Positions 1 through 56,983 of a DNA stretch of 56,983 nucleotides are shown piece by piece; within the stretch, counting starts at the first letter, position 1; the number at the start of each line of letters is the position of its first letter. The position numbers and the translations under genes were made by a program. Origin of the DNA: Candidatus Aenigmatarchaeota archaeon (GTDB lineage: Archaea; Aenigmatarchaeota; Aenigmatarchaeia; QMZP01; JAFGSV01). The stretch lies in NCBI GenBank assembly GCA_021163005.1, contig JAGGXP010000018.1, forward strand, positions 1-56,983, in the 5' to 3' direction. The notes below the pieces were generated by a model that was not told the origin of the DNA, searched no databases, and saw only the letters and a program-made list of their open reading frames with translations.

Positions 1-149
1 GAATATGAGTTCGGACAGCGCAAACAGTTATCCGAAGCTCAGTAAGCCTTTTCTGGCCGAGGCATGAAAAAGCCTTAAGGGAAAATATGAGTTCGGACAG
101 CGCAAACAGTTATCCGAAGCTCAGTAAGCCTTTTCTGGCCGAGGCATGC
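1..149 (+). repeat. Tandem repeat with an 82-nt period, about 1.8 copies, cut by the window edge. Same family as 38847-39112 but in opposite orientation.
   Basis: atgagttcggacagcgcaaacag... starts at nt 5 and again at nt 87. The reverse complement recurs 3.2 times at 38847-39112. Confidence 0.9.
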
Positions 150-227
150 AGCGCGGTTAACATATCATTTTCAGGGGGAATCAGGAACACTTTAGAACAG
201 CGGGAACAGGGTTCCCTTGTCTCCGCT

Positions 228-412
228 GCTGCGGAAACTGCCGTAAAAAGGTTACTAAACAACATCCCGCGTAAACACCTTCATGTTTTTCGTTAAGCTT
301 TTGGCGCAAGCGGAAGCTGCCGTAAAAAGGTTACTAAACAACATCCCGCGTAAACACCTTCATGTTTTTCGTTAAGCTTTTGGCGCAAGCGGAAGCTGCC
401 GTAAAAAGGTTA
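228..412 (+). repeat. Tandem repeat with a 79-nt period, 2 full copies plus a partial one.
   Basis: ccgtaaaaaggttactaaacaacatcccgcg... starts at 241, 320 and 399. The array ends with an inverted copy of the ttttcgttaa segment. Confidence 0.9.
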
Positions 413-491
413 AGCGTTAACGAAAAGTCCGGCTCCGCCGGTATAAAGCGCTTCCCGGAATCATTTTAGAAAAAGTCCTCGCGGAACTGCT

Positions 492-929
492 TCAGGCATG
501 TTCCCTGCGGTTCAGCATCCCAGCTTCCCTGTACAGCTCTTCAGGGATGCTGTCGCAGAGCGGGAGGCTCGACTTGTTGCCGGAAACTTCCAGCAGTTCG
601 TAGACCTCTGGATTGACCTTTATCCTGAGCTTTCTGCCCTTGGATTCTACATAGTGCTTCATGCTCTCCAGCTCCTTTATAGCTGCGCTGTCAACGAAGT
701 GGGCATCGCTCAGGTCAATGTACACTTCCGCCGCCCCTGTTTCGTCCATGAATCTGATGGCTTCATTTTCAAAGGGCTCTGCAACAAATCTGTCATATCT
801 TTTCATATGTGGTACTAAAAGCGCCTTGTCGATATCGTGGTTGACATAAAAAAAGTCAGCTGTGCCGTTATGTATTATGTAGCTTCCCTCAGGCATCAGG
901 CGCATCCTCCCCTGAAAGTTTCTCGTCAT
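492..929 (-). CDS. STAS-domain protein (anti-sigma-factor-antagonist-like fold)
   Basis: The C-terminal half (VYIDLSDAHFVDSAAIKELESMKHYVESKGRKLRIKVNPEVYELLEVSG) has the typical SpoIIAA/STAS pattern. Confidence 0.55.
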   Translation of the reverse strand: MTRNFQGRMRLMPEGSYIIHNGTADFFYVNHDIDKALLVPHMKRYDRFVAEPFENEAIRFMDETGAAEVYIDLSDAHFVDSAAIKELESMKHYVESKGRKLRIKVNPEVYELLEVSGNKSSLPLCDSIPEELYREAGMLNRREHA

Positions 930-1130
930 CCATGAGACCCTGCCAGAACATGCTGCCGAGCTCGAAATATAGGTTCCACAGTTTTGAAGAGAAATCAGGC
1001 GGTGGCTGGTCGCTGCTGCTTGCCGCTTCCATCTATATAATTATAGCTGCAAACCCTTAAAAAAGGGTATGTTGTCTGTTTCCGGGTTTTCACAGCAGGG
1101 GCAAAATATAAAAGTCGCAGGGACATATCT

Positions 1131-1334
1131 ATGTATATTTCAGTGGTTTGTGGTTTAATGGCATGGAAGATTGATAATGAAAAATGCCTCAGGTGCGGAG
1201 CCTGCGTTTCGGTATGTCCGGAGCTTGCGCTCGAGCTCAAGGAGACGGGCATCGTTCACGATGCGAAGAAGTGCACGCTGTGCGGCATATGCGAGAAGGT
1301 GTGCCCTGTCAGGGCCATTGAGGTGAAGAAATGA
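1131..1334 (+). CDS. 2x[4Fe-4S] ferredoxin
   Basis: Two CxxCxxCxxxCP motifs (CLRCGACVSVCP, CTLCGICEKVCP). The start may be the internal Met at 1158. It overlaps the next gene by 4 nt (ATGA). Confidence 0.85.
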   Translation: MYISVVCGLMAWKIDNEKCLRCGACVSVCPELALELKETGIVHDAKKCTLCGICEKVCPVRAIEVKK

Positions 1335-2518
1335 TAAAGGACAGCTATGATGTTGTTGTTGCAGGGGCCGGGCCTGGCGGTTCAAGCGTCTCAAAGACGC
1401 TCGCTGAGCTTGGATTCTCTGTTCTTATGGTCGAAAAGCGGCAGGAGATAGGGGCGCCCAAGAGGTGCGGCGAAGGGCTGACAATGAATACCGTGGACAT
1501 CATAGGCGAAATACCGCAGGAGTGCATAAGGCAGAAGATTGACGGCGCGACGCTCTACGCACCCAACGGAAACCACGTGCTTGTCGACCTCGGAGCTGAG
1601 GGTGGTTATATCGTTGAGCGCAAGGCGTTCGACAAGTGGCTCGCTGTGAGGGCATCAAGGGCAGGCGCCACAGTAGTGGCGCACGCAGAAGTCACGGATG
1701 TCATAAAGGAGGGAAGCCAGGTGACAGGCGTCAGGATTCTCGTGGGAGGTGGCGAGGAGAAGACAGTCAGAGCAAAAGTGGTTGTCGCCGCTGACGGTGT
1801 CGAGTCCACTGTTTCAAGAAAGGCCGGGCTGAACACCACAAACAAGCTTGTTAATGTTGATTCGGGTTACCAGTACGAGATGTCGAACCTGAAGCTGGAA
1901 ACCAGCAAGAGGATAATATTGTACTTTGGCAATGACATAGCGCCGCGCGGCTATCTGTGGATATTCCCAAAGGGTCCTGACATAGCTAACGTGGGCATAG
2001 GCACTGCCATGTCCGAGAAGCCGGCCAAGTGGTATCTGGACAAGTTCATAAAGGATCATCCGGAGATATTCGGCCAGTCAAGCATAATCGAAGCGAACAG
2101 CGGCGGCATACCCGTTGGCGGGTTCCTTGAGAACATGGTGCTTGACGGATTCTTGGTTGTCGGGGACGCGGCCCATCAGGTAAACCCCATCCACGGCGGC
2201 GGCATGAAAGAGGCCACAATCGCCGGTGAAATGGCGGCAAAAGTCATAGCAAAGGCCATAGAGAAGGGCGATGTCAGCGCCTCGGTGCTTTCGGAATACA
2301 ACGAGATGTGGTGGAAGGAAAGGGGCAGCAAGCTGAAGAAGGTGGAGAAGCTGAGGGAAGTCGTCGAAAAGCTGTCGGACAGCGACTTCAACATGATATC
2401 GGAATCTCTCACGAGTGATGTGGCTATAGGCCTGACGCGCGGCGGCAAGATGTACTCGCTCGCCAAGATACTGATGAAGAACCCCAGGCTTGTCAAGCTC
2501 GCTAGGCACCTTATTTAA
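1331..2518 (+). CDS. Geranylgeranyl reductase family FAD-dependent oxidoreductase (digeranylgeranylglycerophospholipid reductase-like)
   Basis: N-terminal DVVVAGAGPGGSS dinucleotide-binding motif, then RCGEGL and GDAAHQVNPIHGGG motifs typical of archaeal GGR. Confidence 0.85.
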   Translation: MIKDSYDVVVAGAGPGGSSVSKTLAELGFSVLMVEKRQEIGAPKRCGEGLTMNTVDIIGEIPQECIRQKIDGATLYAPNGNHVLVDLGAEGGYIVERKAFDKWLAVRASRAGATVVAHAEVTDVIKEGSQVTGVRILVGGGEEKTVRAKVVVAADGVESTVSRKAGLNTTNKLVNVDSGYQYEMSNLKLETSKRIILYFGNDIAPRGYLWIFPKGPDIANVGIGTAMSEKPAKWYLDKFIKDHPEIFGQSSIIEANSGGIPVGGFLENMVLDGFLVVGDAAHQVNPIHGGGMKEATIAGEMAAKVIAKAIEKGDVSASVLSEYNEMWWKERGSKLKKVEKLREVVEKLSDSDFNMISESLTSDVAIGLTRGGKMYSLAKILMKNPRLVKLARHLI

Positions 2519-4079
2519 TTCTTGCGGCATATATCTGCTTATGATAAATCCATGGCTGCTCGTGGGCGGCACCGGCATGATGCTCGCCGCTCTTGTGCCC
2601 GCACTCTGGTGGCGCTACAAAAAGCTCGTTTCGTGGAGATTCTTCGCGGCAGGCGGCCTTGCATGGCTCGCTGCGATAGCTGTGAAGGCTGCGATGGACC
2701 TGTCTGTCACGCCGGTGCTCGTCAGCTGGCTTTCAGGCACCTACACGCTCATGGGCATAGCCATACTGAGCGGCGTCTATGTCGGAACCAGGACCGGGGT
2801 GCTGGAAACACTGTTCTCTTATGTTGCGGCAGTGAAGTCCGGCTTTGGGAAAATCAGCTTTGACGAGGCCGTTGCCTTCGGCATCGGCTTCGGGTGTGCG
2901 GAGGCGTTCCTTCTGGGCATGTCGTCCTTTCTCACTGTCTCTGTTTTCATGGCATTCCCGCAGATAGTGGGCGCTCTGGCTCCCGCGCAGAAAGCCGCTG
3001 TCATGCAGCAGCTGAGCGCGCCCACGTACATGGCGCTGTTCCCCATAGCTGAGAGGATATTCACCATACTGGTTCATGTATTCTGCGGCATACTTGTGGT
3101 AAACTATCTGAGAACCCGCAGGTTCAGGTATTTCATGCTGCCTGTCGCATGGAAGACGCTGCTTGACGGCATGTTGCCGCTCTTGCTGCTGGTCTTTGAT
3201 GTGTCATCACTGGACGGGCTCTTCTATATCGAATTGTTTGTCGCTGTGATGGGACTTTCGAGCGCTGTAGGCATCTTCTGGATTAAGGAGAGATATAATG
3301 AAAAGCCGGAAAAGGGGAGCGGGTATATGAGGACTGCGGCTTCTGTGTCTGTCTTCGTTCTGGTTGTCCTCGTTGTGGCGCTTGTGCTCGCCCAGCCGAA
3401 CGCGGGAACCATGTTCGAAAGGAGACCCGTGGATTTCGACAGCTTCAGCGGCACGTACAGCATCAACATAAACGGGAGCCGCGCGGGCACGAGCATGTTC
3501 GAATACGTGGGACCTGCGAGATACAGGGGCATGGAGACGTTCCTGATTCACGAAACAACAAACTTCTCCTCTCCTGAATACAGCATGGTCATAGAAGGGG
3601 ACCTTTACACAACTGTTGACGGAAGGCCTGTTTTCTACAACTCGACGCTGACGAGGGGCATTGACACGAGGCGTATATCATGCGAATTCGCCGGCGGCAT
3701 GGTGAACGAGACCATTGTCCAGAACAATGCAACCAAGACCTCCATCGTGCCGTACGACGACAACGGCTTCATAATAGCAAACAACATGATATCGCACTGG
3801 GCCCTGCTGTTCAGGTCTGTAAAATTCGGTGAGAAAAACAACTACATAGCTAGGCTTTACAGCCCGGACATGGAGACAGAGGTCACGCGCTCCTTTTCTG
3901 TCGCCGGTGCAGGGATGCTGAGAGTTCAGGGAGAAGTCTATGATGTCTACGTGTTCAGGGAGAGCACAGGGAATACGTATTATGTAACGCCGGAAGGTAT
4001 GCTGCTGAAAATATCAGGGCCGCTTGTGGAGATTATCATAAGCGACGGCCAGCCCGGGGAAGGCGGTATATTCAGGTAG
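2490..4079 (+). CDS. Multi-pass membrane protein with a C-terminal extracytoplasmic domain. The N-terminal part may be YhfC-like.
   Basis: About 7 hydrophobic helices in the first 290 aa, one more TM, then a soluble domain of about 230 aa. The start is uncertain: 2490 overlaps the GGR end and Met at 2541 is an alternative. Confidence 0.5.
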   Translation: MSSSLGTLFNSCGIYLLMINPWLLVGGTGMMLAALVPALWWRYKKLVSWRFFAAGGLAWLAAIAVKAAMDLSVTPVLVSWLSGTYTLMGIAILSGVYVGTRTGVLETLFSYVAAVKSGFGKISFDEAVAFGIGFGCAEAFLLGMSSFLTVSVFMAFPQIVGALAPAQKAAVMQQLSAPTYMALFPIAERIFTILVHVFCGILVVNYLRTRRFRYFMLPVAWKTLLDGMLPLLLLVFDVSSLDGLFYIELFVAVMGLSSAVGIFWIKERYNEKPEKGSGYMRTAASVSVFVLVVLVVALVLAQPNAGTMFERRPVDFDSFSGTYSININGSRAGTSMFEYVGPARYRGMETFLIHETTNFSSPEYSMVIEGDLYTTVDGRPVFYNSTLTRGIDTRRISCEFAGGMVNETIVQNNATKTSIVPYDDNGFIIANNMISHWALLFRSVKFGEKNNYIARLYSPDMETEVTRSFSVAGAGMLRVQGEVYDVYVFRESTGNTYYVTPEGMLLKISGPLVEIIISDGQPGEGGIFR

Positions 4080-4109
4080 CAATTTAAGGACGCATTGCAT
4101 GTATTTTCT

Positions 4110-4907
4110 ATGCAGTTCATAGAGGCTTTCGTGCTTGCAGTCGTGCAGGGACTCACTGAATGGCTTCCTGTCAGCAGCGAGGGTGTATCCTCGCTTGTCA
4201 TGATAAACTTCTTCGGAAGAAGCCTTAATGAGGCAATTTACCTTTCTGTGTGGCTTCATACAGGCACGCTGCTCGCAGCCACGCTCTATTTCAGGAAGGA
4301 CATGGCATGCATGCTCAGGAACCTGCCGGCGTACATAAGGAATCCGAACGACAAAGAGGACTATTCCGGGCTTACGAGGTTTTTGCTTGTGTCGACATTC
4401 ACGACAGCTGTGATAGCTGCCCCTCTTGTGGTCTTTTTCGTTGACGCACTGAACTTCTCCGGCGGCGCTGCAATGGCGTTCATAGGTGCCCTTTTGATAA
4501 TAACCGGGCTGCTCCAGATGCTGACGAAGGCCGGTTCGGTTGTCTCTGACAGTCCGAGGTTCTCCGACGCCCTGTTTTCAGGCGCCGCACAGGCATTCTC
4601 CGTCTTTCCGGGCCTCAGCAGGTCCGGCCTGACTGTGAGCGCACTCCTGCTGAGAAAGCACGACCCGGAATACGCACTGAAGCTGAGCTTCCTTATGAGC
4701 ATACCCGCAGTATTCGTGGCTGAGGTGGGGCTGGCCGCCACAGGCAGGATTTTCATATTCGACAGCTTTGCCCTGCTTGCTGTGCTGATTTCATTCGCTG
4801 TCGGGTTCCTGACACTGGGTTCCCTGCTTAGGATAGCCCAGAAAATAAACTTCGGATACTTCTGCATATTCCTCGGGGCACTCAGCCTTCTGGCGGTGCT
4901 CATATGA
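4110..4907 (+). CDS. uppP: Undecaprenyl/polyprenyl-diphosphate phosphatase (UppP/BacA family)
   Basis: QGLTEWLPVSSEG near the N-terminus and the PGLSRSG motif, with 7-8 TM segments. ATG at 4110 is preferred over the TTG at 4095 used by the track. Confidence 0.85.
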   Translation: MQFIEAFVLAVVQGLTEWLPVSSEGVSSLVMINFFGRSLNEAIYLSVWLHTGTLLAATLYFRKDMACMLRNLPAYIRNPNDKEDYSGLTRFLLVSTFTTAVIAAPLVVFFVDALNFSGGAAMAFIGALLIITGLLQMLTKAGSVVSDSPRFSDALFSGAAQAFSVFPGLSRSGLTVSALLLRKHDPEYALKLSFLMSIPAVFVAEVGLAATGRIFIFDSFALLAVLISFAVGFLTLGSLLRIAQKINFGYFCIFLGALSLLAVLI

Positions 4908-5493
4908 GCACGAATATTCTGAGGACAGATATTGACAGCCCTGCTATCAGCGGTATCGTGATGTTGTCTTCTATGCGCCTTCCCTTAAGGTAGTCAACGG
5001 ACTCGACGAACATGGCTATGTATGCCGCTATGAACGACTCTGTAAGGGAGACGAAGAACGTTCCGGCAAGAAAGGCCACGAAGAAGCCGGCAGTGCTGGC
5101 GTCAAGCACCTTCTCCCTGTTCAGCGGATGCATTATCCTGTTGAGCCGGGTTGCTATTATCGGCGACAGCGAGTCTCCCACAGCCAGTATGGTTATCGAC
5201 GCAAGGGCTATGTCCTCCGGGAAAAGCGCGGCAGCGAGTGTCATGCCGAAGAACATGAAGACTGCGCCGCGTCCGGGGAAACTCCCGTTTTCCTCGCCGC
5301 GTCCGAAAAAGCGTATGAGTGTGTCTATCACAGGCACTGGCTTCCGCTTCTGCGCAAGGGAAATGACGAACCCCGCTGCTGTTATGCCTGCAAGCACCCA
5401 TGCGTCTATGTAGCCGAAATAGAGGAGGAACACCACAGCTATCCCTGCTCCCAGATGGAACAGGTTCCTCTCAAGCCCGGTTTTCTGCCGCAT
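4900..5493 (-). CDS. Polyprenol/dolichol kinase-like membrane protein (CTP-dependent cytidylyltransferase superfamily)
   Basis: GDSLSPIIATR ... KVLDASTAGFFVAF pattern and 6 TM helices. The track ORF is trimmed to Met at 5493 because its upstream part overlaps the kaiC-like CDS. Confidence 0.5.
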   Translation of the reverse strand: MRQKTGLERNLFHLGAGIAVVFLLYFGYIDAWVLAGITAAGFVISLAQKRKPVPVIDTLIRFFGRGEENGSFPGRGAVFMFFGMTLAAALFPEDIALASITILAVGDSLSPIIATRLNRIMHPLNREKVLDASTAGFFVAFLAGTFFVSLTESFIAAYIAMFVESVDYLKGRRIEDNITIPLIAGLSISVLRIFVLI

Positions 5494-5530
5494 GCTAAAA
5501 ATATAAGCCCGCTTACTAAAAAGAATATTC

Positions 5531-6250
5531 ATGGACAGGATAAGCACAGGTGTGGACGGGCTTGACAGCAAGATGGAAGGCGGATTCTTTAAGGGGAGCA
5601 GCAACCTCATTGTAGGCAAGACGGGCACCGGAAAGACCATATTTGCGTCGTCTTTCATTTACAAAGGCGCCCTCGAAGGCGCACCCGGCGTCTACATAAC
5701 CACAGAGCAGCGCGAGGAAGATGTCAAGCAGGACATACAGGCGATGTTCGGCTGGGATATGTCAGCACTGGAGAAGAACAATCTCGTCAGGTTCGTCTCC
5801 ATAAAGCCGACGCTGCCGACCAAGAGCATAACACAGGATGACATGGCGAGGCTTGTGAAGTCCTATGTGTACACCATAACCGAGACCATAGAGGAGGCAG
5901 TGAAGGAAGTAAAGGCCAAAAGGGTTGTCATAGACTCTGTTTCGTTCATAGAGATGTTCATAAAGGACGAATATCTGGCAAGGGCTGCCCTGCTTCAGCT
6001 GGTCGAAACGCTGAAGGAGGCCGGCGTGACAGCTGTGTTCACCGGCATGGTTCCGGAGGAGGGAGAAGCGCTGTCAGGCGGCGGCATAATAGAATACATC
6101 GTCGATACAGTGATAAAGATGGAATTCGTTCCGGTTGCGGAAAACTTCAAGAGGACGCTGACCATAAGGAAGATGAGAAGAACCGACCACTCCACGCTGA
6201 TACACCCTGTTGACATAACGAAAAACGGCCTGAAGGTGATAGAACTGTGA
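5531..6250 (+). CDS. KaiC/RadA-like single-domain RecA-superfamily ATPase
   Basis: ISTGVDGLDSKMEGGF, then Walker A GKTGTGKT. Walker B is VVIDSVS. Confidence 0.8.
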   Translation: MDRISTGVDGLDSKMEGGFFKGSSNLIVGKTGTGKTIFASSFIYKGALEGAPGVYITTEQREEDVKQDIQAMFGWDMSALEKNNLVRFVSIKPTLPTKSITQDDMARLVKSYVYTITETIEEAVKEVKAKRVVIDSVSFIEMFIKDEYLARAALLQLVETLKEAGVTAVFTGMVPEEGEALSGGGIIEYIVDTVIKMEFVPVAENFKRTLTIRKMRRTDHSTLIHPVDITKNGLKVIEL

Positions 6251-6435
6251 GCCTTTTCAATTTGAGGCAGGAAGAGATAGAGGCCTACTGCGTCAGGTGC
6301 CGCAAAACTGTTCTCATGAAGAACATAGAGGATTATGAGATGAAGAACGGGAAAAAGGCCTGGAAGGGGACGTGCTCGGAATGCGGGGCGGTGCTGTTCA
6401 GGATAAAGCCCGCGCCGAGAGAGGGCATGTGGTAA
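6247..6435 (+). CDS. Small zinc-ribbon protein (DUF5679-like), copy 1
   Basis: AYCVRCRK...KNGKKAWKGTCSECGAVLFRI. The GTG start overlaps the kaiC-like stop, and TTG at 6262 is an alternative start. Confidence 0.6.
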   Translation: MSLFNLRQEEIEAYCVRCRKTVLMKNIEDYEMKNGKKAWKGTCSECGAVLFRIKPAPREGMW

Positions 6436-6520
6436 TTTGCCCTCTGAAAAACCCGAACGCCCTTTCATTTATATACCATGAAGTGAATATTCAACCACAT
6501 ACAAATTCGGAGGTTTTCAA

Positions 6521-6661
6521 ATGGTAGAAGCTTATTGTGTTAAGTGCAAGAAAAAAGTCGAAATCAAGAACCCTGAGGTAGTTACGCTGAAGAACGGAAA
6601 AAAGGCAACAAAAGGCGTTTGCCCGAACTGCGGCACCAAAGTCTTCAGAATTGGTGGCTAA
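6521..6661 (+). CDS. Small zinc-ribbon protein (DUF5679-like), copy 2. At 46 aa it is below the ORF-track cutoff.
   Basis: Hand translation gives MVEAYCVKCKKKVEIKNPEVVTLKNGKKATKGVCPNCGTKVFRIGG*. A GGAGG-like SD sits 7 nt upstream. It is paralogous to 6247-6435. Confidence 0.7.
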   Translation: MVEAYCVKCKKKVEIKNPEVVTLKNGKKATKGVCPNCGTKVFRIGG

Positions 6662-6671
6662 TCCGCTAAAT

Positions 6672-6705
6672 AGGGCACTTATGCCCTTTTATTTTTATTT
6701 TATTA
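6672..6705 (+). terminator. Hairpin plus oligo-T terminator
   Basis: agggca-ctta-tgccct stem-loop followed by ttttatttttattttatt. Confidence 0.6.
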
Positions 6706-6740
6706 CTGCTTTTTCTATTGTATTGTAGAAGGTGTTGAGT

Positions 6741-8468
6741 ATGCACTTGAGACAGCCTATAGTATCGATACTTGGACATGTGGATCACGGGAAGACCACG
6801 CTGCTCGACTACATAAGGGGCAGCGTTGTGGCTAAGGGAGAGGCAGGCCTCATAACGCAGCACATAGGAGCCAGCGAGGTGCCCATTGACTACATAAAGA
6901 AAATCTCGGGCCCATTGCTCGAAAAGATGAAAGTGGATGTGAAAATACCCGGGCTGCTGTTCATAGATACACCTGGCCATGAGGCGTTCACCACGCTGAG
7001 GAAAAGGGGCGGCGCTGTCGCTGACATCGGCGTCCTGATAATAGACATAAACGAGGGCATGCAGCCGCAGACAGAGGAATCCCTGCGATTCCTCAAGGAC
7101 TTCAGGACACCATTCGTGATAGCCCTGACGAAGATAGACAAGCTGACAGGATGGTTCCCCAACAAGGGCGAAAGCTTCCTTTCCACGTGGCAGGAGCAGC
7201 CGGAGAGGGTGAGGGACGAGTTTGAGAGCAAGTTCTACGGCATCGTCGGCCAAATCGCCTCGCACGGCTTTGAGGCAGACAGGTACGACCGCATAGAAGA
7301 CTTCACGAAGAAGATAGCCATAATACCGGTCAGCGGCGTGACAGGAGAGGGTGTGCCGGACCTGCTGATGCTGCTTACAGGACTCTCGCAAAGGTTCCTT
7401 GAGGACAGGCTCCACATAACGCTGGGCGAGGGCAAGGGCACGGTTCTCGAGGTCAAGGACTACAAGGGGCTCGGGACCACAATAGATGTCATACTCTACG
7501 ACGGCGAGATAAGCACAGGGGACTGGCTCGCCGTAGCTGCGGACACTATCATTGTGACGAAGGTGAGGGCGCTCCTGAAGCCGAATCCCATGAAGGAGAT
7601 ACGCGTCGAGAAGGCATTCCGGGCCGTGAGCAGGGTAACGGCAGCTTCGGGCATAAAGATAGCGGCTCCTGACCTTGGCGGGGTGATTTCCGGCTCACCG
7701 CTCAGGGCAGCATCAAGCATGGACATGCTCGAGCGGGCGAAGAGGGAGATAAAGGAAGAGGTCGCTGAGGTCGAGATAGACACAGACAACAGCGGCGTGA
7801 TGCTGAAGGCGGACACGCTGGGCTCGCTGGAAGCGCTCGTGAAGACGCTGAAGGACATGGAAGTCCCCATAAGGAAGGCGGAAATAGGCGACGTCACGAG
7901 GCAGGACGTCATGGAAATGAAAAGCATACCCAAGGCTCTTGTTTTCGCTTTCAATGTAAAGGTTCCTGAGGACATAAAGCTGCTGTCTGAGGACAACGGT
8001 GTCAAGATATTCAGCTCTGATGTCATATACAGGCTCCTTGAGGATTATGAGCAGTGGAAAAAGGATACCACGAAGAGAATGGAGGATGAGATGCTTTCAG
8101 GTGCCAGCCGCCCGGGAAGGATAAAGATAATGCCCGGTTATGTGTTCCGCCAGTCAAAGCCGGCCATAGTCGGCGTTGAGGTCACCAAGGGCATGGTAAA
8201 ATCCAACAGCAGGCTTGTCAGGGACGGAAAGGATATAGGCCATGTAAGGGAGCTCCAGAAGCAGGGAGAAAACGTGAGCTCTGCCGAAAGCGGCGACAAG
8301 GTTGCGGTTTCGATAGAAGGCGCCGTTGTTGGAAGGAACATAGAGGAAGGAGACGAGCTTGACGTGAAGCTCACCGGCCACGACCGCGAGATTCTGAAAA
8401 AGCTCAGGCACAGGCTGAGAGGCGATGAGCTTGAGCTTCTTGACGAGCAGAATAAACGAAACATTTAA
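6741..8468 (+). CDS. infB: Translation initiation factor aIF5B (IF-2 homolog)
   Basis: LRQPIVSILGHVDHGKTTLLD G-domain, DTPGHEAF, and full length typical of aIF5B. ATG at 6741 is preferred over GTG at 6732. Confidence 0.95.
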   Translation: MHLRQPIVSILGHVDHGKTTLLDYIRGSVVAKGEAGLITQHIGASEVPIDYIKKISGPLLEKMKVDVKIPGLLFIDTPGHEAFTTLRKRGGAVADIGVLIIDINEGMQPQTEESLRFLKDFRTPFVIALTKIDKLTGWFPNKGESFLSTWQEQPERVRDEFESKFYGIVGQIASHGFEADRYDRIEDFTKKIAIIPVSGVTGEGVPDLLMLLTGLSQRFLEDRLHITLGEGKGTVLEVKDYKGLGTTIDVILYDGEISTGDWLAVAADTIIVTKVRALLKPNPMKEIRVEKAFRAVSRVTAASGIKIAAPDLGGVISGSPLRAASSMDMLERAKREIKEEVAEVEIDTDNSGVMLKADTLGSLEALVKTLKDMEVPIRKAEIGDVTRQDVMEMKSIPKALVFAFNVKVPEDIKLLSEDNGVKIFSSDVIYRLLEDYEQWKKDTTKRMEDEMLSGASRPGRIKIMPGYVFRQSKPAIVGVEVTKGMVKSNSRLVRDGKDIGHVRELQKQGENVSSAESGDKVAVSIEGAVVGRNIEEGDELDVKLTGHDREILKKLRHRLRGDELELLDEQNKRNI

Positions 8469-8492
8469 GTTTGTTTTCCGATATGTATATGC

Positions 8493-9074
8493 ATGAGCAC
8501 GAAAAAGGCCGGTCCGGGCTTTAAGATAAAGGTTCAGAACATAGTTGCGTTCACTGTTCTCGGAAAGCCCATTTCCCTTGACGAGATGCTGCAGAAGGTT
8601 GATAACACGGAATGGCAGCCCGAGCAGTTTCCGGGGCTGGTGCTTAAGATAAACAACCCGAGGGCATCGGCTCTCATATTCTCCCAGGGAAAGGTCGTAT
8701 GCACGGGCACGAAGTCCCTCGAAGACCTCGAAAAGGCCATGAAGAAGATTGTCTCCGCCATCAGAAAGGCCGGCATATCCATGCCCAACAAGTACAGCAC
8801 AAAGGTCGAGAACATAGTTGCCTCGACCAAACTCGACGGCGAAATCAGCCTCGAGAACATAGCGCTGAAGCTGGAAAACAGCGAATACGAGCCTGAGCAG
8901 TTTCCGGGGCTGGTGTACAGGATAAGCGAGCCGAGGGTGGCATTCCTGCTCTTCAGGTCCGGCAGGGTGATATGCGCAGGCGCCCAGAATGAGGAAGACA
9001 TACACAGGGCCCTTGAAAGGCTGGTGGAAAACCTCGGGAAAGTCGGCATCAGGGTGAAGCCTGCGGACATCTGA
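8493..9074 (+). CDS. tbp: TATA-box binding protein (canonical)
   Basis: Two repeats, each with the E(P)EQFPGLV and LIFxxGKVVCTG / LLFRSGRVICAG motifs. Confidence 0.95.
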   Translation: MSTKKAGPGFKIKVQNIVAFTVLGKPISLDEMLQKVDNTEWQPEQFPGLVLKINNPRASALIFSQGKVVCTGTKSLEDLEKAMKKIVSAIRKAGISMPNKYSTKVENIVASTKLDGEISLENIALKLENSEYEPEQFPGLVYRISEPRVAFLLFRSGRVICAGAQNEEDIHRALERLVENLGKVGIRVKPADI

Positions 9075-9102
9075 TTTTTAACCGAGTGCGCTCATTCTAA
9101 AT

Positions 9103-9636
9103 ATGGACGAGGCATTTTGGGGTACAGTGACATCGCTCGGCGATCCCGTCATATGGTCGCTGATAGTAATAGTGCTCATTTTCGTGCATTTCCTGATGGA
9201 AAGGAAGGTGATAAGGTTCAGGAATTCCGATAAGTACAGGAGGGTGCTGAAGAACTTCCTGCTGCTTATAGTGCCTACCCTGTTCCTTGCGCTTCTCAGC
9301 TCAGAGGCACTCAAGATGTTCTTTCAGGTGCCGAGGCCGTGCATCCCGTGCCCGGCGGCCGGCTGCAATCCCTTCTGCCTGAGCTCGTATTCGTTTCCTT
9401 CGGGGCACAGCGCCACCATGACGAGCATAGCCACGGCGCTGTTCCTGTTGCTCAGGAAAAGAAAACGCTATCTTGTCATATTCGTGTTCCCGATTGCCAT
9501 CGGCCTCTCAAGGCTGGCGCTCGGCGTCCATACGGTCTTTGACGTCGCCGGCGGGTTCGCGCTCGGGCTCCTCGTCACTGTCCTGGTATGGAAGATGAGG
9601 AAAAGCATCTACAAGTGGGAAGACGAGGTGCTGTAG
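9103..9636 (+). CDS. PAP2-family lipid phosphatase
   Basis: PSGHS and SRLALGVHTVFDV acid-phosphatase motifs, with 5 TM helices. Confidence 0.85.
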   Translation: MDEAFWGTVTSLGDPVIWSLIVIVLIFVHFLMERKVIRFRNSDKYRRVLKNFLLLIVPTLFLALLSSEALKMFFQVPRPCIPCPAAGCNPFCLSSYSFPSGHSATMTSIATALFLLLRKRKRYLVIFVFPIAIGLSRLALGVHTVFDVAGGFALGLLVTVLVWKMRKSIYKWEDEVL

Positions 9637-9708
9637 AGGTCAAGTTGAAAGAGAAGGTTGCCAAAGATAAACTGATAAATTCACAAAAGCATATTTAATG
9701 GTGGACGA

Positions 9709-12700
9709 ATGAATCCGGATGTTAGGCATTTAATAGAAAAATTTGAAGAAATGCTCACGCTGAACGGGCGCAAAAGGGTTTTTGAGGACGGGCAGAAATT
9801 ATCAACTGATTTCATAAACCAAAAATCCGACCCAGAAGCATTCACGAAAGAATTTCTCATAGAGCCGGTATTCAGAAAATTTAACCTGTCAAAATTAACG
9901 GAAAAGCATTTCAGAGGTATTAAGCAAGATTTGAGAAAAGTTGACTATGTCTTGAAAAACCATAAAGGCGAATCATTTTTAGCTGAAGCAAAGCCTCTCA
10001 ATTCTGATTTATTTGACAAATCATCTGATGGCGCAGTAAATCAGATTAAAGGTTTGTTCAGATTGGCAGAAGTTCAGAGGGATTACGAATTCGGCATAGC
10101 CACAGACGGATTAAAATGGATTTTCATTGACAAAAACTCTAAGGTTGTTTTTCAGTACGACTTGAGAGATGAGTTGGACAAAATAAGAGAAATATTAGTA
10201 GGAAAGGAAGAAGTGTCGTCAGAACGGATTGAAGAAGAAATCAGCAAAAAATTTTATGTATGGTATAACGCACTTCTTCACGGAGGAAAATACAAAGACC
10301 ATGAAAACAAAACCGGAACAATTTCAACCAAAGATTGCTTGGTTGAAAATATTCTTTTTGTTTCAAAGCCCGAAGACAAGAAACAGATAGCACAAACAAT
10401 TATGGACAGGCTCATTTTCATAAAATTCCTGCAATCAAAAGAAATTGTCGGCTATGATATCCTTAAGTATCTATCAAGCTTGGAAGAAAATATCCTGAAC
10501 GAAAAAATGAAACAACTGTTTTTTTCCGTGCTGAATACGAAAGAAAGTGAAAGAGTTGACATTGACCCCAAATTCAAAGGAATTCCGTATCTGAACGGCA
10601 GTCTGTTCGTAAGGACTGATGCAGAAACGAGAAATCCTGATTATAAGATAAGGGCTTTCATACTGAAAAAAGTCATAAAATTCTTGGACTCTTTCAAGTT
10701 CGTTCATACAGAAGACGTGTCCAACAAAAAAATCTTAGACCCTGAGATTCTTGGCTATATCTTTGAAAGGGCCATGACAGCCACGGACAGAAAAGGGACA
10801 GGTGCTTATTACACACCAAAGACCATAACGACCTACATATCAAAAAATACAATTCATCCTGTCATTGTCAAGAAAGTGAACAAACTGCTGAAAGAAAAAG
10901 GTTATAAAGACTCCGAATTGCTTAAAGACATAGAAGAAGTTTACAGGTTAAGGGAATCCACATTAGGAGAGGTTTTCAGCAAAATTATTCTCAATCTGAG
11001 AGTATGCGACAACGCCTGCGGCTCTGGGGCCTTTTTGCTGGCAGCTGCCGATGTATTACTGAAGGTTTACCAGAGAATAAAAGAGGAATTGAGATTAAGA
11101 AATTCTGAAATATCAATGAGAAAACTGATTTTGCAGAATAACCTTTATGGCGTGGATATAAACCCGAACGCCATTGAAATAGCAAAGCTGAGATTATGGC
11201 TGTGGCTTGTAACCGCATACGAGCCTGACAAAGTTGAGCCTTTGCCAAACATAGATTATAACCTACGGGTAGGCAATAGCTTAATCGGTTATGTTGATAT
11301 TAGCAAATTCAAAGATCACAAACTAACACTTTTAGACTGGTATAGTGCTGAAAAATCATTGAATATTCTCCTGAAAAAAAGAGAAGACAAAATCAAAGAA
11401 TATAAAACAGCTGCCGGAGATAAGGCAAGGGAGCTTAAATCAGAAATTGATGATCTTGATAAAAAAATAAAAAAACTGCTTGATATAAATCTGTTCCAAG
11501 AAATTAGCAAGAAAACAAAAATAGACGAGGAAGAATTCAGAAAAATCAACCCGTTCCATTGGGGCTTTGAATTCTATGATATTTTCGATGGCGACGGAGA
11601 GACAGATGAAAAAGGATTTGATGCTATTATAGGAAATCCGCCTTACATAAGAATACAAAATCTTAAATTAGAATCTCCTGCACAAGTAGAGATATTCAAA
11701 AAAATATACAAAACGGCGTCTAAAGGAAATTATGATATTTACGTTTTGTTCGATGAACGATCATTAAAATTAGTAAATGATGTTGGAATATTGGGTTATA
11801 TTCAACCACATAAATTTTTCCAAGCAAATTATGGAGAGGCACTCAGAGGAATTATTTCACGAAATAAATACCTCAGGGAAATTGTAAACTTCATGGATCA
11901 ACAGGTCTTTGTTGGAGCTACAACATATACATGCTTGTTGTTCTTAAGCAAACAGGAACACGAAAACTTTAGGTACGCCCAAATTGATAGAGTAGTTAAT
12001 TTATCTAACCAGCTTGAACAAATTGAACTGAATAAGAAAACAAATATAAAAATCGAGATTATACCTAGCACTTTAGTTTCTAGCTCTCCCTGGTCATTTG
12101 GAGTTGGACAAGAAATATCGATTTTATCTAAACTCAAATCAATTGAAAGCAACCTTGATTCCGTAACTGAAAGGATATTTCAAGGTGTTAGAACAGGAAT
12201 AGATGATATTTTTGTTCTAGATATAAGAAAAATAAAGGGCAAAAAAATATTAGGATTTTCTAAAGCATTGAAGAAAGATGTTGAAGTCGAATTAGGCATT
12301 ACATTTCCATTGGTTAAAGGGGAACAAATGTTAAGGTATTCCATAGATGATGCTAAAAAGAGGATTATTGTGCCATATTATGTAGACGAAAAATATCATT
12401 TAATTAAAGAAAGTGAAATGAAATTAAAGTATCCTCTTTGTTGGGAATATTTGAAAGAAAATAAAGAAATTTTAGAGAAGAGAGAAAGGGGTAAAATTGC
12501 CAAAATTGGTTGGTGGGGGTTTAGTAGAACACAGAATATTGATATAATAAGGAGGCAAAAAATTCTTACTGCTGATTTAGCTAACCATAACTCATTCAGC
12601 CTTGATGAAACTGGTGAAATACATTTCACAAGTGGTTATGGAATAATACCAAAAAAAGACTATCCAATAAAATTACTTTTGACTATTCTGAATAGTAAAT

Positions 12701-12957
12701 TGCTAGAGTGGTATTTACGAAAGATATCAACCACATTTAGAGGAGGTTATTATTCTTGTGAATATAGATTTATCAAAAACTTGCCTATTATAGAAGCAAA
12801 TAAAATTGAGAACAATATTAAGAACAAGCTCATTTCTCTTTGCGAAAAGGCTTTAAATGGCGATAAGAAATCTGAAAGTGAAATAGATATGCTGATTTAC
12901 AGAATCTACGGAATAACTAACGAAGAACAAAAAATCATAGAGGAGAGTTTGAAGTAA
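9709..12957 (+). CDS. Single-chain Type IIG/IIL-like restriction-modification enzyme (N-terminal PD-(D/E)xK nuclease, gamma-class N6-adenine methyltransferase, C-terminal specificity region)
   Basis: VDYVL...LAEAKP (9940-9993) looks like D...ExK. SAM motif I is DNACGSGAF (11008-11031). Catalytic motif IV is GNPPY (11631-11645). A C-terminal region of about 400 aa follows. The gene is AT-rich. Confidence 0.8.
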   Translation: MNPDVRHLIEKFEEMLTLNGRKRVFEDGQKLSTDFINQKSDPEAFTKEFLIEPVFRKFNLSKLTEKHFRGIKQDLRKVDYVLKNHKGESFLAEAKPLNSDLFDKSSDGAVNQIKGLFRLAEVQRDYEFGIATDGLKWIFIDKNSKVVFQYDLRDELDKIREILVGKEEVSSERIEEEISKKFYVWYNALLHGGKYKDHENKTGTISTKDCLVENILFVSKPEDKKQIAQTIMDRLIFIKFLQSKEIVGYDILKYLSSLEENILNEKMKQLFFSVLNTKESERVDIDPKFKGIPYLNGSLFVRTDAETRNPDYKIRAFILKKVIKFLDSFKFVHTEDVSNKKILDPEILGYIFERAMTATDRKGTGAYYTPKTITTYISKNTIHPVIVKKVNKLLKEKGYKDSELLKDIEEVYRLRESTLGEVFSKIILNLRVCDNACGSGAFLLAAADVLLKVYQRIKEELRLRNSEISMRKLILQNNLYGVDINPNAIEIAKLRLWLWLVTAYEPDKVEPLPNIDYNLRVGNSLIGYVDISKFKDHKLTLLDWYSAEKSLNILLKKREDKIKEYKTAAGDKARELKSEIDDLDKKIKKLLDINLFQEISKKTKIDEEEFRKINPFHWGFEFYDIFDGDGETDEKGFDAIIGNPPYIRIQNLKLESPAQVEIFKKIYKTASKGNYDIYVLFDERSLKLVNDVGILGYIQPHKFFQANYGEALRGIISRNKYLREIVNFMDQQVFVGATTYTCLLFLSKQEHENFRYAQIDRVVNLSNQLEQIELNKKTNIKIEIIPSTLVSSSPWSFGVGQEISILSKLKSIESNLDSVTERIFQGVRTGIDDIFVLDIRKIKGKKILGFSKALKKDVEVELGITFPLVKGEQMLRYSIDDAKKRIIVPYYVDEKYHLIKESEMKLKYPLCWEYLKENKEILEKRERGKIAKIGWWGFSRTQNIDIIRRQKILTADLANHNSFSLDETGEIHFTSGYGIIPKKDYPIKLLLTILNSKLLEWYLRKISTTFRGGYYSCEYRFIKNLPIIEANKIENNIKNKLISLCEKALNGDKKSESEIDMLIYRIYGITNEEQKIIEESLK

Positions 12958-12966
12958 GGTGTTCAA

Positions 12967-14121
12967 ATGCCGAGAAAATCTATAAAGATTGACGTGAAGC
13001 CTGATGTTTTCAAATGGCTCAGGGTGAGTGCCGGCTGGAATATTGAGGAAGTAAGCAAAAGAATAAAAACGAGTCCTGAAACTGTGAAAGCCTTTGAAAC
13101 AGGAGATAAAACACCTACTTTTAGGCAGCTGAAAGAATTGTCCCGAAGCTTCAGAAGGCCCGTGGCGGCATTTCTGCTTCCGGAACCCAAGAAGGAAAAG
13201 GGAAAACCGAAGGATTACAGATTCATTCCAGGCAGGAGTGGAATATTTGATAAAAAAACTATACTTGTCTTAAGGGAAGCACGGAGCCTACAGGAAGCAG
13301 GAAAGGATTTATCCAGTAATATTGAATACGAAACTAAGGCGAAAGTTGAAAAGGTTGGGCTTTCAGCTGATCCTGAAAAAATAGCAAAAAAATACAGGGA
13401 AGTCTTCGGATTGACCGAAGAAAAACAAAAAAGATTCAAAAGGACCTATGACTTATTCAATTATCTGAGGGACATCCTTGAGGACATGAATATTCTTGTA
13501 TTTCAGTTTTCTATGCCAGTGGAAGATGCAAGAGGTTTTGTTTTGTCGGATGAATCCCCAGCTGTCATAGTTGTCAACACTATGGATACAATAGAGGCAA
13601 GATTATTTTCTTTGATGCACGAGTTTGCACATATACTGTTGGGGCAATCTGTGATAGATTTTCCAGACATCTCGTCGTCAGTCAGGAACAGCGTTGAAAA
13701 ATGGTGCAATGAGTTTGCAGCATCGGTGCTTCTTCCTAAAGAAATAGCGAGGGTATTATTTGAAGCAAATCGTGGTAATTTGATAGAGAGAACGAGGCTT
13801 AATTATTTGTCGAGAAAATACAAAGTCAGCAAAGCTATGCTTTTATTTAATATGATGAAGATGGGTTATATAACAAAAACTGAATACGAAAACAAACTCA
13901 GCATATATCATCCAAAAGAGGCAGAAGCAAAAAAGAAGGGTGGGAAAGCCGGTGGTGGAATTCCAGCGGATAAGAGGTGCATTTCAAAGGTCGGAACCAA
14001 ATTTGTTTCTCTTGTGGCTAACAATTACGACCATGGTTATATAACCTATACTGACGCCCTGAATTATCTTTCGATAAAATCCAAAAACTTTGACAAAGTG
14101 CTGGCAAAGGCGATGAAATGA
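12967..14121 (+). CDS. XRE-type HTH fused to an ImmA/IrrE-family zinc metallopeptidase
   Basis: N-terminal HTH (WNIEEVSKRIKTSPETVKAFETGDKTPTFRQL). HEFAH zinc motif at 13618-13632. Overlaps the next gene by 4 nt. Confidence 0.8.
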   Translation: MPRKSIKIDVKPDVFKWLRVSAGWNIEEVSKRIKTSPETVKAFETGDKTPTFRQLKELSRSFRRPVAAFLLPEPKKEKGKPKDYRFIPGRSGIFDKKTILVLREARSLQEAGKDLSSNIEYETKAKVEKVGLSADPEKIAKKYREVFGLTEEKQKRFKRTYDLFNYLRDILEDMNILVFQFSMPVEDARGFVLSDESPAVIVVNTMDTIEARLFSLMHEFAHILLGQSVIDFPDISSSVRNSVEKWCNEFAASVLLPKEIARVLFEANRGNLIERTRLNYLSRKYKVSKAMLLFNMMKMGYITKTEYENKLSIYHPKEAEAKKKGGKAGGGIPADKRCISKVGTKFVSLVANNYDHGYITYTDALNYLSIKSKNFDKVLAKAMK

Positions 14122-14612
14122 CTTCTAATTATTATGTTATTGATACATCATCATTGGTTGGGTTGAATAGACACAATCCAATTGACGTTTTTCCCGGTTT
14201 ATGGAAGAAACTGGAAGGATTGGTTAATAAAGAAAGGTTGGTTGCACCGCGAGAAGTGATGTATGAAATCCTTCAAAATGATGATCATCTATCCAAATGG
14301 GTAAAAAAACAGAAAAGGATGTTCAAAGATCCTACTCCAAGACAAATAGAACTTGTGAAAGAAATAGTAAGCAGATATCCCTCTTTGATAAATCTTGACA
14401 ACAAATACAGTGCAGACCCTTGGGTCATAGCATTGGCAAAAGAATTGGCGACAAATCCACAGACAACGGTATTTTATATAAAAAGAATTGTTGTATCAGA
14501 AGAGAAGCTGAGAGGAAATAAAATTAAAATCCCCCTAGTATGCAACAATTATCAAATAGAAAATATGGATATAGTAACGATGTTTAGAACTGAGGGTTGG
14601 AAGTTTGAATAA
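14118..14612 (+). CDS. DUF4411 PIN-like nuclease-fold protein
   Basis: YVIDTSSLV at the N-terminus, ...PREVMYEI..., SADPWVIALAKE. This is the typical DUF4411 pattern and the typical partner of ImmA/IrrE-HTH proteins. Confidence 0.7.
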   Translation: MTSNYYVIDTSSLVGLNRHNPIDVFPGLWKKLEGLVNKERLVAPREVMYEILQNDDHLSKWVKKQKRMFKDPTPRQIELVKEIVSRYPSLINLDNKYSADPWVIALAKELATNPQTTVFYIKRIVVSEEKLRGNKIKIPLVCNNYQIENMDIVTMFRTEGWKFE

Positions 14613-14672
14613 TTATGAATCATCTAGTCTCATAACGTTCGTAATTTTAGTGATGATCATGCTATTTGTTAA

Positions 14673-14996
14673 CTAAACATTGCTTGGATATGGAACTCCA
14701 CAAAGAAACGATGTTTTTGAAATTAACACTAACAACAACAGAACTATGACCACAACACGAATAAACCATGTACCTGTTATCGCAAACTCTGAATTTAAAT
14801 ATTCAGGAAGCAATTTCCAGAATAAAACAATAGAACCAAAAAAGATTACTACTCGAAATATAGAAGTTCCTTCACAGTCAGCATAAATATAAGGAATTTT
14901 CAAATCCCAAGCTGATGTAAACATGAGTCCGATTAGTAAACCTAAGAAAATACCTGTCAAAAATTCTTTATTTTGGGTTTTTTCTTGACCTTTCAT
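14673..14996 (-). CDS. Small membrane protein (3 predicted TM helices), unknown function
   Basis: Hydrophobic segments only and AT-rich like the island. Convergent with the three island genes. Confidence 0.45.
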   Translation of the reverse strand: MKGQEKTQNKEFLTGIFLGLLIGLMFTSAWDLKIPYIYADCEGTSIFRVVIFFGSIVLFWKLLPEYLNSEFAITGTWFIRVVVIVLLLLVLISKTSFLCGVPYPSNV

Positions 14997-15011
14997 TATA
15001 AGCCCTAATAT

Positions 15012-17753
15012 TTACCTGTACCTCAGGATGCCTGCGAGGCCGCCCATTTCGTAAAGCTGCTCGCCCTCGTGCGTATCGACCGAGACTATTTCGAGTTTCG
15101 TGCCCACGTTTTCCGCGAACTTGTCGAGGACCTCTATGCCGTCGGTTTCTTTTTCCACTTCCACGCTTCCGCCGCAGTCGCATTTCAGCTCTCTGATTTT
15201 GTCCTTTTTGACCATCTTCCTGATTTTCTTCCCGCAGGCGCTGCACTTCCCTTCGACTTCCACCAAGTCGAAGTCCTCGGAAACCAGCAGTATCTCAACA
15301 GAGCCGCTTTCGAGCGCCTTCAGCGTCTCATGTATGCCATATACAGCGAGGCCGTTGTCCTTTGAGAGTTCTGAGAAGAAGCGTTCCAGAAGCTTCCTCT
15401 CCCTTGTCACGGACGCCTCTGCCAGTATGTCCTCGGCTCTTGCAATCATCTCCTCGAGCCCCGGAACGCCTGTATAGGACGTGTCGATGACGCCTATTAC
15501 CTTTGACTTTATGTCAGTCGGGATGTGGTCGCTGTTGAAGAACATGTCCTTTATCGGCCCCGGGCCGCCTATGAGTATGCCTTTCATGTCCTTGGTCTCG
15601 CGGAAATATGAGGTAGCTATCTCCGCCGTCTTCTTGAGGTGGTCGTTCAGCAGTCCTTCCCTGACGCGCGCATAACGGGCCTGTGAATTGTGGACTATGA
15701 TGCCGTTCGCCATGAAGTTCCTGTATTTTGGCACTTCCATGTCGTAGAACTTCCCGTCAGGCCTGACCTTCTCTATCGACTTTATCCTTGCTGATATGAG
15801 CCCGGATTCAGCCATCGAGCGGAGGGACGAGAGAGCGGCGGCTGCCTTGGGAGAACTGCCGAGCTTCTTTTCTATGGTTTTCATGATGTTCCTGTGGAAA
15901 ACCGGATAGCTCATTCCCTTCCTGTCGAAAAAGAAATCCTGGACCTTCGGGAAATCATCAGTCGTGAGGCCCAGCTCGTGTATGAGTCTGAGCACGTGGC
16001 TTCCGAGGAACGGTATCTGGTCCGTGTAGGTGTTTCTGGAAGCTGTCTTCGTTATCTCTGAAAGGACTCCGGCCTTCTTCGCGGAAAGCAGTGGTATATG
16101 CTTTGAAAACCTCAGGAGGGACTCTCCGTCTGTTATGACGAGGGCGTATCTCATGTGCCGGGCGAAGCTTCCCCTCGCCGGCACGGCCTTCATAGAACTG
16201 ATGATGCCGAACCTCAGGAGGAGGAGCTGCAGCTTTGCTATTATATGGCGCTCCTTCATCGTTATCCCTGCCGAGCCGTTGCTTTTGGTTGCATAGCCTT
16301 CTGCATCCCATATGCCGCCTACGAAATGGGCTACAACGTCCGGCGGGGACATGGTTATGGACTCCGGTATGTCCCTCTCGCTGTTTTTGAATACCTCCGG
16401 GAAGCTCTTGCGCAGCATGTCGCACAGGTGCCTTGAATGGAGCCTTGTTTCATGGTAGTTTCTGCCGCCCCTCTTCCTGGGAGAAGCCCTGACACCGAAG
16501 AGCTTTTCGGAAATCCGGGAGTACTCCTCAGCGAGAGCGCGGTCTCCTTCGTTCAGCGTCAGCCGGTTTTTCTCTATGCCACCGTCGCCGATGAAATACC
16601 CAATGAATCTCGCCGCATCCCTTGTCAGCATATTTGGCCATTTTATCGCCGGAGCAGCATTTGCTACTCTGCTCATGGCGGAACGGGGGAGAGCATACGC
16701 GCCGAGAATCCTCTCGAGCAAATCGGAACCCGGTTCCCTTTCGCCCCTCTCGAACTTGGATATGAATGTCTGGGAAACGCCTGCCTTCTCCGCAACCTGC
16801 CTCTGCGTGAGCCCGAGGGACCTCCTCTTTCCCGCGAGAAATTTCCTGCCCTGCTCCGTGACCCTGTGAATCACGGGCGCTTCCGCTTCTATGCTCTGCA
16901 TGCTGCCACTGAAATCAAGCGACCTGAGGCAGAGCAGCCTCTCGCCTGCTGAAAGCTCGCCGGCAGCCTTCGTGCCGAACCCGTCGGGTGTGGGAACGAA
17001 GAATTTGTGCTCAGGTGTCACTGTTATGCTCATGGACGGGGCCTTGGTCGAGATTCTCAGCGCTTCATTGCTTTTTCTGACAAAATAATGGGCATGCCTG
17101 GCGGCGGCACGTGTCATCCTGCTGAAATCATATGAGACGAATTTCTCGCTGCCTATCTCGCTTACCTTTTTTATCCTTCCGTCCGAAAGCTGCATAAAAC
17201 TGTCTTCATGGACGCACCACCCGCCTTTCTTCGTCTTTCCGGGAACAAGGGACTCTATGTGCTTCAGCGACTCTATGCGCTTTCCCGCAAGAAGCCCTAT
17301 CTCAGAGTCAGACTTGTCGAGCACTATGAGGCCGTATATCTCCTTCTCCCTGACCATGTGCTTCAGCGGGTCGAGGACGAACGTCTGGTCGCACCTGTAA
17401 AGCCGCTGGTTGAGCTTCTCCGGCGGCTCTATTGCCCAGAGCTCTATGTCGCTGTCCCCTTCCTTTTCGGAAACGTTGCCGCAGAATATGGCGAGCCCGT
17501 TCGGCGGGGTAGACCTGTAAAGCTTGAGGTGCTGGGCGACCTTTTCGAGCGCCCCGAGCACATTCTTCCTGACCGTCTTCGACTTTATGTTAGCCGCTGT
17601 CCCCTGCTCCTGCGTAACCTGAGTGCCGACTATGTTGAGGTTGGCGCCTGCCGGCACGTATATGGTTATGAGCTCCGTATGCCTGCCGCGTATGGAGCCG
17701 AGCTTCTTTATCAGCCCCTTGAGCCTCTTCTGGGCTATGGTTTCCATGGCCAT
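15012..17753 (-). CDS. prf1: Peptide chain release factor aRF1, interrupted by an intein
   Basis: NIKS (TAANIKS) and YxCxxxF (YRCDQTF) are present. ...[10 protein letters not shown]|C...intein...HN|[10 protein letters not shown] aligns with GGQ|S of e/aRF1. The C-terminal domain has a CxxC...CxC zinc ribbon. The first ATG is at 17753; the track starts at GTG 17762. Confidence 0.9.
15687..17216 (-). mobile_element. Intein (510 aa) with a LAGLIDADG homing-endonuclease domain and an embedded XRE-type HTH
   Basis: Starts with CVHEDSF (Cys codon 17214-17216). Block B is TPEH. LAGLIDADG motifs are GYFIGDGG and GGIWDAEGY. The HTH is [24 protein letters not shown]. It ends with IIVHN (Asn codon 15687-15689) followed by Ser. 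Confidence 0.85.
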
Positions 17754-17808
17754 GTCAATCACGTGCTTAAAATTGAGACTGCGAATTTAAATGAGTCCGC
17801 AGAAATCG

Positions 17809-20007
17809 TCAGGCTTCTTCCTCTTCTTCCGGCTCGTCTTTTATGCCCTTGCGTTCCTTGATTTTCCTGATGACGTCGTTTTCCAGCTCCTTCGGGAGCG
17901 GCTCGTAGATGACATCTATCAGCCAGAAGAATCCCTGCCCGCCTGTGCCGGACTTGAGCGCGGAGTTGAAGCCGAACATCTCGGCGACCGGCAGCTTGGC
18001 CTTTATTACGGTCGTGCCTCTCTCTTCGTTCATCTCTATTATCTGGCCGCGCCTGTTCTGCACTTCCTTCATGGCGCCGCTCAGCTGGTCGCTCGGAACG
18101 TCTATCCTTATCATCTGCTTGGGCTCGAGTATGTAGGCCTTTGCCCCTACCATTGCCTTTCTGATGGCTGACCGCACAGCAGGTATGACCTGCGCCGGCC
18201 CCCTGTGTATGGCATCCTCGTGAAGCTTGGCGTCAACAATCATCACCTTTACGCCGCTAACGGGTTCCCTGGCAAGCGGTCCCTGGTCCATGGACTCTAT
18301 GAAAGCCTGCTTGAGCATCTCCATGACCTCCAGTATGGCGTTGACGCCGCGGGTGTTGTCTATGAACATGTTCCTGTTGTGTATGAGCTTGACCTTCTTT
18401 ATCTCGTCCCTGTCCATGCCGAGGGCAACAAGCTTGTCGATGAGCTCGAGGTCCTTCTTCTTTATCTCGAAGTCCGAAGGTATGTCCCCTGCCTTCATGG
18501 CAGCTATGACATTCTCGTTGAGTGGCTCGGCGATCATGTAGAACCTGTTGTGCCTGTTGGGCGACTTGCCCTCAATGGGCTCCGGCGTCCGTGTTTTGAT
18601 TGTCTCCTTGTAGATGACTATGGGCGGCGAAACGCTGACATCGAGCCCTGAATCTTTCAGAGGCCTCTCTATTTTTGCATCTATGTGGAGCTCCCCGAGT
18701 CCGGAAACGAGGTATTCGCCTGTATCCTCATTTATCTTGACCTTGAGCGTCGGGTCCTCCCTGCTGGTCTTTCTGAGGAATTCTATGAGCTTCGCGAGCT
18801 GCTTCGGCTGCTTCGGCTCTATGGCCTTTGTCACGACAGGCTCGAATATGTGCTTTATGCTCTCAAATGCAGGTATAGCGTAATCGGGCTCGGCAAGCGT
18901 CTCTCCGGAATAGGCGCTCTTGAGCCCGACGATGCCGACGATATTGCCTGCGACGACCTCGTCCATGGCTATCCTCTGGGCGCCCTTGTAAATGGAAACC
19001 TGCTGTATCTTTTCCTTCTTCTGGGAGCCGACGAGCAGCAGCTCCTGCCCGCTCCTTATCTTTCCTGAAAGTATCCTTACCGTGGCGACATAGCCTGCGT
19101 GCGGGTCAGGGTAAATCTTCGTGACTATGGCCGCTAGGTGGCCGTTCGGGTCGCAGTTCCTCATGCTCTCGGCCACAGGGCTCTCCTTCTCGCCGGGCCA
19201 TATCCTCTCTATCCTGTATTTCTGCGCGTCGAGCGGGTTTGGAAGGTGATTTATGGTCATGTCAAGCACTACCGCGTGGAGAGGTGTTTTCTCCGCGAGC
19301 TCCTTCTCCTGCCCGTTGTTCGTCATGTCTATTATGTCCTTGAAGCTTATGCCTGTTTCCTTCATTTTCGGTATGGATATTGCCCAGTTCCTGAGGGCGG
19401 AGCCGAAGGCAACGCTGCCGTCCAGCACATTGACAGTGTATTTTTCGCCGTATTCCTTCTCGGCGTATTTTTGTATGAGCATATTCACGTTGGTTATTAT
19501 CTTCTTGAAGCGCTCTTCCATCTGCTGCGGCGTGAGCTTGAGCTCCTTTATCATCCTGTCGACCTTATTGATGAAAAGAACGGGCTTGACCCTCTCCTTG
19601 AGAGCCTGCCTGAGAACAGTCTCGGTCTGTGGCATGACACCCTCGACCGCATCAGCCACGACGACTGCGCCGTCCACGGCACGCATAGCACGTGTGACAT
19701 CACCGCCGAAATCCACATGGCCCGGTGTGTCTATGAGGTTGATGAGATACTCCTGGCCGCCAACGGTGTGAACCATGCTGACATTGGCTGCGAAAATCGT
19801 GATGCCCCTCTCCTGCTCCTGGTCGACCGTGTCCATGAACAGCTGCGTACCTGCAAGGTCCTGGGATATCATGCCCGCGCCCGCGAGAAGATTGTCGGAA
19901 AGTGTGGTCTTCCCGTGGTCTATGTGAGCGACTATGCCTATGTTCCTTATGTGCTCCGGCTTTCGCATGAGCTCCTTGACGGTCTCTGTAAGATTGGCCT
20001 TTGCCAT
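17809..20007 (-). CDS. fusA: Elongation factor 2 (aEF-2)
   Basis: IRNIGIVAHIDHGKTTLSD, DTPGHVDF, and the HEDAIHRGPAQ diphthamide loop. ATG at 20007 lies 9 nt after the S7 stop. Confidence 0.95.
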   Translation of the reverse strand: MAKANLTETVKELMRKPEHIRNIGIVAHIDHGKTTLSDNLLAGAGMISQDLAGTQLFMDTVDQEQERGITIFAANVSMVHTVGGQEYLINLIDTPGHVDFGGDVTRAMRAVDGAVVVADAVEGVMPQTETVLRQALKERVKPVLFINKVDRMIKELKLTPQQMEERFKKIITNVNMLIQKYAEKEYGEKYTVNVLDGSVAFGSALRNWAISIPKMKETGISFKDIIDMTNNGQEKELAEKTPLHAVVLDMTINHLPNPLDAQKYRIERIWPGEKESPVAESMRNCDPNGHLAAIVTKIYPDPHAGYVATVRILSGKIRSGQELLLVGSQKKEKIQQVSIYKGAQRIAMDEVVAGNIVGIVGLKSAYSGETLAEPDYAIPAFESIKHIFEPVVTKAIEPKQPKQLAKLIEFLRKTSREDPTLKVKINEDTGEYLVSGLGELHIDAKIERPLKDSGLDVSVSPPIVIYKETIKTRTPEPIEGKSPNRHNRFYMIAEPLNENVIAAMKAGDIPSDFEIKKKDLELIDKLVALGMDRDEIKKVKLIHNRNMFIDNTRGVNAILEVMEMLKQAFIESMDQGPLAREPVSGVKVMIVDAKLHEDAIHRGPAQVIPAVRSAIRKAMVGAKAYILEPKQMIRIDVPSDQLSGAMKEVQNRRGQIIEMNEERGTTVIKAKLPVAEMFGFNSALKSGTGGQGFFWLIDVIYEPLPKELENDVIRKIKERKGIKDEPEEEEEA

Positions 20008-20015
20008 GAGAATCA

Positions 20016-20603
20016 CTACCTTGCTCCCTCTGCTTCCTTCTCTATCCTCGTCCTTTCCCTTATAGCCAGTGTCTTGGAATCATTGGAAGCTGCTGAAAGA
20101 AGCTCGCTGGCTATCACTTCACCAAGGCTCTTGTTCTTCTTGAACGAGCTGCTGTAGATGCCCTGTGTTAACAGCCTGAGCGCGAGGTCCACCCTTCTCT
20201 GCGGGGATGTTATCACGGCCTTTCGGGCGATTATGCCGCCGAGCTGGTAAGCTGTTATTTCCTCGTAAAGGGCGGCATTCTCTATAGCCTTCACGAGCGT
20301 CTGTACGGGGTTCTTCTTCGTCTTCTTCTCGATTATCTCGAACGCCTTTATGGTCTCGCTCATTATGGTCTGGTAATTGCCCGGGAACATTCCCGATGTG
20401 ACCTTGTGCCTCTTGCCCCTGTGCCCCGTGACCATGAGCTTGTTCATGAACCTCTCGACTATGTTCATCTGGTTCTTCCTGAAGTCGCCGCTTCTCCTGC
20501 CGAACGTCCTCGGCACGACTATGGGCTTCAGGTTTATGTACTTCATCAGGCCGGGATCTTCGACCGTTACTTCAGACATGTTCCACTTACCGAACAAAAG
20601 CAT
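20016..20603 (-). CDS. rps7: 30S ribosomal protein S7 (uS7)
   Basis: The translation matches the archaeal uS7 pattern (KWNMSEVTVEDPGL..., NIVERFMNKLM...), and the gene sits in S12-S7-EF2 order. Confidence 0.95.
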   Translation of the reverse strand: MLLFGKWNMSEVTVEDPGLMKYINLKPIVVPRTFGRRSGDFRKNQMNIVERFMNKLMVTGHRGKRHKVTSGMFPGNYQTIMSETIKAFEIIEKKTKKNPVQTLVKAIENAALYEEITAYQLGGIIARKAVITSPQRRVDLALRLLTQGIYSSSFKKNKSLGEVIASELLSAASNDSKTLAIRERTRIEKEAEGAR

Positions 20604-20612
20604 TCAACCACC

Positions 20613-21035
20613 TCACGCCGTCTTTGGCTTCTCCTTCTTTCCCTTGAGCAGCTCGTTGAGCGATGCGCCGTTGACGGCCACGACCTTGTACTTTATGCCA
20701 TGCATCGACCCGACCGCCGACTTCTGCGAGCCGCCGACGCCCACTATGGTGACTTCGTCGTGCTCGTCTATAAACTTGATGGCATTGGTTCCAGGAACGA
20801 ATGCCGTTACCTGCTGGCCGTTCTTGATGAGCTGCACCCTGACACACTTTATGATGCCGGAGTGCGGCTGCTTCTGCTCCACGCCCTTCTTCTTGAGGAC
20901 TATACCCCTGCCTATGGGCGCGCCCTTCAGTGCGTCATCCTTCCAGAGCTTCAGGAGCTTCTTCTTTCCGGCTTTCGGAGCCCACCTGAACTTCTTCCTC
21001 TTCTTCACAAGATTTCTCGCAGCGAATTCTCCCAT
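20613..21035 (-). CDS. rps12: 30S ribosomal protein S12 (uS12)
   Basis: [28 protein letters not shown]... is a typical uS12 sequence. Confidence 0.95.
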
Positions 21036-21440
21036 TTACTTCAGCCTCAGGTAATTTATTTTGAAGTGCCTGTTTAAAAATTCCTTCATGACCTTGATGT
21101 TCCTGCCGTTTCTTCCTATCACGACTGACCTGTCGCTTGCCGGTATGGTGACGTTGACGGAGTCATTCATGACATCTACGCTCTTCGCGCTCGGTATCAT
21201 GCTCTTCACCATTTCCTCGGGCTTTTCGGAAAACTCGAAGACCTTAACAGTCTTCCCGAGCACCCTGCTGACGTTCTTTATTATCGACCCGTTCCTGCCT
21301 ATGGCAATTCCGGATTTCCCGCTTTCGACCATGAAGTAGACGCAGTTGTCGTCCCGTATGCAGTCCTTTACATGGACCTTTGTCATCCTCTCGAATGTCC
21401 CTATGTCCCTTATGGTCTGCGTCTCAAGTTTTATTGTCAT
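21036..21440 (-). CDS. nusA: Archaeal NusA-like protein (two KH domains)
   Basis: Two IGRNG KH motifs (AIGRNGSIIKNV, VIGRNGRNIKVM). Lies in the conserved position upstream of S12. Confidence 0.9.
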   Translation of the reverse strand: MTIKLETQTIRDIGTFERMTKVHVKDCIRDDNCVYFMVESGKSGIAIGRNGSIIKNVSRVLGKTVKVFEFSEKPEEMVKSMIPSAKSVDVMNDSVNVTIPASDRSVVIGRNGRNIKVMKEFLNRHFKINYLRLK

Positions 21441-21441
21441 A

Positions 21442-21705
21442 TTACTTCTCTATTCCTAGTACTGTTATCTTAAAAGGTTTTCCGCACATCCTGCCCAGTT
21501 CCGCGGAATTTCCGCTGAATGCGTCAACACTTATGCCTGATATGCCGCTGTAATACCGGAGGTCTTTCACAGTCACTGATGGGCAATTCGATGCGTAGAA
21601 AACCGAGGACAACTTCCCTGTCTTCAGGAGCTTCATGACGGCATTGCTTCCTGTAACAATCTTGCCGTTCTTGACAGCATCTTTTATGACATCAACTGAT
21701 TCCAT
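21442..21705 (-). CDS. rpl30e: 50S ribosomal protein L30e (eL30)
   Basis: 87-aa product MESVDVIKDAVKNGKIVTGSNAVMKLLKTGK... The 197-aa track ORF is trimmed to this Met because its upstream part overlaps S8. Confidence 0.85.
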   Translation of the reverse strand: MESVDVIKDAVKNGKIVTGSNAVMKLLKTGKLSSVFYASNCPSVTVKDLRYYSGISGISVDAFSGNSAELGRMCGKPFKITVLGIEK

Positions 21706-21716
21706 CAAATCCCCTC

Positions 21717-22103
21717 TCAATAAACATAGCCCAGAAGCTTTCCGCCTATGCCCTTCTTTTTTGCTTCCTTGTGGGATATGACGCCGTTGGAAGTGCTCAC
21801 AAGGAGCAGGCCGAGAGATGCAGCAGGAAGGAACCTCTTTTCCCACCTTATGAAGTCCGTCTTTCCCACTGAAAAGCGCGGCTTTATGGAGCCGCAGTTG
21901 TTTATGCGTCCCAGAAGCTTTATCCTGAACTTCCCGCCGCTGTCGGCGCCGAGGTGCTCGAACTCGCCTATGTACTTCTCCTTCTGCATTATGAGAAGCA
22001 TGCTCTTTATCAGGTTCGAGGCAGGCACTGCGCACTCTGTCTTGCCTATGGCCTCTGCGTTCTTGAGAGCGGAAAACATGTCCGATAGCGTGTCGTGTCT
22101 CAT
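21717..22103 (-). CDS. rps8: 30S ribosomal protein S8 (uS8)
   Basis: MRHDTLSDMFSALKNAEAIGK... to ...GIGGKLLGYVY. Trimmed to Met at 22103. Confidence 0.95.
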   Translation of the reverse strand: MRHDTLSDMFSALKNAEAIGKTECAVPASNLIKSMLLIMQKEKYIGEFEHLGADSGGKFRIKLLGRINNCGSIKPRFSVGKTDFIRWEKRFLPAASLGLLLVSTSNGVISHKEAKKKGIGGKLLGYVY

Positions 22104-22108
22104 ACCAA

Positions 22109-22330
22109 TCAGCTGTATTTCCTGAAACCGAGTTTCTTGCCTTCCTCCCTGAAGCACTGCCTGCAGTATGCGAGTCCGTATTTGGTTATGACTCCCTCGG
22201 TCCTGCCGCATCTCCTGCAGGGGGTGGCACTCCTGCCGGACTTCCTGTCCTTCGGCTTGTTGTGCTTCAGAAATTTGGCTAACTTGACAGGCTTGCCGGT
22301 TATCTGCTTTTTGGCGTTTTCGAAACTCAT
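22109..22330 (-). CDS. rps14: 30S ribosomal protein S14 (uS14, zinc type)
   Basis: [25 protein letters not shown] motif. Confidence 0.9.
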
Positions 22331-22357
22331 AGTAATCAGTGAAACCTCCTATTTAAA

Positions 22358-22864
22358 TTATGATACCTCTGCCCCGAATTCCTTTTTCACCCATTCAATG
22401 GCTTCCTCGGGCTTTATTATATGCTCCTTGCCCACGGGCCTGTTGTCATAACTCCTCTTCCTGACCCTGTACCCCCTTCTCTCGAGTGTCACGGCCACAT
22501 CGAAGCCCATTATGCCTATGTCGGGGTCGTAGTTGACTCCGGGTATGTTTATGTACTCCTCTATGCCAAAGGAAAAGTTCCCGTTGCTGTCGAACTGTGA
22601 TTTTTTCAGCCTGCCTTCATTTGCCTTTATCAGCTTTTCGAGAAGCTCCCTTGCCTCGCGTCCTCTCAGCGTCGTCATCACGCCTATCTCCCTTCCCTTT
22701 GCGACGCCGAATGTGTTCCTCTTGCGGGACCTTGTTTTTACGACATGCCTGCCGCTTATGGTCTCCAGAAGCTTTTGGGCCTTCTCGAGTTCAGGTCCCG
22801 GAGCGCCGGTGCTCATGTTAAGCGTCACTTTCTCTATCCTTATCTCCTTCATGGGATTGCTCAC
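22358..22864 (-). CDS. rpl5: 50S ribosomal protein L5 (uL5)
   Basis: MKEIRIEKVTLNMSTG... is typical of uL5, and the gene order fits. Confidence 0.95.
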   Translation of the reverse strand: MSNPMKEIRIEKVTLNMSTGAPGPELEKAQKLLETISGRHVVKTRSRKRNTFGVAKGREIGVMTTLRGREARELLEKLIKANEGRLKKSQFDSNGNFSFGIEEYINIPGVNYDPDIGIMGFDVAVTLERRGYRVRKRSYDNRPVGKEHIIKPEEAIEWVKKEFGAEVS

Positions 22865-23541
22865 TTTACCTCACCGACAATTACATAATCCTTAAGTGTG
22901 TCTATTTCACCATCAGCTGTCTCCAGCAGAATTCTTGCCTTCTCAAGCATGGTCTTCCTCTCGTCTATGGACTTTATCTTTCCCTTTATGCCGGAGTTCT
23001 TCCCTGCGAATATAGTTGCCGTCGCGCCTTCCCTGAGCGGGAAATGCTGCACTATCTTCTGGCCGGGAATCTCTATCAGCAGCGAATCTCCGGGCCTGTA
23101 CTTGCTTCCCTTGGAAACTATGAGCGTTCTGCCGTCGTGCAGCCCGAGCTGCAGCCTGCCTCCTTTGATGGCGGTCTTTGTCTTTATTGAACAAAGCTTT
23201 GATTTTGCATTCTTCGTTTCCTTCAGAACCAGCCCGTTTTTTTCCGGCAGTAAAGTGTAATGCTTCTTTATTTCGGGGAATGAAACCACATCCATGATAC
23301 CGACCGGATGCCTGTCGTCCTTCACTTTCTTTCCGTCGACGAGCACCTTTCCTGAGGAAACTATCCTTCCTGATTCATCTGAATTCTCAGCAAGGTTCAG
23401 CACATCCCTTAATATTACCCTGAGGGCTATGCTCGAATATTTCCCGTGCGGCCCGGGCAGAGGGGTAACCACGAACTTCCTCTCCTTCCTCCCAAGTGGC
23501 CAGAATTTCGGCATCATGTATCTCTTCATATGCATAATCAT
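22861..23541 (-). CDS. rps4e: 30S ribosomal protein S4e (eS4)
   Basis: KRYMMPKFWPL..., HPVGIMDVVS, and position between L24 and L5. Confidence 0.95.
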   Translation of the reverse strand: MIMHMKRYMMPKFWPLGRKERKFVVTPLPGPHGKYSSIALRVILRDVLNLAENSDESGRIVSSGKVLVDGKKVKDDRHPVGIMDVVSFPEIKKHYTLLPEKNGLVLKETKNAKSKLCSIKTKTAIKGGRLQLGLHDGRTLIVSKGSKYRPGDSLLIEIPGQKIVQHFPLREGATATIFAGKNSGIKGKIKSIDERKTMLEKARILLETADGEIDTLKDYVIVGEVK

Positions 23542-23957
23542 TCACCCTTCTCCTTTTTTGCAGCGGGTCTCTTCTTCGGAGACCTCTCGAGGACAGCCTG
23601 CCTTCTCTTGTCTTCCATGCTGAGCTTCACTATCTGCACATTCGAAGGCGTTATGGGCTTGCCTACCTCCGAGCCGTCGACCTTCTTGGACTTTATACCC
23701 TCGAGGTATATCTTGCCTTTCTCTATGCTCACCCTTTCTACTGTTCCTTTCTTGCCCTTCAGGCTTCCGCGCATTATCACGACGTCGTCGCCCTTCCTTA
23801 TCACCATGGACCTCCTGCCGTATCGCTCCCTAAGAGCAGGGGAAAGCCCTGCTGACAGGAACTTCCTCTTCACATGCAGCGGGGCATTGTGCAGGTACTT
23901 TCTCTGCTTTCGCGGCTGCCTGCTCGAAATCCAGCTTGATGACCATTCATTTTTCAT
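23538..23957 (-). CDS. rpl24: 50S ribosomal protein L24 (uL24)
   Basis: KGDDVVIMRGSLKGKKGTVERV KOW motif. Confidence 0.95.
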   Translation of the reverse strand: MKNEWSSSWISSRQPRKQRKYLHNAPLHVKRKFLSAGLSPALRERYGRRSMVIRKGDDVVIMRGSLKGKKGTVERVSIEKGKIYLEGIKSKKVDGSEVGKPITPSNVQIVKLSMEDKRRQAVLERSPKKRPAAKKEKGE

Positions 23958-23966
23958 TTAAACACC

Positions 23967-24365
23967 TTAAACAACTATGCTTGCTATCTTGCCGACTGTC
24001 TTGAACCTCTCAATAACTTCCCTTGCCACCGGACCTTTTATCATTGACGCTGTAGGGTCGAATTTATCATTCATGAGCGCCCCGGCGTTGTCCTCGAACT
24101 GCACCCACATGCCGTTGGATCTCTTGTATGCCTTTCTCTGCCTTATTATGACGGTCCTGAAAACCTGATGGCGAACCTTTTCATTGCCGTTCTTCACCCT
24201 GCACACCACAACATCCGCTATGCCTGCTGTCGGCTTTGCTCTTCGCTTGCCTTTGAAACCCAGAACTGATATGACCTCGAGAAGGTTGGCACCGCTGTTG
24301 TCGGCGCATTTCAGAACAGTCCCCGGCTGTATGGTCTTTGTATTGCTTGATGATATGGCTTTCAT
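23967..24365 (-). CDS. rpl14: 50S ribosomal protein L14 (uL14)
   Basis: LKCADNSGA...IKGPVARE... is typical of uL14. Confidence 0.95.
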   Translation of the reverse strand: MKAISSSNTKTIQPGTVLKCADNSGANLLEVISVLGFKGKRRAKPTAGIADVVVCRVKNGNEKVRHQVFRTVIIRQRKAYKRSNGMWVQFEDNAGALMNDKFDPTASMIKGPVAREVIERFKTVGKIASIVV

Positions 24366-24695
24366 CTATTCACCTTTTGTTTTTGAGACCACTACAAAGC
24401 TTTTCGTTTTTGAAATAGGCCTGCACTCGGCAATGAGAACCCTGTCGCCCCGCCTTGCGTTCATGCATGGCGGGTTGTGGACGCTCAGTCTCGTCCTTCT
24501 CCTTTCATAACCCTGGTACTTTGGAATCATATGAGCGTATTTTCGTTCAACAATAACAGTCAGGGCTGACTTTGAAGAAACCACCTTTCCCTCTATAACC
24601 TTGCCTCTGACAGGGAGCTTTCCATGCCATGGACAGTTCACATCCTCGCATGCCTCCTTGGGGGCATCCACGCCGAGTCCTATGCTGCTTTTCAT
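24366..24695 (-). CDS. rps17: 30S ribosomal protein S17 (uS17)
   Basis: CPWHGKLPVRGKVIEGKVVS...IAECRPISKTK. Confidence 0.95.
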   Translation of the reverse strand: MKSSIGLGVDAPKEACEDVNCPWHGKLPVRGKVIEGKVVSSKSALTVIVERKYAHMIPKYQGYERRRTRLSVHNPPCMNARRGDRVLIAECRPISKTKSFVVVSKTKGE

Positions 24696-24849
24696 TTAAC
24701 CACTTAACTGTTAATGCAATGATTCTTGAATTTATAGATTAAATATCTTTTAATACTTTCGCTCTCTTTTATTGTTTTGCTGCACCCAGCGCCGCTGACA
24801 TCATTTCCACGAATGCGAGTGAGGCGAAGTGTGCCTATTCTGCACTATA

Positions 24850-24890
24850 AGAAACATATAAATATATAAATGTTTTATAATATAGAGTCC
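24850..24890 (+). promoter_or_regulatory. AT-rich TATA-like region upstream of tuf, within the divergent intergenic region shared with the S17 operon
   Basis: catataaatatataaatgttttataatata lies about 70 nt upstream of the tuf ATG. A GGAGG SD sits at 24943-24947. Confidence 0.35.
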
Positions 24891-24954
24891 ACAGGGCCGC
24901 ATTCTGTGCGGTTCTATGGAAGATAATCAAAGATGGAATTTAGGAGGAGATAAA

Positions 24955-26226
24955 ATGGCAGAAAAGCCGCATTTGAACATAATAACAGAAGGTCACGTAG
25001 ACCACGGAAAGTCGACATTGTTAGGCAGGCTTCTATTCGATTCCGGTTCACTTCCGGAGCAGGAACTGAGGAAACTCAAGGACCTTGCGAAGGAACTGAA
25101 GAAGGAAACATTCGAGTTTGCTTTCGTGATGGACAAGCTCAAGGAGGAGAGAGAAAGGGGAGTCACCATAGACCTCATGTACAAGCCCATCATAACAGAC
25201 AAATACTACTACACAGCAATCGACTGCCCGGGCCACAGGGATTTCGTCAAGAACATGATAACCGGCGCAAGCCAGGCAGACGCGGCAATCCTTGTTGTTT
25301 CATGCAAGGACGGCGTGCAGGAGCAGACAAAAGAACACCTGTACCTTTCAAAGGTCCTTGGAATCAACCAGATGATTGTGGCAGTCAACAAGATGGACGA
25401 AGTCAACTACGACCAGGGCAAGTTCAACGAGGTCAAGGAACAGGTCACCAAACTTCTCACCTCAATAGGCTACAAGGTTGACCAGATACCGTTTGTTCCG
25501 GTTTCTGCATACGTTGGAGACAACGTGGTAAAGAAATCGACGAACATGCCATGGTATTCGGGTGAGCCTCTTCTGAAAATCATGGACAGCACGATACAGG
25601 TTCCTGAAAAGCCCATAAACAAGCCGCTCAGGCTTCCTGTTCAGGACGTCTACTCAATCACCGGCGTGGGGCTCGTTCCCGTCGGCAGGGTAGAGACAGG
25701 CGTTCTCAAGGCAGGCCAGAAGATTGTCATAGAACCTTCGGGCACAGTTGCCGAAGTGAAGTCCATGGAAATGCACCACAAGCCTCTTGAGAAGGCAGAG
25801 CCTGGCGACAACATAGGTTTCAACCTCAAGGGCGTGTCCAAGAAAGACGTCAGGAAAGGCGATGTCGTCGGCGATCCCGCAAACCCACCGACAGTAGCAA
25901 AGGAGTTCACGGCACAGATAATCGTGCTTCAGCACCCGACTGTCATAACCAAGGGTTACACACCTGTTTTCCACATCCACACAGCGCACGTTGCAGGCAG
26001 AATCACTGAAATAGTGAAGAAGCTTGATCCGAAGACGGGCGCAGAGATAACGGAAAACAAGGAGACGCTGAAGACGGGCGACGCAGCAGTCGTGAAGGTC
26101 CAGCCGCTCCAGCCCGTGGCAATAGAGAAGCAGGCCGATTTCCCTGAACTCGCGAAGTTCGCCATCAGGGACATGGGCAAGACAGTGGCCGCAGGCATAT
26201 GCACCGACGTCGTAAAGGCAAAGTAG
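24955..26226 (+). CDS. tuf: Elongation factor 1-alpha (aEF-1alpha)
   Basis: [22 protein letters not shown], and C-terminal [12 protein letters not shown]. The start is set at the ATG preceded by GGAGG. Confidence 0.95.
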
Positions 26227-26238
26227 ATTTCATAGAAG

Positions 26239-26274
26239 TGGGCGAAAGCCCAACTTTCTTTTTCTTTTAATTTT
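26239..26274 (+). terminator. Hairpin plus T-rich terminator after tuf
   Basis: tgggc-gaaa-gccca stem-loop followed by ctttctttttcttttaatttt. Confidence 0.55.
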
Positions 26275-26298
26275 GACAAAGGGCTACGGCCTTAGAGC

Positions 26299-26943
26299 TC
26301 AAATGATGGAATTCACATGGAATTTCCTGACATCCACACCAAGTCCGCTGAAGACTGATAAGACTCTCTTTGAGCTATGAATCGGTATCATAAGGCAGTT
26401 GCTTCCGAGTTTTATTGTCCCCGTTCCCCCAATAGCTCCCTCATATCGCCTGTTGTTCATGTTATAGCCGTAAAGCTTTTTGCTCAGAAGAACACGCTTT
26501 GTCTCCGGCTTTACTTTCTCCCACGAGATGATGACAAACGACTGCCTTCCTTTGGCAGCACCGGCATACTTGCCGTAAAGTACTATTCCGTCAGATATCA
26601 TGGAAGGTTTCAGGTTGTCCCATTTTTCGAGACTGCCTGTGATGCAGTTTATCTCGTTTTCAATTCCCTGCATTTTCCAGACTTTCCTGAAAACCAGACT
26701 TTCGTAAAATAATCTGACTGCATTTAAGACCGCCTTTTCTGTGTTTTTCTGGACCAGGTCTTTTTTTGATGGCACGTTTATGAATATGTCGATATCGCTT
26801 TTTTTGCCGGCATCATCTCTTGCAGCAGAACCGAAAAGTATTATGGTTTCAATCTCATTTAGCGCATCTTCGTCCAGACTGTCAAAAAGAAAAGAAACGA
26901 AGCTTTGCGAGTAAGCGATAAATGCTTTATTCACAATCAACAC
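26299..26943 (-). CDS. Nucleotidyltransferase-domain protein (minimal NTase / MNT-like) with an uncharacterised C-terminal extension
   Basis: LFGSAARDDAGKKSDIDIFI is a GSxxR-D...DxD pol-beta NTase signature. Confidence 0.7.
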   Translation of the reverse strand: MLIVNKAFIAYSQSFVSFLFDSLDEDALNEIETIILFGSAARDDAGKKSDIDIFINVPSKKDLVQKNTEKAVLNAVRLFYESLVFRKVWKMQGIENEINCITGSLEKWDNLKPSMISDGIVLYGKYAGAAKGRQSFVIISWEKVKPETKRVLLSKKLYGYNMNNRRYEGAIGGTGTIKLGSNCLMIPIHSSKRVLSVFSGLGVDVRKFHVNSII

Positions 26944-27322
26944 CCATTGATTTGAATATGGCTTTTATCCTGTTGAATGTCTGCATGAAATCCTCCATGA
27001 GCTTTTCAGTCTGCGGCTTTCCGTAACAGAGCAGATTTCTCTTTCTCTCGAGGTCTGCCATCAGCTTCAGGAGCTTCTTCTTATTTTCAAATTCCGGTAA
27101 TTTGCCAGTGGCTTTCCTTGCAGAACTGAACAAGTCATGCTTGATGCTGGCTCCAGGATATATCAGTCCCTTCTGGTGGAGGTATATCTCCAGCATGTCG
27201 GCCGCGGCTACGGAGCAGTGGAATCCTATTGTCCTCTGTCTTTCGGTCATGCCCCTATGTATGGAGTCTCTTATCTCTTCAAGACTCTCCTTCAGTGCTC
27301 TTTTGTGAGATTCTATGTTCAT
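26927..27322 (-). CDS. Small helical protein, a possible HEPN-like partner of the NTase
   Basis: Overlaps the NTase gene by 17 nt. All-helical by eye, with no clean Rx4-6H motif. Trimmed to Met at 27322 because the upstream track residues come from the operator repeats. Confidence 0.35.
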   Translation of the reverse strand: MNIESHKRALKESLEEIRDSIHRGMTERQRTIGFHCSVAAADMLEIYLHQKGLIYPGASIKHDLFSSARKATGKLPEFENKKKLLKLMADLERKRNLLCYGKPQTEKLMEDFMQTFNRIKAIFKSMGVDCE

Positions 27323-27407
27323 GGATACACCTGTATAAATATTTTGATACACTTGTATATAAATGTTATGGTACAGTTGTATCAATTAATTGATACGTTT
27401 GTATCAA
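27323..27407 (-). promoter_or_regulatory. Operator/promoter region with repeated GATAC...GTATC palindromes
   Basis: Direct repeats gatacacctgtataaat and gatacacttgtatataaat. An 18-bp perfect palindrome gtatcaattaattgatac lies at 27379-27396. It overlaps the inverted repeat ttgatac-gttt-gtatcaa at 27390-27407. Confidence 0.6.
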
Positions 27408-27439
27408 TAGCATCATATGCTTTTTGTTTTTACCAAATG

Positions 27440-27655
27440 GTCGCGGCCTTGCACCCTTTTCCGCAGGCAGGCGCTCAAAAGCGCGCTCCGGAAAGTAAGG
27501 CTGCCGCCAATATAAGGCGCTTCCAACACCAAGCTCCCGGAAAGTCCGGCTGCCGCCAGTCTAAAAAGAAGGAAGCGCCGAGGGCAGGCACCCTTTTCCA
27601 CATGTATACGTGGAAAAGCGCGCTCCGGAAAGTAAGCTAACGCAAAAGAAGGAAG
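27440..27655. repeat. Mosaic repeat block immediately 3' of tRNA-Ser
   Basis: It contains a segment of about 100 nt that is near-identical to the reverse complement of 39292-39385. It also contains a duplicated 25-nt copy of the tRNA-Ser 3' end (27564-27588, matching 27644-27668). The module ggaaagtaaggctgccgcc recurs. Confidence 0.85.
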
Positions 27656-27959
27656 CGCCGAGGGCAGGATTTCCAGCTCTCTGAACCGCAGGGAACGTGC
27701 CTGAAGACGGCTTTGCTCATCCTGCGTTAGCCGTCATCTTGCGTTTCTGTTCAAGCCTGCTTTGTGCATTCTGCGTATGTAGGCTGTATGCTTGCTGTCC
27801 CTTGTTGTCCACTGCCGTTAGCCCTCTTAAGCGGGGAATAATGCTTTAAGGGGGCGTATAAGCGTAAGCTATCGTGGCCCCCTTGAGCCTTTGAACCTGC
27901 ACGTCCGAAGACACCCGTTTTCGAGACGGGCGCGTTAAACCGGGTTCCGCCACCTCGGC
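27656..27959 (-). tRNA. tRNA-Ser (anticodon CGA), class II, interrupted in the T-loop by a 220-nt insert/intron
   Basis: Acceptor GCCGAGG/CCTCGGC plus discriminator G. D-arm GCG-GAACCCGGTTTAA-CGC. Anticodon arm CCCGT-CTCGAAA-ACGGG. Variable arm GTC-TTCG-GAC. T-arm GCAGG-TTCAAA[27670-27889]T-CCTGC. TATA ttatataa lies 29-36 nt upstream. Confidence 0.75.
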
Positions 27960-27984
27960 TTTGTGGTATTCTATATCGTATTAA

Positions 27985-27998
27985 CTGTTATATAAGTA
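27985..27998 (-). promoter_or_regulatory. TATA box for tRNA-Ser
   Basis: ttatataa at 27988-27995, about 30 nt upstream of the tRNA 5' end (27959). Confidence 0.55.
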
Positions 27999-28077
27999 AT
28001 TTATTAACCACTCAAATATTAACTGTTCGGCGGCAGCGCAAGGTTTTAAATACTTGAACTATTCTTAAGACTTTACT

Positions 28078-30159
28078 ATGGCCTACACGCTGATAGTCAC
28101 CGAGAAACCGTCCGCAGCCAAAAGAATAGCCACTTCCCTCTCAGACGGGGAGGTCGAAAAGAAGGGAAGGCGGGGAACTCCTTATTACAAAATAACGCGC
28201 GGCGGAAAGGAGATGATAGTTGCGCCTGCTGTCGGGCATCTGTTTGTGCTTGACGAAAAGAACGGCGGGGCAAGATGGCAGTATCCGGTGTTCTCCGTGG
28301 AATGGCGGCCCACCTACACGAGAAAAGGCAACGAGTGGGCCAAGAAATACTTTGACAGCATGAAAAAGGTCGCGGAAGGCGCTGACGAATTCATATCGGC
28401 GTGCGACTATGATGTCGAGGGTTCTGTGATAGCGTTCAACATCATCAGGTATATTGCAGGAGCTGAAGACGGCAAGAGAATGAAATTCTCCACGCTTACC
28501 ACACCGGACCTTGTAAAGGCGTATGAGAACATGTCTCCGCATCTGGACTTCCCGCAGATAGAGGCGGGACTCACAAGGCACCAGCTCGACTGGTACTTCG
28601 GCGTTAACATGTCAAGGGCGCTTACGCTTTCGCTCGAGAAGAACGGAGGCTTCAGGACGCTTTCAACGGGAAGGGTTCAGGGCCCGACTCTTGCGCTGCT
28701 GCTGAAAAGGGAGGATGAAATAGCAGATTTCGTTTCAAAGCCGTACTGGGAGGTAGAGCTCAGGGGAGAAGTTGAAAAGGGGAAGGTAACAGCTTATCAT
28801 GTCAACGGAAAGTTCTGGGAAAAGCAAAAGGCCAAAACTGTAACCGACAAATGCAAAGGCGTGGACGGGAAGATAGTAAAAATCGAAAGGAAGCAGCAGC
28901 AGTTTTATCCGCCTGTGCCATTTGACCTCACAACACTCCAGAGGGAAAGCTACGGACTGTTCGGTTTCTCGCCAAAAATGACGCTTGAAGTTGCGCAGTC
29001 GCTTTACGAGCAGGCCTCAATAAGCTATCCGAGAACGAGCAGCCAGAAGCTCCCGCCAACAATAGGGTACAGGACCATACTGAAGAAGCTTGCATCGAAC
29101 ATTGAATACGGCGAGATGTGCAGCAGGATTCTGAAGAAGGAAAAGTTGTGGCCTGTGCAGGGGAAAAAGGAAGACCCGGCACATCCGGCCATATTCCCGA
29201 CCGGTGCAAAGCCGAAGAAACTCAACGGCTACCAGAAAAAGCTGTACGATCTCATAGTCAAGAGATTCATTTCTGCTTTTGCAGAGCCGACAGTCAGGGA
29301 GTCCGTTAAGGCGGTGATTGACGTAAACGGTGAACGTTTCGCCGCGAATGGCGTCGTCACAGTTAAGCCGGGATGGACAGAATTCTATGCACCGTACACA
29401 AGGATAAAAGAAGTCGTTCTTCCCGCCATGTCTGAAGGCGAACAAGTTGATGTCAAAAGCGTTAACATGCACGAAAAGGAGACACAGCCGCCGAGCAGGT
29501 ACAGCCAGGCGTCCATTCTCAAGGCAATGGAAGACCTCGGTCTCGGCACCAAGGCGACACGCGCCAACATACTGGACACGCTTTATGAAAGAGGCTACAT
29601 CAAGGACAGATCGATAACAGTCACAGAGCTTGGAAGGGCTGTCGTGAGGGCGCTTGAGAAGCACTGCCCTGAAATAGTGTCAGTTGACCTCACCCGCAGG
29701 TTTGAAGAGGACATGGAAAAAGTCAGGGAAGGCAGGAAACAGCGCAAAGAGATAATCTCGGATGCTGAAAAAGAGCTCACAAAGATACTGGAAAAGTTCA
29801 AGGCAGAGGAACAGGAGATAGGAAAGGAAATAAAGACAGCAGTGGAGCAGTATGAAAAGGAGAAGAACAAGATAGGCACCTGTCCGAAATGCGGAAAGGG
29901 CGACATGATGATTATCTATTCCCAGAGAACGGGAAAGCGCTTTGCGGGCTGCAACAACTATCCCGAGTGCAGGAATTCATACCCGCTTCCGCAAAAGGGT
30001 TCCATCTCGGTTGTTCCGCAGAAATGCCGCTGCGGGCTGAATCTCGTGGAAATAAAGGCAAAGGGCAGGCGGCCGTGGAAGCTCTGTGTGGAGCACGGGT
30101 TCGATTACAAGAAAGAATCCTTCAGGAAAGCCGGCGAAAAGCAGGAAAAATCAGAATAG
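28078..30159 (+). CDS. topA: DNA topoisomerase IA (TopA/Topo III-like)
   Basis: N-terminal Toprim (LIVTEKPSAAKRIA, DYDVEGS), active-site region SISYPRTSS, and C-terminal CxxC zinc ribbons. Confidence 0.9.
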   Translation: MAYTLIVTEKPSAAKRIATSLSDGEVEKKGRRGTPYYKITRGGKEMIVAPAVGHLFVLDEKNGGARWQYPVFSVEWRPTYTRKGNEWAKKYFDSMKKVAEGADEFISACDYDVEGSVIAFNIIRYIAGAEDGKRMKFSTLTTPDLVKAYENMSPHLDFPQIEAGLTRHQLDWYFGVNMSRALTLSLEKNGGFRTLSTGRVQGPTLALLLKREDEIADFVSKPYWEVELRGEVEKGKVTAYHVNGKFWEKQKAKTVTDKCKGVDGKIVKIERKQQQFYPPVPFDLTTLQRESYGLFGFSPKMTLEVAQSLYEQASISYPRTSSQKLPPTIGYRTILKKLASNIEYGEMCSRILKKEKLWPVQGKKEDPAHPAIFPTGAKPKKLNGYQKKLYDLIVKRFISAFAEPTVRESVKAVIDVNGERFAANGVVTVKPGWTEFYAPYTRIKEVVLPAMSEGEQVDVKSVNMHEKETQPPSRYSQASILKAMEDLGLGTKATRANILDTLYERGYIKDRSITVTELGRAVVRALEKHCPEIVSVDLTRRFEEDMEKVREGRKQRKEIISDAEKELTKILEKFKAEEQEIGKEIKTAVEQYEKEKNKIGTCPKCGKGDMMIIYSQRTGKRFAGCNNYPECRNSYPLPQKGSISVVPQKCRCGLNLVEIKAKGRRPWKLCVEHGFDYKKESFRKAGEKQEKSE

Positions 30160-30834
30160 TCTGAAGCCGCTTGCAGGCTTTATGCCGTCATTCACTATTT
30201 CGAATTTCACGGAACGGCCTTCGGGGAGCCATCTGTGCTTTATGATTGTGGCTGTCCTCTCGGACATCCTCCCTGTCCTTTCAAGGAATACAACGGCCTT
30301 TGCCCAGTATTTGACAGCATCGCCGCCCACTATTTCGTTTTTGTCAGTGTCCCAGTTCTTGTATGTATGGGATGTCACTATGATAGGTATGTCCTTCTCC
30401 CTTGCTATGTTCGAGAGTATTGACATCTGCCTGCTGAGTTCCCTGTTGGCCTCAAGAGCCTCCTTGTCCGGGTCTGCGTATTCGAGCCTGTAAAGCGCGG
30501 CGGCCGAATCCACGATTATCATGCCGGCGTCTTTGCCCTTCAGCTCCTTGATGAGCTTTCCCTGCTCCCTGAAGTCCCTCGGCTCGAGCATGGTTATGCT
30601 TTCCATCAGCTTCCCGGCGTCAGGCGCTATCTGGGAAAACCTCTGGAAGGAGAAGCCGCCCTCGGTGTCCATGTAGATGACGCGGCCGCCGTTCCTCAGA
30701 ACTTCAAGCGAGGAGAGCATGCAGAGGTTTGTCTTTCCTGTGCCGGGAGCGCCGAAGAAGTTTGTGAGCGCTCCGTGCTCTATGCCCTCGAGAAGCGATT
30801 CAAGAGGCTGGGGAACCCTGAGCTTTTTTGCCAT
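30151..30834 (-). CDS. radB: RadB-type RecA-family recombinase paralog
   Basis: Walker A GAPGTGKTN, 227 aa with no N-terminal HhH domain, and Walker B MIIVDSAA. Confidence 0.8.
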   Translation of the reverse strand: MAKKLRVPQPLESLLEGIEHGALTNFFGAPGTGKTNLCMLSSLEVLRNGGRVIYMDTEGGFSFQRFSQIAPDAGKLMESITMLEPRDFREQGKLIKELKGKDAGMIIVDSAAALYRLEYADPDKEALEANRELSRQMSILSNIAREKDIPIIVTSHTYKNWDTDKNEIVGGDAVKYWAKAVVFLERTGRMSERTATIIKHRWLPEGRSVKFEIVNDGIKPASGFRLF

Positions 30835-30867
30835 GATAATAATTTACTGAATATTTTTTAAACAAAA

Positions 30868-32361
30868 TCACAGGATGTCTGAAGATTTTATCTTTCCTCC
30901 TGTGAGATTCAGGATTAATCTGTCAGCACGCCATACATCCAGTGGTATATGCCTGAGCATCCTGACTGCCGCATCTTGTCCCTTTCCGGCATAAATGAGT
31001 CCTGCAAGCATGCCGGCAAATGTCCCTGTAAGCACCTCACCAAGCTGCTCCTCTATGTCAGTCTTGGTAGATTTTATGACCGGACCGTGATGGTGCAGAT
31101 ACATATTCACATAGCGTATGTCATATCCCATTATGTCTATTATCGAGTTCCAGACAGTCTCCAGGCAGAATCCTCCGGGAACATTTGAGCCGCAGTATTG
31201 ACTGGTTTTCATTCCGGACATTTCCAGCAGCTCTCTGGTAAGGCTGAGTTTTTCCAGAAGGAACTGTGGATTGAAAGCAACCTCTCCGCTGAGCGGATAA
31301 AGATTGTGCTCTGATCCCAGCGCCCGTGAATAGAAGTCCTTCACCATCTTTGTCACAATTCCGAATCTCAGGTCAAAACTCTTCTTAAGCTGTGGTATTC
31401 TCATGTATGAAGCCTTGAAAAAGGTCTTTTTCGCCTTCGCGAGACCGTTTTCCTGTGCATGCCCAATTATTGATTTTATGAAGTTCCTGACAAAGAACTC
31501 TATGTCTATGTCAACAGGGGTGTCAGGCATTATCCTCGAGAGGGCAGGCATATTGTCTGAATCAAGTATGATGCAGAAATCGTGGCCTTCTGCAAAGGCA
31601 TACTTGACTGCGGACTCTATTGCTTCTCCCTTTCCTGCACCATTCTGCCTTATTATAGTGCAGTCTATCTTATTTCCCGTGCTTTCGAGGCTTCTCAGAA
31701 CATCTGATGGCTCGTGCCTGACGGAGTAGCCGTCTGTTATTATTATCTCTTCCAGCAGTCCTGCCTTCCTGACATTTCCCACCAGCTGTATATTCCTTCT
31801 GAGATTTGATTCGTTGTATGTAGGCATTATTACAGCAAGTGATATGCCGTTATCCGAAAGGTATTTTCTCCATTTGCTGTCATGGGAATACAACCCCTCT
31901 TGTATCTTCTTCAGGTCTTTGATTATGGCTTCCCTGTCTCTGCTGAAAAACTTTCTTATACTTTCTTCAGTGACAGCGCCGTGGAAATTCGGCGCAGGCC
32001 GCGCATTCGAAAGAACTGTATCGACGAATCTGCTCATCTTTGTCCCGAGGAAGTTTTCCGCCACATCTTCTTTCACGGATATGTTAATCTCTTCTCCGTT
32101 CATGAAAGTGTAAACTGCATTTTTTCTGCCGGTCCTTCTCCTTTTTTTAATTTCCCCTATTTTTTTGCGGCATACTGCCTTGTAGCTTTCATAGTCATAG
32201 AAATCAACAGGTATGATGTCTATGTATCGCCTGATAGCTCCCGACATGTAAGACCTGCCTTGGGCTGTTTTTTCACTGAGGTCCATTACGAGGAAGATAT
32301 TCCCGTCCTTCTCGGCGGTACCAAGAATTACATGTCTCCCTGTGGGAAAGCGGCCTGCCAT
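30868..32361 (-). CDS. GT-A fold (family 2-like) glycosyltransferase with an N-terminal extension of about 170 aa of unknown function
   Basis: LAVIMPTYNES ... ILDSDN (DxD) signature in the central region. Confidence 0.5.
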   Translation of the reverse strand: MAGRFPTGRHVILGTAEKDGNIFLVMDLSEKTAQGRSYMSGAIRRYIDIIPVDFYDYESYKAVCRKKIGEIKKRRRTGRKNAVYTFMNGEEINISVKEDVAENFLGTKMSRFVDTVLSNARPAPNFHGAVTEESIRKFFSRDREAIIKDLKKIQEGLYSHDSKWRKYLSDNGISLAVIMPTYNESNLRRNIQLVGNVRKAGLLEEIIITDGYSVRHEPSDVLRSLESTGNKIDCTIIRQNGAGKGEAIESAVKYAFAEGHDFCIILDSDNMPALSRIMPDTPVDIDIEFFVRNFIKSIIGHAQENGLAKAKKTFFKASYMRIPQLKKSFDLRFGIVTKMVKDFYSRALGSEHNLYPLSGEVAFNPQFLLEKLSLTRELLEMSGMKTSQYCGSNVPGGFCLETVWNSIIDIMGYDIRYVNMYLHHHGPVIKSTKTDIEEQLGEVLTGTFAGMLAGLIYAGKGQDAAVRMLRHIPLDVWRADRLILNLTGGKIKSSDIL

Positions 32362-32427
32362 AACATAAATAAGACAGGCTTATTCTTATCTTTTATTAGG
32401 AACGCCTGCCAAAACTAAATCAGGGCT

Positions 32428-33579
32428 ATGGTTGTTAAAACAGTCACGATGGTCGGCAATGAGGTTGTCTCCATACCTCCGGCCGGCTGGGGGGCAGTGG
32501 AGAAATGGATAGTCGAGGTTGTCTCAAGGCTCAGCGCTGAATATCATTTCAAGATAATATCGCTGCCTGCCAAGGAAAGGATGAGCATCCCGAACACGGA
32601 ATTCGTATACCTTTCACCAATGACCCTCTTTTTCAAAGAACTGGCAAGATTTGAAGGAAACTATATCAGAAAGTATCTGAAAACAGCGCCTGTAAGAAGC
32701 TGTCTTAACAGGAGGCACATGACATCATGGTCTTACGTGCATTACCTGAAAAAGGAAATTGAACGGCATGAGACCGACCTCTTTCATTTCCACCAGAGGC
32801 CGGAATACCTCGTTTATACGAAACCGAGGAAGCCCGTCATAATGCATCTGCATAACCGTGTGGAAGGCCTTACCAAAAGCTATCCCCTCTTTCCCGAGTT
32901 TTTCAGGGGGATTGAGATGGCTGACATGGTCGTGACTGTGTCGAAAGACCTGTACAGATATTACCTGAAAAAGGGTGTTGAGAAAAGCAAGCTTGAACTG
33001 CTGTACAACGGGGTTGATGTAAAGAAGTATGTGCCCAGGAAAAAGCCTTCCGGCATAAGGTTGCTTTTTGTTGGAAATTTCATTCCCAGAAAGGGAATCA
33101 TCTACCTAATCAGGGCATTCAGGGAAATCAAAAAACAGGTTCCTGAAGCTGAACTCCACATCGTGGGGAGAAGAAACGAGAAGAGTGAATATGTACAGGA
33201 GGCCAGAAAAGAGAGCATAGAAGGCATAAGCTTCGTGGATGTCGTAAACGAAAGAGACCTAATCCGGCATTTTCAGGAGTCTACCATGCTCGTTCATCCT
33301 GCAGTATACGAGGCCTTCGGGATGACGCTTGTTGAGTCCATGGCCTGCGGAACCCCGGTCATAGCATCAGAGGTCGGAGGGATACCGGAGGTTATCGGCG
33401 ATTCAGGCATACTCATAAAACCCAAGAGCCCGGAGGCGATAACAAAGGCCGTTCTTGACCTTCTGGACAACAGAAAGAAGTATGAGAGCCTCAGGAAGAA
33501 AGGGCGGGCAAGGGTAGAGAAACACTTCTCATGGGAAGCCGTTTCGAGCAGGCTGTCGTCACTGTATTCCAAGTTCTAG
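32428..33579 (+). CDS. GT-B glycosyltransferase (family 4/1)
   Basis: EAFGMTLVESMACGTPVIASEVGGIPEVI motif. Confidence 0.85.
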   Translation: MVVKTVTMVGNEVVSIPPAGWGAVEKWIVEVVSRLSAEYHFKIISLPAKERMSIPNTEFVYLSPMTLFFKELARFEGNYIRKYLKTAPVRSCLNRRHMTSWSYVHYLKKEIERHETDLFHFHQRPEYLVYTKPRKPVIMHLHNRVEGLTKSYPLFPEFFRGIEMADMVVTVSKDLYRYYLKKGVEKSKLELLYNGVDVKKYVPRKKPSGIRLLFVGNFIPRKGIIYLIRAFREIKKQVPEAELHIVGRRNEKSEYVQEARKESIEGISFVDVVNERDLIRHFQESTMLVHPAVYEAFGMTLVESMACGTPVIASEVGGIPEVIGDSGILIKPKSPEAITKAVLDLLDNRKKYESLRKKGRARVEKHFSWEAVSSRLSSLYSKF

Positions 33580-34673
33580 GCTACTTTCCTGTAGACTTTG
33601 AGAGTTTCCCTTGCTATGTTGTCCCAGGAATAAAGCTTTGCAAGCTTTAATGCATTTGATGATATCTTATCCCTCAGCTTATCGTCAAGAAGCAGTTTTT
33701 TCATAGCGCGCGCAAGATCTTTGGAATCCCCTGATTTCACCACAACTGCGTTCTTCCAGTTGTCGACTATCTCCGAGGCGCCGCTCCTGGTGGTAGTTAT
33801 AACAGCCTTGCCGCTTGCCATGCCTTCAAGGACCGTTATGCCGAACGGTTCGTAAACAGACGGAAGGGCTACTATGGAGGCCTCAGAATAGAGCTTTACA
33901 AGCTCGTTCTCCTTCAGCCTTCCGCGAATCGTCACATGGTTCTTCAGGCCAAGCTCGGATATCATTTTCATTATGAACTCTCTGTATTCATTGTTACCGG
34001 TTCCGCATAAAAGAAGCTTTTGCGGAATGTCGTCCTTTATCATTGAGTATGCCTCCACAAGGAAGTGGACACCCTTCATCTGGTCCAGCCTTCCAAGGAA
34101 AAATATGTAGTTCTTATCGGGACCTGTTCTGAACTTATCATACTCTATGCCGTTATAGATAATGTCTATCTTCTTTCTGTCAAGCCCGTAGAGTTCGACA
34201 AGCTCGTTTTTTATGTGCCGGCTCACAGCTATGTACCTATCCGCGGAATAAATAGATTTTTCAAGCTCTTTCTTCTCTCTGACAAAACTTCCGGTAAGCT
34301 TCTTTTTTCCGAGTATAGAGGAATGTATCGTCATGACCAGCGGCACGCCGAACTCCTCCTTTATCCTTCTTCCGCCGTCAATAGTTACCCAGTCATGCGC
34401 ATGCACGACGTCCGCAGGGAATTCCCTGAACTTTTCAGGCAGGATTTTGTTGTATTTTATCACCTTGTCAAGCTTGTAGCTCTTGGTGACGTATTTCCTG
34501 GCATCCTTTATAGCCACATCTATAAGATTCAATCCAGGCACTTTCATTTTGAAGGGAAGGAAAACTTCGAGGTCGCAGATATCTTTCAGTCCATCAGAAA
34601 GATGCCTGAGATGGGTTCCCAGACCGCCAAGATTAAGAGGATAGAATTCATATGCAAGTATCGCAACTTTCAT
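33576..34673 (-). CDS. GT-B glycosyltransferase (family 4/1)
   Basis: EPFGITVLEGMASGKAVITTTRSGASEIV motif. Confidence 0.85.
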   Translation of the reverse strand: MKVAILAYEFYPLNLGGLGTHLRHLSDGLKDICDLEVFLPFKMKVPGLNLIDVAIKDARKYVTKSYKLDKVIKYNKILPEKFREFPADVVHAHDWVTIDGGRRIKEEFGVPLVMTIHSSILGKKKLTGSFVREKKELEKSIYSADRYIAVSRHIKNELVELYGLDRKKIDIIYNGIEYDKFRTGPDKNYIFFLGRLDQMKGVHFLVEAYSMIKDDIPQKLLLCGTGNNEYREFIMKMISELGLKNHVTIRGRLKENELVKLYSEASIVALPSVYEPFGITVLEGMASGKAVITTTRSGASEIVDNWKNAVVVKSGDSKDLARAMKKLLLDDKLRDKISSNALKLAKLYSWDNIARETLKVYRKVA

Positions 34674-34765
34674 TGATTAATTTATCGTGATGTAACATAA
34701 AAATATTTTATAGATGTGCAACTGTTTTATGAGGAAGTTCTGAGAATTATTAAACAGGAAGGAAT

Positions 34766-35797
34766 ATGAAGTTCAAAATTGCCCAGCTCGCCGCCCCTCT
34801 GCTATCCACCCCGCCAAAAGGATACGGCGGAACGGAAAGGGTGGTGAGCATGCTCACCGAGGAGCTTGTGAGGCGCGGGCACCAAGTCACTCTCTACGCA
34901 ACAAGAGATTCCCGTACCAGGGCGGACTTGAAGTTTCTCTACAGGAAGGCAGTGGGCATAAACAACTACAAGCCCATAATAATGCTCACGCAGGCCGCTA
35001 GGGCATTCGACGACGCCGACGATTTCGACGTGATACACAACCATGAGGCCGAGTACGGCATAACGCTTTCAAGATTCGTCAGGACACCTGTGCTGACAAC
35101 GCTGCACAATGATTACCTAAATCCGCGGAGAAGAAAGATGGAATTCGGATTCTTCAAGGATTCCTGCTATTACGCATTCATCAGCAGGAACCAGCACCAG
35201 AGGCTCAGGGGACTGAAATACGGCGGCGTGGTCTACAACGCCACTGACACAGCTCGATACAGGCTCAAGGAGGAGAAGAAGGATTACTTCCTATTCCTCG
35301 GGAATGTCTACAGGCACAAGGGTCCTCACATAGCCATAAGGGTAGCAAAGAGGCTCGGGACAAAGATTTACATAACAGGTAAATACGACAAGGGCAAGCA
35401 GGAAAAGTGGTTCGAGAAATACATAAGGCCCCAGATAGACGGGAAAAGAATCATCTTCCACGGCATACTGAGCTTCAGAAAGAAGCTCGAGCTGTACCAG
35501 AATGCCAAGGCGCTTCTGTTCCCGATACAGTGGGAAGAGCCGTTCGGTCTTGTCATGATAGAGGCCATGGCATGCGGCACGCCCGTTGTGGCTTACAACA
35601 GGGGTTCGGTTCCTGAAATAGTGAAGCACGGAGAAACGGGCTTCATAGCAAACACATATGATGAGTTTCTGAAGTACTCGAAAAGGGTGGACGAGATAGA
35701 ACCCAAAGCATGCAGGCGCTGGGTCGAGAAGAAATTCAGCATCAGGGCCATGACAGACGGCTATGAAAAAGTCTATAAGAAGATAATCAAAGGATAG
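34766..35797 (+). CDS. GT-B glycosyltransferase (family 4/1)
   Basis: EPFGLVMIEAMACGTPVVAYNRGSVPEIV motif. Confidence 0.85.
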   Translation: MKFKIAQLAAPLLSTPPKGYGGTERVVSMLTEELVRRGHQVTLYATRDSRTRADLKFLYRKAVGINNYKPIIMLTQAARAFDDADDFDVIHNHEAEYGITLSRFVRTPVLTTLHNDYLNPRRRKMEFGFFKDSCYYAFISRNQHQRLRGLKYGGVVYNATDTARYRLKEEKKDYFLFLGNVYRHKGPHIAIRVAKRLGTKIYITGKYDKGKQEKWFEKYIRPQIDGKRIIFHGILSFRKKLELYQNAKALLFPIQWEEPFGLVMIEAMACGTPVVAYNRGSVPEIVKHGETGFIANTYDEFLKYSKRVDEIEPKACRRWVEKKFSIRAMTDGYEKVYKKIIKG

Positions 35798-35804
35798 GGC
35801 AGGC

Positions 35805-36989
35805 TTATTTCATCGCCTTCCTGTACACTTTCTCTGTCTCCCTGCCGCCGGCCTTCACAGAGAAGTGCTCGATGGCACGCTCTCTGCCTCTCCTGCCCCT
35901 CTTTTTCAGCCAGCAGTCGTCTGTTATCCTGTCGAGAACCGCGTCGGCTATGGCCTTTGCCGAGTGCGGCTCGACTATCTCTCCGACTTCCCTGTTTACT
36001 ATCTCGGGTATGCCTCCCATCCTTGTCGCTATCACGGGTGTTCTTGATGCGAGCGCCTCAACGGAAACCAGGCCGAATGGCTCGTGCCAGATGGACGGCG
36101 TTACGAACAGGTCTGCTGTGCTGTACAGCTTTATGAGGTCCTTCCTGCTGACCCAGCCGAGAATTCTCGTGTTCTTCAGCCTGTAGCGCTTTATGAGACG
36201 CTCAAGTTCCTGCTGGTAAGGGCCCTGTCCCGTGAGCAGTGTGACTATATCCGGATTTTCCTTTTCATAGATTCTTGCGGCCCCGATGAGATGCTGGAAT
36301 CCCTTCTCCTCAGCGAAGAATCCTGAGGAAAAAACCATTCTCTTTCCCCTGCACCTGTATCTCCTCCTGAGCGCTTCCTTAATCCTGTTGCTTACAGGTT
36401 TGAAGACATCGGTGTCGACGCCGGGGTATATTACCTTTATCTTGTTCTTGGAAATGCCGAAATCTCTGACAAGCCCGGCTTTTGTGAACTTGCTGTTGGC
36501 TATGACCTTCTCGGACTCCTGAAGCCCCATGATCGCTATCTCCTTGTTTCTTGTGCTTTCAAGGGATGAGAGCATGCCTGTTCCATGGGCTGTGACCACG
36601 TAAGGCACGTGGTTTATTCTCTTTGCAATATATGCCGAGAACGGCAGGATGCTTACATGGTTGGCATGCGCTATGTCAATTCCTGTCCTCTCATTGACCT
36701 TGACCTCCCATTCCGCAAACCGCCTTATGAGGCTGAAGAGCTGTGAATCCGGGATGGATGATATCTTGACATTTCTCTTCACGTCTGCCCTGCCCTGATA
36801 AACAGGTATCTGGAAGGGGAAATGCACCCATTTCACGTCGATGCCCCTGAGCAGCTTCAGATTGGAACGCATGCCCTCGACGACCGTTATCCTGTGCCTC
36901 TTCGCCTTGAAGTATGTCAGAAGCGACTGCATGTAGCGCCCTGAGCCCCTTCCTGCCATCCTGTGCAGATAAAGATAACATATGTTCAT
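35805..36989 (-). CDS. GT-B glycosyltransferase (family 4/1)
   Basis: EPFGLVSVEALASRTPVIATRMGGIPEIV motif. Confidence 0.85.
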   Translation of the reverse strand: MNICYLYLHRMAGRGSGRYMQSLLTYFKAKRHRITVVEGMRSNLKLLRGIDVKWVHFPFQIPVYQGRADVKRNVKISSIPDSQLFSLIRRFAEWEVKVNERTGIDIAHANHVSILPFSAYIAKRINHVPYVVTAHGTGMLSSLESTRNKEIAIMGLQESEKVIANSKFTKAGLVRDFGISKNKIKVIYPGVDTDVFKPVSNRIKEALRRRYRCRGKRMVFSSGFFAEEKGFQHLIGAARIYEKENPDIVTLLTGQGPYQQELERLIKRYRLKNTRILGWVSRKDLIKLYSTADLFVTPSIWHEPFGLVSVEALASRTPVIATRMGGIPEIVNREVGEIVEPHSAKAIADAVLDRITDDCWLKKRGRRGRERAIEHFSVKAGGRETEKVYRKAMK

Positions 36990-37098
36990 ATTGGCACCCT
37001 GACAACATTCTAATAGAAAGCTTACTTAAAAATAAATTCACATAAAGTGCGTCAAAAGACGAGTTTGAAACATTGACAATTGGCACCAAGCAGGCATT

Positions 37099-37707
37099 TC
37101 AGGCATTAGGTATGCCTATGCCTTCGACCACTATCTTTCCTGAGTTGGCCTCGTTCATCCCCTTTTTGACATCATGGAATGTGACTGTCATGTCAGGTCT
37201 CACTGAAATGCCCATGACCTTTCCTGTGTCCGCGTCAAGCCCGGAAGGGCAGTCTATGGAAACCCGGAAGCAGTCAAGGCTGTTGAACAGCTTTATTGCA
37301 TCAGCGAACTCCGGCCGGACAGCGCCGCTGAGCCCTGTGCCCAGCATGGCGTCGACCGCTATGTCGGCACCGGTCCCTGCCGGATCCTCTGTTGTCTTTA
37401 TCCCCGGGCAGAGCTCTCTGATTATCCTGTAATTTTTTTCTGCCAGCGGGCTCATGTTCTTTGTTCCCGCAGGAAAAAACAGGGATATTTCTGCCCCTTT
37501 CATGAATGCGTGCCTGGCAAACACGAGCCCGTCTCCTGCGTTGTTGCCATTCCCGCAGAAGACTATTACCTTTTTTCCTGCCAGGTCAAAGAAGCCGTGG
37601 ACAGCAAGCGTGGCCCCGTAGCCGGCGTTCTCCATCATCATGGATTCATCCATGCCTGCCTTTGCTGCCTTTGCCTCAGCTTTCTTCATCTCAGAAACCG
37701 AAATCAT
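37099..37707 (-). CDS. nnrE: NAD(P)H-hydrate epimerase (YjeF N-terminal domain only)
   Basis: MENAGYG..., VIVFCGNGNNAGDG, and DAMLGTGL motifs. Confidence 0.8.
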   Translation of the reverse strand: MISVSEMKKAEAKAAKAGMDESMMMENAGYGATLAVHGFFDLAGKKVIVFCGNGNNAGDGLVFARHAFMKGAEISLFFPAGTKNMSPLAEKNYRIIRELCPGIKTTEDPAGTGADIAVDAMLGTGLSGAVRPEFADAIKLFNSLDCFRVSIDCPSGLDADTGKVMGISVRPDMTVTFHDVKKGMNEANSGKIVVEGIGIPNA

Positions 37708-37708
37708 T

Positions 37709-38272
37709 TCAATCCTCCACGAAGTCCGCCTTTATGCCGGCGCCGTCAAGCTTGTTTTTGAGCTCCCTGACAGCGGCCTGTATGTTCTTTATGCTGTCAG
37801 AGCCTGTGCATATTATCTTTCCTTCCGGGAGTATCAGAAAGTCAGCATTGTGCTCTTCGTCCATGTAGACAACACCCTCTATGCCGCCTGAAGCCTTTTC
37901 TGCTCCCTCAAGTGCCTGAGAAACGGCATCAAGGTCGAACGGTTTGTCCATCCTGAAAGCAGCCACTATCCTCTCGATGTCTATCTCAGGTTCGCTGTCG
38001 ATGGAGACACCCACACTTCTCAGCTTTTCGAGAACAACGCCTATGGCTTTTCTGGCGTCCTGTATGCTCTTAGGGCCTGTGCAGACTATCCTTCCCGAGG
38101 GGAATATGAGTGCTGTGGCCTTCGGCTCCCTTACCCTGTAAACGACACCCTGCGACTCCTCGCTCTCGTATTCGGTGTTTTCTTCTGAGGTCACGAGCTT
38201 CTCGATGGGAATTGCTGTCATGAGATTGGCGACAGCTGTCACATCCTCTATCCTGACCGGAAGAACGCCCAT
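37709..38272 (-). CDS. Divergent TBP-like protein (second TBP paralog)
   Basis: Two TBP repeats are recognisable (ALIFPSGRIVCTGPKS and FLILPEGKIICTGSDS). The EQFPGL motifs are replaced by EESQGV and GGIEGV. Confidence 0.7.
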   Translation of the reverse strand: MGVLPVRIEDVTAVANLMTAIPIEKLVTSEENTEYESEESQGVVYRVREPKATALIFPSGRIVCTGPKSIQDARKAIGVVLEKLRSVGVSIDSEPEIDIERIVAAFRMDKPFDLDAVSQALEGAEKASGGIEGVVYMDEEHNADFLILPEGKIICTGSDSIKNIQAAVRELKNKLDGAGIKADFVED

Positions 38273-38311
38273 AATACCAGCTTTTATTTTTTAGTTTAAT
38301 AGAATATTAAT

Positions 38312-38647
38312 ATGGTTAAGAAAAAGCTTTACATCTATTCGAATGTCATCGGCCTGCTTGTGGGATTAATATTCTGCTTTGCGACGTACGGACCCATAGG
38401 GTTGGCAATAGGACTCATATCTCAGGTGGTATTCGGCATCACGCTTCTGCTCGGCTTCATACCCGTGATAGGGGTGATAATCTACGCATGGCTCGCATGG
38501 TTCAACTACATGCCGTGGGTTGTTTCTGTATTCGGGGTGGAATGGGCATGGTCCATAACAGCCCTTTTCCTCTTCAACCTGATTATCTCGATAGGCTGCA
38601 CCGTCCAGGCAATAATAAGGATATTCACTGTGTACTGGCGTTTTTAA
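38312..38647 (+). CDS. Small membrane protein (3-4 TM), unknown function
   Basis: Almost entirely hydrophobic translation. Confidence 0.5.
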   Translation: MVKKKLYIYSNVIGLLVGLIFCFATYGPIGLAIGLISQVVFGITLLLGFIPVIGVIIYAWLAWFNYMPWVVSVFGVEWAWSITALFLFNLIISIGCTVQAIIRIFTVYWRF

Positions 38648-38846
38648 TCAATAGGTGGGTTGAATTGCCTAAAGACGACTTTGTCCACACTGCGCATGTC
38701 GTCGGTGTGCGTTTCTGTTTGGAGTGTCCGACTATGCACTATAATGATGATGCAGCGGTGTGCGTTCCTGTTCGAACAGTGCGATTGTGCTATGTTTACT
38801 ATGAATTAGTTTCTGCATGTTTCTGTTTTAACCGCGCCTTGCGTGT

Positions 38847-39112
38847 CTCGGCCAGAAAAGGCTTACTGAGCTGTGCATGACAGTGTGAACCGTGCGCACT
38901 CATATTTTCCCTTAAGGCTTTTTCATGCCTCGGCCAGAAAAGGCTTACTGAGCTTCGGATAACTGTTTGCGCTGTCCGAACTCATCTTTTCCCTTAAGGA
39001 TTTTTCATGCCTCGGCCAGAAAAGGCTTACTGAGCTTCGGATAACTGTTTGCGCTGTCCGAACTCATATTTTCCCTTAAGGCTTTTTCATGCCTCGGCCA
39101 GAAAAGGCTTAA
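38847..39112 (-). repeat. Tandem repeat with an 82-nt period, 3.2 copies, abutting the 3' end of tRNA-Leu
   Basis: Units start at 38847 (degenerate), 38929, 39011 and 39093 (partial). It is the reverse complement of the array at 1-149. Each unit has a 9-bp hairpin (gagttcgga...tccgaagctc) and a 20-codon micro-ORF. Confidence 0.9.
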
Positions 39113-39570
39113 TGCGGGGGGCAGGATTCTCTGCAGCCCTTTGACATTTCCCGCTTCCGGAGGGAGTCGCACTTTCCATGGGCACACTTTTCCGCTTTTT
39201 GCTGCCAGCGCACTTTCCATGGGCGCATGTTCTTGGAAGCGCATTAACTATTCGCGGAAGCATGGCTTCGTTGTATTTCCATCCGTTCTGGCGGCAGCCT
39301 TACTTTCCGGGAGCTTGGTGTTGGAAGCGCCTTATATTGGCGGCAGCCTTACTTTCCGGGGCGCGCTTTTGAGCGCCTGCATGCTCAAAAGTTCTGGCGG
39401 CAGCCTTACTTTCCGGGGCGCGCTTTTGAGCGCCTGCATGCTCAAAAGGGTGCATTCGAACCTGCGAAGGCACTAAGCCACTAGGCCCTGAACCTAGCCC
39501 CTTAGACCGTTCCCGAGCCCTGCGCGTTTTCGGGTGCGCTTCTCCAAAAGGGCTTCTCGGGTACCCCCGC
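39113..39570 (-). tRNA. tRNA-Leu (anticodon CAG), class II, with a 44-nt D-loop intron and a 328-nt T-loop insert/intron
   Basis: Acceptor GCGGGGG/CCCCCGC plus discriminator A. D-arm CCC-GAGAA[intron]CGGTCTAA-GGG. Anticodon arm CTAGG-TTCAGGG-CCTAG (CAG at 39488-39490). Variable arm GGC-TTAGT-GCC. T-arm GCAGG-TTCGAAT[39126-39453]CCTGC. Confidence 0.75.
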
Positions 39571-39595
39571 ATGTATAGCTATATTATGCGCCGCG

Positions 39596-39607
39596 GTTTT
39601 TAAAAAT
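39596..39607 (-). promoter_or_regulatory. TATA-like box for tRNA-Leu
   Basis: tttttaaaaa lies about 27-37 nt upstream of the tRNA 5' end at 39570. Confidence 0.45.
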
Positions 39608-39621
39608 AGGAGCATCGAGGT

Positions 39622-40740
39622 TTATTCGTATCTGATAGCTTCTATTGGATTAAGCCGCGATGCCTGCCTTGCAGGCGCCATGCCAGCCAAAGCTCCTATG
39701 GCCATAAGAAATGCCGTGGATTCCAGCGCCAGGGAAGGCGTTATCACAGCAGTGAACGAGCCTCCGAGGAAGCCGTTGATGAACTGCACGACAACTACTG
39801 AAAGCACAAGCCCCGCCACCGAGCCGGCGAATGTTATGGCCAGGGATTCGGCCATTATTTCAATCAGTATGTGGCGGTTGGTGGCGCCCACAGCCTTCAT
39901 GACGCCTATCTCCCTTCTCCTCTCGCGGACAGCCATGAACATGACGTTCATTATCACTATACCCGCTATAAACGAAGCTATGGAGCCCATGGCGAATGTC
40001 ATGGCACTCATCTGGTCTGTCAGTTGCTCTGCGAATTTCCGGACATCCTCATCAGTGCCTGCCTTTATCTCTTCTGAATCCCCGTATTCATCATTTATGA
40101 AATCAGCGATGCTTCTCGCCTCGGACACGTCTTCGGGCTTTATTATGACCATCGTCACTTCACCGTCCATCCCGAGGACATCCTGCGCCTTGGCGAGGGT
40201 TGTAATGACACTGTCGTCATCTTCAGTGCCCATCTCCTCGTATATGCCGACAACCTCGAAACTTCTCCCGCCTATTTTCAGGGAATCCCCGACACCGGCA
40301 TCGAGCCTTTCGGCTGCCTTGTAGCCGAGCACCACCTCGTCGGCGCCCTCTTCCGGCGTCCTGCCCTCATCGAGCTCTACTGAGAAGCCGGAAAACATGT
40401 CAACCTTGCTGAAGTCTATGCCCCCGAACCAGCCCACTTCCGGAGTCGTTCCCATGACGAAGCCGCTGATGTCTTCAATGCCGGGTATGTCCGCGAGTTC
40501 GTCTATGACATTCTCGTCCACTTTGCTGTACATTATGCCTTCGAAGCTTATGTCTTGCTTTATCACGGTTATAAGGCCTGAGCTGTAGGCCAGCTGCTGG
40601 TCCACGAATATCTTTATGCCCTCACTGAACGACCCGAGGCTGACAATGAGCAGGATGCCTATGGCAACGCCTGTTATGGTGAGACCTGTCCTGAGCTTGT
40701 GCCTCATGAGTTCGCCGAGAAGCATGTCATACATCATCAT
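39622..40740 (-). CDS. ABC transporter permease, FtsX/MacB-type
   Basis: N-terminal TM, a large extracytoplasmic domain, and a C-terminal 3-TM FtsX module (REIGVMKAVGAT). Confidence 0.8.
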   Translation of the reverse strand: MMMYDMLLGELMRHKLRTGLTITGVAIGILLIVSLGSFSEGIKIFVDQQLAYSSGLITVIKQDISFEGIMYSKVDENVIDELADIPGIEDISGFVMGTTPEVGWFGGIDFSKVDMFSGFSVELDEGRTPEEGADEVVLGYKAAERLDAGVGDSLKIGGRSFEVVGIYEEMGTEDDDSVITTLAKAQDVLGMDGEVTMVIIKPEDVSEARSIADFINDEYGDSEEIKAGTDEDVRKFAEQLTDQMSAMTFAMGSIASFIAGIVIMNVMFMAVRERRREIGVMKAVGATNRHILIEIMAESLAITFAGSVAGLVLSVVVVQFINGFLGGSFTAVITPSLALESTAFLMAIGALAGMAPARQASRLNPIEAIRYE

Positions 40741-40744
40741 ATCA

Positions 40745-41860
40745 TCAGCTCCTTATGGCTTCAATCGGGTCCGTCCTGCTGGCCTTCCATGCAGGGTACA
40801 ACGCAGACACAATTGACAGCATTATGCCGTACAGGAAGGCGCCTGCAGCCAGAGCCGGCGTTACGGCGGCTATCTGCATGCCCGCAAGAAGTGTGTTGTT
40901 GACAACACCCACAAGCATGTATCCTATCAGAAGCCCGGCTATGCCGCTCACTATTGACATGATCAGGGACTCCTGGAGTATCTGCATCATTATCACGTGC
41001 GTGGACGCCCCCACAGCCTTCATTATGCCGAGCTGGCGTTTCCGCTCGGCTATACTGCTTATCATGGTTATTATGATGCCGACGGCGGCGACAAGTGAGG
41101 TTATCACGCCTATGCCTATTGTTATTAATCCTATTGTGCCCACGATATTGCCTGCCCTTGCCAGCATGTCCTCGGTAGTCATGGCATCATAATCCTCGTA
41201 TTCGTCCCTTATCTGCTCCTTTATGGCATCGGCCTGGGTTATGTCCCCCGGCTTTATCAGCACCACGGTGGCCTTGCCTTCCATGTCCAGCAGGTCCTGT
41301 GCAAGCCTGTAGGGCAGCGCTATCATCATGTTCAGGCCCCTCATCTCTCCGGCATCTATGATGCCTACCACCGTGAGCTTCCTGTTCTCTATCTTCAATT
41401 CGTCCCCTACATTCAGGTTCCGGGCCTCTGCAAAGTCCTTGCCTACAACAACACTGTCGGTGTCATCATCGAAGAACCATCCTCCTTCCTTGAAATCCAC
41501 GTCGGCCATCTGCATGAAGCCCCTGTCCTTCTCCTCAATGCCTATGAGGGGCACTGAACCCAGATAGTTCGTTCTTATGATGGGAACCGCGTCATCGACG
41601 CCGTTCATGGCTTTGAAGTCGTCCACGATGTCCTCGTCGAATGCCGGTATCATAGGGGCGCCGAGTCCTGCTGTTATCTTCTTGGTTACTATTATCTTGT
41701 CCGCTCCCATCTGCCTGAGCGTATCCTTCACCATGGCGTCCATGCCGGCTGATATGGAGCCCAGTGAAACAATGGCTGCTATGGCTATCACTATGCCCAG
41801 AGATGTAAGAAATGTCCTCAGCTTGTGCTCTGTGAGCTCTTTGGCAGAGAGGTCGAGCAT
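40745..41860 (-). CDS. ABC transporter permease, FtsX/MacB-type (paralog)
   Basis: Same architecture as the neighbouring permease (RQLGIMKAVGAS). Confidence 0.8.
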   Translation of the reverse strand: MLDLSAKELTEHKLRTFLTSLGIVIAIAAIVSLGSISAGMDAMVKDTLRQMGADKIIVTKKITAGLGAPMIPAFDEDIVDDFKAMNGVDDAVPIIRTNYLGSVPLIGIEEKDRGFMQMADVDFKEGGWFFDDDTDSVVVGKDFAEARNLNVGDELKIENRKLTVVGIIDAGEMRGLNMMIALPYRLAQDLLDMEGKATVVLIKPGDITQADAIKEQIRDEYEDYDAMTTEDMLARAGNIVGTIGLITIGIGVITSLVAAVGIIITMISSIAERKRQLGIMKAVGASTHVIMMQILQESLIMSIVSGIAGLLIGYMLVGVVNNTLLAGMQIAAVTPALAAGAFLYGIMLSIVSALYPAWKASRTDPIEAIRS

Positions 41861-41861
41861 G

Positions 41862-42578
41862 CTATCTCCTCCTCTTTCTGGAAGCCTTCCGTTCTTCCCT
41901 CTCCACCTTTCCGTCCTTTATGTAAATCCTCCTGTCCGCCCTTTGTGCAAGGCCGAGATGGTGAGTCACAACCACTATGGTTTTTCCCATCTTTCTGTTC
42001 AGGCTTTCGAGAAGCTCCACAATCTCCTGACCGGATTTCGTGTCGAGGTTGCCTGTGGGCTCGTCCGCAAGAATAATATCAGGGTCATTTATCAGAGATC
42101 TTGCTATCGCCACCCTCTGCTGCTGTCCCCCGGAAAGCTGGTTGGGTTTGTGTCCCATCCTGTCGGTGAGTCCCACCTTTTTCAGCAGCTCCCTGGCCCT
42201 GCGTACGGCTTCCCCCCTGCCCACGCCGGCAAAACGCATAGGCAGTGCCACATTTTCCACAGCAGTGAGAGTGTTCACGAGGTTGTATGCCTGGAAGACG
42301 AACCCGAGCTTCTCCCTTCTGACAACTGCAAGCTCATTATCCTTCATCTTCGAGACATCGATGCCCTCTATGAAGACCCTGCCTTTTGTCGGGCTGTCGA
42401 GGCATCCCATTATGTGCATGAGCGTGCTCTTTCCGGAGCCGCTCGGGCCTATTATCGCTACGTATTCGCCGTTCTCTATTTCAATATCTATGCCGCAGAG
42501 CGCATTTGTCACGACATCCTCGCCCATGCGGTACTGCTTGGTTATCTTCTCAAGTTTAAAGACTGCCCTTTTTGCCAT
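41862..42578 (-). CDS. ABC transporter ATP-binding protein (MacB/LolD-like)
   Basis: Walker [10 protein letters not shown], signature LSGGQQQR, and Walker B ILADEPT. Trimmed to the ATG at 42578. Confidence 0.9.
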
Positions 42579-42597
42579 AAAATCACCGGAAGGAGAC

Positions 42598-43770
42598 TCA
42601 TTTCCTTCTGAGCTTTTTCCTGAGTCTCCAGATGTAATAGCCTTCTGCAGCTGCCAGCACAAGAAGCCCGTACACTGCCAGAGGAGAAACCCCTGATTCG
42701 CTGCTAGTGTTGGGCTTTTCGATGTACACGTCGAGACTCTTCGTGTGGAGCATGTTACTCTCGTCGTAGTAGCTGATGTTCAGGATGCCTGCGCCTGCTT
42801 CGTAGTCGGCGAACCTCACCGCCTTGTATTTGCCGGCCTTTATCTCGCTGACGACAGACACGCCCCTGTTCTCCCCGTTCTGCACGAGGGCTATCTTTAT
42901 GCCTTTCGCGGACGCCGTTCCTATGTTGTTCATCTCCACCTTGAATTCGTTCCTCTCAATCTCGCTGTTGAGAACCTCGAGTATGGGCCTGCCTTCTATC
43001 GGGAGGCCTACGTCGTACTGAACAGAGCCGTCTTCGCCGCTCTCAGTGGTGTATTCTATGTCAAGGGATGACATGTAGGTCTTGTACTCGGCGTCGTTGT
43101 CCACCCTGAGCGTGAACTCAGCTGTCTTCTCCTCACCGGGTCCGAAGTCTCCTATGTAATAGAAGCCGCCGGACAGCGCCGGGAATATAAGCTTCTCACC
43201 TGTCACTGCGTCAGCTTCTGCGTCAAGGCTTGCCTGCGCATGCGACGCCTTTCCAGAACCCTCGTTAAGCAGAGTTACACTTACCCTGACCTCATCTCCA
43301 GGCTGTACCCTTGAAGGCTCGGTTGTTATGTCCTTTATGACTATTTTGGGCGTCCCCTGGACAACTATGGGCATATTCTTGGTGATATATGAGTCCGGGT
43401 TATTCGGCGGATAATACCTGAATTCCAGGTCGTATGTCGATGATACAGCACTTTCCGATACCTTGAACTTGTAGGTCTCTGTCACGCTCTTGAGCGCATC
43501 TATCCTTGCAAACGTCTTCACGGAATCCTCTCCGGGAAGCAGCGTGAACGGCTCGCTTGGCACCACCTCAAGGGTTATGCTGCCCGATGTGCTGCCGTTG
43601 TTCTGGAAGGCCACCTCGACATTCACTATGCCGCCGGGTTCCACAGGGTAAGGGGTCTGCTTGTTGAGCACGAGCGCCACCTCTGACGATGACTGAGCCG
43701 CAGCCAGTGAAGACTGCATCAGTGCGCCGATGACCAGCACAGCAAACACAATCGCTGTTGAGTTTTTCAT
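42598..43770 (-). CDS. Secreted surface protein with Ig-like (CARDB/COG1361-like) repeats and a C-terminal TM anchor
   Basis: Signal peptide [27 protein letters not shown] after a GGAGG SD. C-terminal hydrophobic helix followed by RLRKKLRRK. Confidence 0.55.
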
Positions 43771-43798
43771 AATATATACCTCCATTCTTAAGATAACA

Positions 43799-44290
43799 TC
43801 ACTTCAGACCTGCCTTCTTTTCGGCCTCTTTGAGCATATCCGGAATCTTCTCCACAAAGGACTCCATGACAAGCATCATCCTGTAATGCCTCTGCATTAT
43901 CTCCACTTCCTCATTCGTGCATCCGGAGCTTTTGCAGCGCTTTATTATATCGGGGAGCCTTGCCTTAAATGTTGCCATCATGCCCATCACATTTTTCATG
44001 TTCTGCTGCATCATCTTCATCATGTCCTTCTCCATGTACAGGAAAACCTTCCTCGAGCCGGGCTTTCTGATTCTTTTCACCATTCCCATGTTTGTAAGCA
44101 TCCTCGCGGATGTGCTGACAGCGGAGAGACTGTACCCCGTCCTTCCCGCAAGCTCGTCAAGCGATACTTCGCGCGGTTCTGCCATCAGTATGCCGCGTAT
44201 CTTCGATGATACGGCACCCAGTCCCATACTCCTGCCTGTTTCCGCAATGAGCTCTATGTATTCATCCTTCGCTGTCATGGACATAAACAT
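43799..44290 (-). CDS. Winged-helix transcription regulator (GbsR/MarR-like, COG1510-type)
   Basis: LDELAGRTGYSLSAVSTSARMLTNMGMVKRIRKPGSRKVF is a wHTH pattern. First gene of the ABC operon. Confidence 0.55.
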   Translation of the reverse strand: MFMSMTAKDEYIELIAETGRSMGLGAVSSKIRGILMAEPREVSLDELAGRTGYSLSAVSTSARMLTNMGMVKRIRKPGSRKVFLYMEKDMMKMMQQNMKNVMGMMATFKARLPDIIKRCKSSGCTNEEVEIMQRHYRMMLVMESFVEKIPDMLKEAEKKAGLK

Positions 44291-44445
44291 CAACTTTCAC
44301 AAATTTCTGAAAGTTATGTATAATAAATACATTTGGTATATAAATGTTTGCCGGCAGGAAAGAACCTTTAAAAATTTATAAGTATTTAAGTAGGCATATA
44401 TTTAAGTCAAAACATTCATTAACAGTAAGATTATCAAGTGGTTTA

Positions 44446-44970
44446 ATGGGTAAAAGTGATAAGAAAGAGGATGCAGGGGCAAAGTCAGAGGCAAAGCCGC
44501 GGAAGGTGCCCGAAGAATCCAGGAAGAAGCGCATAAGCATAGTCAGGATAGGAGGCAGGGACCTCGACAGCTCCATGAAACTCATCAGTGCCATCACAAT
44601 GGTGCGCGGGGTAAGCTACACACTCGCCAACGCCATATCAAAGATTTCAGGTCTTGGTGAAAAGGACGTCGGCGAACTTTCAGAGGACGAGATAAAGAAG
44701 CTCGAGGACATGATGCAGAACCCCGCCAAATACGGCGTGCCGGAGTGGATGCTCAACAGGAGGGCCGACCCGGAGCACGGGGCCAACGCCCACAACGTGT
44801 CCGCCCAGCTGGAACTGAGGCATAAAATGGATATAAACGAGCTCAAGAAGGGCAAGTCGTACAGAGGCATAAGGCACATAACCCACCTTCCCGTGAGGGG
44901 TCAAAGGACAAGGAGTTCCTTCAGGAAATCCACAGCCGTGGGTGTCAGCAGGTCCAAAGCCAAGAAGTGA
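44446..44970 (+). CDS. rps13: 30S ribosomal protein S13 (uS13) with a Lys-rich N-terminal extension
   Basis: IVRIGGRDLDSSMKL..., YRGIRHITHLPVRGQRTR. Start set at the ATG at 44446. Confidence 0.9.
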   Translation: MGKSDKKEDAGAKSEAKPRKVPEESRKKRISIVRIGGRDLDSSMKLISAITMVRGVSYTLANAISKISGLGEKDVGELSEDEIKKLEDMMQNPAKYGVPEWMLNRRADPEHGANAHNVSAQLELRHKMDINELKKGKSYRGIRHITHLPVRGQRTRSSFRKSTAVGVSRSKAKK

Positions 44971-44975
44971 TTTTT

Positions 44976-45449
44976 ATGAGAAGTCTTTCAAAACGATTCA
45001 AGAAGCCGAGGATGTCCTGGGATTCCGACGATATAAAGGAAAGAAAGGACATCATGAAGACGTACGGACTCAGAAGGCGCAAGGAGATACTCGTCGCACA
45101 GGAGATTCTCAGGAACTACAGGAGAAGGGCGAGGGAACTCATCGCAGAACAGGATGAGGAGAAGGTCAAGCCGCTGATAGACAAGCTGGTAAAGCTCGGC
45201 CTGCTCCAGAAGGGGCAGGGGCTTGACGACGTCCTCGCGCTGACTGTGAACAACATACTCGACCGCAGACTTCAGACCATAGTATGGAGGAAGGGATTCG
45301 CAAGGACGCCGCTCCATTCAAGGCAGTGCATAACACATGGCCACGTCAGGATAGGCAAGAGGAAGACCATATCGCCTTCATACATAGTGCCTGTGAACGA
45401 TGAGGTGAAGATAAAGGTCGAAGCACTGGAAAGGGGTGGTAATGAATGA
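44976..45449 (+). CDS. rps4: 30S ribosomal protein S4 (uS4)
   Basis: YGLRRRKEI..., LDRRLQTIV..., [12 protein letters not shown] at 44976. Confidence 0.9.
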
Positions 45450-45838
45450 GCAAGGAAGCGAAATGGGGCATAGCGCACATATACTCAAGCGAAAACAACA
45501 CCATTATTCATATTACTGACATAACGGGCTCTGAGACCATATCGAGGGTTTCGGGCGGCATGGCGACCGACAGGGACAAGGACAAAGGCAAGGCGTTCCC
45601 TGCGATGAGGGCAGCCAGGAGAGCCGGAGAGGAGACACTTGAGAAGGGCATAACCGGCGTCCATCTGAGAATCAGGGCTCCGGGCGGGCACAAGAAGAAG
45701 ATACCCGGAGAAGGCGCCCAGCCGGCGATACGCGGCCTCATCAGGGCCGGTCTCAGGATAGGTTCCATAAAGGACGTCACGCCTGTTCCGCATGACACTA
45801 CGAGGAAGCCGGGCGGAAGGCGCGGGCGCAGAATGTAA
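45446..45838 (+). CDS. rps11: 30S ribosomal protein S11 (uS11)
   Basis: [19 protein letters not shown]... and ...[22 protein letters not shown]. Confidence 0.95.
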
Positions 45839-45861
45839 GCCCCAGTATATGGTGATATAAT

Positions 45862-46842
45862 ATGGCAAAGGGACACAAACCGGTTGCAGGAAGCAGGGCA
45901 TTCTGGCCGAGAAAGAGGGCAAAGAGGATTTATCCCACTGCAAAGAAGAGAACCCTGTCCGGAGAAAAGATTGTCCCGCTTGCATTTGCAGGATACAAAG
46001 CCGGGATGACGCAGATAAGCTTCACAGAGACGCGAAAGGATTCTGCCAGAAGCGGACATGACGTCGTCGAGGCAGCCACTGTCATAGACTGCCCGCCCCT
46101 CAATGTCGTCGGCATAAAGCTCTACAGGGAAGTCAACGGGAGGCTTGTCAATGAGGGCGCCGTCTGGGCCGAGAATCTTGCAAAGGATCTTCAGAGGAAG
46201 CTCGATGTTCCCAAGAAGCCGCACATGAAGAAGGAAATGATAGGCAAGAAGCTCGACCAGCTGAAAGAGGTCAGGATAATAGTCAGCACAATGCCGAGGG
46301 AGAGCGGATTTTTCAAGAAGACCCCGGAAATATTCGAGATACCTGTTTCAGGTGATGTCGAGAAGCAGTGGGCTTATGCCCTTGAAAAGCTCGGCAAGGA
46401 GATAAGGTTTTCAGATGTTTTCGCGCCCGGAGAGAAAATAGACGTCAGGGCAGTTACAAAGGGAAAGGGATTCGCAGGTGTTGTCAAGAGGTTCGGCGTC
46501 ACGATAAGGGGCAGGAAGCACGGCGGAAAGAGAAGGCACATAGGCAATATCGGTTCAGTCGGTCACGGAAGGGTGCTTCCGGGAGCCATCGCCATGGCGG
46601 GGCAGCTCGGATTCCAGACAAGGACCGAATACAACAAAAAGGTCCTTAAGATAGGCGAGGACGGTTTTGAGCCCAAAGGCGGCTTCCTCCACTACGGAAG
46701 GGTGCCCAAGGACTACGCCTTTGTGGAAGGTTCTTTGCCCGGTCCGAAGAAGAGGCTTGTCATGATGATGAAGGCTTCAAGGCACAGCGGTCCTCTCAAC
46801 CCGGTCGAGATAAACCACATTTCACTCGAAAGCCAGCAGTAA
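45862..46842 (+). CDS. rpl3: 50S ribosomal protein L3 (uL3)
   Basis: GSRAFWPRKRA..., KGKGFAGVVKRFG..., and the expected size. Confidence 0.95.
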   Translation: MAKGHKPVAGSRAFWPRKRAKRIYPTAKKRTLSGEKIVPLAFAGYKAGMTQISFTETRKDSARSGHDVVEAATVIDCPPLNVVGIKLYREVNGRLVNEGAVWAENLAKDLQRKLDVPKKPHMKKEMIGKKLDQLKEVRIIVSTMPRESGFFKKTPEIFEIPVSGDVEKQWAYALEKLGKEIRFSDVFAPGEKIDVRAVTKGKGFAGVVKRFGVTIRGRKHGGKRRHIGNIGSVGHGRVLPGAIAMAGQLGFQTRTEYNKKVLKIGEDGFEPKGGFLHYGRVPKDYAFVEGSLPGPKKRLVMMMKASRHSGPLNPVEINHISLESQQ

Positions 46843-46851
46843 GCGCTGATT

Positions 46852-47442
46852 CTATTCGTGCTCCCAGCCGAAGAGTTCTACAAGGAAGATGGCAATCGGG
46901 AAGAATGCCACAAGCAGTATGAATGCCAGGATGGCTATTATTATGTTAGCCGTCGGCAGGTTCGAGCCCACGAGGAATGCTATGCCGATGTAAACCGCTA
47001 TGCTGAACGCGAACACGAGCGTCGCCAAAAGGTTTGCTGTCACGGCAAGGATGCCCGTCAGAGACAGGAGGGCCGTGAGGATTATTATCACAAGGACTAT
47101 AAGGAACATGACCCATGCCTCCATGCCCGTGATAAGGAAGAACGCAATCACAACAAGCGCGATTACCAGCGCCATGGATACGGGATTCGAAAGCAGAGAT
47201 ACTGCCGATGAACTCCCGGCGCTAATAAAAACCTTTCCGGACAGAGCGAAAAACAGTAGAAAAATGAGGATTATCATGCCCGTGCTTCCGGCCGGTATAA
47301 GCTCTGCGAATGGATATCCCTTCAGCGCCGCGAAGATTACCCATATGAGCGACAGGAATATCAGAATCACAAGCGCCACGATGACGAGATGCCACTTGCT
47401 TCCATGAAAGGTCTCGTCGTATGTCTTCCACGAATGGGTCAT
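46852..47442 (-). CDS. Polytopic membrane protein, unknown function, antisense insert between L3 and L4
   Basis: 6-7 hydrophobic helices. No recognisable motif. Confidence 0.5.
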   Translation of the reverse strand: MTHSWKTYDETFHGSKWHLVIVALVILIFLSLIWVIFAALKGYPFAELIPAGSTGMIILIFLLFFALSGKVFISAGSSSAVSLLSNPVSMALVIALVVIAFFLITGMEAWVMFLIVLVIIILTALLSLTGILAVTANLLATLVFAFSIAVYIGIAFLVGSNLPTANIIIAILAFILLVAFFPIAIFLVELFGWEHE

Positions 47443-47494
47443 AATAAATAATTGGACAGACAGATTAAAAAGCGCTCAGTTTTAATTTCTTGCT

Positions 47495-48379
47495 GTGAAA
47501 ATATCCTCAGGTGGTTTTTTGCCGGAGGCCTACAAACCTGACAAAAGCACAATGGACATCGTCTTCTTCTTTTCAGGAGGCGCGAGCAGCATGCACGCGG
47601 TTCTCGAAAGCCCGGAGCACGGCAGGATTTACAGGGTCGCGGGAGCCGTTACCAACAGGCCGGAAAGGGAGGCTGCCCGTGGATGGGATACTGCAAGGCA
47701 GCACGGCATAGAGCCGCTGTATGTCAGTCCCGGGAAGTTCAGCACAAGAGAGGATTTCTATTCATATGTTGCGGACGCTGTAGACGAAATGAGGCCGGAT
47801 GTCATAGGCCTTTCCGGGTTCCTCAGGAAGTATTCCATCATATCCGAGCCGTTCCTCGGCAGGTACAGGAACAGGATATTCAACGTCCATCCCGCGGATC
47901 TCGCCATCGTGTATTACCCGGAACGCAGGAAGCCCATAGAACTGGGGAGGGACGGCATAGAAAAGACGAAAAAGCACCTTGGGAAAATGGAATGGAGGCA
48001 TGCAAGGAGGTTTATTGACTCTGGTTTCGAGAGGCTTTACAGCGGGGACGATGCCGTCACGATGGCCGTGCTTTTCGGCGAGAACGAGCTCCGTTCGACC
48101 GTGCATGTTGTTGAGGAAAAGGTGGACGGAGGGAAGATACTTGTCAGGTCGCAGCCAAAGGAAGTCGACGCAGCGTATGTTGAAAGGATGCTTTCGAGGA
48201 ATGCATACAGCAGGATAGCGCATTATGCGTCATGCCTGCAGGATGAAATGAAGCGCGACTGCGACGGCCCTGCTTTCATAAAGAGCCTTGAACTAAAGGC
48301 AGCTGGCCGGCTGGATATCAAAGACAATTTCGTCACGCTCGACGGCGAGCCGCTTCCATACGGCGGATACCTGATGTAA
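47495..48379 (+). CDS. Formyltransferase-fold protein, PurN (GAR transformylase)-like with an internal insertion
   Basis: NVHPADL (N/H of the PurN NxHPSLLP motif), VHVVEEKVDGGKIL, and C-terminal LDGEPLPYGGY resembling the PurN C-terminus. The start is uncertain: GTG 47495 or ATG 47552. Confidence 0.6.
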   Translation: MKISSGGFLPEAYKPDKSTMDIVFFFSGGASSMHAVLESPEHGRIYRVAGAVTNRPEREAARGWDTARQHGIEPLYVSPGKFSTREDFYSYVADAVDEMRPDVIGLSGFLRKYSIISEPFLGRYRNRIFNVHPADLAIVYYPERRKPIELGRDGIEKTKKHLGKMEWRHARRFIDSGFERLYSGDDAVTMAVLFGENELRSTVHVVEEKVDGGKILVRSQPKEVDAAYVERMLSRNAYSRIAHYASCLQDEMKRDCDGPAFIKSLELKAAGRLDIKDNFVTLDGEPLPYGGYLM

Positions 48380-48441
48380 ATGCGCCAATTCTCAAAAAGC
48401 TTTTAAATATCAATGCCACGATATAATTTCAAGTGATTTCA

Positions 48442-49239
48442 ATGAAAGCGCCGGTTTATGACATCAGCGGAGCGAAAAAGGGCGAAATGACGCTCGGGAA
48501 GGCATTCTCGAGTCCAGTCAGGAGCGACGTGATAAAGAAGGCAGTGCTGGCCGAGCAGGCCGCACAGAGGCAGCCATACGGCTCTGACCCACTCGCCGGA
48601 CAGAGAACATCGGCCGACTACAGAGGAAGGCGTGGCATCAGGGGCAGCATGATGAACCGCGAGATGTCCAGGATGAAAAGGATAACAGGCGGGGGCTTCC
48701 TTCGCTGGAGGGCGAGGGCAATAGCAGGCGTCGTGAAGGGGCGCAGGGCCCACCCGCCCAAGACAGAGAAGAACTGGGAGCTCAAGATAAACAAGAAGGA
48801 AAGGATTCTTGCTCTCCTTTCCGCGGTTTCTGCGACACGGAAGAAGGAACTCGTAGAACAGCGGGGACACAGAATAGAGGGAGTCAAGCACATCCCGCTC
48901 ATAGTAGATGACAAGCTTCAGGAACTTAAGAAAAACAAGGATGTTTACAGCCTGCTGAAGGCACTAGGACTTGGGAAGGAGCTGGAGCGCTGCTCTGAAA
49001 CCAAGACGAGGTCCGGCATCGGCAAGTTCAGGGGCAGGAGAAAAATAAAGAAAAAGGGCCCGCTAATAGTTGTTGCAGAGGACAAGGGAATATCAAAGGC
49101 AGCCGGCAACATCCCCGGCGTCGAGGTTGCAACCCCGTCAACACTCAGGGTGAGCATGCTTGCACCGGGAACTGCACCGGGAAGGCTCACACTATGGACA
49201 AAGTCCGCTGCAGAGGCAGTGGAGAAGCTCGCAGCTTAA
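48442..49239 (+). CDS. rpl4: 50S ribosomal protein L4 (uL4)
   Basis: MKAPVYDISG..., QPYGSDPLAGQRTSA..., GRRG. Confidence 0.9.
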   Translation: MKAPVYDISGAKKGEMTLGKAFSSPVRSDVIKKAVLAEQAAQRQPYGSDPLAGQRTSADYRGRRGIRGSMMNREMSRMKRITGGGFLRWRARAIAGVVKGRRAHPPKTEKNWELKINKKERILALLSAVSATRKKELVEQRGHRIEGVKHIPLIVDDKLQELKKNKDVYSLLKALGLGKELERCSETKTRSGIGKFRGRRKIKKKGPLIVVAEDKGISKAAGNIPGVEVATPSTLRVSMLAPGTAPGRLTLWTKSAAEAVEKLAA

Positions 49240-49263
49240 ATTTCTTTCTGTTAAAATCATTTT

Positions 49264-50295
49264 ATGCTCGTTAAATCAGATCTCTATTTCAAAAACAGGG
49301 GATACGGGGTATCAGACATAAGGTCTATATACAGCGATTTCATAGACCTCAGCGATAAGTACGGGCTTACGAACGAGGACGTATTCGATGCCATAATGGA
49401 CGCCTCATACAAAGACATAGGCATCATCATACCGGAATTCGTAAAAAAGAGGCGCAGGAATTCCCAGCCGAGGCCATACTTCTGGGACAGGACGCAGACC
49501 AAGACCATGAACGGAAAGGTTGTTCCGCTGGACACCGCGACCAGATTCATGAAATTCGGACCCGCTATAGACCTGACGCGTGCGTCCACCACGCAGAAAG
49601 AGATACTCGAATACGAGCTGACGCCGAGAAAGGCGTTCAGGGACCTTGACGAAAGCAAAAACAAAAGGCGCCTGAAAAACGGGGCTTTCCGCGGCATAGG
49701 CTGGTGGGACCCGAAGCGAAAGAAGCACAAGCTCCTGCCGTTCGAGGTTCCGGTAGAGGGTGAAGAGTTCTACAAACGCTTTGCTGACGAGATGGTATTC
49801 AAAAACCTGCGCTCCGACGCTCTGATAGAGGTGCCTTCCATAAGCCGCTACATGAAGAAGGACTACACTGTCATAATGCGCGTGCTTCCCGTGACAGAAG
49901 GCAAGTACTACCATGAATGGCTCATGACCGATGTTATTGACGGCTGCGAGGGAAGGTTTTTCAGCAGCGGAAGCGGCAAGAAATATGAAAACGGTGAATT
50001 CATAGACATATACAAGTATGCGAGCCCGGAGGACGCCTACTGCAGGCACAGCTGGGGGGCGCTGCTTGCTGCTGAAGAGAAAAGCCGCATCAAGCCGGGT
50101 GCATTGACTTTCAGGGTCTCTTATCCGCGGACAAAAGAGGAATACAGGGAATCGTGGAAGACCTTAAACCTGAAAACCATAGTGAGGCTGCACAACGGGC
50201 GCGAGAGAAGGCCGAACAAGACCGAAGCGAGAATACAGCTCGGCAGGAACATGGGTTTTCTCGGCGCTGATGGCTCCTTCGACCTGTCAGAGTGA
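49264..50295 (+). CDS. Hypothetical basic protein (343 aa) inserted between L4 and L23
   Basis: Long ORF on the same strand as the operon. No antisense competitor looks coding. No motif recognised. Confidence 0.6.
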   Translation: MLVKSDLYFKNRGYGVSDIRSIYSDFIDLSDKYGLTNEDVFDAIMDASYKDIGIIIPEFVKKRRRNSQPRPYFWDRTQTKTMNGKVVPLDTATRFMKFGPAIDLTRASTTQKEILEYELTPRKAFRDLDESKNKRRLKNGAFRGIGWWDPKRKKHKLLPFEVPVEGEEFYKRFADEMVFKNLRSDALIEVPSISRYMKKDYTVIMRVLPVTEGKYYHEWLMTDVIDGCEGRFFSSGSGKKYENGEFIDIYKYASPEDAYCRHSWGALLAAEEKSRIKPGALTFRVSYPRTKEEYRESWKTLNLKTIVRLHNGRERRPNKTEARIQLGRNMGFLGADGSFDLSE

Positions 50296-50416
50296 CAGTA
50301 AACAGAAAAGCGCAAAGTCCGATGTTTCACCAAACCGGCAGAGAAAACAACCGAAACATATAAATACCTTTTTCTATAATGATAAGGAATAACGCTACAG
50401 TTTAACAGGTAACAAT

Positions 50417-50797
50417 ATGGCAAAAAAGGTGCCCCAAGAAGAGAAGAAGGGTGCCGTAAAAGCCGCTAAGAAAGAGACAAAGGCAGACAAAACGGCTTCT
50501 ACGGCGAAAGCTGCTACTCATAAGAAGGCGGCGGGCATGGACCCGTGGAAAGTTCTCGTTTACCCGCATCTTGCGGAAAAGAGCATGAACATGGTGGAGT
50601 TCGAGAACAAGCTCACTTTCATAGTCAGAAGGACGGCGACCAAGAAGGAGATAAAGGACGCCATAGAAAGCCTCTTCGGTGTGAAGGTCGTAAGGGTCCA
50701 GACAGAGACCATGAGGTCCGGCGCCAAGAAGGCGTATGCGAAGCTGAGCGACGACACGCCGGCCAGTGAGATAGCGTCGAGACTCGGCATGGTTTAA
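50417..50797 (+). CDS. rpl23: 50S ribosomal protein L23 (uL23) with a Lys/Ala-rich N-terminal extension
   Basis: LVYPHLAEKSMNMVEFENKLTFIVRRTATKKEIKDAIESLFGVKV. Confidence 0.9.
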   Translation: MAKKVPQEEKKGAVKAAKKETKADKTASTAKAATHKKAAGMDPWKVLVYPHLAEKSMNMVEFENKLTFIVRRTATKKEIKDAIESLFGVKVVRVQTETMRSGAKKAYAKLSDDTPASEIASRLGMV

Positions 50798-50815
50798 TCT
50801 TTATGAGGATTTTCA

Positions 50816-51487
50816 ATGGGCAAGAGAATAATACAGCAGAGAAGGGGACGGGGAACTTCCACCTACAGGACGAGGAATGCCAATTTCAGGTACAGGCTCG
50901 AATTCCGCAGGTCTCCCGGCATCGTGAAGGACATAGTCCAGGACCCGGGCAGGATAGTGCCCGTCGCTGTTGTCCAGTATGAAGACGGTGCAACAGGCTA
51001 CATACCTGCAAGGGAAGGTCTCGCGGTTAACGAAAGCGTCCAGGATGTCGTGCTGCCGCTGTCCCAGATACCCGAGTCAAAGCCCATATTCGCCATAGAG
51101 AGCGCGCCCAATTCAGGTCCAGTGTTCTGCAGATCAGGCGGCTCATCTGCTTTCATAGTTTCAAAGGACGAAAAAAACTGCGTTGTTCAGTTCCCGAGCA
51201 AGAAGAAGAAGACATTCAGCCTCAGCTGCAGGGCCATTCTTGGTGTTCCGGCAGGCGCAGGGCGCGGCGACAAGCCATGGGTGAAGGCAGGCAACAAATG
51301 GAAGGCCATGCACAAGAGGGGCAGGCTTTACCCGCTGACATCCGCTAATGCCATGAATGCTGTTGACCATCCGTTCGGAGGCGCATACAGCGGCGTCAAC
51401 AAGCCGAAGACGGCTCCGAGAAATGCGCCGCCAGGCAGAAAGGTCGGCACCATAGCGTCCAAGAGGACAGGGAGGAAGAAAAGGTAA
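50816..51487 (+). CDS. rpl2: 50S ribosomal protein L2 (uL2)
   Basis: [13 protein letters not shown]... and NAVDHPFGG. Confidence 0.95.
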
Positions 51488-51513
51488 TTTATATTACCGG
51501 AGGATTGTTTATT

Positions 51514-51894
51514 ATGGCAAAATTCACATTCAAGGGGAAAACGCCCGAAGAGCTCGAAAAGATGAGCATAGAGGAGTTCAGCCAGCTCATAAAGAGCCGG
51601 GCAAGGAGGTCTCTCAAGAGGGGACTGCCGCCTTCCCAGAAGAAGCTTCTGCAGGACATAAGGAAGAATCCGGGTGCATTCCACAAGACGCACAGCAGGG
51701 AGATGGTCATAATACCGGAAATGCTCGGCAGAAAGATAGGCGTCTACAACGGCAAGGAGTTCGTCGCCATTGAAATAAGGGAGCACATGCTCGGCCACAG
51801 GCTCGGAGAGTTCGCGCCGACGAGGAAGCAGGTCAAGCACTCGGCGCCTGGATTCGGAGCCACCAAGTCGTCCAAGTTCGTGCCGCTCAAGTAA
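51514..51894 (+). CDS. rps19: 30S ribosomal protein S19 (uS19)
   Basis: [11 protein letters not shown]..., [13 protein letters not shown]..., LGEFAPTRK. Confidence 0.95.
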
Positions 51895-51897
51895 GTG

Positions 51898-52287
51898 ATG
51901 AATATGTTAAATTACGTCCTCAACCCGCTGAAGAAGAAGTCTGTCAAGGTTTACGGCAGGGGGCTCAACATATCCGGCAAGGACAGCAGGATACTGTGCA
52001 AGGAAATAACGGGGAGGAGCCTTCCAAAAGCCAAGGCGTTCCTTCAGAGGCTCGTCGACGGCACGGAGAACATCGGAGGCAAGTACTACACGAAGGCTGC
52101 GGGTGAGATACACGGCCTGCTTAAATCAGCTGAGAACAACGCTGAGACAAAGGGACTTGATGCCGAAAGATTGATAGTTCACGCATCCGCCCACAAGGGA
52201 TACAGGTTCATGAGACCAAGAAGGTTCAAGATGAGGAGGCAGCAGAGGAAGGTTACCAACATACAATTGGTGCTTCAGCTGAAATGA
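51898..52287 (+). CDS. rpl22: 50S ribosomal protein L22 (uL22)
   Basis: Position between S19 and S3. LNISGKDSRILCKEITGRSL..., AHKGYRFMRPRR. Confidence 0.9.
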   Translation: MNMLNYVLNPLKKKSVKVYGRGLNISGKDSRILCKEITGRSLPKAKAFLQRLVDGTENIGGKYYTKAAGEIHGLLKSAENNAETKGLDAERLIVHASAHKGYRFMRPRRFKMRRQQRKVTNIQLVLQLK

Positions 52288-53141
52288 TGATTATGGCTCT
52301 CAACAAGTATTTCGTCAAGCAGGGGATAAAGGAGGTTTCGATAGATAACTTCATACGCCAGAACTTCCCTTCCACGGACTACTCGGACATCGAGCTTCAG
52401 AGGACACCGCTGGGCATAAAGATCGTCATAAACACACACAAGCCTGGCAGGGTCATAGGCAGGAGCGGCAGTACCATCAACAGGATGGGAGAGCTTCTCA
52501 AGAAGAAATTCGATCTTGACAACCCCCAGCTCGATGTCAAGTCCATAGCTAATCCCAATCTCGATTCAAAGACAGTAGCCAAGCAGATAAAGACAGCTCT
52601 TGAAAGGGGATACAACTACAAGAAGATAGGCAATGTTTCACTCAAGAAGGTCATGGACGCCGGTGCAATAGGCGTCGAGATAGTGATAAGCGGAAAGCTC
52701 GGCGGCAGCAAAGGCCGTGTCGGCAAGTTCATAGGCGGATACATAAAGCACTGCGGAAACACTGCCGAAGAGCTTGTTGACTACGGATTCGAAGAGGCAA
52801 ACACAAAGCCAGGAAAGATAGGCATAAAGGTCAAGATAATGAAGGAGCTGCAGGACATAACAGGCGAAAAGGTGACGAAGATAATCAGGCGCAGCGCTCC
52901 TGAGAAAAAGTCTTCCGAGGGCTATGACACAGTTGATGCCGAAGGCAGCCTTGACTTTGATTATTCCGAAGATGAGCCGCCAACAGACGAGGCGGAAGAA
53001 AAGCCGGAAAAGGTAGAAGCTGAATCTGAACCGAAACAGGAAGTTCAGCAGAGAACAGAAGGGACGGAGAAAGACAAAGCTGCCGGTAAGAAACCGAAGG
53101 CCGGCGATAAAAAGATTAAAAAAGAGGAAGCTAAAGAATAA
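52284..53141 (+). CDS. rps3: 30S ribosomal protein S3 (uS3) with an acidic/Lys-rich C-terminal tail
   Basis: KH-domain GRVIGRSGSTINRMGELL, with GKLGGSKGR. Confidence 0.95.
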   Translation: MMIMALNKYFVKQGIKEVSIDNFIRQNFPSTDYSDIELQRTPLGIKIVINTHKPGRVIGRSGSTINRMGELLKKKFDLDNPQLDVKSIANPNLDSKTVAKQIKTALERGYNYKKIGNVSLKKVMDAGAIGVEIVISGKLGGSKGRVGKFIGGYIKHCGNTAEELVDYGFEEANTKPGKIGIKVKIMKELQDITGEKVTKIIRRSAPEKKSSEGYDTVDAEGSLDFDYSEDEPPTDEAEEKPEKVEAESEPKQEVQQRTEGTEKDKAAGKKPKAGDKKIKKEEAKE

Positions 53142-53154
53142 AGGTGTCTGTCAG

Positions 53155-53355
53155 ATGGCTGTACTAAAGAAACGTGACGCGAGAAAGATGAAAGCCGAAG
53201 AGCTCGACTCCAGGGTAAGCGAACTGAGGCTCGAGGTTGCGAAGGAAAAAGCGAACATAGCCATAGGAGCTCCTGTTTCTTCTCCGGGAAAGATGAGGGA
53301 TATGAAAAGGACCATTGCCCGGATTTTAACAATAAAAAAGGAAAAGGGTGCATGA
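53155..53355 (+). CDS. rpl29: 50S ribosomal protein L29 (uL29)
   Basis: 66 aa, KAEELDSRVSELRLEV..., and the expected position. Confidence 0.9.
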   Translation: MAVLKKRDARKMKAEELDSRVSELRLEVAKEKANIAIGAPVSSPGKMRDMKRTIARILTIKKEKGA

Positions 53356-53663
53356 GCGAAAGCGGTATCTGTCCAAAGTGCGGTCTGCCAAAGGATCTCT
53401 GTATCTGCGAGACCATGGCCCGTGAAGAAGAAAAGATAAGGGTCTCGGTGGCTGAGAGGCGCTTCAAGAAGAAGTCAACCATCATCGAAGGCATAAGCAG
53501 CGACGTTGACATCAAGAACGTTCTGAAAGAGCTGAAGACAAAGCTCGCATGCGGCGGCACATTCAAAAACAAAACCATAGAGCTGCAGGGCGACCATCTG
53601 AAAAAGGTCAAGGACATTCTTGTCAAACTGGGCTTCCAGCAGGAAAAGATAGAGATATCCTGA
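53352..53663 (+). CDS. sui1: Translation initiation factor aIF1 (SUI1)
   Basis: CPKCGLPKDLCIC zinc knuckle plus the SUI1 core (LKTKLACGGTFKNKTIELQGDH). Confidence 0.9.
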   Translation: MSESGICPKCGLPKDLCICETMAREEEKIRVSVAERRFKKKSTIIEGISSDVDIKNVLKELKTKLACGGTFKNKTIELQGDHLKKVKDILVKLGFQQEKIEIS

Positions 53664-53691
53664 TTTAAGCAGGCATCACGAATAATTTCAT

Positions 53692-53964
53692 ATGAGAACA
53701 GCTTCAAACATAGCCAGACACGAGCTCATAGGCCTTGATACAGTTGCGATTTCTCCGGACGGCAGGGAGACGGAAGGCAGGGTAATAGACGAGACCCGCA
53801 ATATGCTCGTTATTGAGGCAGAAAGCAGCGAAAAGCGCATACCCAAGGAACACACGGTTTTCAGGTTTTTCCTGCCTGAAACGAAGGAATGGGTACGTGT
53901 AGAGGGCCGTGTGCTCATAGCACGTCCCGAGGACAGAATAAAGAAGCGCCTGGAAAAGTGGTAG
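53692..53964 (+). CDS. rnp1: RNase P protein component 1 (Rpp29/Pop4)
   Basis: HELIGLDTVAISPDGRETEGRVIDETRNMLVIE is a typical Rpp29 Sm-like core. Conserved position after L29/SUI1. Confidence 0.85.
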   Translation: MRTASNIARHELIGLDTVAISPDGRETEGRVIDETRNMLVIEAESSEKRIPKEHTVFRFFLPETKEWVRVEGRVLIARPEDRIKKRLEKW

Positions 53965-55335
53965 TCAAAGCTTCTTTTTGAACAGCACGTAGATGTATCC
54001 TGTTTCTGTTTTTCTCACTTCCACAAGAATCAGTCCCTTGCTGAATTCGATGTTTTCGTAGCTGGTCATCAGCGTCTTCCCGCTCTTGTCGTGAACCCTG
54101 TACCATGAGACGTGCATGCCTGCGTCTTCCACCACCTTGAACCTCTTCAGCGTGCATTCTATAGGCACGGTCTCGCCGACGTATTTGGCCAGCATAGATA
54201 TCTTAACAGGCTTTGGTTTTTCTCCTGCAGGGGGCTTCTCTTTCACCACAACCTTCTTCAGCTCTTCCTTCTTTGCGTACTGGCTGAGCGATTCCTTGAT
54301 TTTTCTGAGCTCTTCTTTCATCTCCATCGTGCCCTTCGAAAACTCCCTTTCCTCCTTTTCACTGATCTCTTTCAGCATGCTTTCCAAACGCTTCTCGAGT
54401 TCGTCAATCTTCTTAATCTGCATTTCACTCTTACGCTTTTTGGCATCTTCATGCTTCGCCCGGTCGTGTGCCACTGCCTTCAACACAAGGATTATCAGAA
54501 GTGCAACAACGATTACGACGCTTAATATCACTATCCAGACGAGTGTTGTCATCGGCCCGAGTATGTTCTTCCTGAAGGCGCACCATTCATCTTCCGCAAC
54601 CTCGAATGTGCTGCCTGCAACTGCTGTCTTGTTTTCCCCGTAGGTTATCTCAGCATAAAGCCTGTAGGTGCCTTCCTGAACAGACTTTGGCAGGGCAACC
54701 CTTATGATGTATTCTGTCACGTTGAGGACAGCGCGCGTGTCTCTGGTTTCCGAGACCAGCTTGTTGTTGCTGTCAACCACCCAGTATGTCAGATATGCGT
54801 CTATGAGTTCCAGCTTGCCGAAATTCACAAGCCTTATGTTCGCCTCAACTTCGTCACCCATGCAGACGCTCTTGGAGCTTTCCGGAATCTCGAGGAAGAT
54901 GTCGAACAAAGGCTCGAACGGTCCCCTGAATTCACAGGCCCGTCTCTGTACGGGCATCTCCTCTGTTCCGTTGCATGTGCCCCTGTTCATGCACAGCCTT
55001 TCCTGGATGCCTGAAGGCGGGCATTCGTAGGGGAACCAGTTCGTGCAGGTCCAGTTGTAGTAGCATGACGGTCCTGTGATAGAAGGACCCCCGCCACCTC
55101 CTGAAGGCCCGGGTGTTTCCGGCGGCGTTTCTTCCGTTTCTTCCCAGCCGAGCCATCCTATGTTTCCCGTGTATCCGGACAGACTGCTGAGCAGCGTCCC
55201 GGGCTCATATGCCAGAGTGAACCTGCCTGCGTAGATTACTCCGTCAGGCTCTCCGCCCGCAATGCCGGTGTGATATGAGCCGACTTCATACGTTCCCGGT
55301 ACTATTCCATACGCTGAAACCAACGGCAGTGACAT
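53965..55335 (-). CDS. Single-pass membrane protein: Cys-rich extracellular domain, TM, cytoplasmic coiled coil and a small C-terminal beta domain
   Basis: TM helix TTLVWIVILSVVIVVALLIILVL, then a charged heptad-like stretch (KRKSEMQIKKIDELEKRLESMLKEISEKEE). The reading frame stays open upstream of the ATG and encodes a better signal-peptide-like sequence (LRHWIFVCLATL). Confidence 0.5.
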   Translation of the reverse strand: MSLPLVSAYGIVPGTYEVGSYHTGIAGGEPDGVIYAGRFTLAYEPGTLLSSLSGYTGNIGWLGWEETEETPPETPGPSGGGGGPSITGPSCYYNWTCTNWFPYECPPSGIQERLCMNRGTCNGTEEMPVQRRACEFRGPFEPLFDIFLEIPESSKSVCMGDEVEANIRLVNFGKLELIDAYLTYWVVDSNNKLVSETRDTRAVLNVTEYIIRVALPKSVQEGTYRLYAEITYGENKTAVAGSTFEVAEDEWCAFRKNILGPMTTLVWIVILSVVIVVALLIILVLKAVAHDRAKHEDAKKRKSEMQIKKIDELEKRLESMLKEISEKEEREFSKGTMEMKEELRKIKESLSQYAKKEELKKVVVKEKPPAGEKPKPVKISMLAKYVGETVPIECTLKRFKVVEDAGMHVSWYRVHDKSGKTLMTSYENIEFSKGLILVEVRKTETGYIYVLFKKKL

Positions 55336-55367
55336 GAGAGTTGCCAGGCAGACAAAAATCCAGTGCC

Positions 55368-56983
55368 TCAGATTATCACCCAGTCTGTGGAATTGTAATA
55401 GTAAAGATGATGATCGCTTGAGTTCATGAACAGCCAGCCTTCCTCAGGATTGGCAGGGGCGGAGCCGGGTTTCAGTTTGAGCGCCTCACCTATGCTGACG
55501 CTTGCCGCTGACACATTGCCTGACACATTGAGGTTCCCTGCAAAGAAGTTGTTTCCGGTGCCTGAGACTGAAAGAGTGCCGCCTATTAGGACATTCCTTC
55601 CTATAACAGCACCACTTCCCACATAGAGTTCATTAGCAATTCGCACGTTTCTTGATACTTGTATACTTTCTGTTTTAAGATTTCCTGTTTCTATTGCAGG
55701 TGTTTCAATGGCCGAAATCTCTATAATTGAGATTGCATCGTCATCATGTGCACTGACGTAAATGTATTTACCTGAACCGAAAATGTTGAATATACCGTCT
55801 ATCATATTTGCTGTACCATTACGTGTGTCATCAAATATGACACCAACTTCCACAAGGTCTTCGGGGTCGGATATATCTATCACGGAAATTGAATTATCAT
55901 AAAACGACCCAACATAAACATAATTTCCTGCGACATAAATGCCTCTTGCACCGTCAAGTCCTGTTGCATCACCGCCTAGGCTATCGTCCTGTATATAGCT
56001 CACTTGTACAGGATTTGAGGCATTTGAAATGTCTATAACACTGAGGCTGTCTTCAAGTCTGCTTGTTATATAAGCGTATCTCCCGGAAACATACACGTTC
56101 TGAGGTGCTTTAATGGCCGTTACATCTCCACCGACACTGTCATCTGTAATATATCCGACTTCTGTCGGGTTCGTCGGATCAGATATATCAAGAATAGTCA
56201 TCGAGTCGTTGTTTACGGAATTTAACACATAGGCATACCTTCCATTGACAAATATATCACCCACACCCTCAAGGACTGTAGCACTTCCTCCTACGCTGTC
56301 ATCACGAATGAGACCTATCTCTTCCGGGTTGGATGGATCTGAGATATCAATTACAGAGAATGCAGGATCATCGTTACCACCCACATAAGCGTATCTTCCA
56401 GAGACATAGACAGACGCTGCTCCATCTAATCCCTGTGCAGAACCTCCCTGATTATCATCAGTTATGTAACCCATTTCTGTGATGTTGGAAGGATCACTTA
56501 TATCGAATATTGAAAGTGAATCATTAATGTTTGCCACCACATAGGCGTATTTTCCGGCGACAAAGACACTCCTAGCACCGTCAAGCGCACTCGCATCACC
56601 ACCCTGTGTGCTGTCTCTTATAGCACCTATGAATGTGATATTATCACTATTTGAAACATCAAATATCGAAAGCGTGTCCTCTTCATGACTCACTATGTAG
56701 AGATAATTGTTTTGAACTACAATATCTCTAGGAGCGTCAATGTAATTAGCATTTCCTCCTTGACTATCATCCTGAATATACCCAACTTCCTTCAGATATC
56801 CCGCCTTCTGCAGGAAGCTCCCGCTTTCCAGCGTCAGCTTCTCCTCGGGTGCCGACGTGCCTATGCCAACATTCCCTTCGCTGTCCACAAAAACATCCCT
56901 CTGGCTCACATACGCGTTCCCGACCTCTTCCCTCTGCTGGTACAGTGCCTTAACTTCATCAGCAGACAGGGCCCTGTTGTACA
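55368..56983 (-). CDS. Surface protein, 5'-truncated by the window: end of a LamG/ConA-like domain followed by about seven LVIVD beta-propeller repeats
   Basis: The frame is open to nt 56983 (…YNRALSADEVKALYQQ…, a typical LamG-domain end). Repeats of about 44 aa of the type GGxAxxLDGAxxVxVxGxYAYVxxxxxDSLSIxDISDPSNPxExG. Visibly lower GC. Confidence 0.7.
   Translation of the reverse strand, partial: YNRALSADEVKALYQQREEVGNAYVSQRDVFVDSEGNVGIGTSAPEEKLTLESGSFLQKAGYLKEVGYIQDDSQGGNANYIDAPRDIVVQNNYLYIVSHEEDTLSIFDVSNSDNITFIGAIRDSTQGGDASALDGARSVFVAGKYAYVVANINDSLSIFDISDPSNITEMGYITDDNQGGSAQGLDGAASVYVSGRYAYVGGNDDPAFSVIDISDPSNPEEIGLIRDDSVGGSATVLEGVGDIFVNGRYAYVLNSVNNDSMTILDISDPTNPTEVGYITDDSVGGDVTAIKAPQNVYVSGRYAYITSRLEDSLSVIDISNASNPVQVSYIQDDSLGGDATGLDGARGIYVAGNYVYVGSFYDNSISVIDISDPEDLVEVGVIFDDTRNGTANMIDGIFNIFGSGKYIYVSAHDDDAISIIEISAIETPAIETGNLKTESIQVSRNVRIANELYVGSGAVIGRNVLIGGTLSVSGTGNNFFAGNLNVSGNVSAASVSIGEALKLKPGSAPANPEEGWLFMNSSDHHLYYYNSTDWVII

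Follow-up and report, generated by a model that had tools for sequence, protein, structure and literature searches.

A probable tRNA-Leu(CAG) gene with two BHB-type introns, including a repeat-filled T-loop intron of 328 nt, in an Aenigmatarchaeota archaeon

The reverse-strand stretch 39570..39113 of the window, i.e. of the whole 56,983 nt (57 kb) of DNA that was analysed, is probably a working tRNA-Leu(CAG) gene with three exons and two protein-spliced introns of the BHB type. The host belongs to the Aenigmatarchaeota (DPANN), and the EF-1alpha of the window finds its best named matches in Ca. Aenigmarchaeota (89%, 84% and 78% identity). Splicing of both introns, as deduced from the sequence, would follow this layout:

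39597..39606, reverse strand: putative archaeal TATA-box promoter, A/T box TTTTTAAAAA, 27-36 nt upstream of tRNA position 1
39556..39570, reverse strand: exon 1, tRNA positions 1-15 (acceptor 5' strand, U8 A9, D-stem 5' strand, G13 A14 G15)
39510..39555, reverse strand: D-loop intron, 46 nt in the preferred register (alternative 39511-39554, 44 nt)
39455..39509, reverse strand: exon 2, remaining D-arm, anticodon arm (CAG), long variable arm, T-stem 5' strand, T54-A59
39127..39454, reverse strand: T-loop intron, 328 nt, between tRNA positions 59 and 60 in the BHB register
39113..39126, reverse strand: exon 3, T60, T-stem 3' strand CCTGC, acceptor 3' strand CCCCCGC, discriminator A73, with CCA not encoded

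The initial annotation of this DNA had placed the acceptor strands GCGGGGG (39570-39564) and CCCCCGC-A (39120-39113) correctly, and its call of a tRNA-Leu(CAG) with two interruptions held, as in-silico removal of both inserts left a clean class II tRNA-Leu for ARAGORN with a flawless cloverleaf. A normal D-arm had also been predicted, and indeed both the 84-nt product (46-nt D-loop register) and the 86-nt product (44-nt register) were called tRNA-Leu(CAG). The unspliced gene received no ARAGORN call, even with intron options, and neither ARAGORN nor Rfam (gathering score) reported a single tRNA in the 57-kb window, though two tRNA genes are present. A 27-nt string of the variable arm and T-arm in exon 2 has exact matches in at least 120 archaeal metagenome stretches, many archaeal tRNA-Leu genes among them. 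A chance origin of the gene signal is excluded by these matches, the ARAGORN call and an intron-less orthologue. The TTTTTAAAAA box is a putative promoter, and TTTAAAAA-type boxes occur at equal distance before other tRNA genes of the intron family described below and before the intron-less orthologue.

This orthologue, a Leu(CAG) gene on a related metagenome contig (L104), has no interruption and a related promoter, and equals the predicted 84-nt spliced product except for one acceptor-stem base. The window gene exceeds it in length at two sites, by 46 nt and 328 nt; exon 2 shares 98% identity with it over 59 nt (BLAST), and the BLAST alignment of the window to this gene stops at 39556. Relatives with intron-less Ser(CGA) genes were found as well (L154, L155). 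Since relatives possess uninterrupted Leu(CAG) and Ser(CGA) genes, the T-loop introns of both window genes are recent insertions, and recent insertion leaves selection little time to test them. Both Leu(CAG) introns are evolutionarily recent gains, which is compatible with splicing. No tRNA follows the operon in loci with MacB homologues (~60% identity), tblastn found no overlap between the window ORFs and the Aenigmatarchaeota loci, and the proteins at 39622-40740 and 26299-26943 have no exact database record.

The D-loop motif allows two equally good registers. Pairing of CCGA (39560-39557) with TCGG (39516-39513), each followed by GAA and flanked by a GCCC/GGGC helix, had been proposed with all coordinates correct, and the resulting 44-nt intron is possible; however, 39555..39510 (46 nt) is likelier because the intron-less orthologue differs by 46 nt. 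In the longer register the central helix H is CCCG (39561-39558) with CGGG (39515-39512), the bulges are AGA and AAC, and the inner helix AGCCC/GGGCT has 5 bp; the 5-bp helix, a GAA bulge and the inner helix are visible in the predicted fold. What had been described as a textbook BHB core does show the geometry of 3-nt bulge, 4-bp helix and 3-nt bulge, but with no outer helix it is a relaxed HBh' motif and not hBHBh'. In the 44-nt register, exon 1 reaches 39555.

The T-loop insert is exactly 328 nt long, as initially reported. Its placement at 39453-39126 (60/61) was revised, since the BHB register gives 59/60 and 39454..39127; both placements give an identical product because T flanks both junctions. 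The junction is built from these elements (a slash marks the predicted splice site):

39457..39460, reverse strand: exon strand of the central BHB helix, T54 T55 C56 G57, then the bulge A58 A59 / U (39456-39454)
39129..39132, reverse strand: intron strand of the central BHB helix, AGAG (U.G, U-A, C-G, G.A), then the bulge A A / T60 (39128-39126)
39445..39453, reverse strand: 5' strand of the inner closing helix h', GCA plus CCCTTT, pairing with 39133-39142 (AAAGGG-c-TGC)

The order is therefore that of a BHB motif, with h (5 bp, the T-stem), AAU, H (3 pairs and the G.A), AAU and h'. The proposed closure by TGCA/TGCA and CCCTTT/AAAGGG recurs in the minimum-free-energy fold, where the inner closing helix has pairing probabilities of ~1.0. 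At the junction itself RNAfold favours another local pairing, with UUC/GAA and a bulge of 1 nt. A central helix of 3 bp (TTC/GAG, or the TTC/GAA of RNAfold) was rejected, as it would violate the 4-bp rule or leave a T-loop of 6 nt, and would not account for the covariation of position 57; a distance of two bases between the end of the central helix and the splice site can be derived from published work (PMC4090602). The h-B-H-B-h' junction is common to 35 aligned T-loop introns, in which the T-stem is 99% and the central helix 93% paired, compared with <50% after partners were slid by 1-3 columns as a control. Across this alignment position 57 covaries with the intron base six positions before the intron end (A-U 14, G-C 11, G-U 4, other 6), and because of this covariation the 59/60 register of the intron class is fixed. 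The G57.A arrangement recurs in three unrelated introns (L076, L114, L115), while the perfect form occurs in the window's own tRNA-Ser and in L017 and L019, in these two as GCAGG-TTCG-AAT-GCAC...GTGC-CGAA-TAT-CCTGC.

The Leu T-loop intron belongs to a family of the form UGCACCCUUUU-hairpin-AAAAGCGCGC-CCGGAAAG..., whose hosts are tRNA genes for Leu, Val, Gly, Ala, Arg, Thr and Phe in a closed 742-kb Aenigmatarchaeota chromosome and two other archaeal MAGs. The closed chromosome holds single-copy members. Family introns in Aenigmatarchaeota MAGs measure 63-183 nt, in contrast to the repeat-expanded 328 nt of the window, and a closing helix of the GCAC/GTGC type is conserved throughout. RNAalifold predicted no structure for a 23-sequence module alignment; the module hairpin was read by eye and then tested, and covariation across the family supports it. 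The Leu locus has no Rfam match at E<=10 on 821 nt, and 15 kb searched at the same threshold gave chance snoRNA-like hits only. Two module patterns were unmatched in IMG/VR viral contigs, so nothing suggests that viruses were the source of the modules. The intron interior and the DNA behind the gene are filled with repeats:

39338..39448, reverse strand: identical pair of 57-nt units, in which GCGCGCCCCGGAAAGUAAGGCUGCCGCCA comes after a hairpin CUUUUGAGC-loop-GCUCAAAAG (Tandem Repeats Finder; family hairpin covariation)
39285..39417, reverse strand: three CCCGGAAAGTAAGGCTGCCGCCAGAAC-type motif copies, spaced 49 and 57 nt
about 39160-39215, reverse strand: two further CATGGAAAGTGCG copies
38847..39111, reverse strand: 3.2 tandem copies of an 82-nt unit, beginning 2 nt past the tRNA 3' end

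The 82-nt unit is a second module type with its own hairpin, related to the intron module; it also follows other tRNA genes and makes up the entire T-loop intron of a tRNA-Leu(UAG) (L001). Modules shared between the Leu insert and the flank of tRNA-Ser had been noted initially, and copies were indeed located at 27442-27640. A 25-nt duplication lies beside tRNA-Ser. Whether the insert varies among orthologous loci had been raised as a check, and it does: the introns of the window, L143, L144 and L146 measure 328, 328, 320 and 279 nt with exons and both junctions identical, in short-read metagenome assemblies whose repeats are liable to mis-joining or miscounting. Variable internal repeat number is as expected for a neutral intron interior. 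The L144 intron includes the Ser-flank variant GTCCGG. In the window, the Ser-flank hairpin at 27458-27481 is chimeric, its own 5' strand being combined with the 3' strand from the Leu intron; L150-L152 have this hairpin in unmixed form. Two T4 runs in the Leu intron might act in weak archaeal transcription termination, and the ORFs overlapping the intron (39141-39476, forward; 39300-39572, reverse) have no Pfam match.

Several other kinds of element were rejected for the Leu intron. A guide RNA of the box C/D or H/ACA type would need boxes, and no C (RUGAUGA), D (CUGA) or other boxes and no Rfam match were found. A self-splicing group I or II intron is countered by the same lack of an Rfam match and by a fold of the whole 328 nt whose stability does not exceed that of shuffled sequence (z = -0.62). 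An integrase att duplication of the SSV or pNOB8 type does not fit, since the Leu junctions repeat no more than 1-3 nt (T / AAT) and no integrase lies nearby. An IS200/IS605-type hairpin transposon was dropped because the modules occupy several different targets and the covariation at the junction indicates selection on the RNA.

A dead Leu(CAG) gene, invaded in its D-loop and T-loop by repeats or mobile elements and left unspliced while another gene or the UAG isoacceptor serves the codon, would agree with the recency of insertions that intron-less orthologues of relatives lack, with the G.A mismatch within the T-loop central helix, with a BHB register that the minimum-free-energy fold does not adopt, with an interior built of repeats that litter intergenic DNA and with the presence of tRNA-Leu(UAG) genes in the same population (L001). 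We nevertheless consider it unlikely. Against it stand the identity of exons, promoter and both junctions across four independent assemblies whose intron interiors differ by added and lost units, the flawless cloverleaf of the spliced product, a junction design maintained with covariation in 35 genes and the independent recurrence, three times, of the G57.A variant. Moreover, both tRNA genes detectable in the window carry such introns and no intact tRNA exists there. An assembly artefact, in which foreign repeats collapsed into a normal tRNA gene, is very improbable. Tandem 57- and 49-nt units within the intron, the many contigs that terminate in these repeats and a copy number that varies among contigs would all be compatible with it, but the junction from exon 2 to UGCACCCUUUUGAGC recurs in four contigs from three data sets and different assemblers, the junction from the 170-nt unique 3' part to exon 3 does likewise in four contigs and three data sets, and the closed 742-kb chromosome contains single-copy family members.

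It is also quite improbable that the locus is in flux between an intron-containing and a split gene, with recombination between modules of the Leu intron and inverted copies at tRNA-Ser inverting ~11.8 kb in part of the population. Such an inversion would part the 5' portion of the gene from the 14-nt 3' exon, and joining in trans through the same closing helix would be needed. On contig L141, MacB, the 5' exons of the Leu gene and two units of its intron do run on into the tRNA-Ser 3' exon and intron in reverse complement, across a shared stretch of only ~10-24 nt. L150, a contig of the same sample, enters Leu-intron-type units from the opposite side, and both the chimeric Ser-flank hairpin and the GTCCGG variant hint at exchange between the two loci. 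Yet contigs break or may be chimeric near such repeats, no contig carries the reciprocal junction into unique sequence, and a separate 3' piece has no demonstrated promoter. The window, L143, L144 and L146 all keep the Leu exons in colinear order inside 458 nt, and none of the four has the separate units or the permuted order of a split or permuted tRNA gene.

Introns at 59/60 as such are already known: ARMAN-2 (Ca. Micrarchaeum) carries non-canonical BHB introns there in tRNA-Cys(GCA) and tRNA-Pro(GGG), of which the tRNA-Cys intron is cut in vitro by the cognate EndA (Fujishima et al. 2011, PMC3239211). The parts of that report drawn on here agree with the present case in the T-loop insertion point, the motif type, a DPANN host with many disrupted tRNA genes and the occurrence of an unusual tRNA-Leu(AAG), but describe no common sequence family or internal repeat modules, whereas the window intron of 328 nt belongs to a structured, conserved family over at least 7 isotypes with modules common to tRNA flanks. 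Similar introns in tRNAs of differing identity, implying spread from gene to gene, are likewise described for Thermoproteales as 'large-scale tRNA intron transposition' (Fujishima et al. 2010, as summarised in PMC4033280), and several introns per gene are possible there. Unlike in these Crenarchaeota, the present family resides in DPANN, is anchored to one site with a universal exon half, has a covarying hairpin and also forms tandem units outside genes. The tRNA-Trp intron of Haloferax and other Euryarchaeota (~65-105 nt, with a box C/D guide RNA inside; PMC4090602) is similarly long with a conserved, structured interior, which is itself a functional RNA; the Leu intron differs in having no C/D or C'/D' boxes and no Rfam match, and in sitting at 59/60 and not 37/38. 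Split tRNA genes of Nanoarchaeum and genes permuted at 59/60 in Thermofilum pendens and Cyanidioschyzon merolae are joined through BHB motifs (PMC3218864). They share the 59/60 junction and enzyme logic, and the closing helix could in principle work in trans, but the three exons of the window lie colinear on one strand within 458 nt behind one promoter. One locus varying within a natural population recalls tRNA-Thr(GGU) of Caldiarchaeum subterraneum, where intron gain and fragment scattering (Sugahara et al. 2012, PMC3293823) were ascribed to a mobile element and recombination. The agent there is a 1.8-kb element encoding a recombinase, in contrast to the non-coding 49-82-nt modules of the window with no recombinase gene nearby. 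Archaeal tRNA introns span 11-129 nt in a 2014 review (PMC4090602), and our search of the accessible literature found no account of the UGCACCCUUUU family or of a 328-nt repeat-filled T-loop intron, in agreement with the earlier impression that none had been described. The size, the modular family and recombination at intron modules are new.

In the mechanism that we propose, the TATA-box promoter ~30 nt upstream would yield a single precursor of roughly 460 nt. Each intron of this precursor would present two 3-nt bulges 4 bp apart, and EndA would cleave past the second base of either bulge. RtcB would then ligate the exons and very likely circularise the released introns, RNase P and RNase Z would process the ends and CCA would be added. 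EndA and RtcB were absent among the 20 window ORFs scanned against Pfam (of 168 ORFs of at least 80 aa); DPANN EndAs with an L3 loop have been linked to disrupted tRNA genes (PMC5829648). In the D-loop intron, the D-stem 5' strand would pair with the intron 3' end. In the T-loop intron, the T-stem would serve as outer helix and GCA+CCCUUU with AAAGGG+UGC as inner helix, while the universal T54-T55-C56-R57 would pair with the four intron bases just before AA. Because this exon half is identical in every tRNA, one intron design fits any of them, hence the occurrence of the same family at 59/60 of many tRNA genes of the lineage. The interior would be free to vary and may here have expanded from ~65-75 nt up to 328 nt, as modules of the kind that fills tRNA flanks were duplicated and exchanged.

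As a tentative reading with some, though limited, chance of being right as a whole, the UGCACCCUUUU...YGRRAA element could be a lineage-specific mobile intron whose 3' end, being complementary to the universal T-loop, lets it settle at 59/60 of any tRNA. Its modules would multiply in introns and tRNA flanks, their recombination would shuffle tRNA genes among loci and could, inside a single population, convert a gene with an intron into a split one, and modules cut from tRNA precursors may persist as stable (circular) RNAs with arrays of a GGAAAG protein-binding loop. If true, this would show in progress the transition from tRNA introns to split tRNAs that has been proposed. The family also offers a concrete cause for the incomplete tRNA sets of DPANN genomes in published surveys (PMC5829648), with a searchable signature, GGTTCRAA-UGCACCCUUUU...GUGC-YGRR-AA-U. 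At ~2.5 times the longest archaeal tRNA intron of the 2014 review, the Leu intron tests the substrate capacity of EndA. Intron-less close relatives date the gains as recent, which bears on the spread of archaeal tRNA introns and the origin of split tRNAs, and the strain differences show intron growth via module duplication and exchange with tRNA flanks.

For the spliced RNA, the predicted junction of exons 1 and 2 reads ...CCCGAG/CGGTCTAAGG... in the 46-nt register or ...CCCGAGA/ACGGTC... in the 44-nt register, and that of exons 2 and 3 reads ...GGTTCGAA/TCCTGCCCCCCGCA, i.e. ...GGTTCGAA/TCCTGCC.... The circularised 328-nt intron is predicted to close as ...GCAGAGAA/UGCACCC....

The locus at 39570..39113 on the minus strand holds a genuine tRNA-Leu(CAG) gene that is interrupted by two introns of the BHB (bulge-helix-bulge) type; its splicing, the precise D-loop register, the function of the repeat modules and the rearrangements are inferred. 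ARAGORN called no tRNA in the whole 56,983-nt window, and a window scan with Rfam at gathering score gave zero matches. Removing both stretches in silico resulted in a clean 86-nt class II tRNA-Leu(CAG), while removal of either one alone gave no correct gene. A 27-nt string that spans the variable arm plus the 5' half of the T-arm matched exactly in at least 120 metagenome stretches, mostly ordinary archaeal tRNA-Leu genes, and together with the ARAGORN call this excludes a chance arrangement. The gene content (TBP, aEF-1alpha, archaeal ribosomal proteins, topoisomerase) and the best named EF-1alpha matches (MAGs labelled Candidatus Aenigmarchaeota/Aenigmatarchaeota; 89%, 84% and 78% identity) identify the host as a DPANN archaeon. 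Handles of the type L001 denote fetched loci or contigs.

Features of the tRNA genes, their introns and the repeat units
39570-39564 and 39120-39113, minus strand: acceptor strands of tRNA-Leu(CAG), GCGGGGG and CCCCCGC-A, read from the sequence
Leu T-loop intron, minus strand, in order: hairpin unit of 57 nt, present twice in identical form; unit of 49 nt; unique stretch of 170 nt holding two further GGAAAG loops; the closing strand
38847-39111, minus strand: related 82-nt unit, 3.2 copies in tandem, immediately following the Leu gene
2-148, plus strand: two copies of the 82-nt unit at the window start
27959..27656, minus strand: tRNA-Ser(CGA), called by ARAGORN only after in-silico splicing
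27670-27889, minus strand: tRNA-Ser intron of 220 nt, located at 59/60, its hBHBh' (full-form) motif perfect
L001 7145-7383, L002 about 40-180, L004 1097-1321: neighbours of the TBP block in contigs 94-99% identical to window 37700-38850

A scripted check returned as correct every coordinate that the initial annotation had assigned to minus-strand features at 38900-39800, including the exactly 328 nt between GCAGG-TTCGAAT and CCTGC, and CCGA and TCGG, each followed by GAA and flanked by GCCC/GGGC. The junction string GGTTCRAATGCACCCTTTT had 15 matches in GTDB genomes (5 bacterial, 10 archaeal). The bacterial ones lie without a tRNA and were rejected as chance matches. Of the archaeal ones, two lie on the closed Ca. 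Aenigmatarchaeota chromosome CP070804.1 (742 kb), seven in a pair of unclassified archaeal MAGs and one in a MAG labelled Thermoplasmatota, and all ten interrupt a tRNA at the identical site. The short family member at L017 reads GCAGG-TTCG-AAT-GCAC ... GTGC-CGAA-TAT-CCTGC. Here the T-stem forms the outer helix, and T54-G57 pair with four bases of the intron in a central helix of 4 bp, which 3-nt bulges separate from the outer helix on one side and from an inner helix on the other. Canonical introns hold the first two anticodon bases within the central helix and are spliced at 37/38 (PMC4090602). By this arrangement the cut would follow the second bulge base, placing the T-loop splice at ...TTCRAA / U...AA / U-CC... 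(slashes mark cuts), thus position 59/60, and the predicted product retains a normal 7-nt T-loop.

Across 35 distinct T-loop introns aligned from the window and fetched loci, the T-stem was paired in 99%, the central helix in 93% and the inner helix in 72%, against less than 50% when partners were slid by 1-3 columns; the paired share is inflated since only candidates with at least three of four central pairs were retained. This filter leaves unexplained the covariation of position 57 with its intron partner (A-U 14, G-C 11, G-U 4, other 6). In Leu(CAG) the central helix TTCG/AGAG comprises U.G, U-A and C-G plus a G.A mismatch, which seems to be tolerated, as three unrelated introns (L076, L114, L115) share the G57.A arrangement. 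RNAfold of the 458-nt precursor gave the acceptor stem, T-stem and closing helix a probability of about 1 each. Its local preference at the T-loop junction was UUC/GAA with a 1-nt bulge over the BHB register, which genuinely weakens the computational case. The tRNA-Ser insert sits at the same position, 59/60, as had been proposed (GCAGG-TTCA-AAG-GCTC...GAGC-TGGA-AAT-CCTGC). The GCACCC module does not make up its interior, and a 54-nt hairpin segment is common with 38666-38719, downstream of the Leu gene.

For the D-loop intron, the 3-4-3 geometry of the initial annotation is valid, but its length of 44 nt is not the only solution. That register (central helix CCGA/UCGG, bulges GAA/GAA, inner helix GCCC/GGGC) can be shifted by one pair (CCCG/CGGG, AGA/AAC, AGCCC/GGGCU) into an equally valid 46-nt intron, and the union of both is present in the minimum-free-energy fold. 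Either register lacks an outer helix and thus belongs to the relaxed HBh' type (PMC5829648). The 46-nt register is favoured by an orthologue, since an uninterrupted Leu(CAG) gene at L104 (metagenome Ga0315545, not the window's; GCGGGGGTACCCGAGCGGTCTAAGGGGCTAGGTTCAGGGCCTAGTGGCTTAGTGCCTTCGCAGGTTCGAATCCTGCCCTCCGCA) has exactly 46 nt fewer in the D-loop and 328 nt fewer in the T-loop. It is identical to the window exons but for one acceptor-stem base, its upstream region is 86% identical over 52 nt, TTTTTAAAAA box included, and the 84-nt spliced product is likewise called tRNA-Leu(CAG).

In the relatives L154 and L155 (EF-1alpha 89-90% identical), the syntenic Ser(CGA) between EF-1alpha and topoisomerase is also intact, and these intron-less orthologues mark both long T-loop introns as recent gains. 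Strains were compared through contigs with an identical MacB gene adjoining Leu(CAG). Promoter, exons, D-intron and T-intron ends are the same, and the insert varies, as the initial annotation had considered: 328 nt in the window, 328 with one SNP (L143), 320 (L144) and 279 (L146), differing by whole 57-nt or 49-nt units. A recent strain-specific insertion had been regarded as refuting the intron reading. The gain is indeed recent, but we do not think it refutes splicing, because the inserts bring exactly those ends that a BHB requires, leave the exons intact and follow a design shared by dozens of genes. Recent gain nevertheless left little time for selection, which counts against splicing.

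Other members of the intron family measure 63-183 nt, occur within Gly, Ala, Arg, Thr, Phe, Val and Leu tRNA genes and follow the architecture U-GCAC-CC-UUUU-(variable stem-loop)-AAAA-GCGCGC-N-CCGGAAAG-UAAGCU-..-CGC ... G-GUGC-YGRR-AA. In the stem-loop, five of nine pairs changed on both sides, none of 500 shuffles came up to its covariation score, and some pairs are G-U on the tRNA-sense strand. Searches of the window sequence matched no Rfam family for the intron, which holds no C/D boxes. The whole Leu T-loop intron, with five GGAAAG motifs in total, is no more stable than shuffled sequence. At L007 3930-4400 (a GC-rich MAG labelled Thermoplasmatota), a tRNA-Val T-loop insert opens with the GCACCCTTTT module and apparently holds a complete, intact tRNA-Val(TAC), then a second 3' exon copy. 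The tRNA-Leu genes at L017, L136 (and L019/L045) carry anticodon AAG (A34), unusual for archaea and also reported for ARMAN-2 (PMC3239211).

Insertion at 59/60 is known from ARMAN-2 tRNA-Cys and tRNA-Pro, whose introns the Leu and Ser T-loop introns resemble in position, and the tRNA-Cys intron was cut in vitro by its own endonuclease (PMC3239211). Permuted tRNAs of Thermofilum and Cyanidioschyzon are joined at 59/60 (PMC3218864), Thermoproteales have intron families common to several tRNAs (PMC4033280), and Caldiarchaeum shows population-level heterogeneity at a tRNA locus (PMC3293823). That a 328-nt repeat-filled T-loop intron is undescribed agrees with the searchable literature, where archaeal tRNA introns range from 11 to 129 nt. 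In the literature searched we likewise found no description of an Aenigmatarchaeota T-loop intron family, of modular, repeat-driven growth to 220-328 nt, of intron modules as tandem arrays in tRNA flanks, or of the explanation proposed here, that all tRNAs share the exon half of the 59/60 motif, which lets one intron fit any of them.

The Leu intron modules do recur beside tRNA-Ser, in opposite orientation at 27442-27668. Copies of the 82-nt unit differ in their second hairpin by compensatory changes (GAG-TTCGGA/TCCGAA-g-CTC, GAG-TGCGGG/CCCGCA-g-CTC, GGG-TTCGGG/CCCGAA-g-CCC, GAG-TACAGG/CCTGTA-g-CTC). This unit accounts for the entire T-loop intron (109 nt) of tRNA-Leu(UAG) in L001, and smaller versions form introns within the D-loop and near the anticodon of other genes. 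Tandem 82-nt units directly follow tRNA genes in the window, L001, L002, L004, L104, L131 and L144, and contigs of several assemblies start or end within them. As the window starts inside such an array, another tRNA gene may lie just beyond its left end. A distinct 79-nt tandem repeat (231-412; 2.3 copies, 99% identical) comes right behind the 82-nt units of the window start. On the reverse strand of L010 (240-340, CP070804.1), two copies of the initial 15 nt of a tRNA (GGGCCTGTAGCTCAG) bracket a module of the 82-nt type. The 3' strand of the module's hairpin is at once the 5' end of this tRNA, so that the conserved GCTCAG of the module may derive from a tRNA D-arm.

In contigs that share 94-99% identity with the window on the downstream side of the repeats, other tRNA genes replace Leu(CAG) before the TBP block: Leu(UAG), a CAU-anticodon tRNA and Val(CAC) in L001, L002 and L004. 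These swaps reflect either strain-level shuffling at repeats or assembly chimeras, all evidence coming from short-read assemblies in which 50-250 nt repeats cause breaks and possibly false joins. Beyond Leu(CAG), L143 and L146 continue with the sequence of window 130-600. L141 (8400-8560) runs from the Leu 5' part through intron modules into the tRNA-Ser 3' exon in reverse complement. The Ser-flank hairpin of the window (27458-27481) is a hybrid that contains the 3' strand of the Leu intron, TTTTCCGC with GCTCAAAA, while L150-L152 have the unmixed hairpin with matched GCGGAAAA (L150 region 1-269). The L141 join and the hybrid hairpin suggest recombination between inverted modules, possibly as an 11.8-kb inversion, and the sequences point to frequent exchange and rearrangement at modules, as a lead only.

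Near tRNA-Ser, a 25-nt stretch (3' exon and trailer start) occurs in exact copies at 27564-27588 and 27644-27668, 80 nt apart, with an antisense intron module between them; it looks like a tandem duplication or an earlier 3' exon relic. Between a 131-aa gene and the plus-strand modules, an AT-rich tandem repeat of 24 nt (27334-27382) holds several TATA-like boxes and could drive the transcription of these modules. Elsewhere, the release factor aRF1 (15012-17762, minus strand; 916 aa) contains an intein with LAGLIDADG and HTH domains, and its homologues in L154 and L155 have 405 aa without intein. The region at about 9700-14600 is low in GC (35% vs. about 50%) and is probably an acquired defence island; its genes code for a fused restriction-methylase of the Eco57I/MmeI-like kind (1082 aa), an HTH-bearing IrrE-like protease and a DUF4411 protein.
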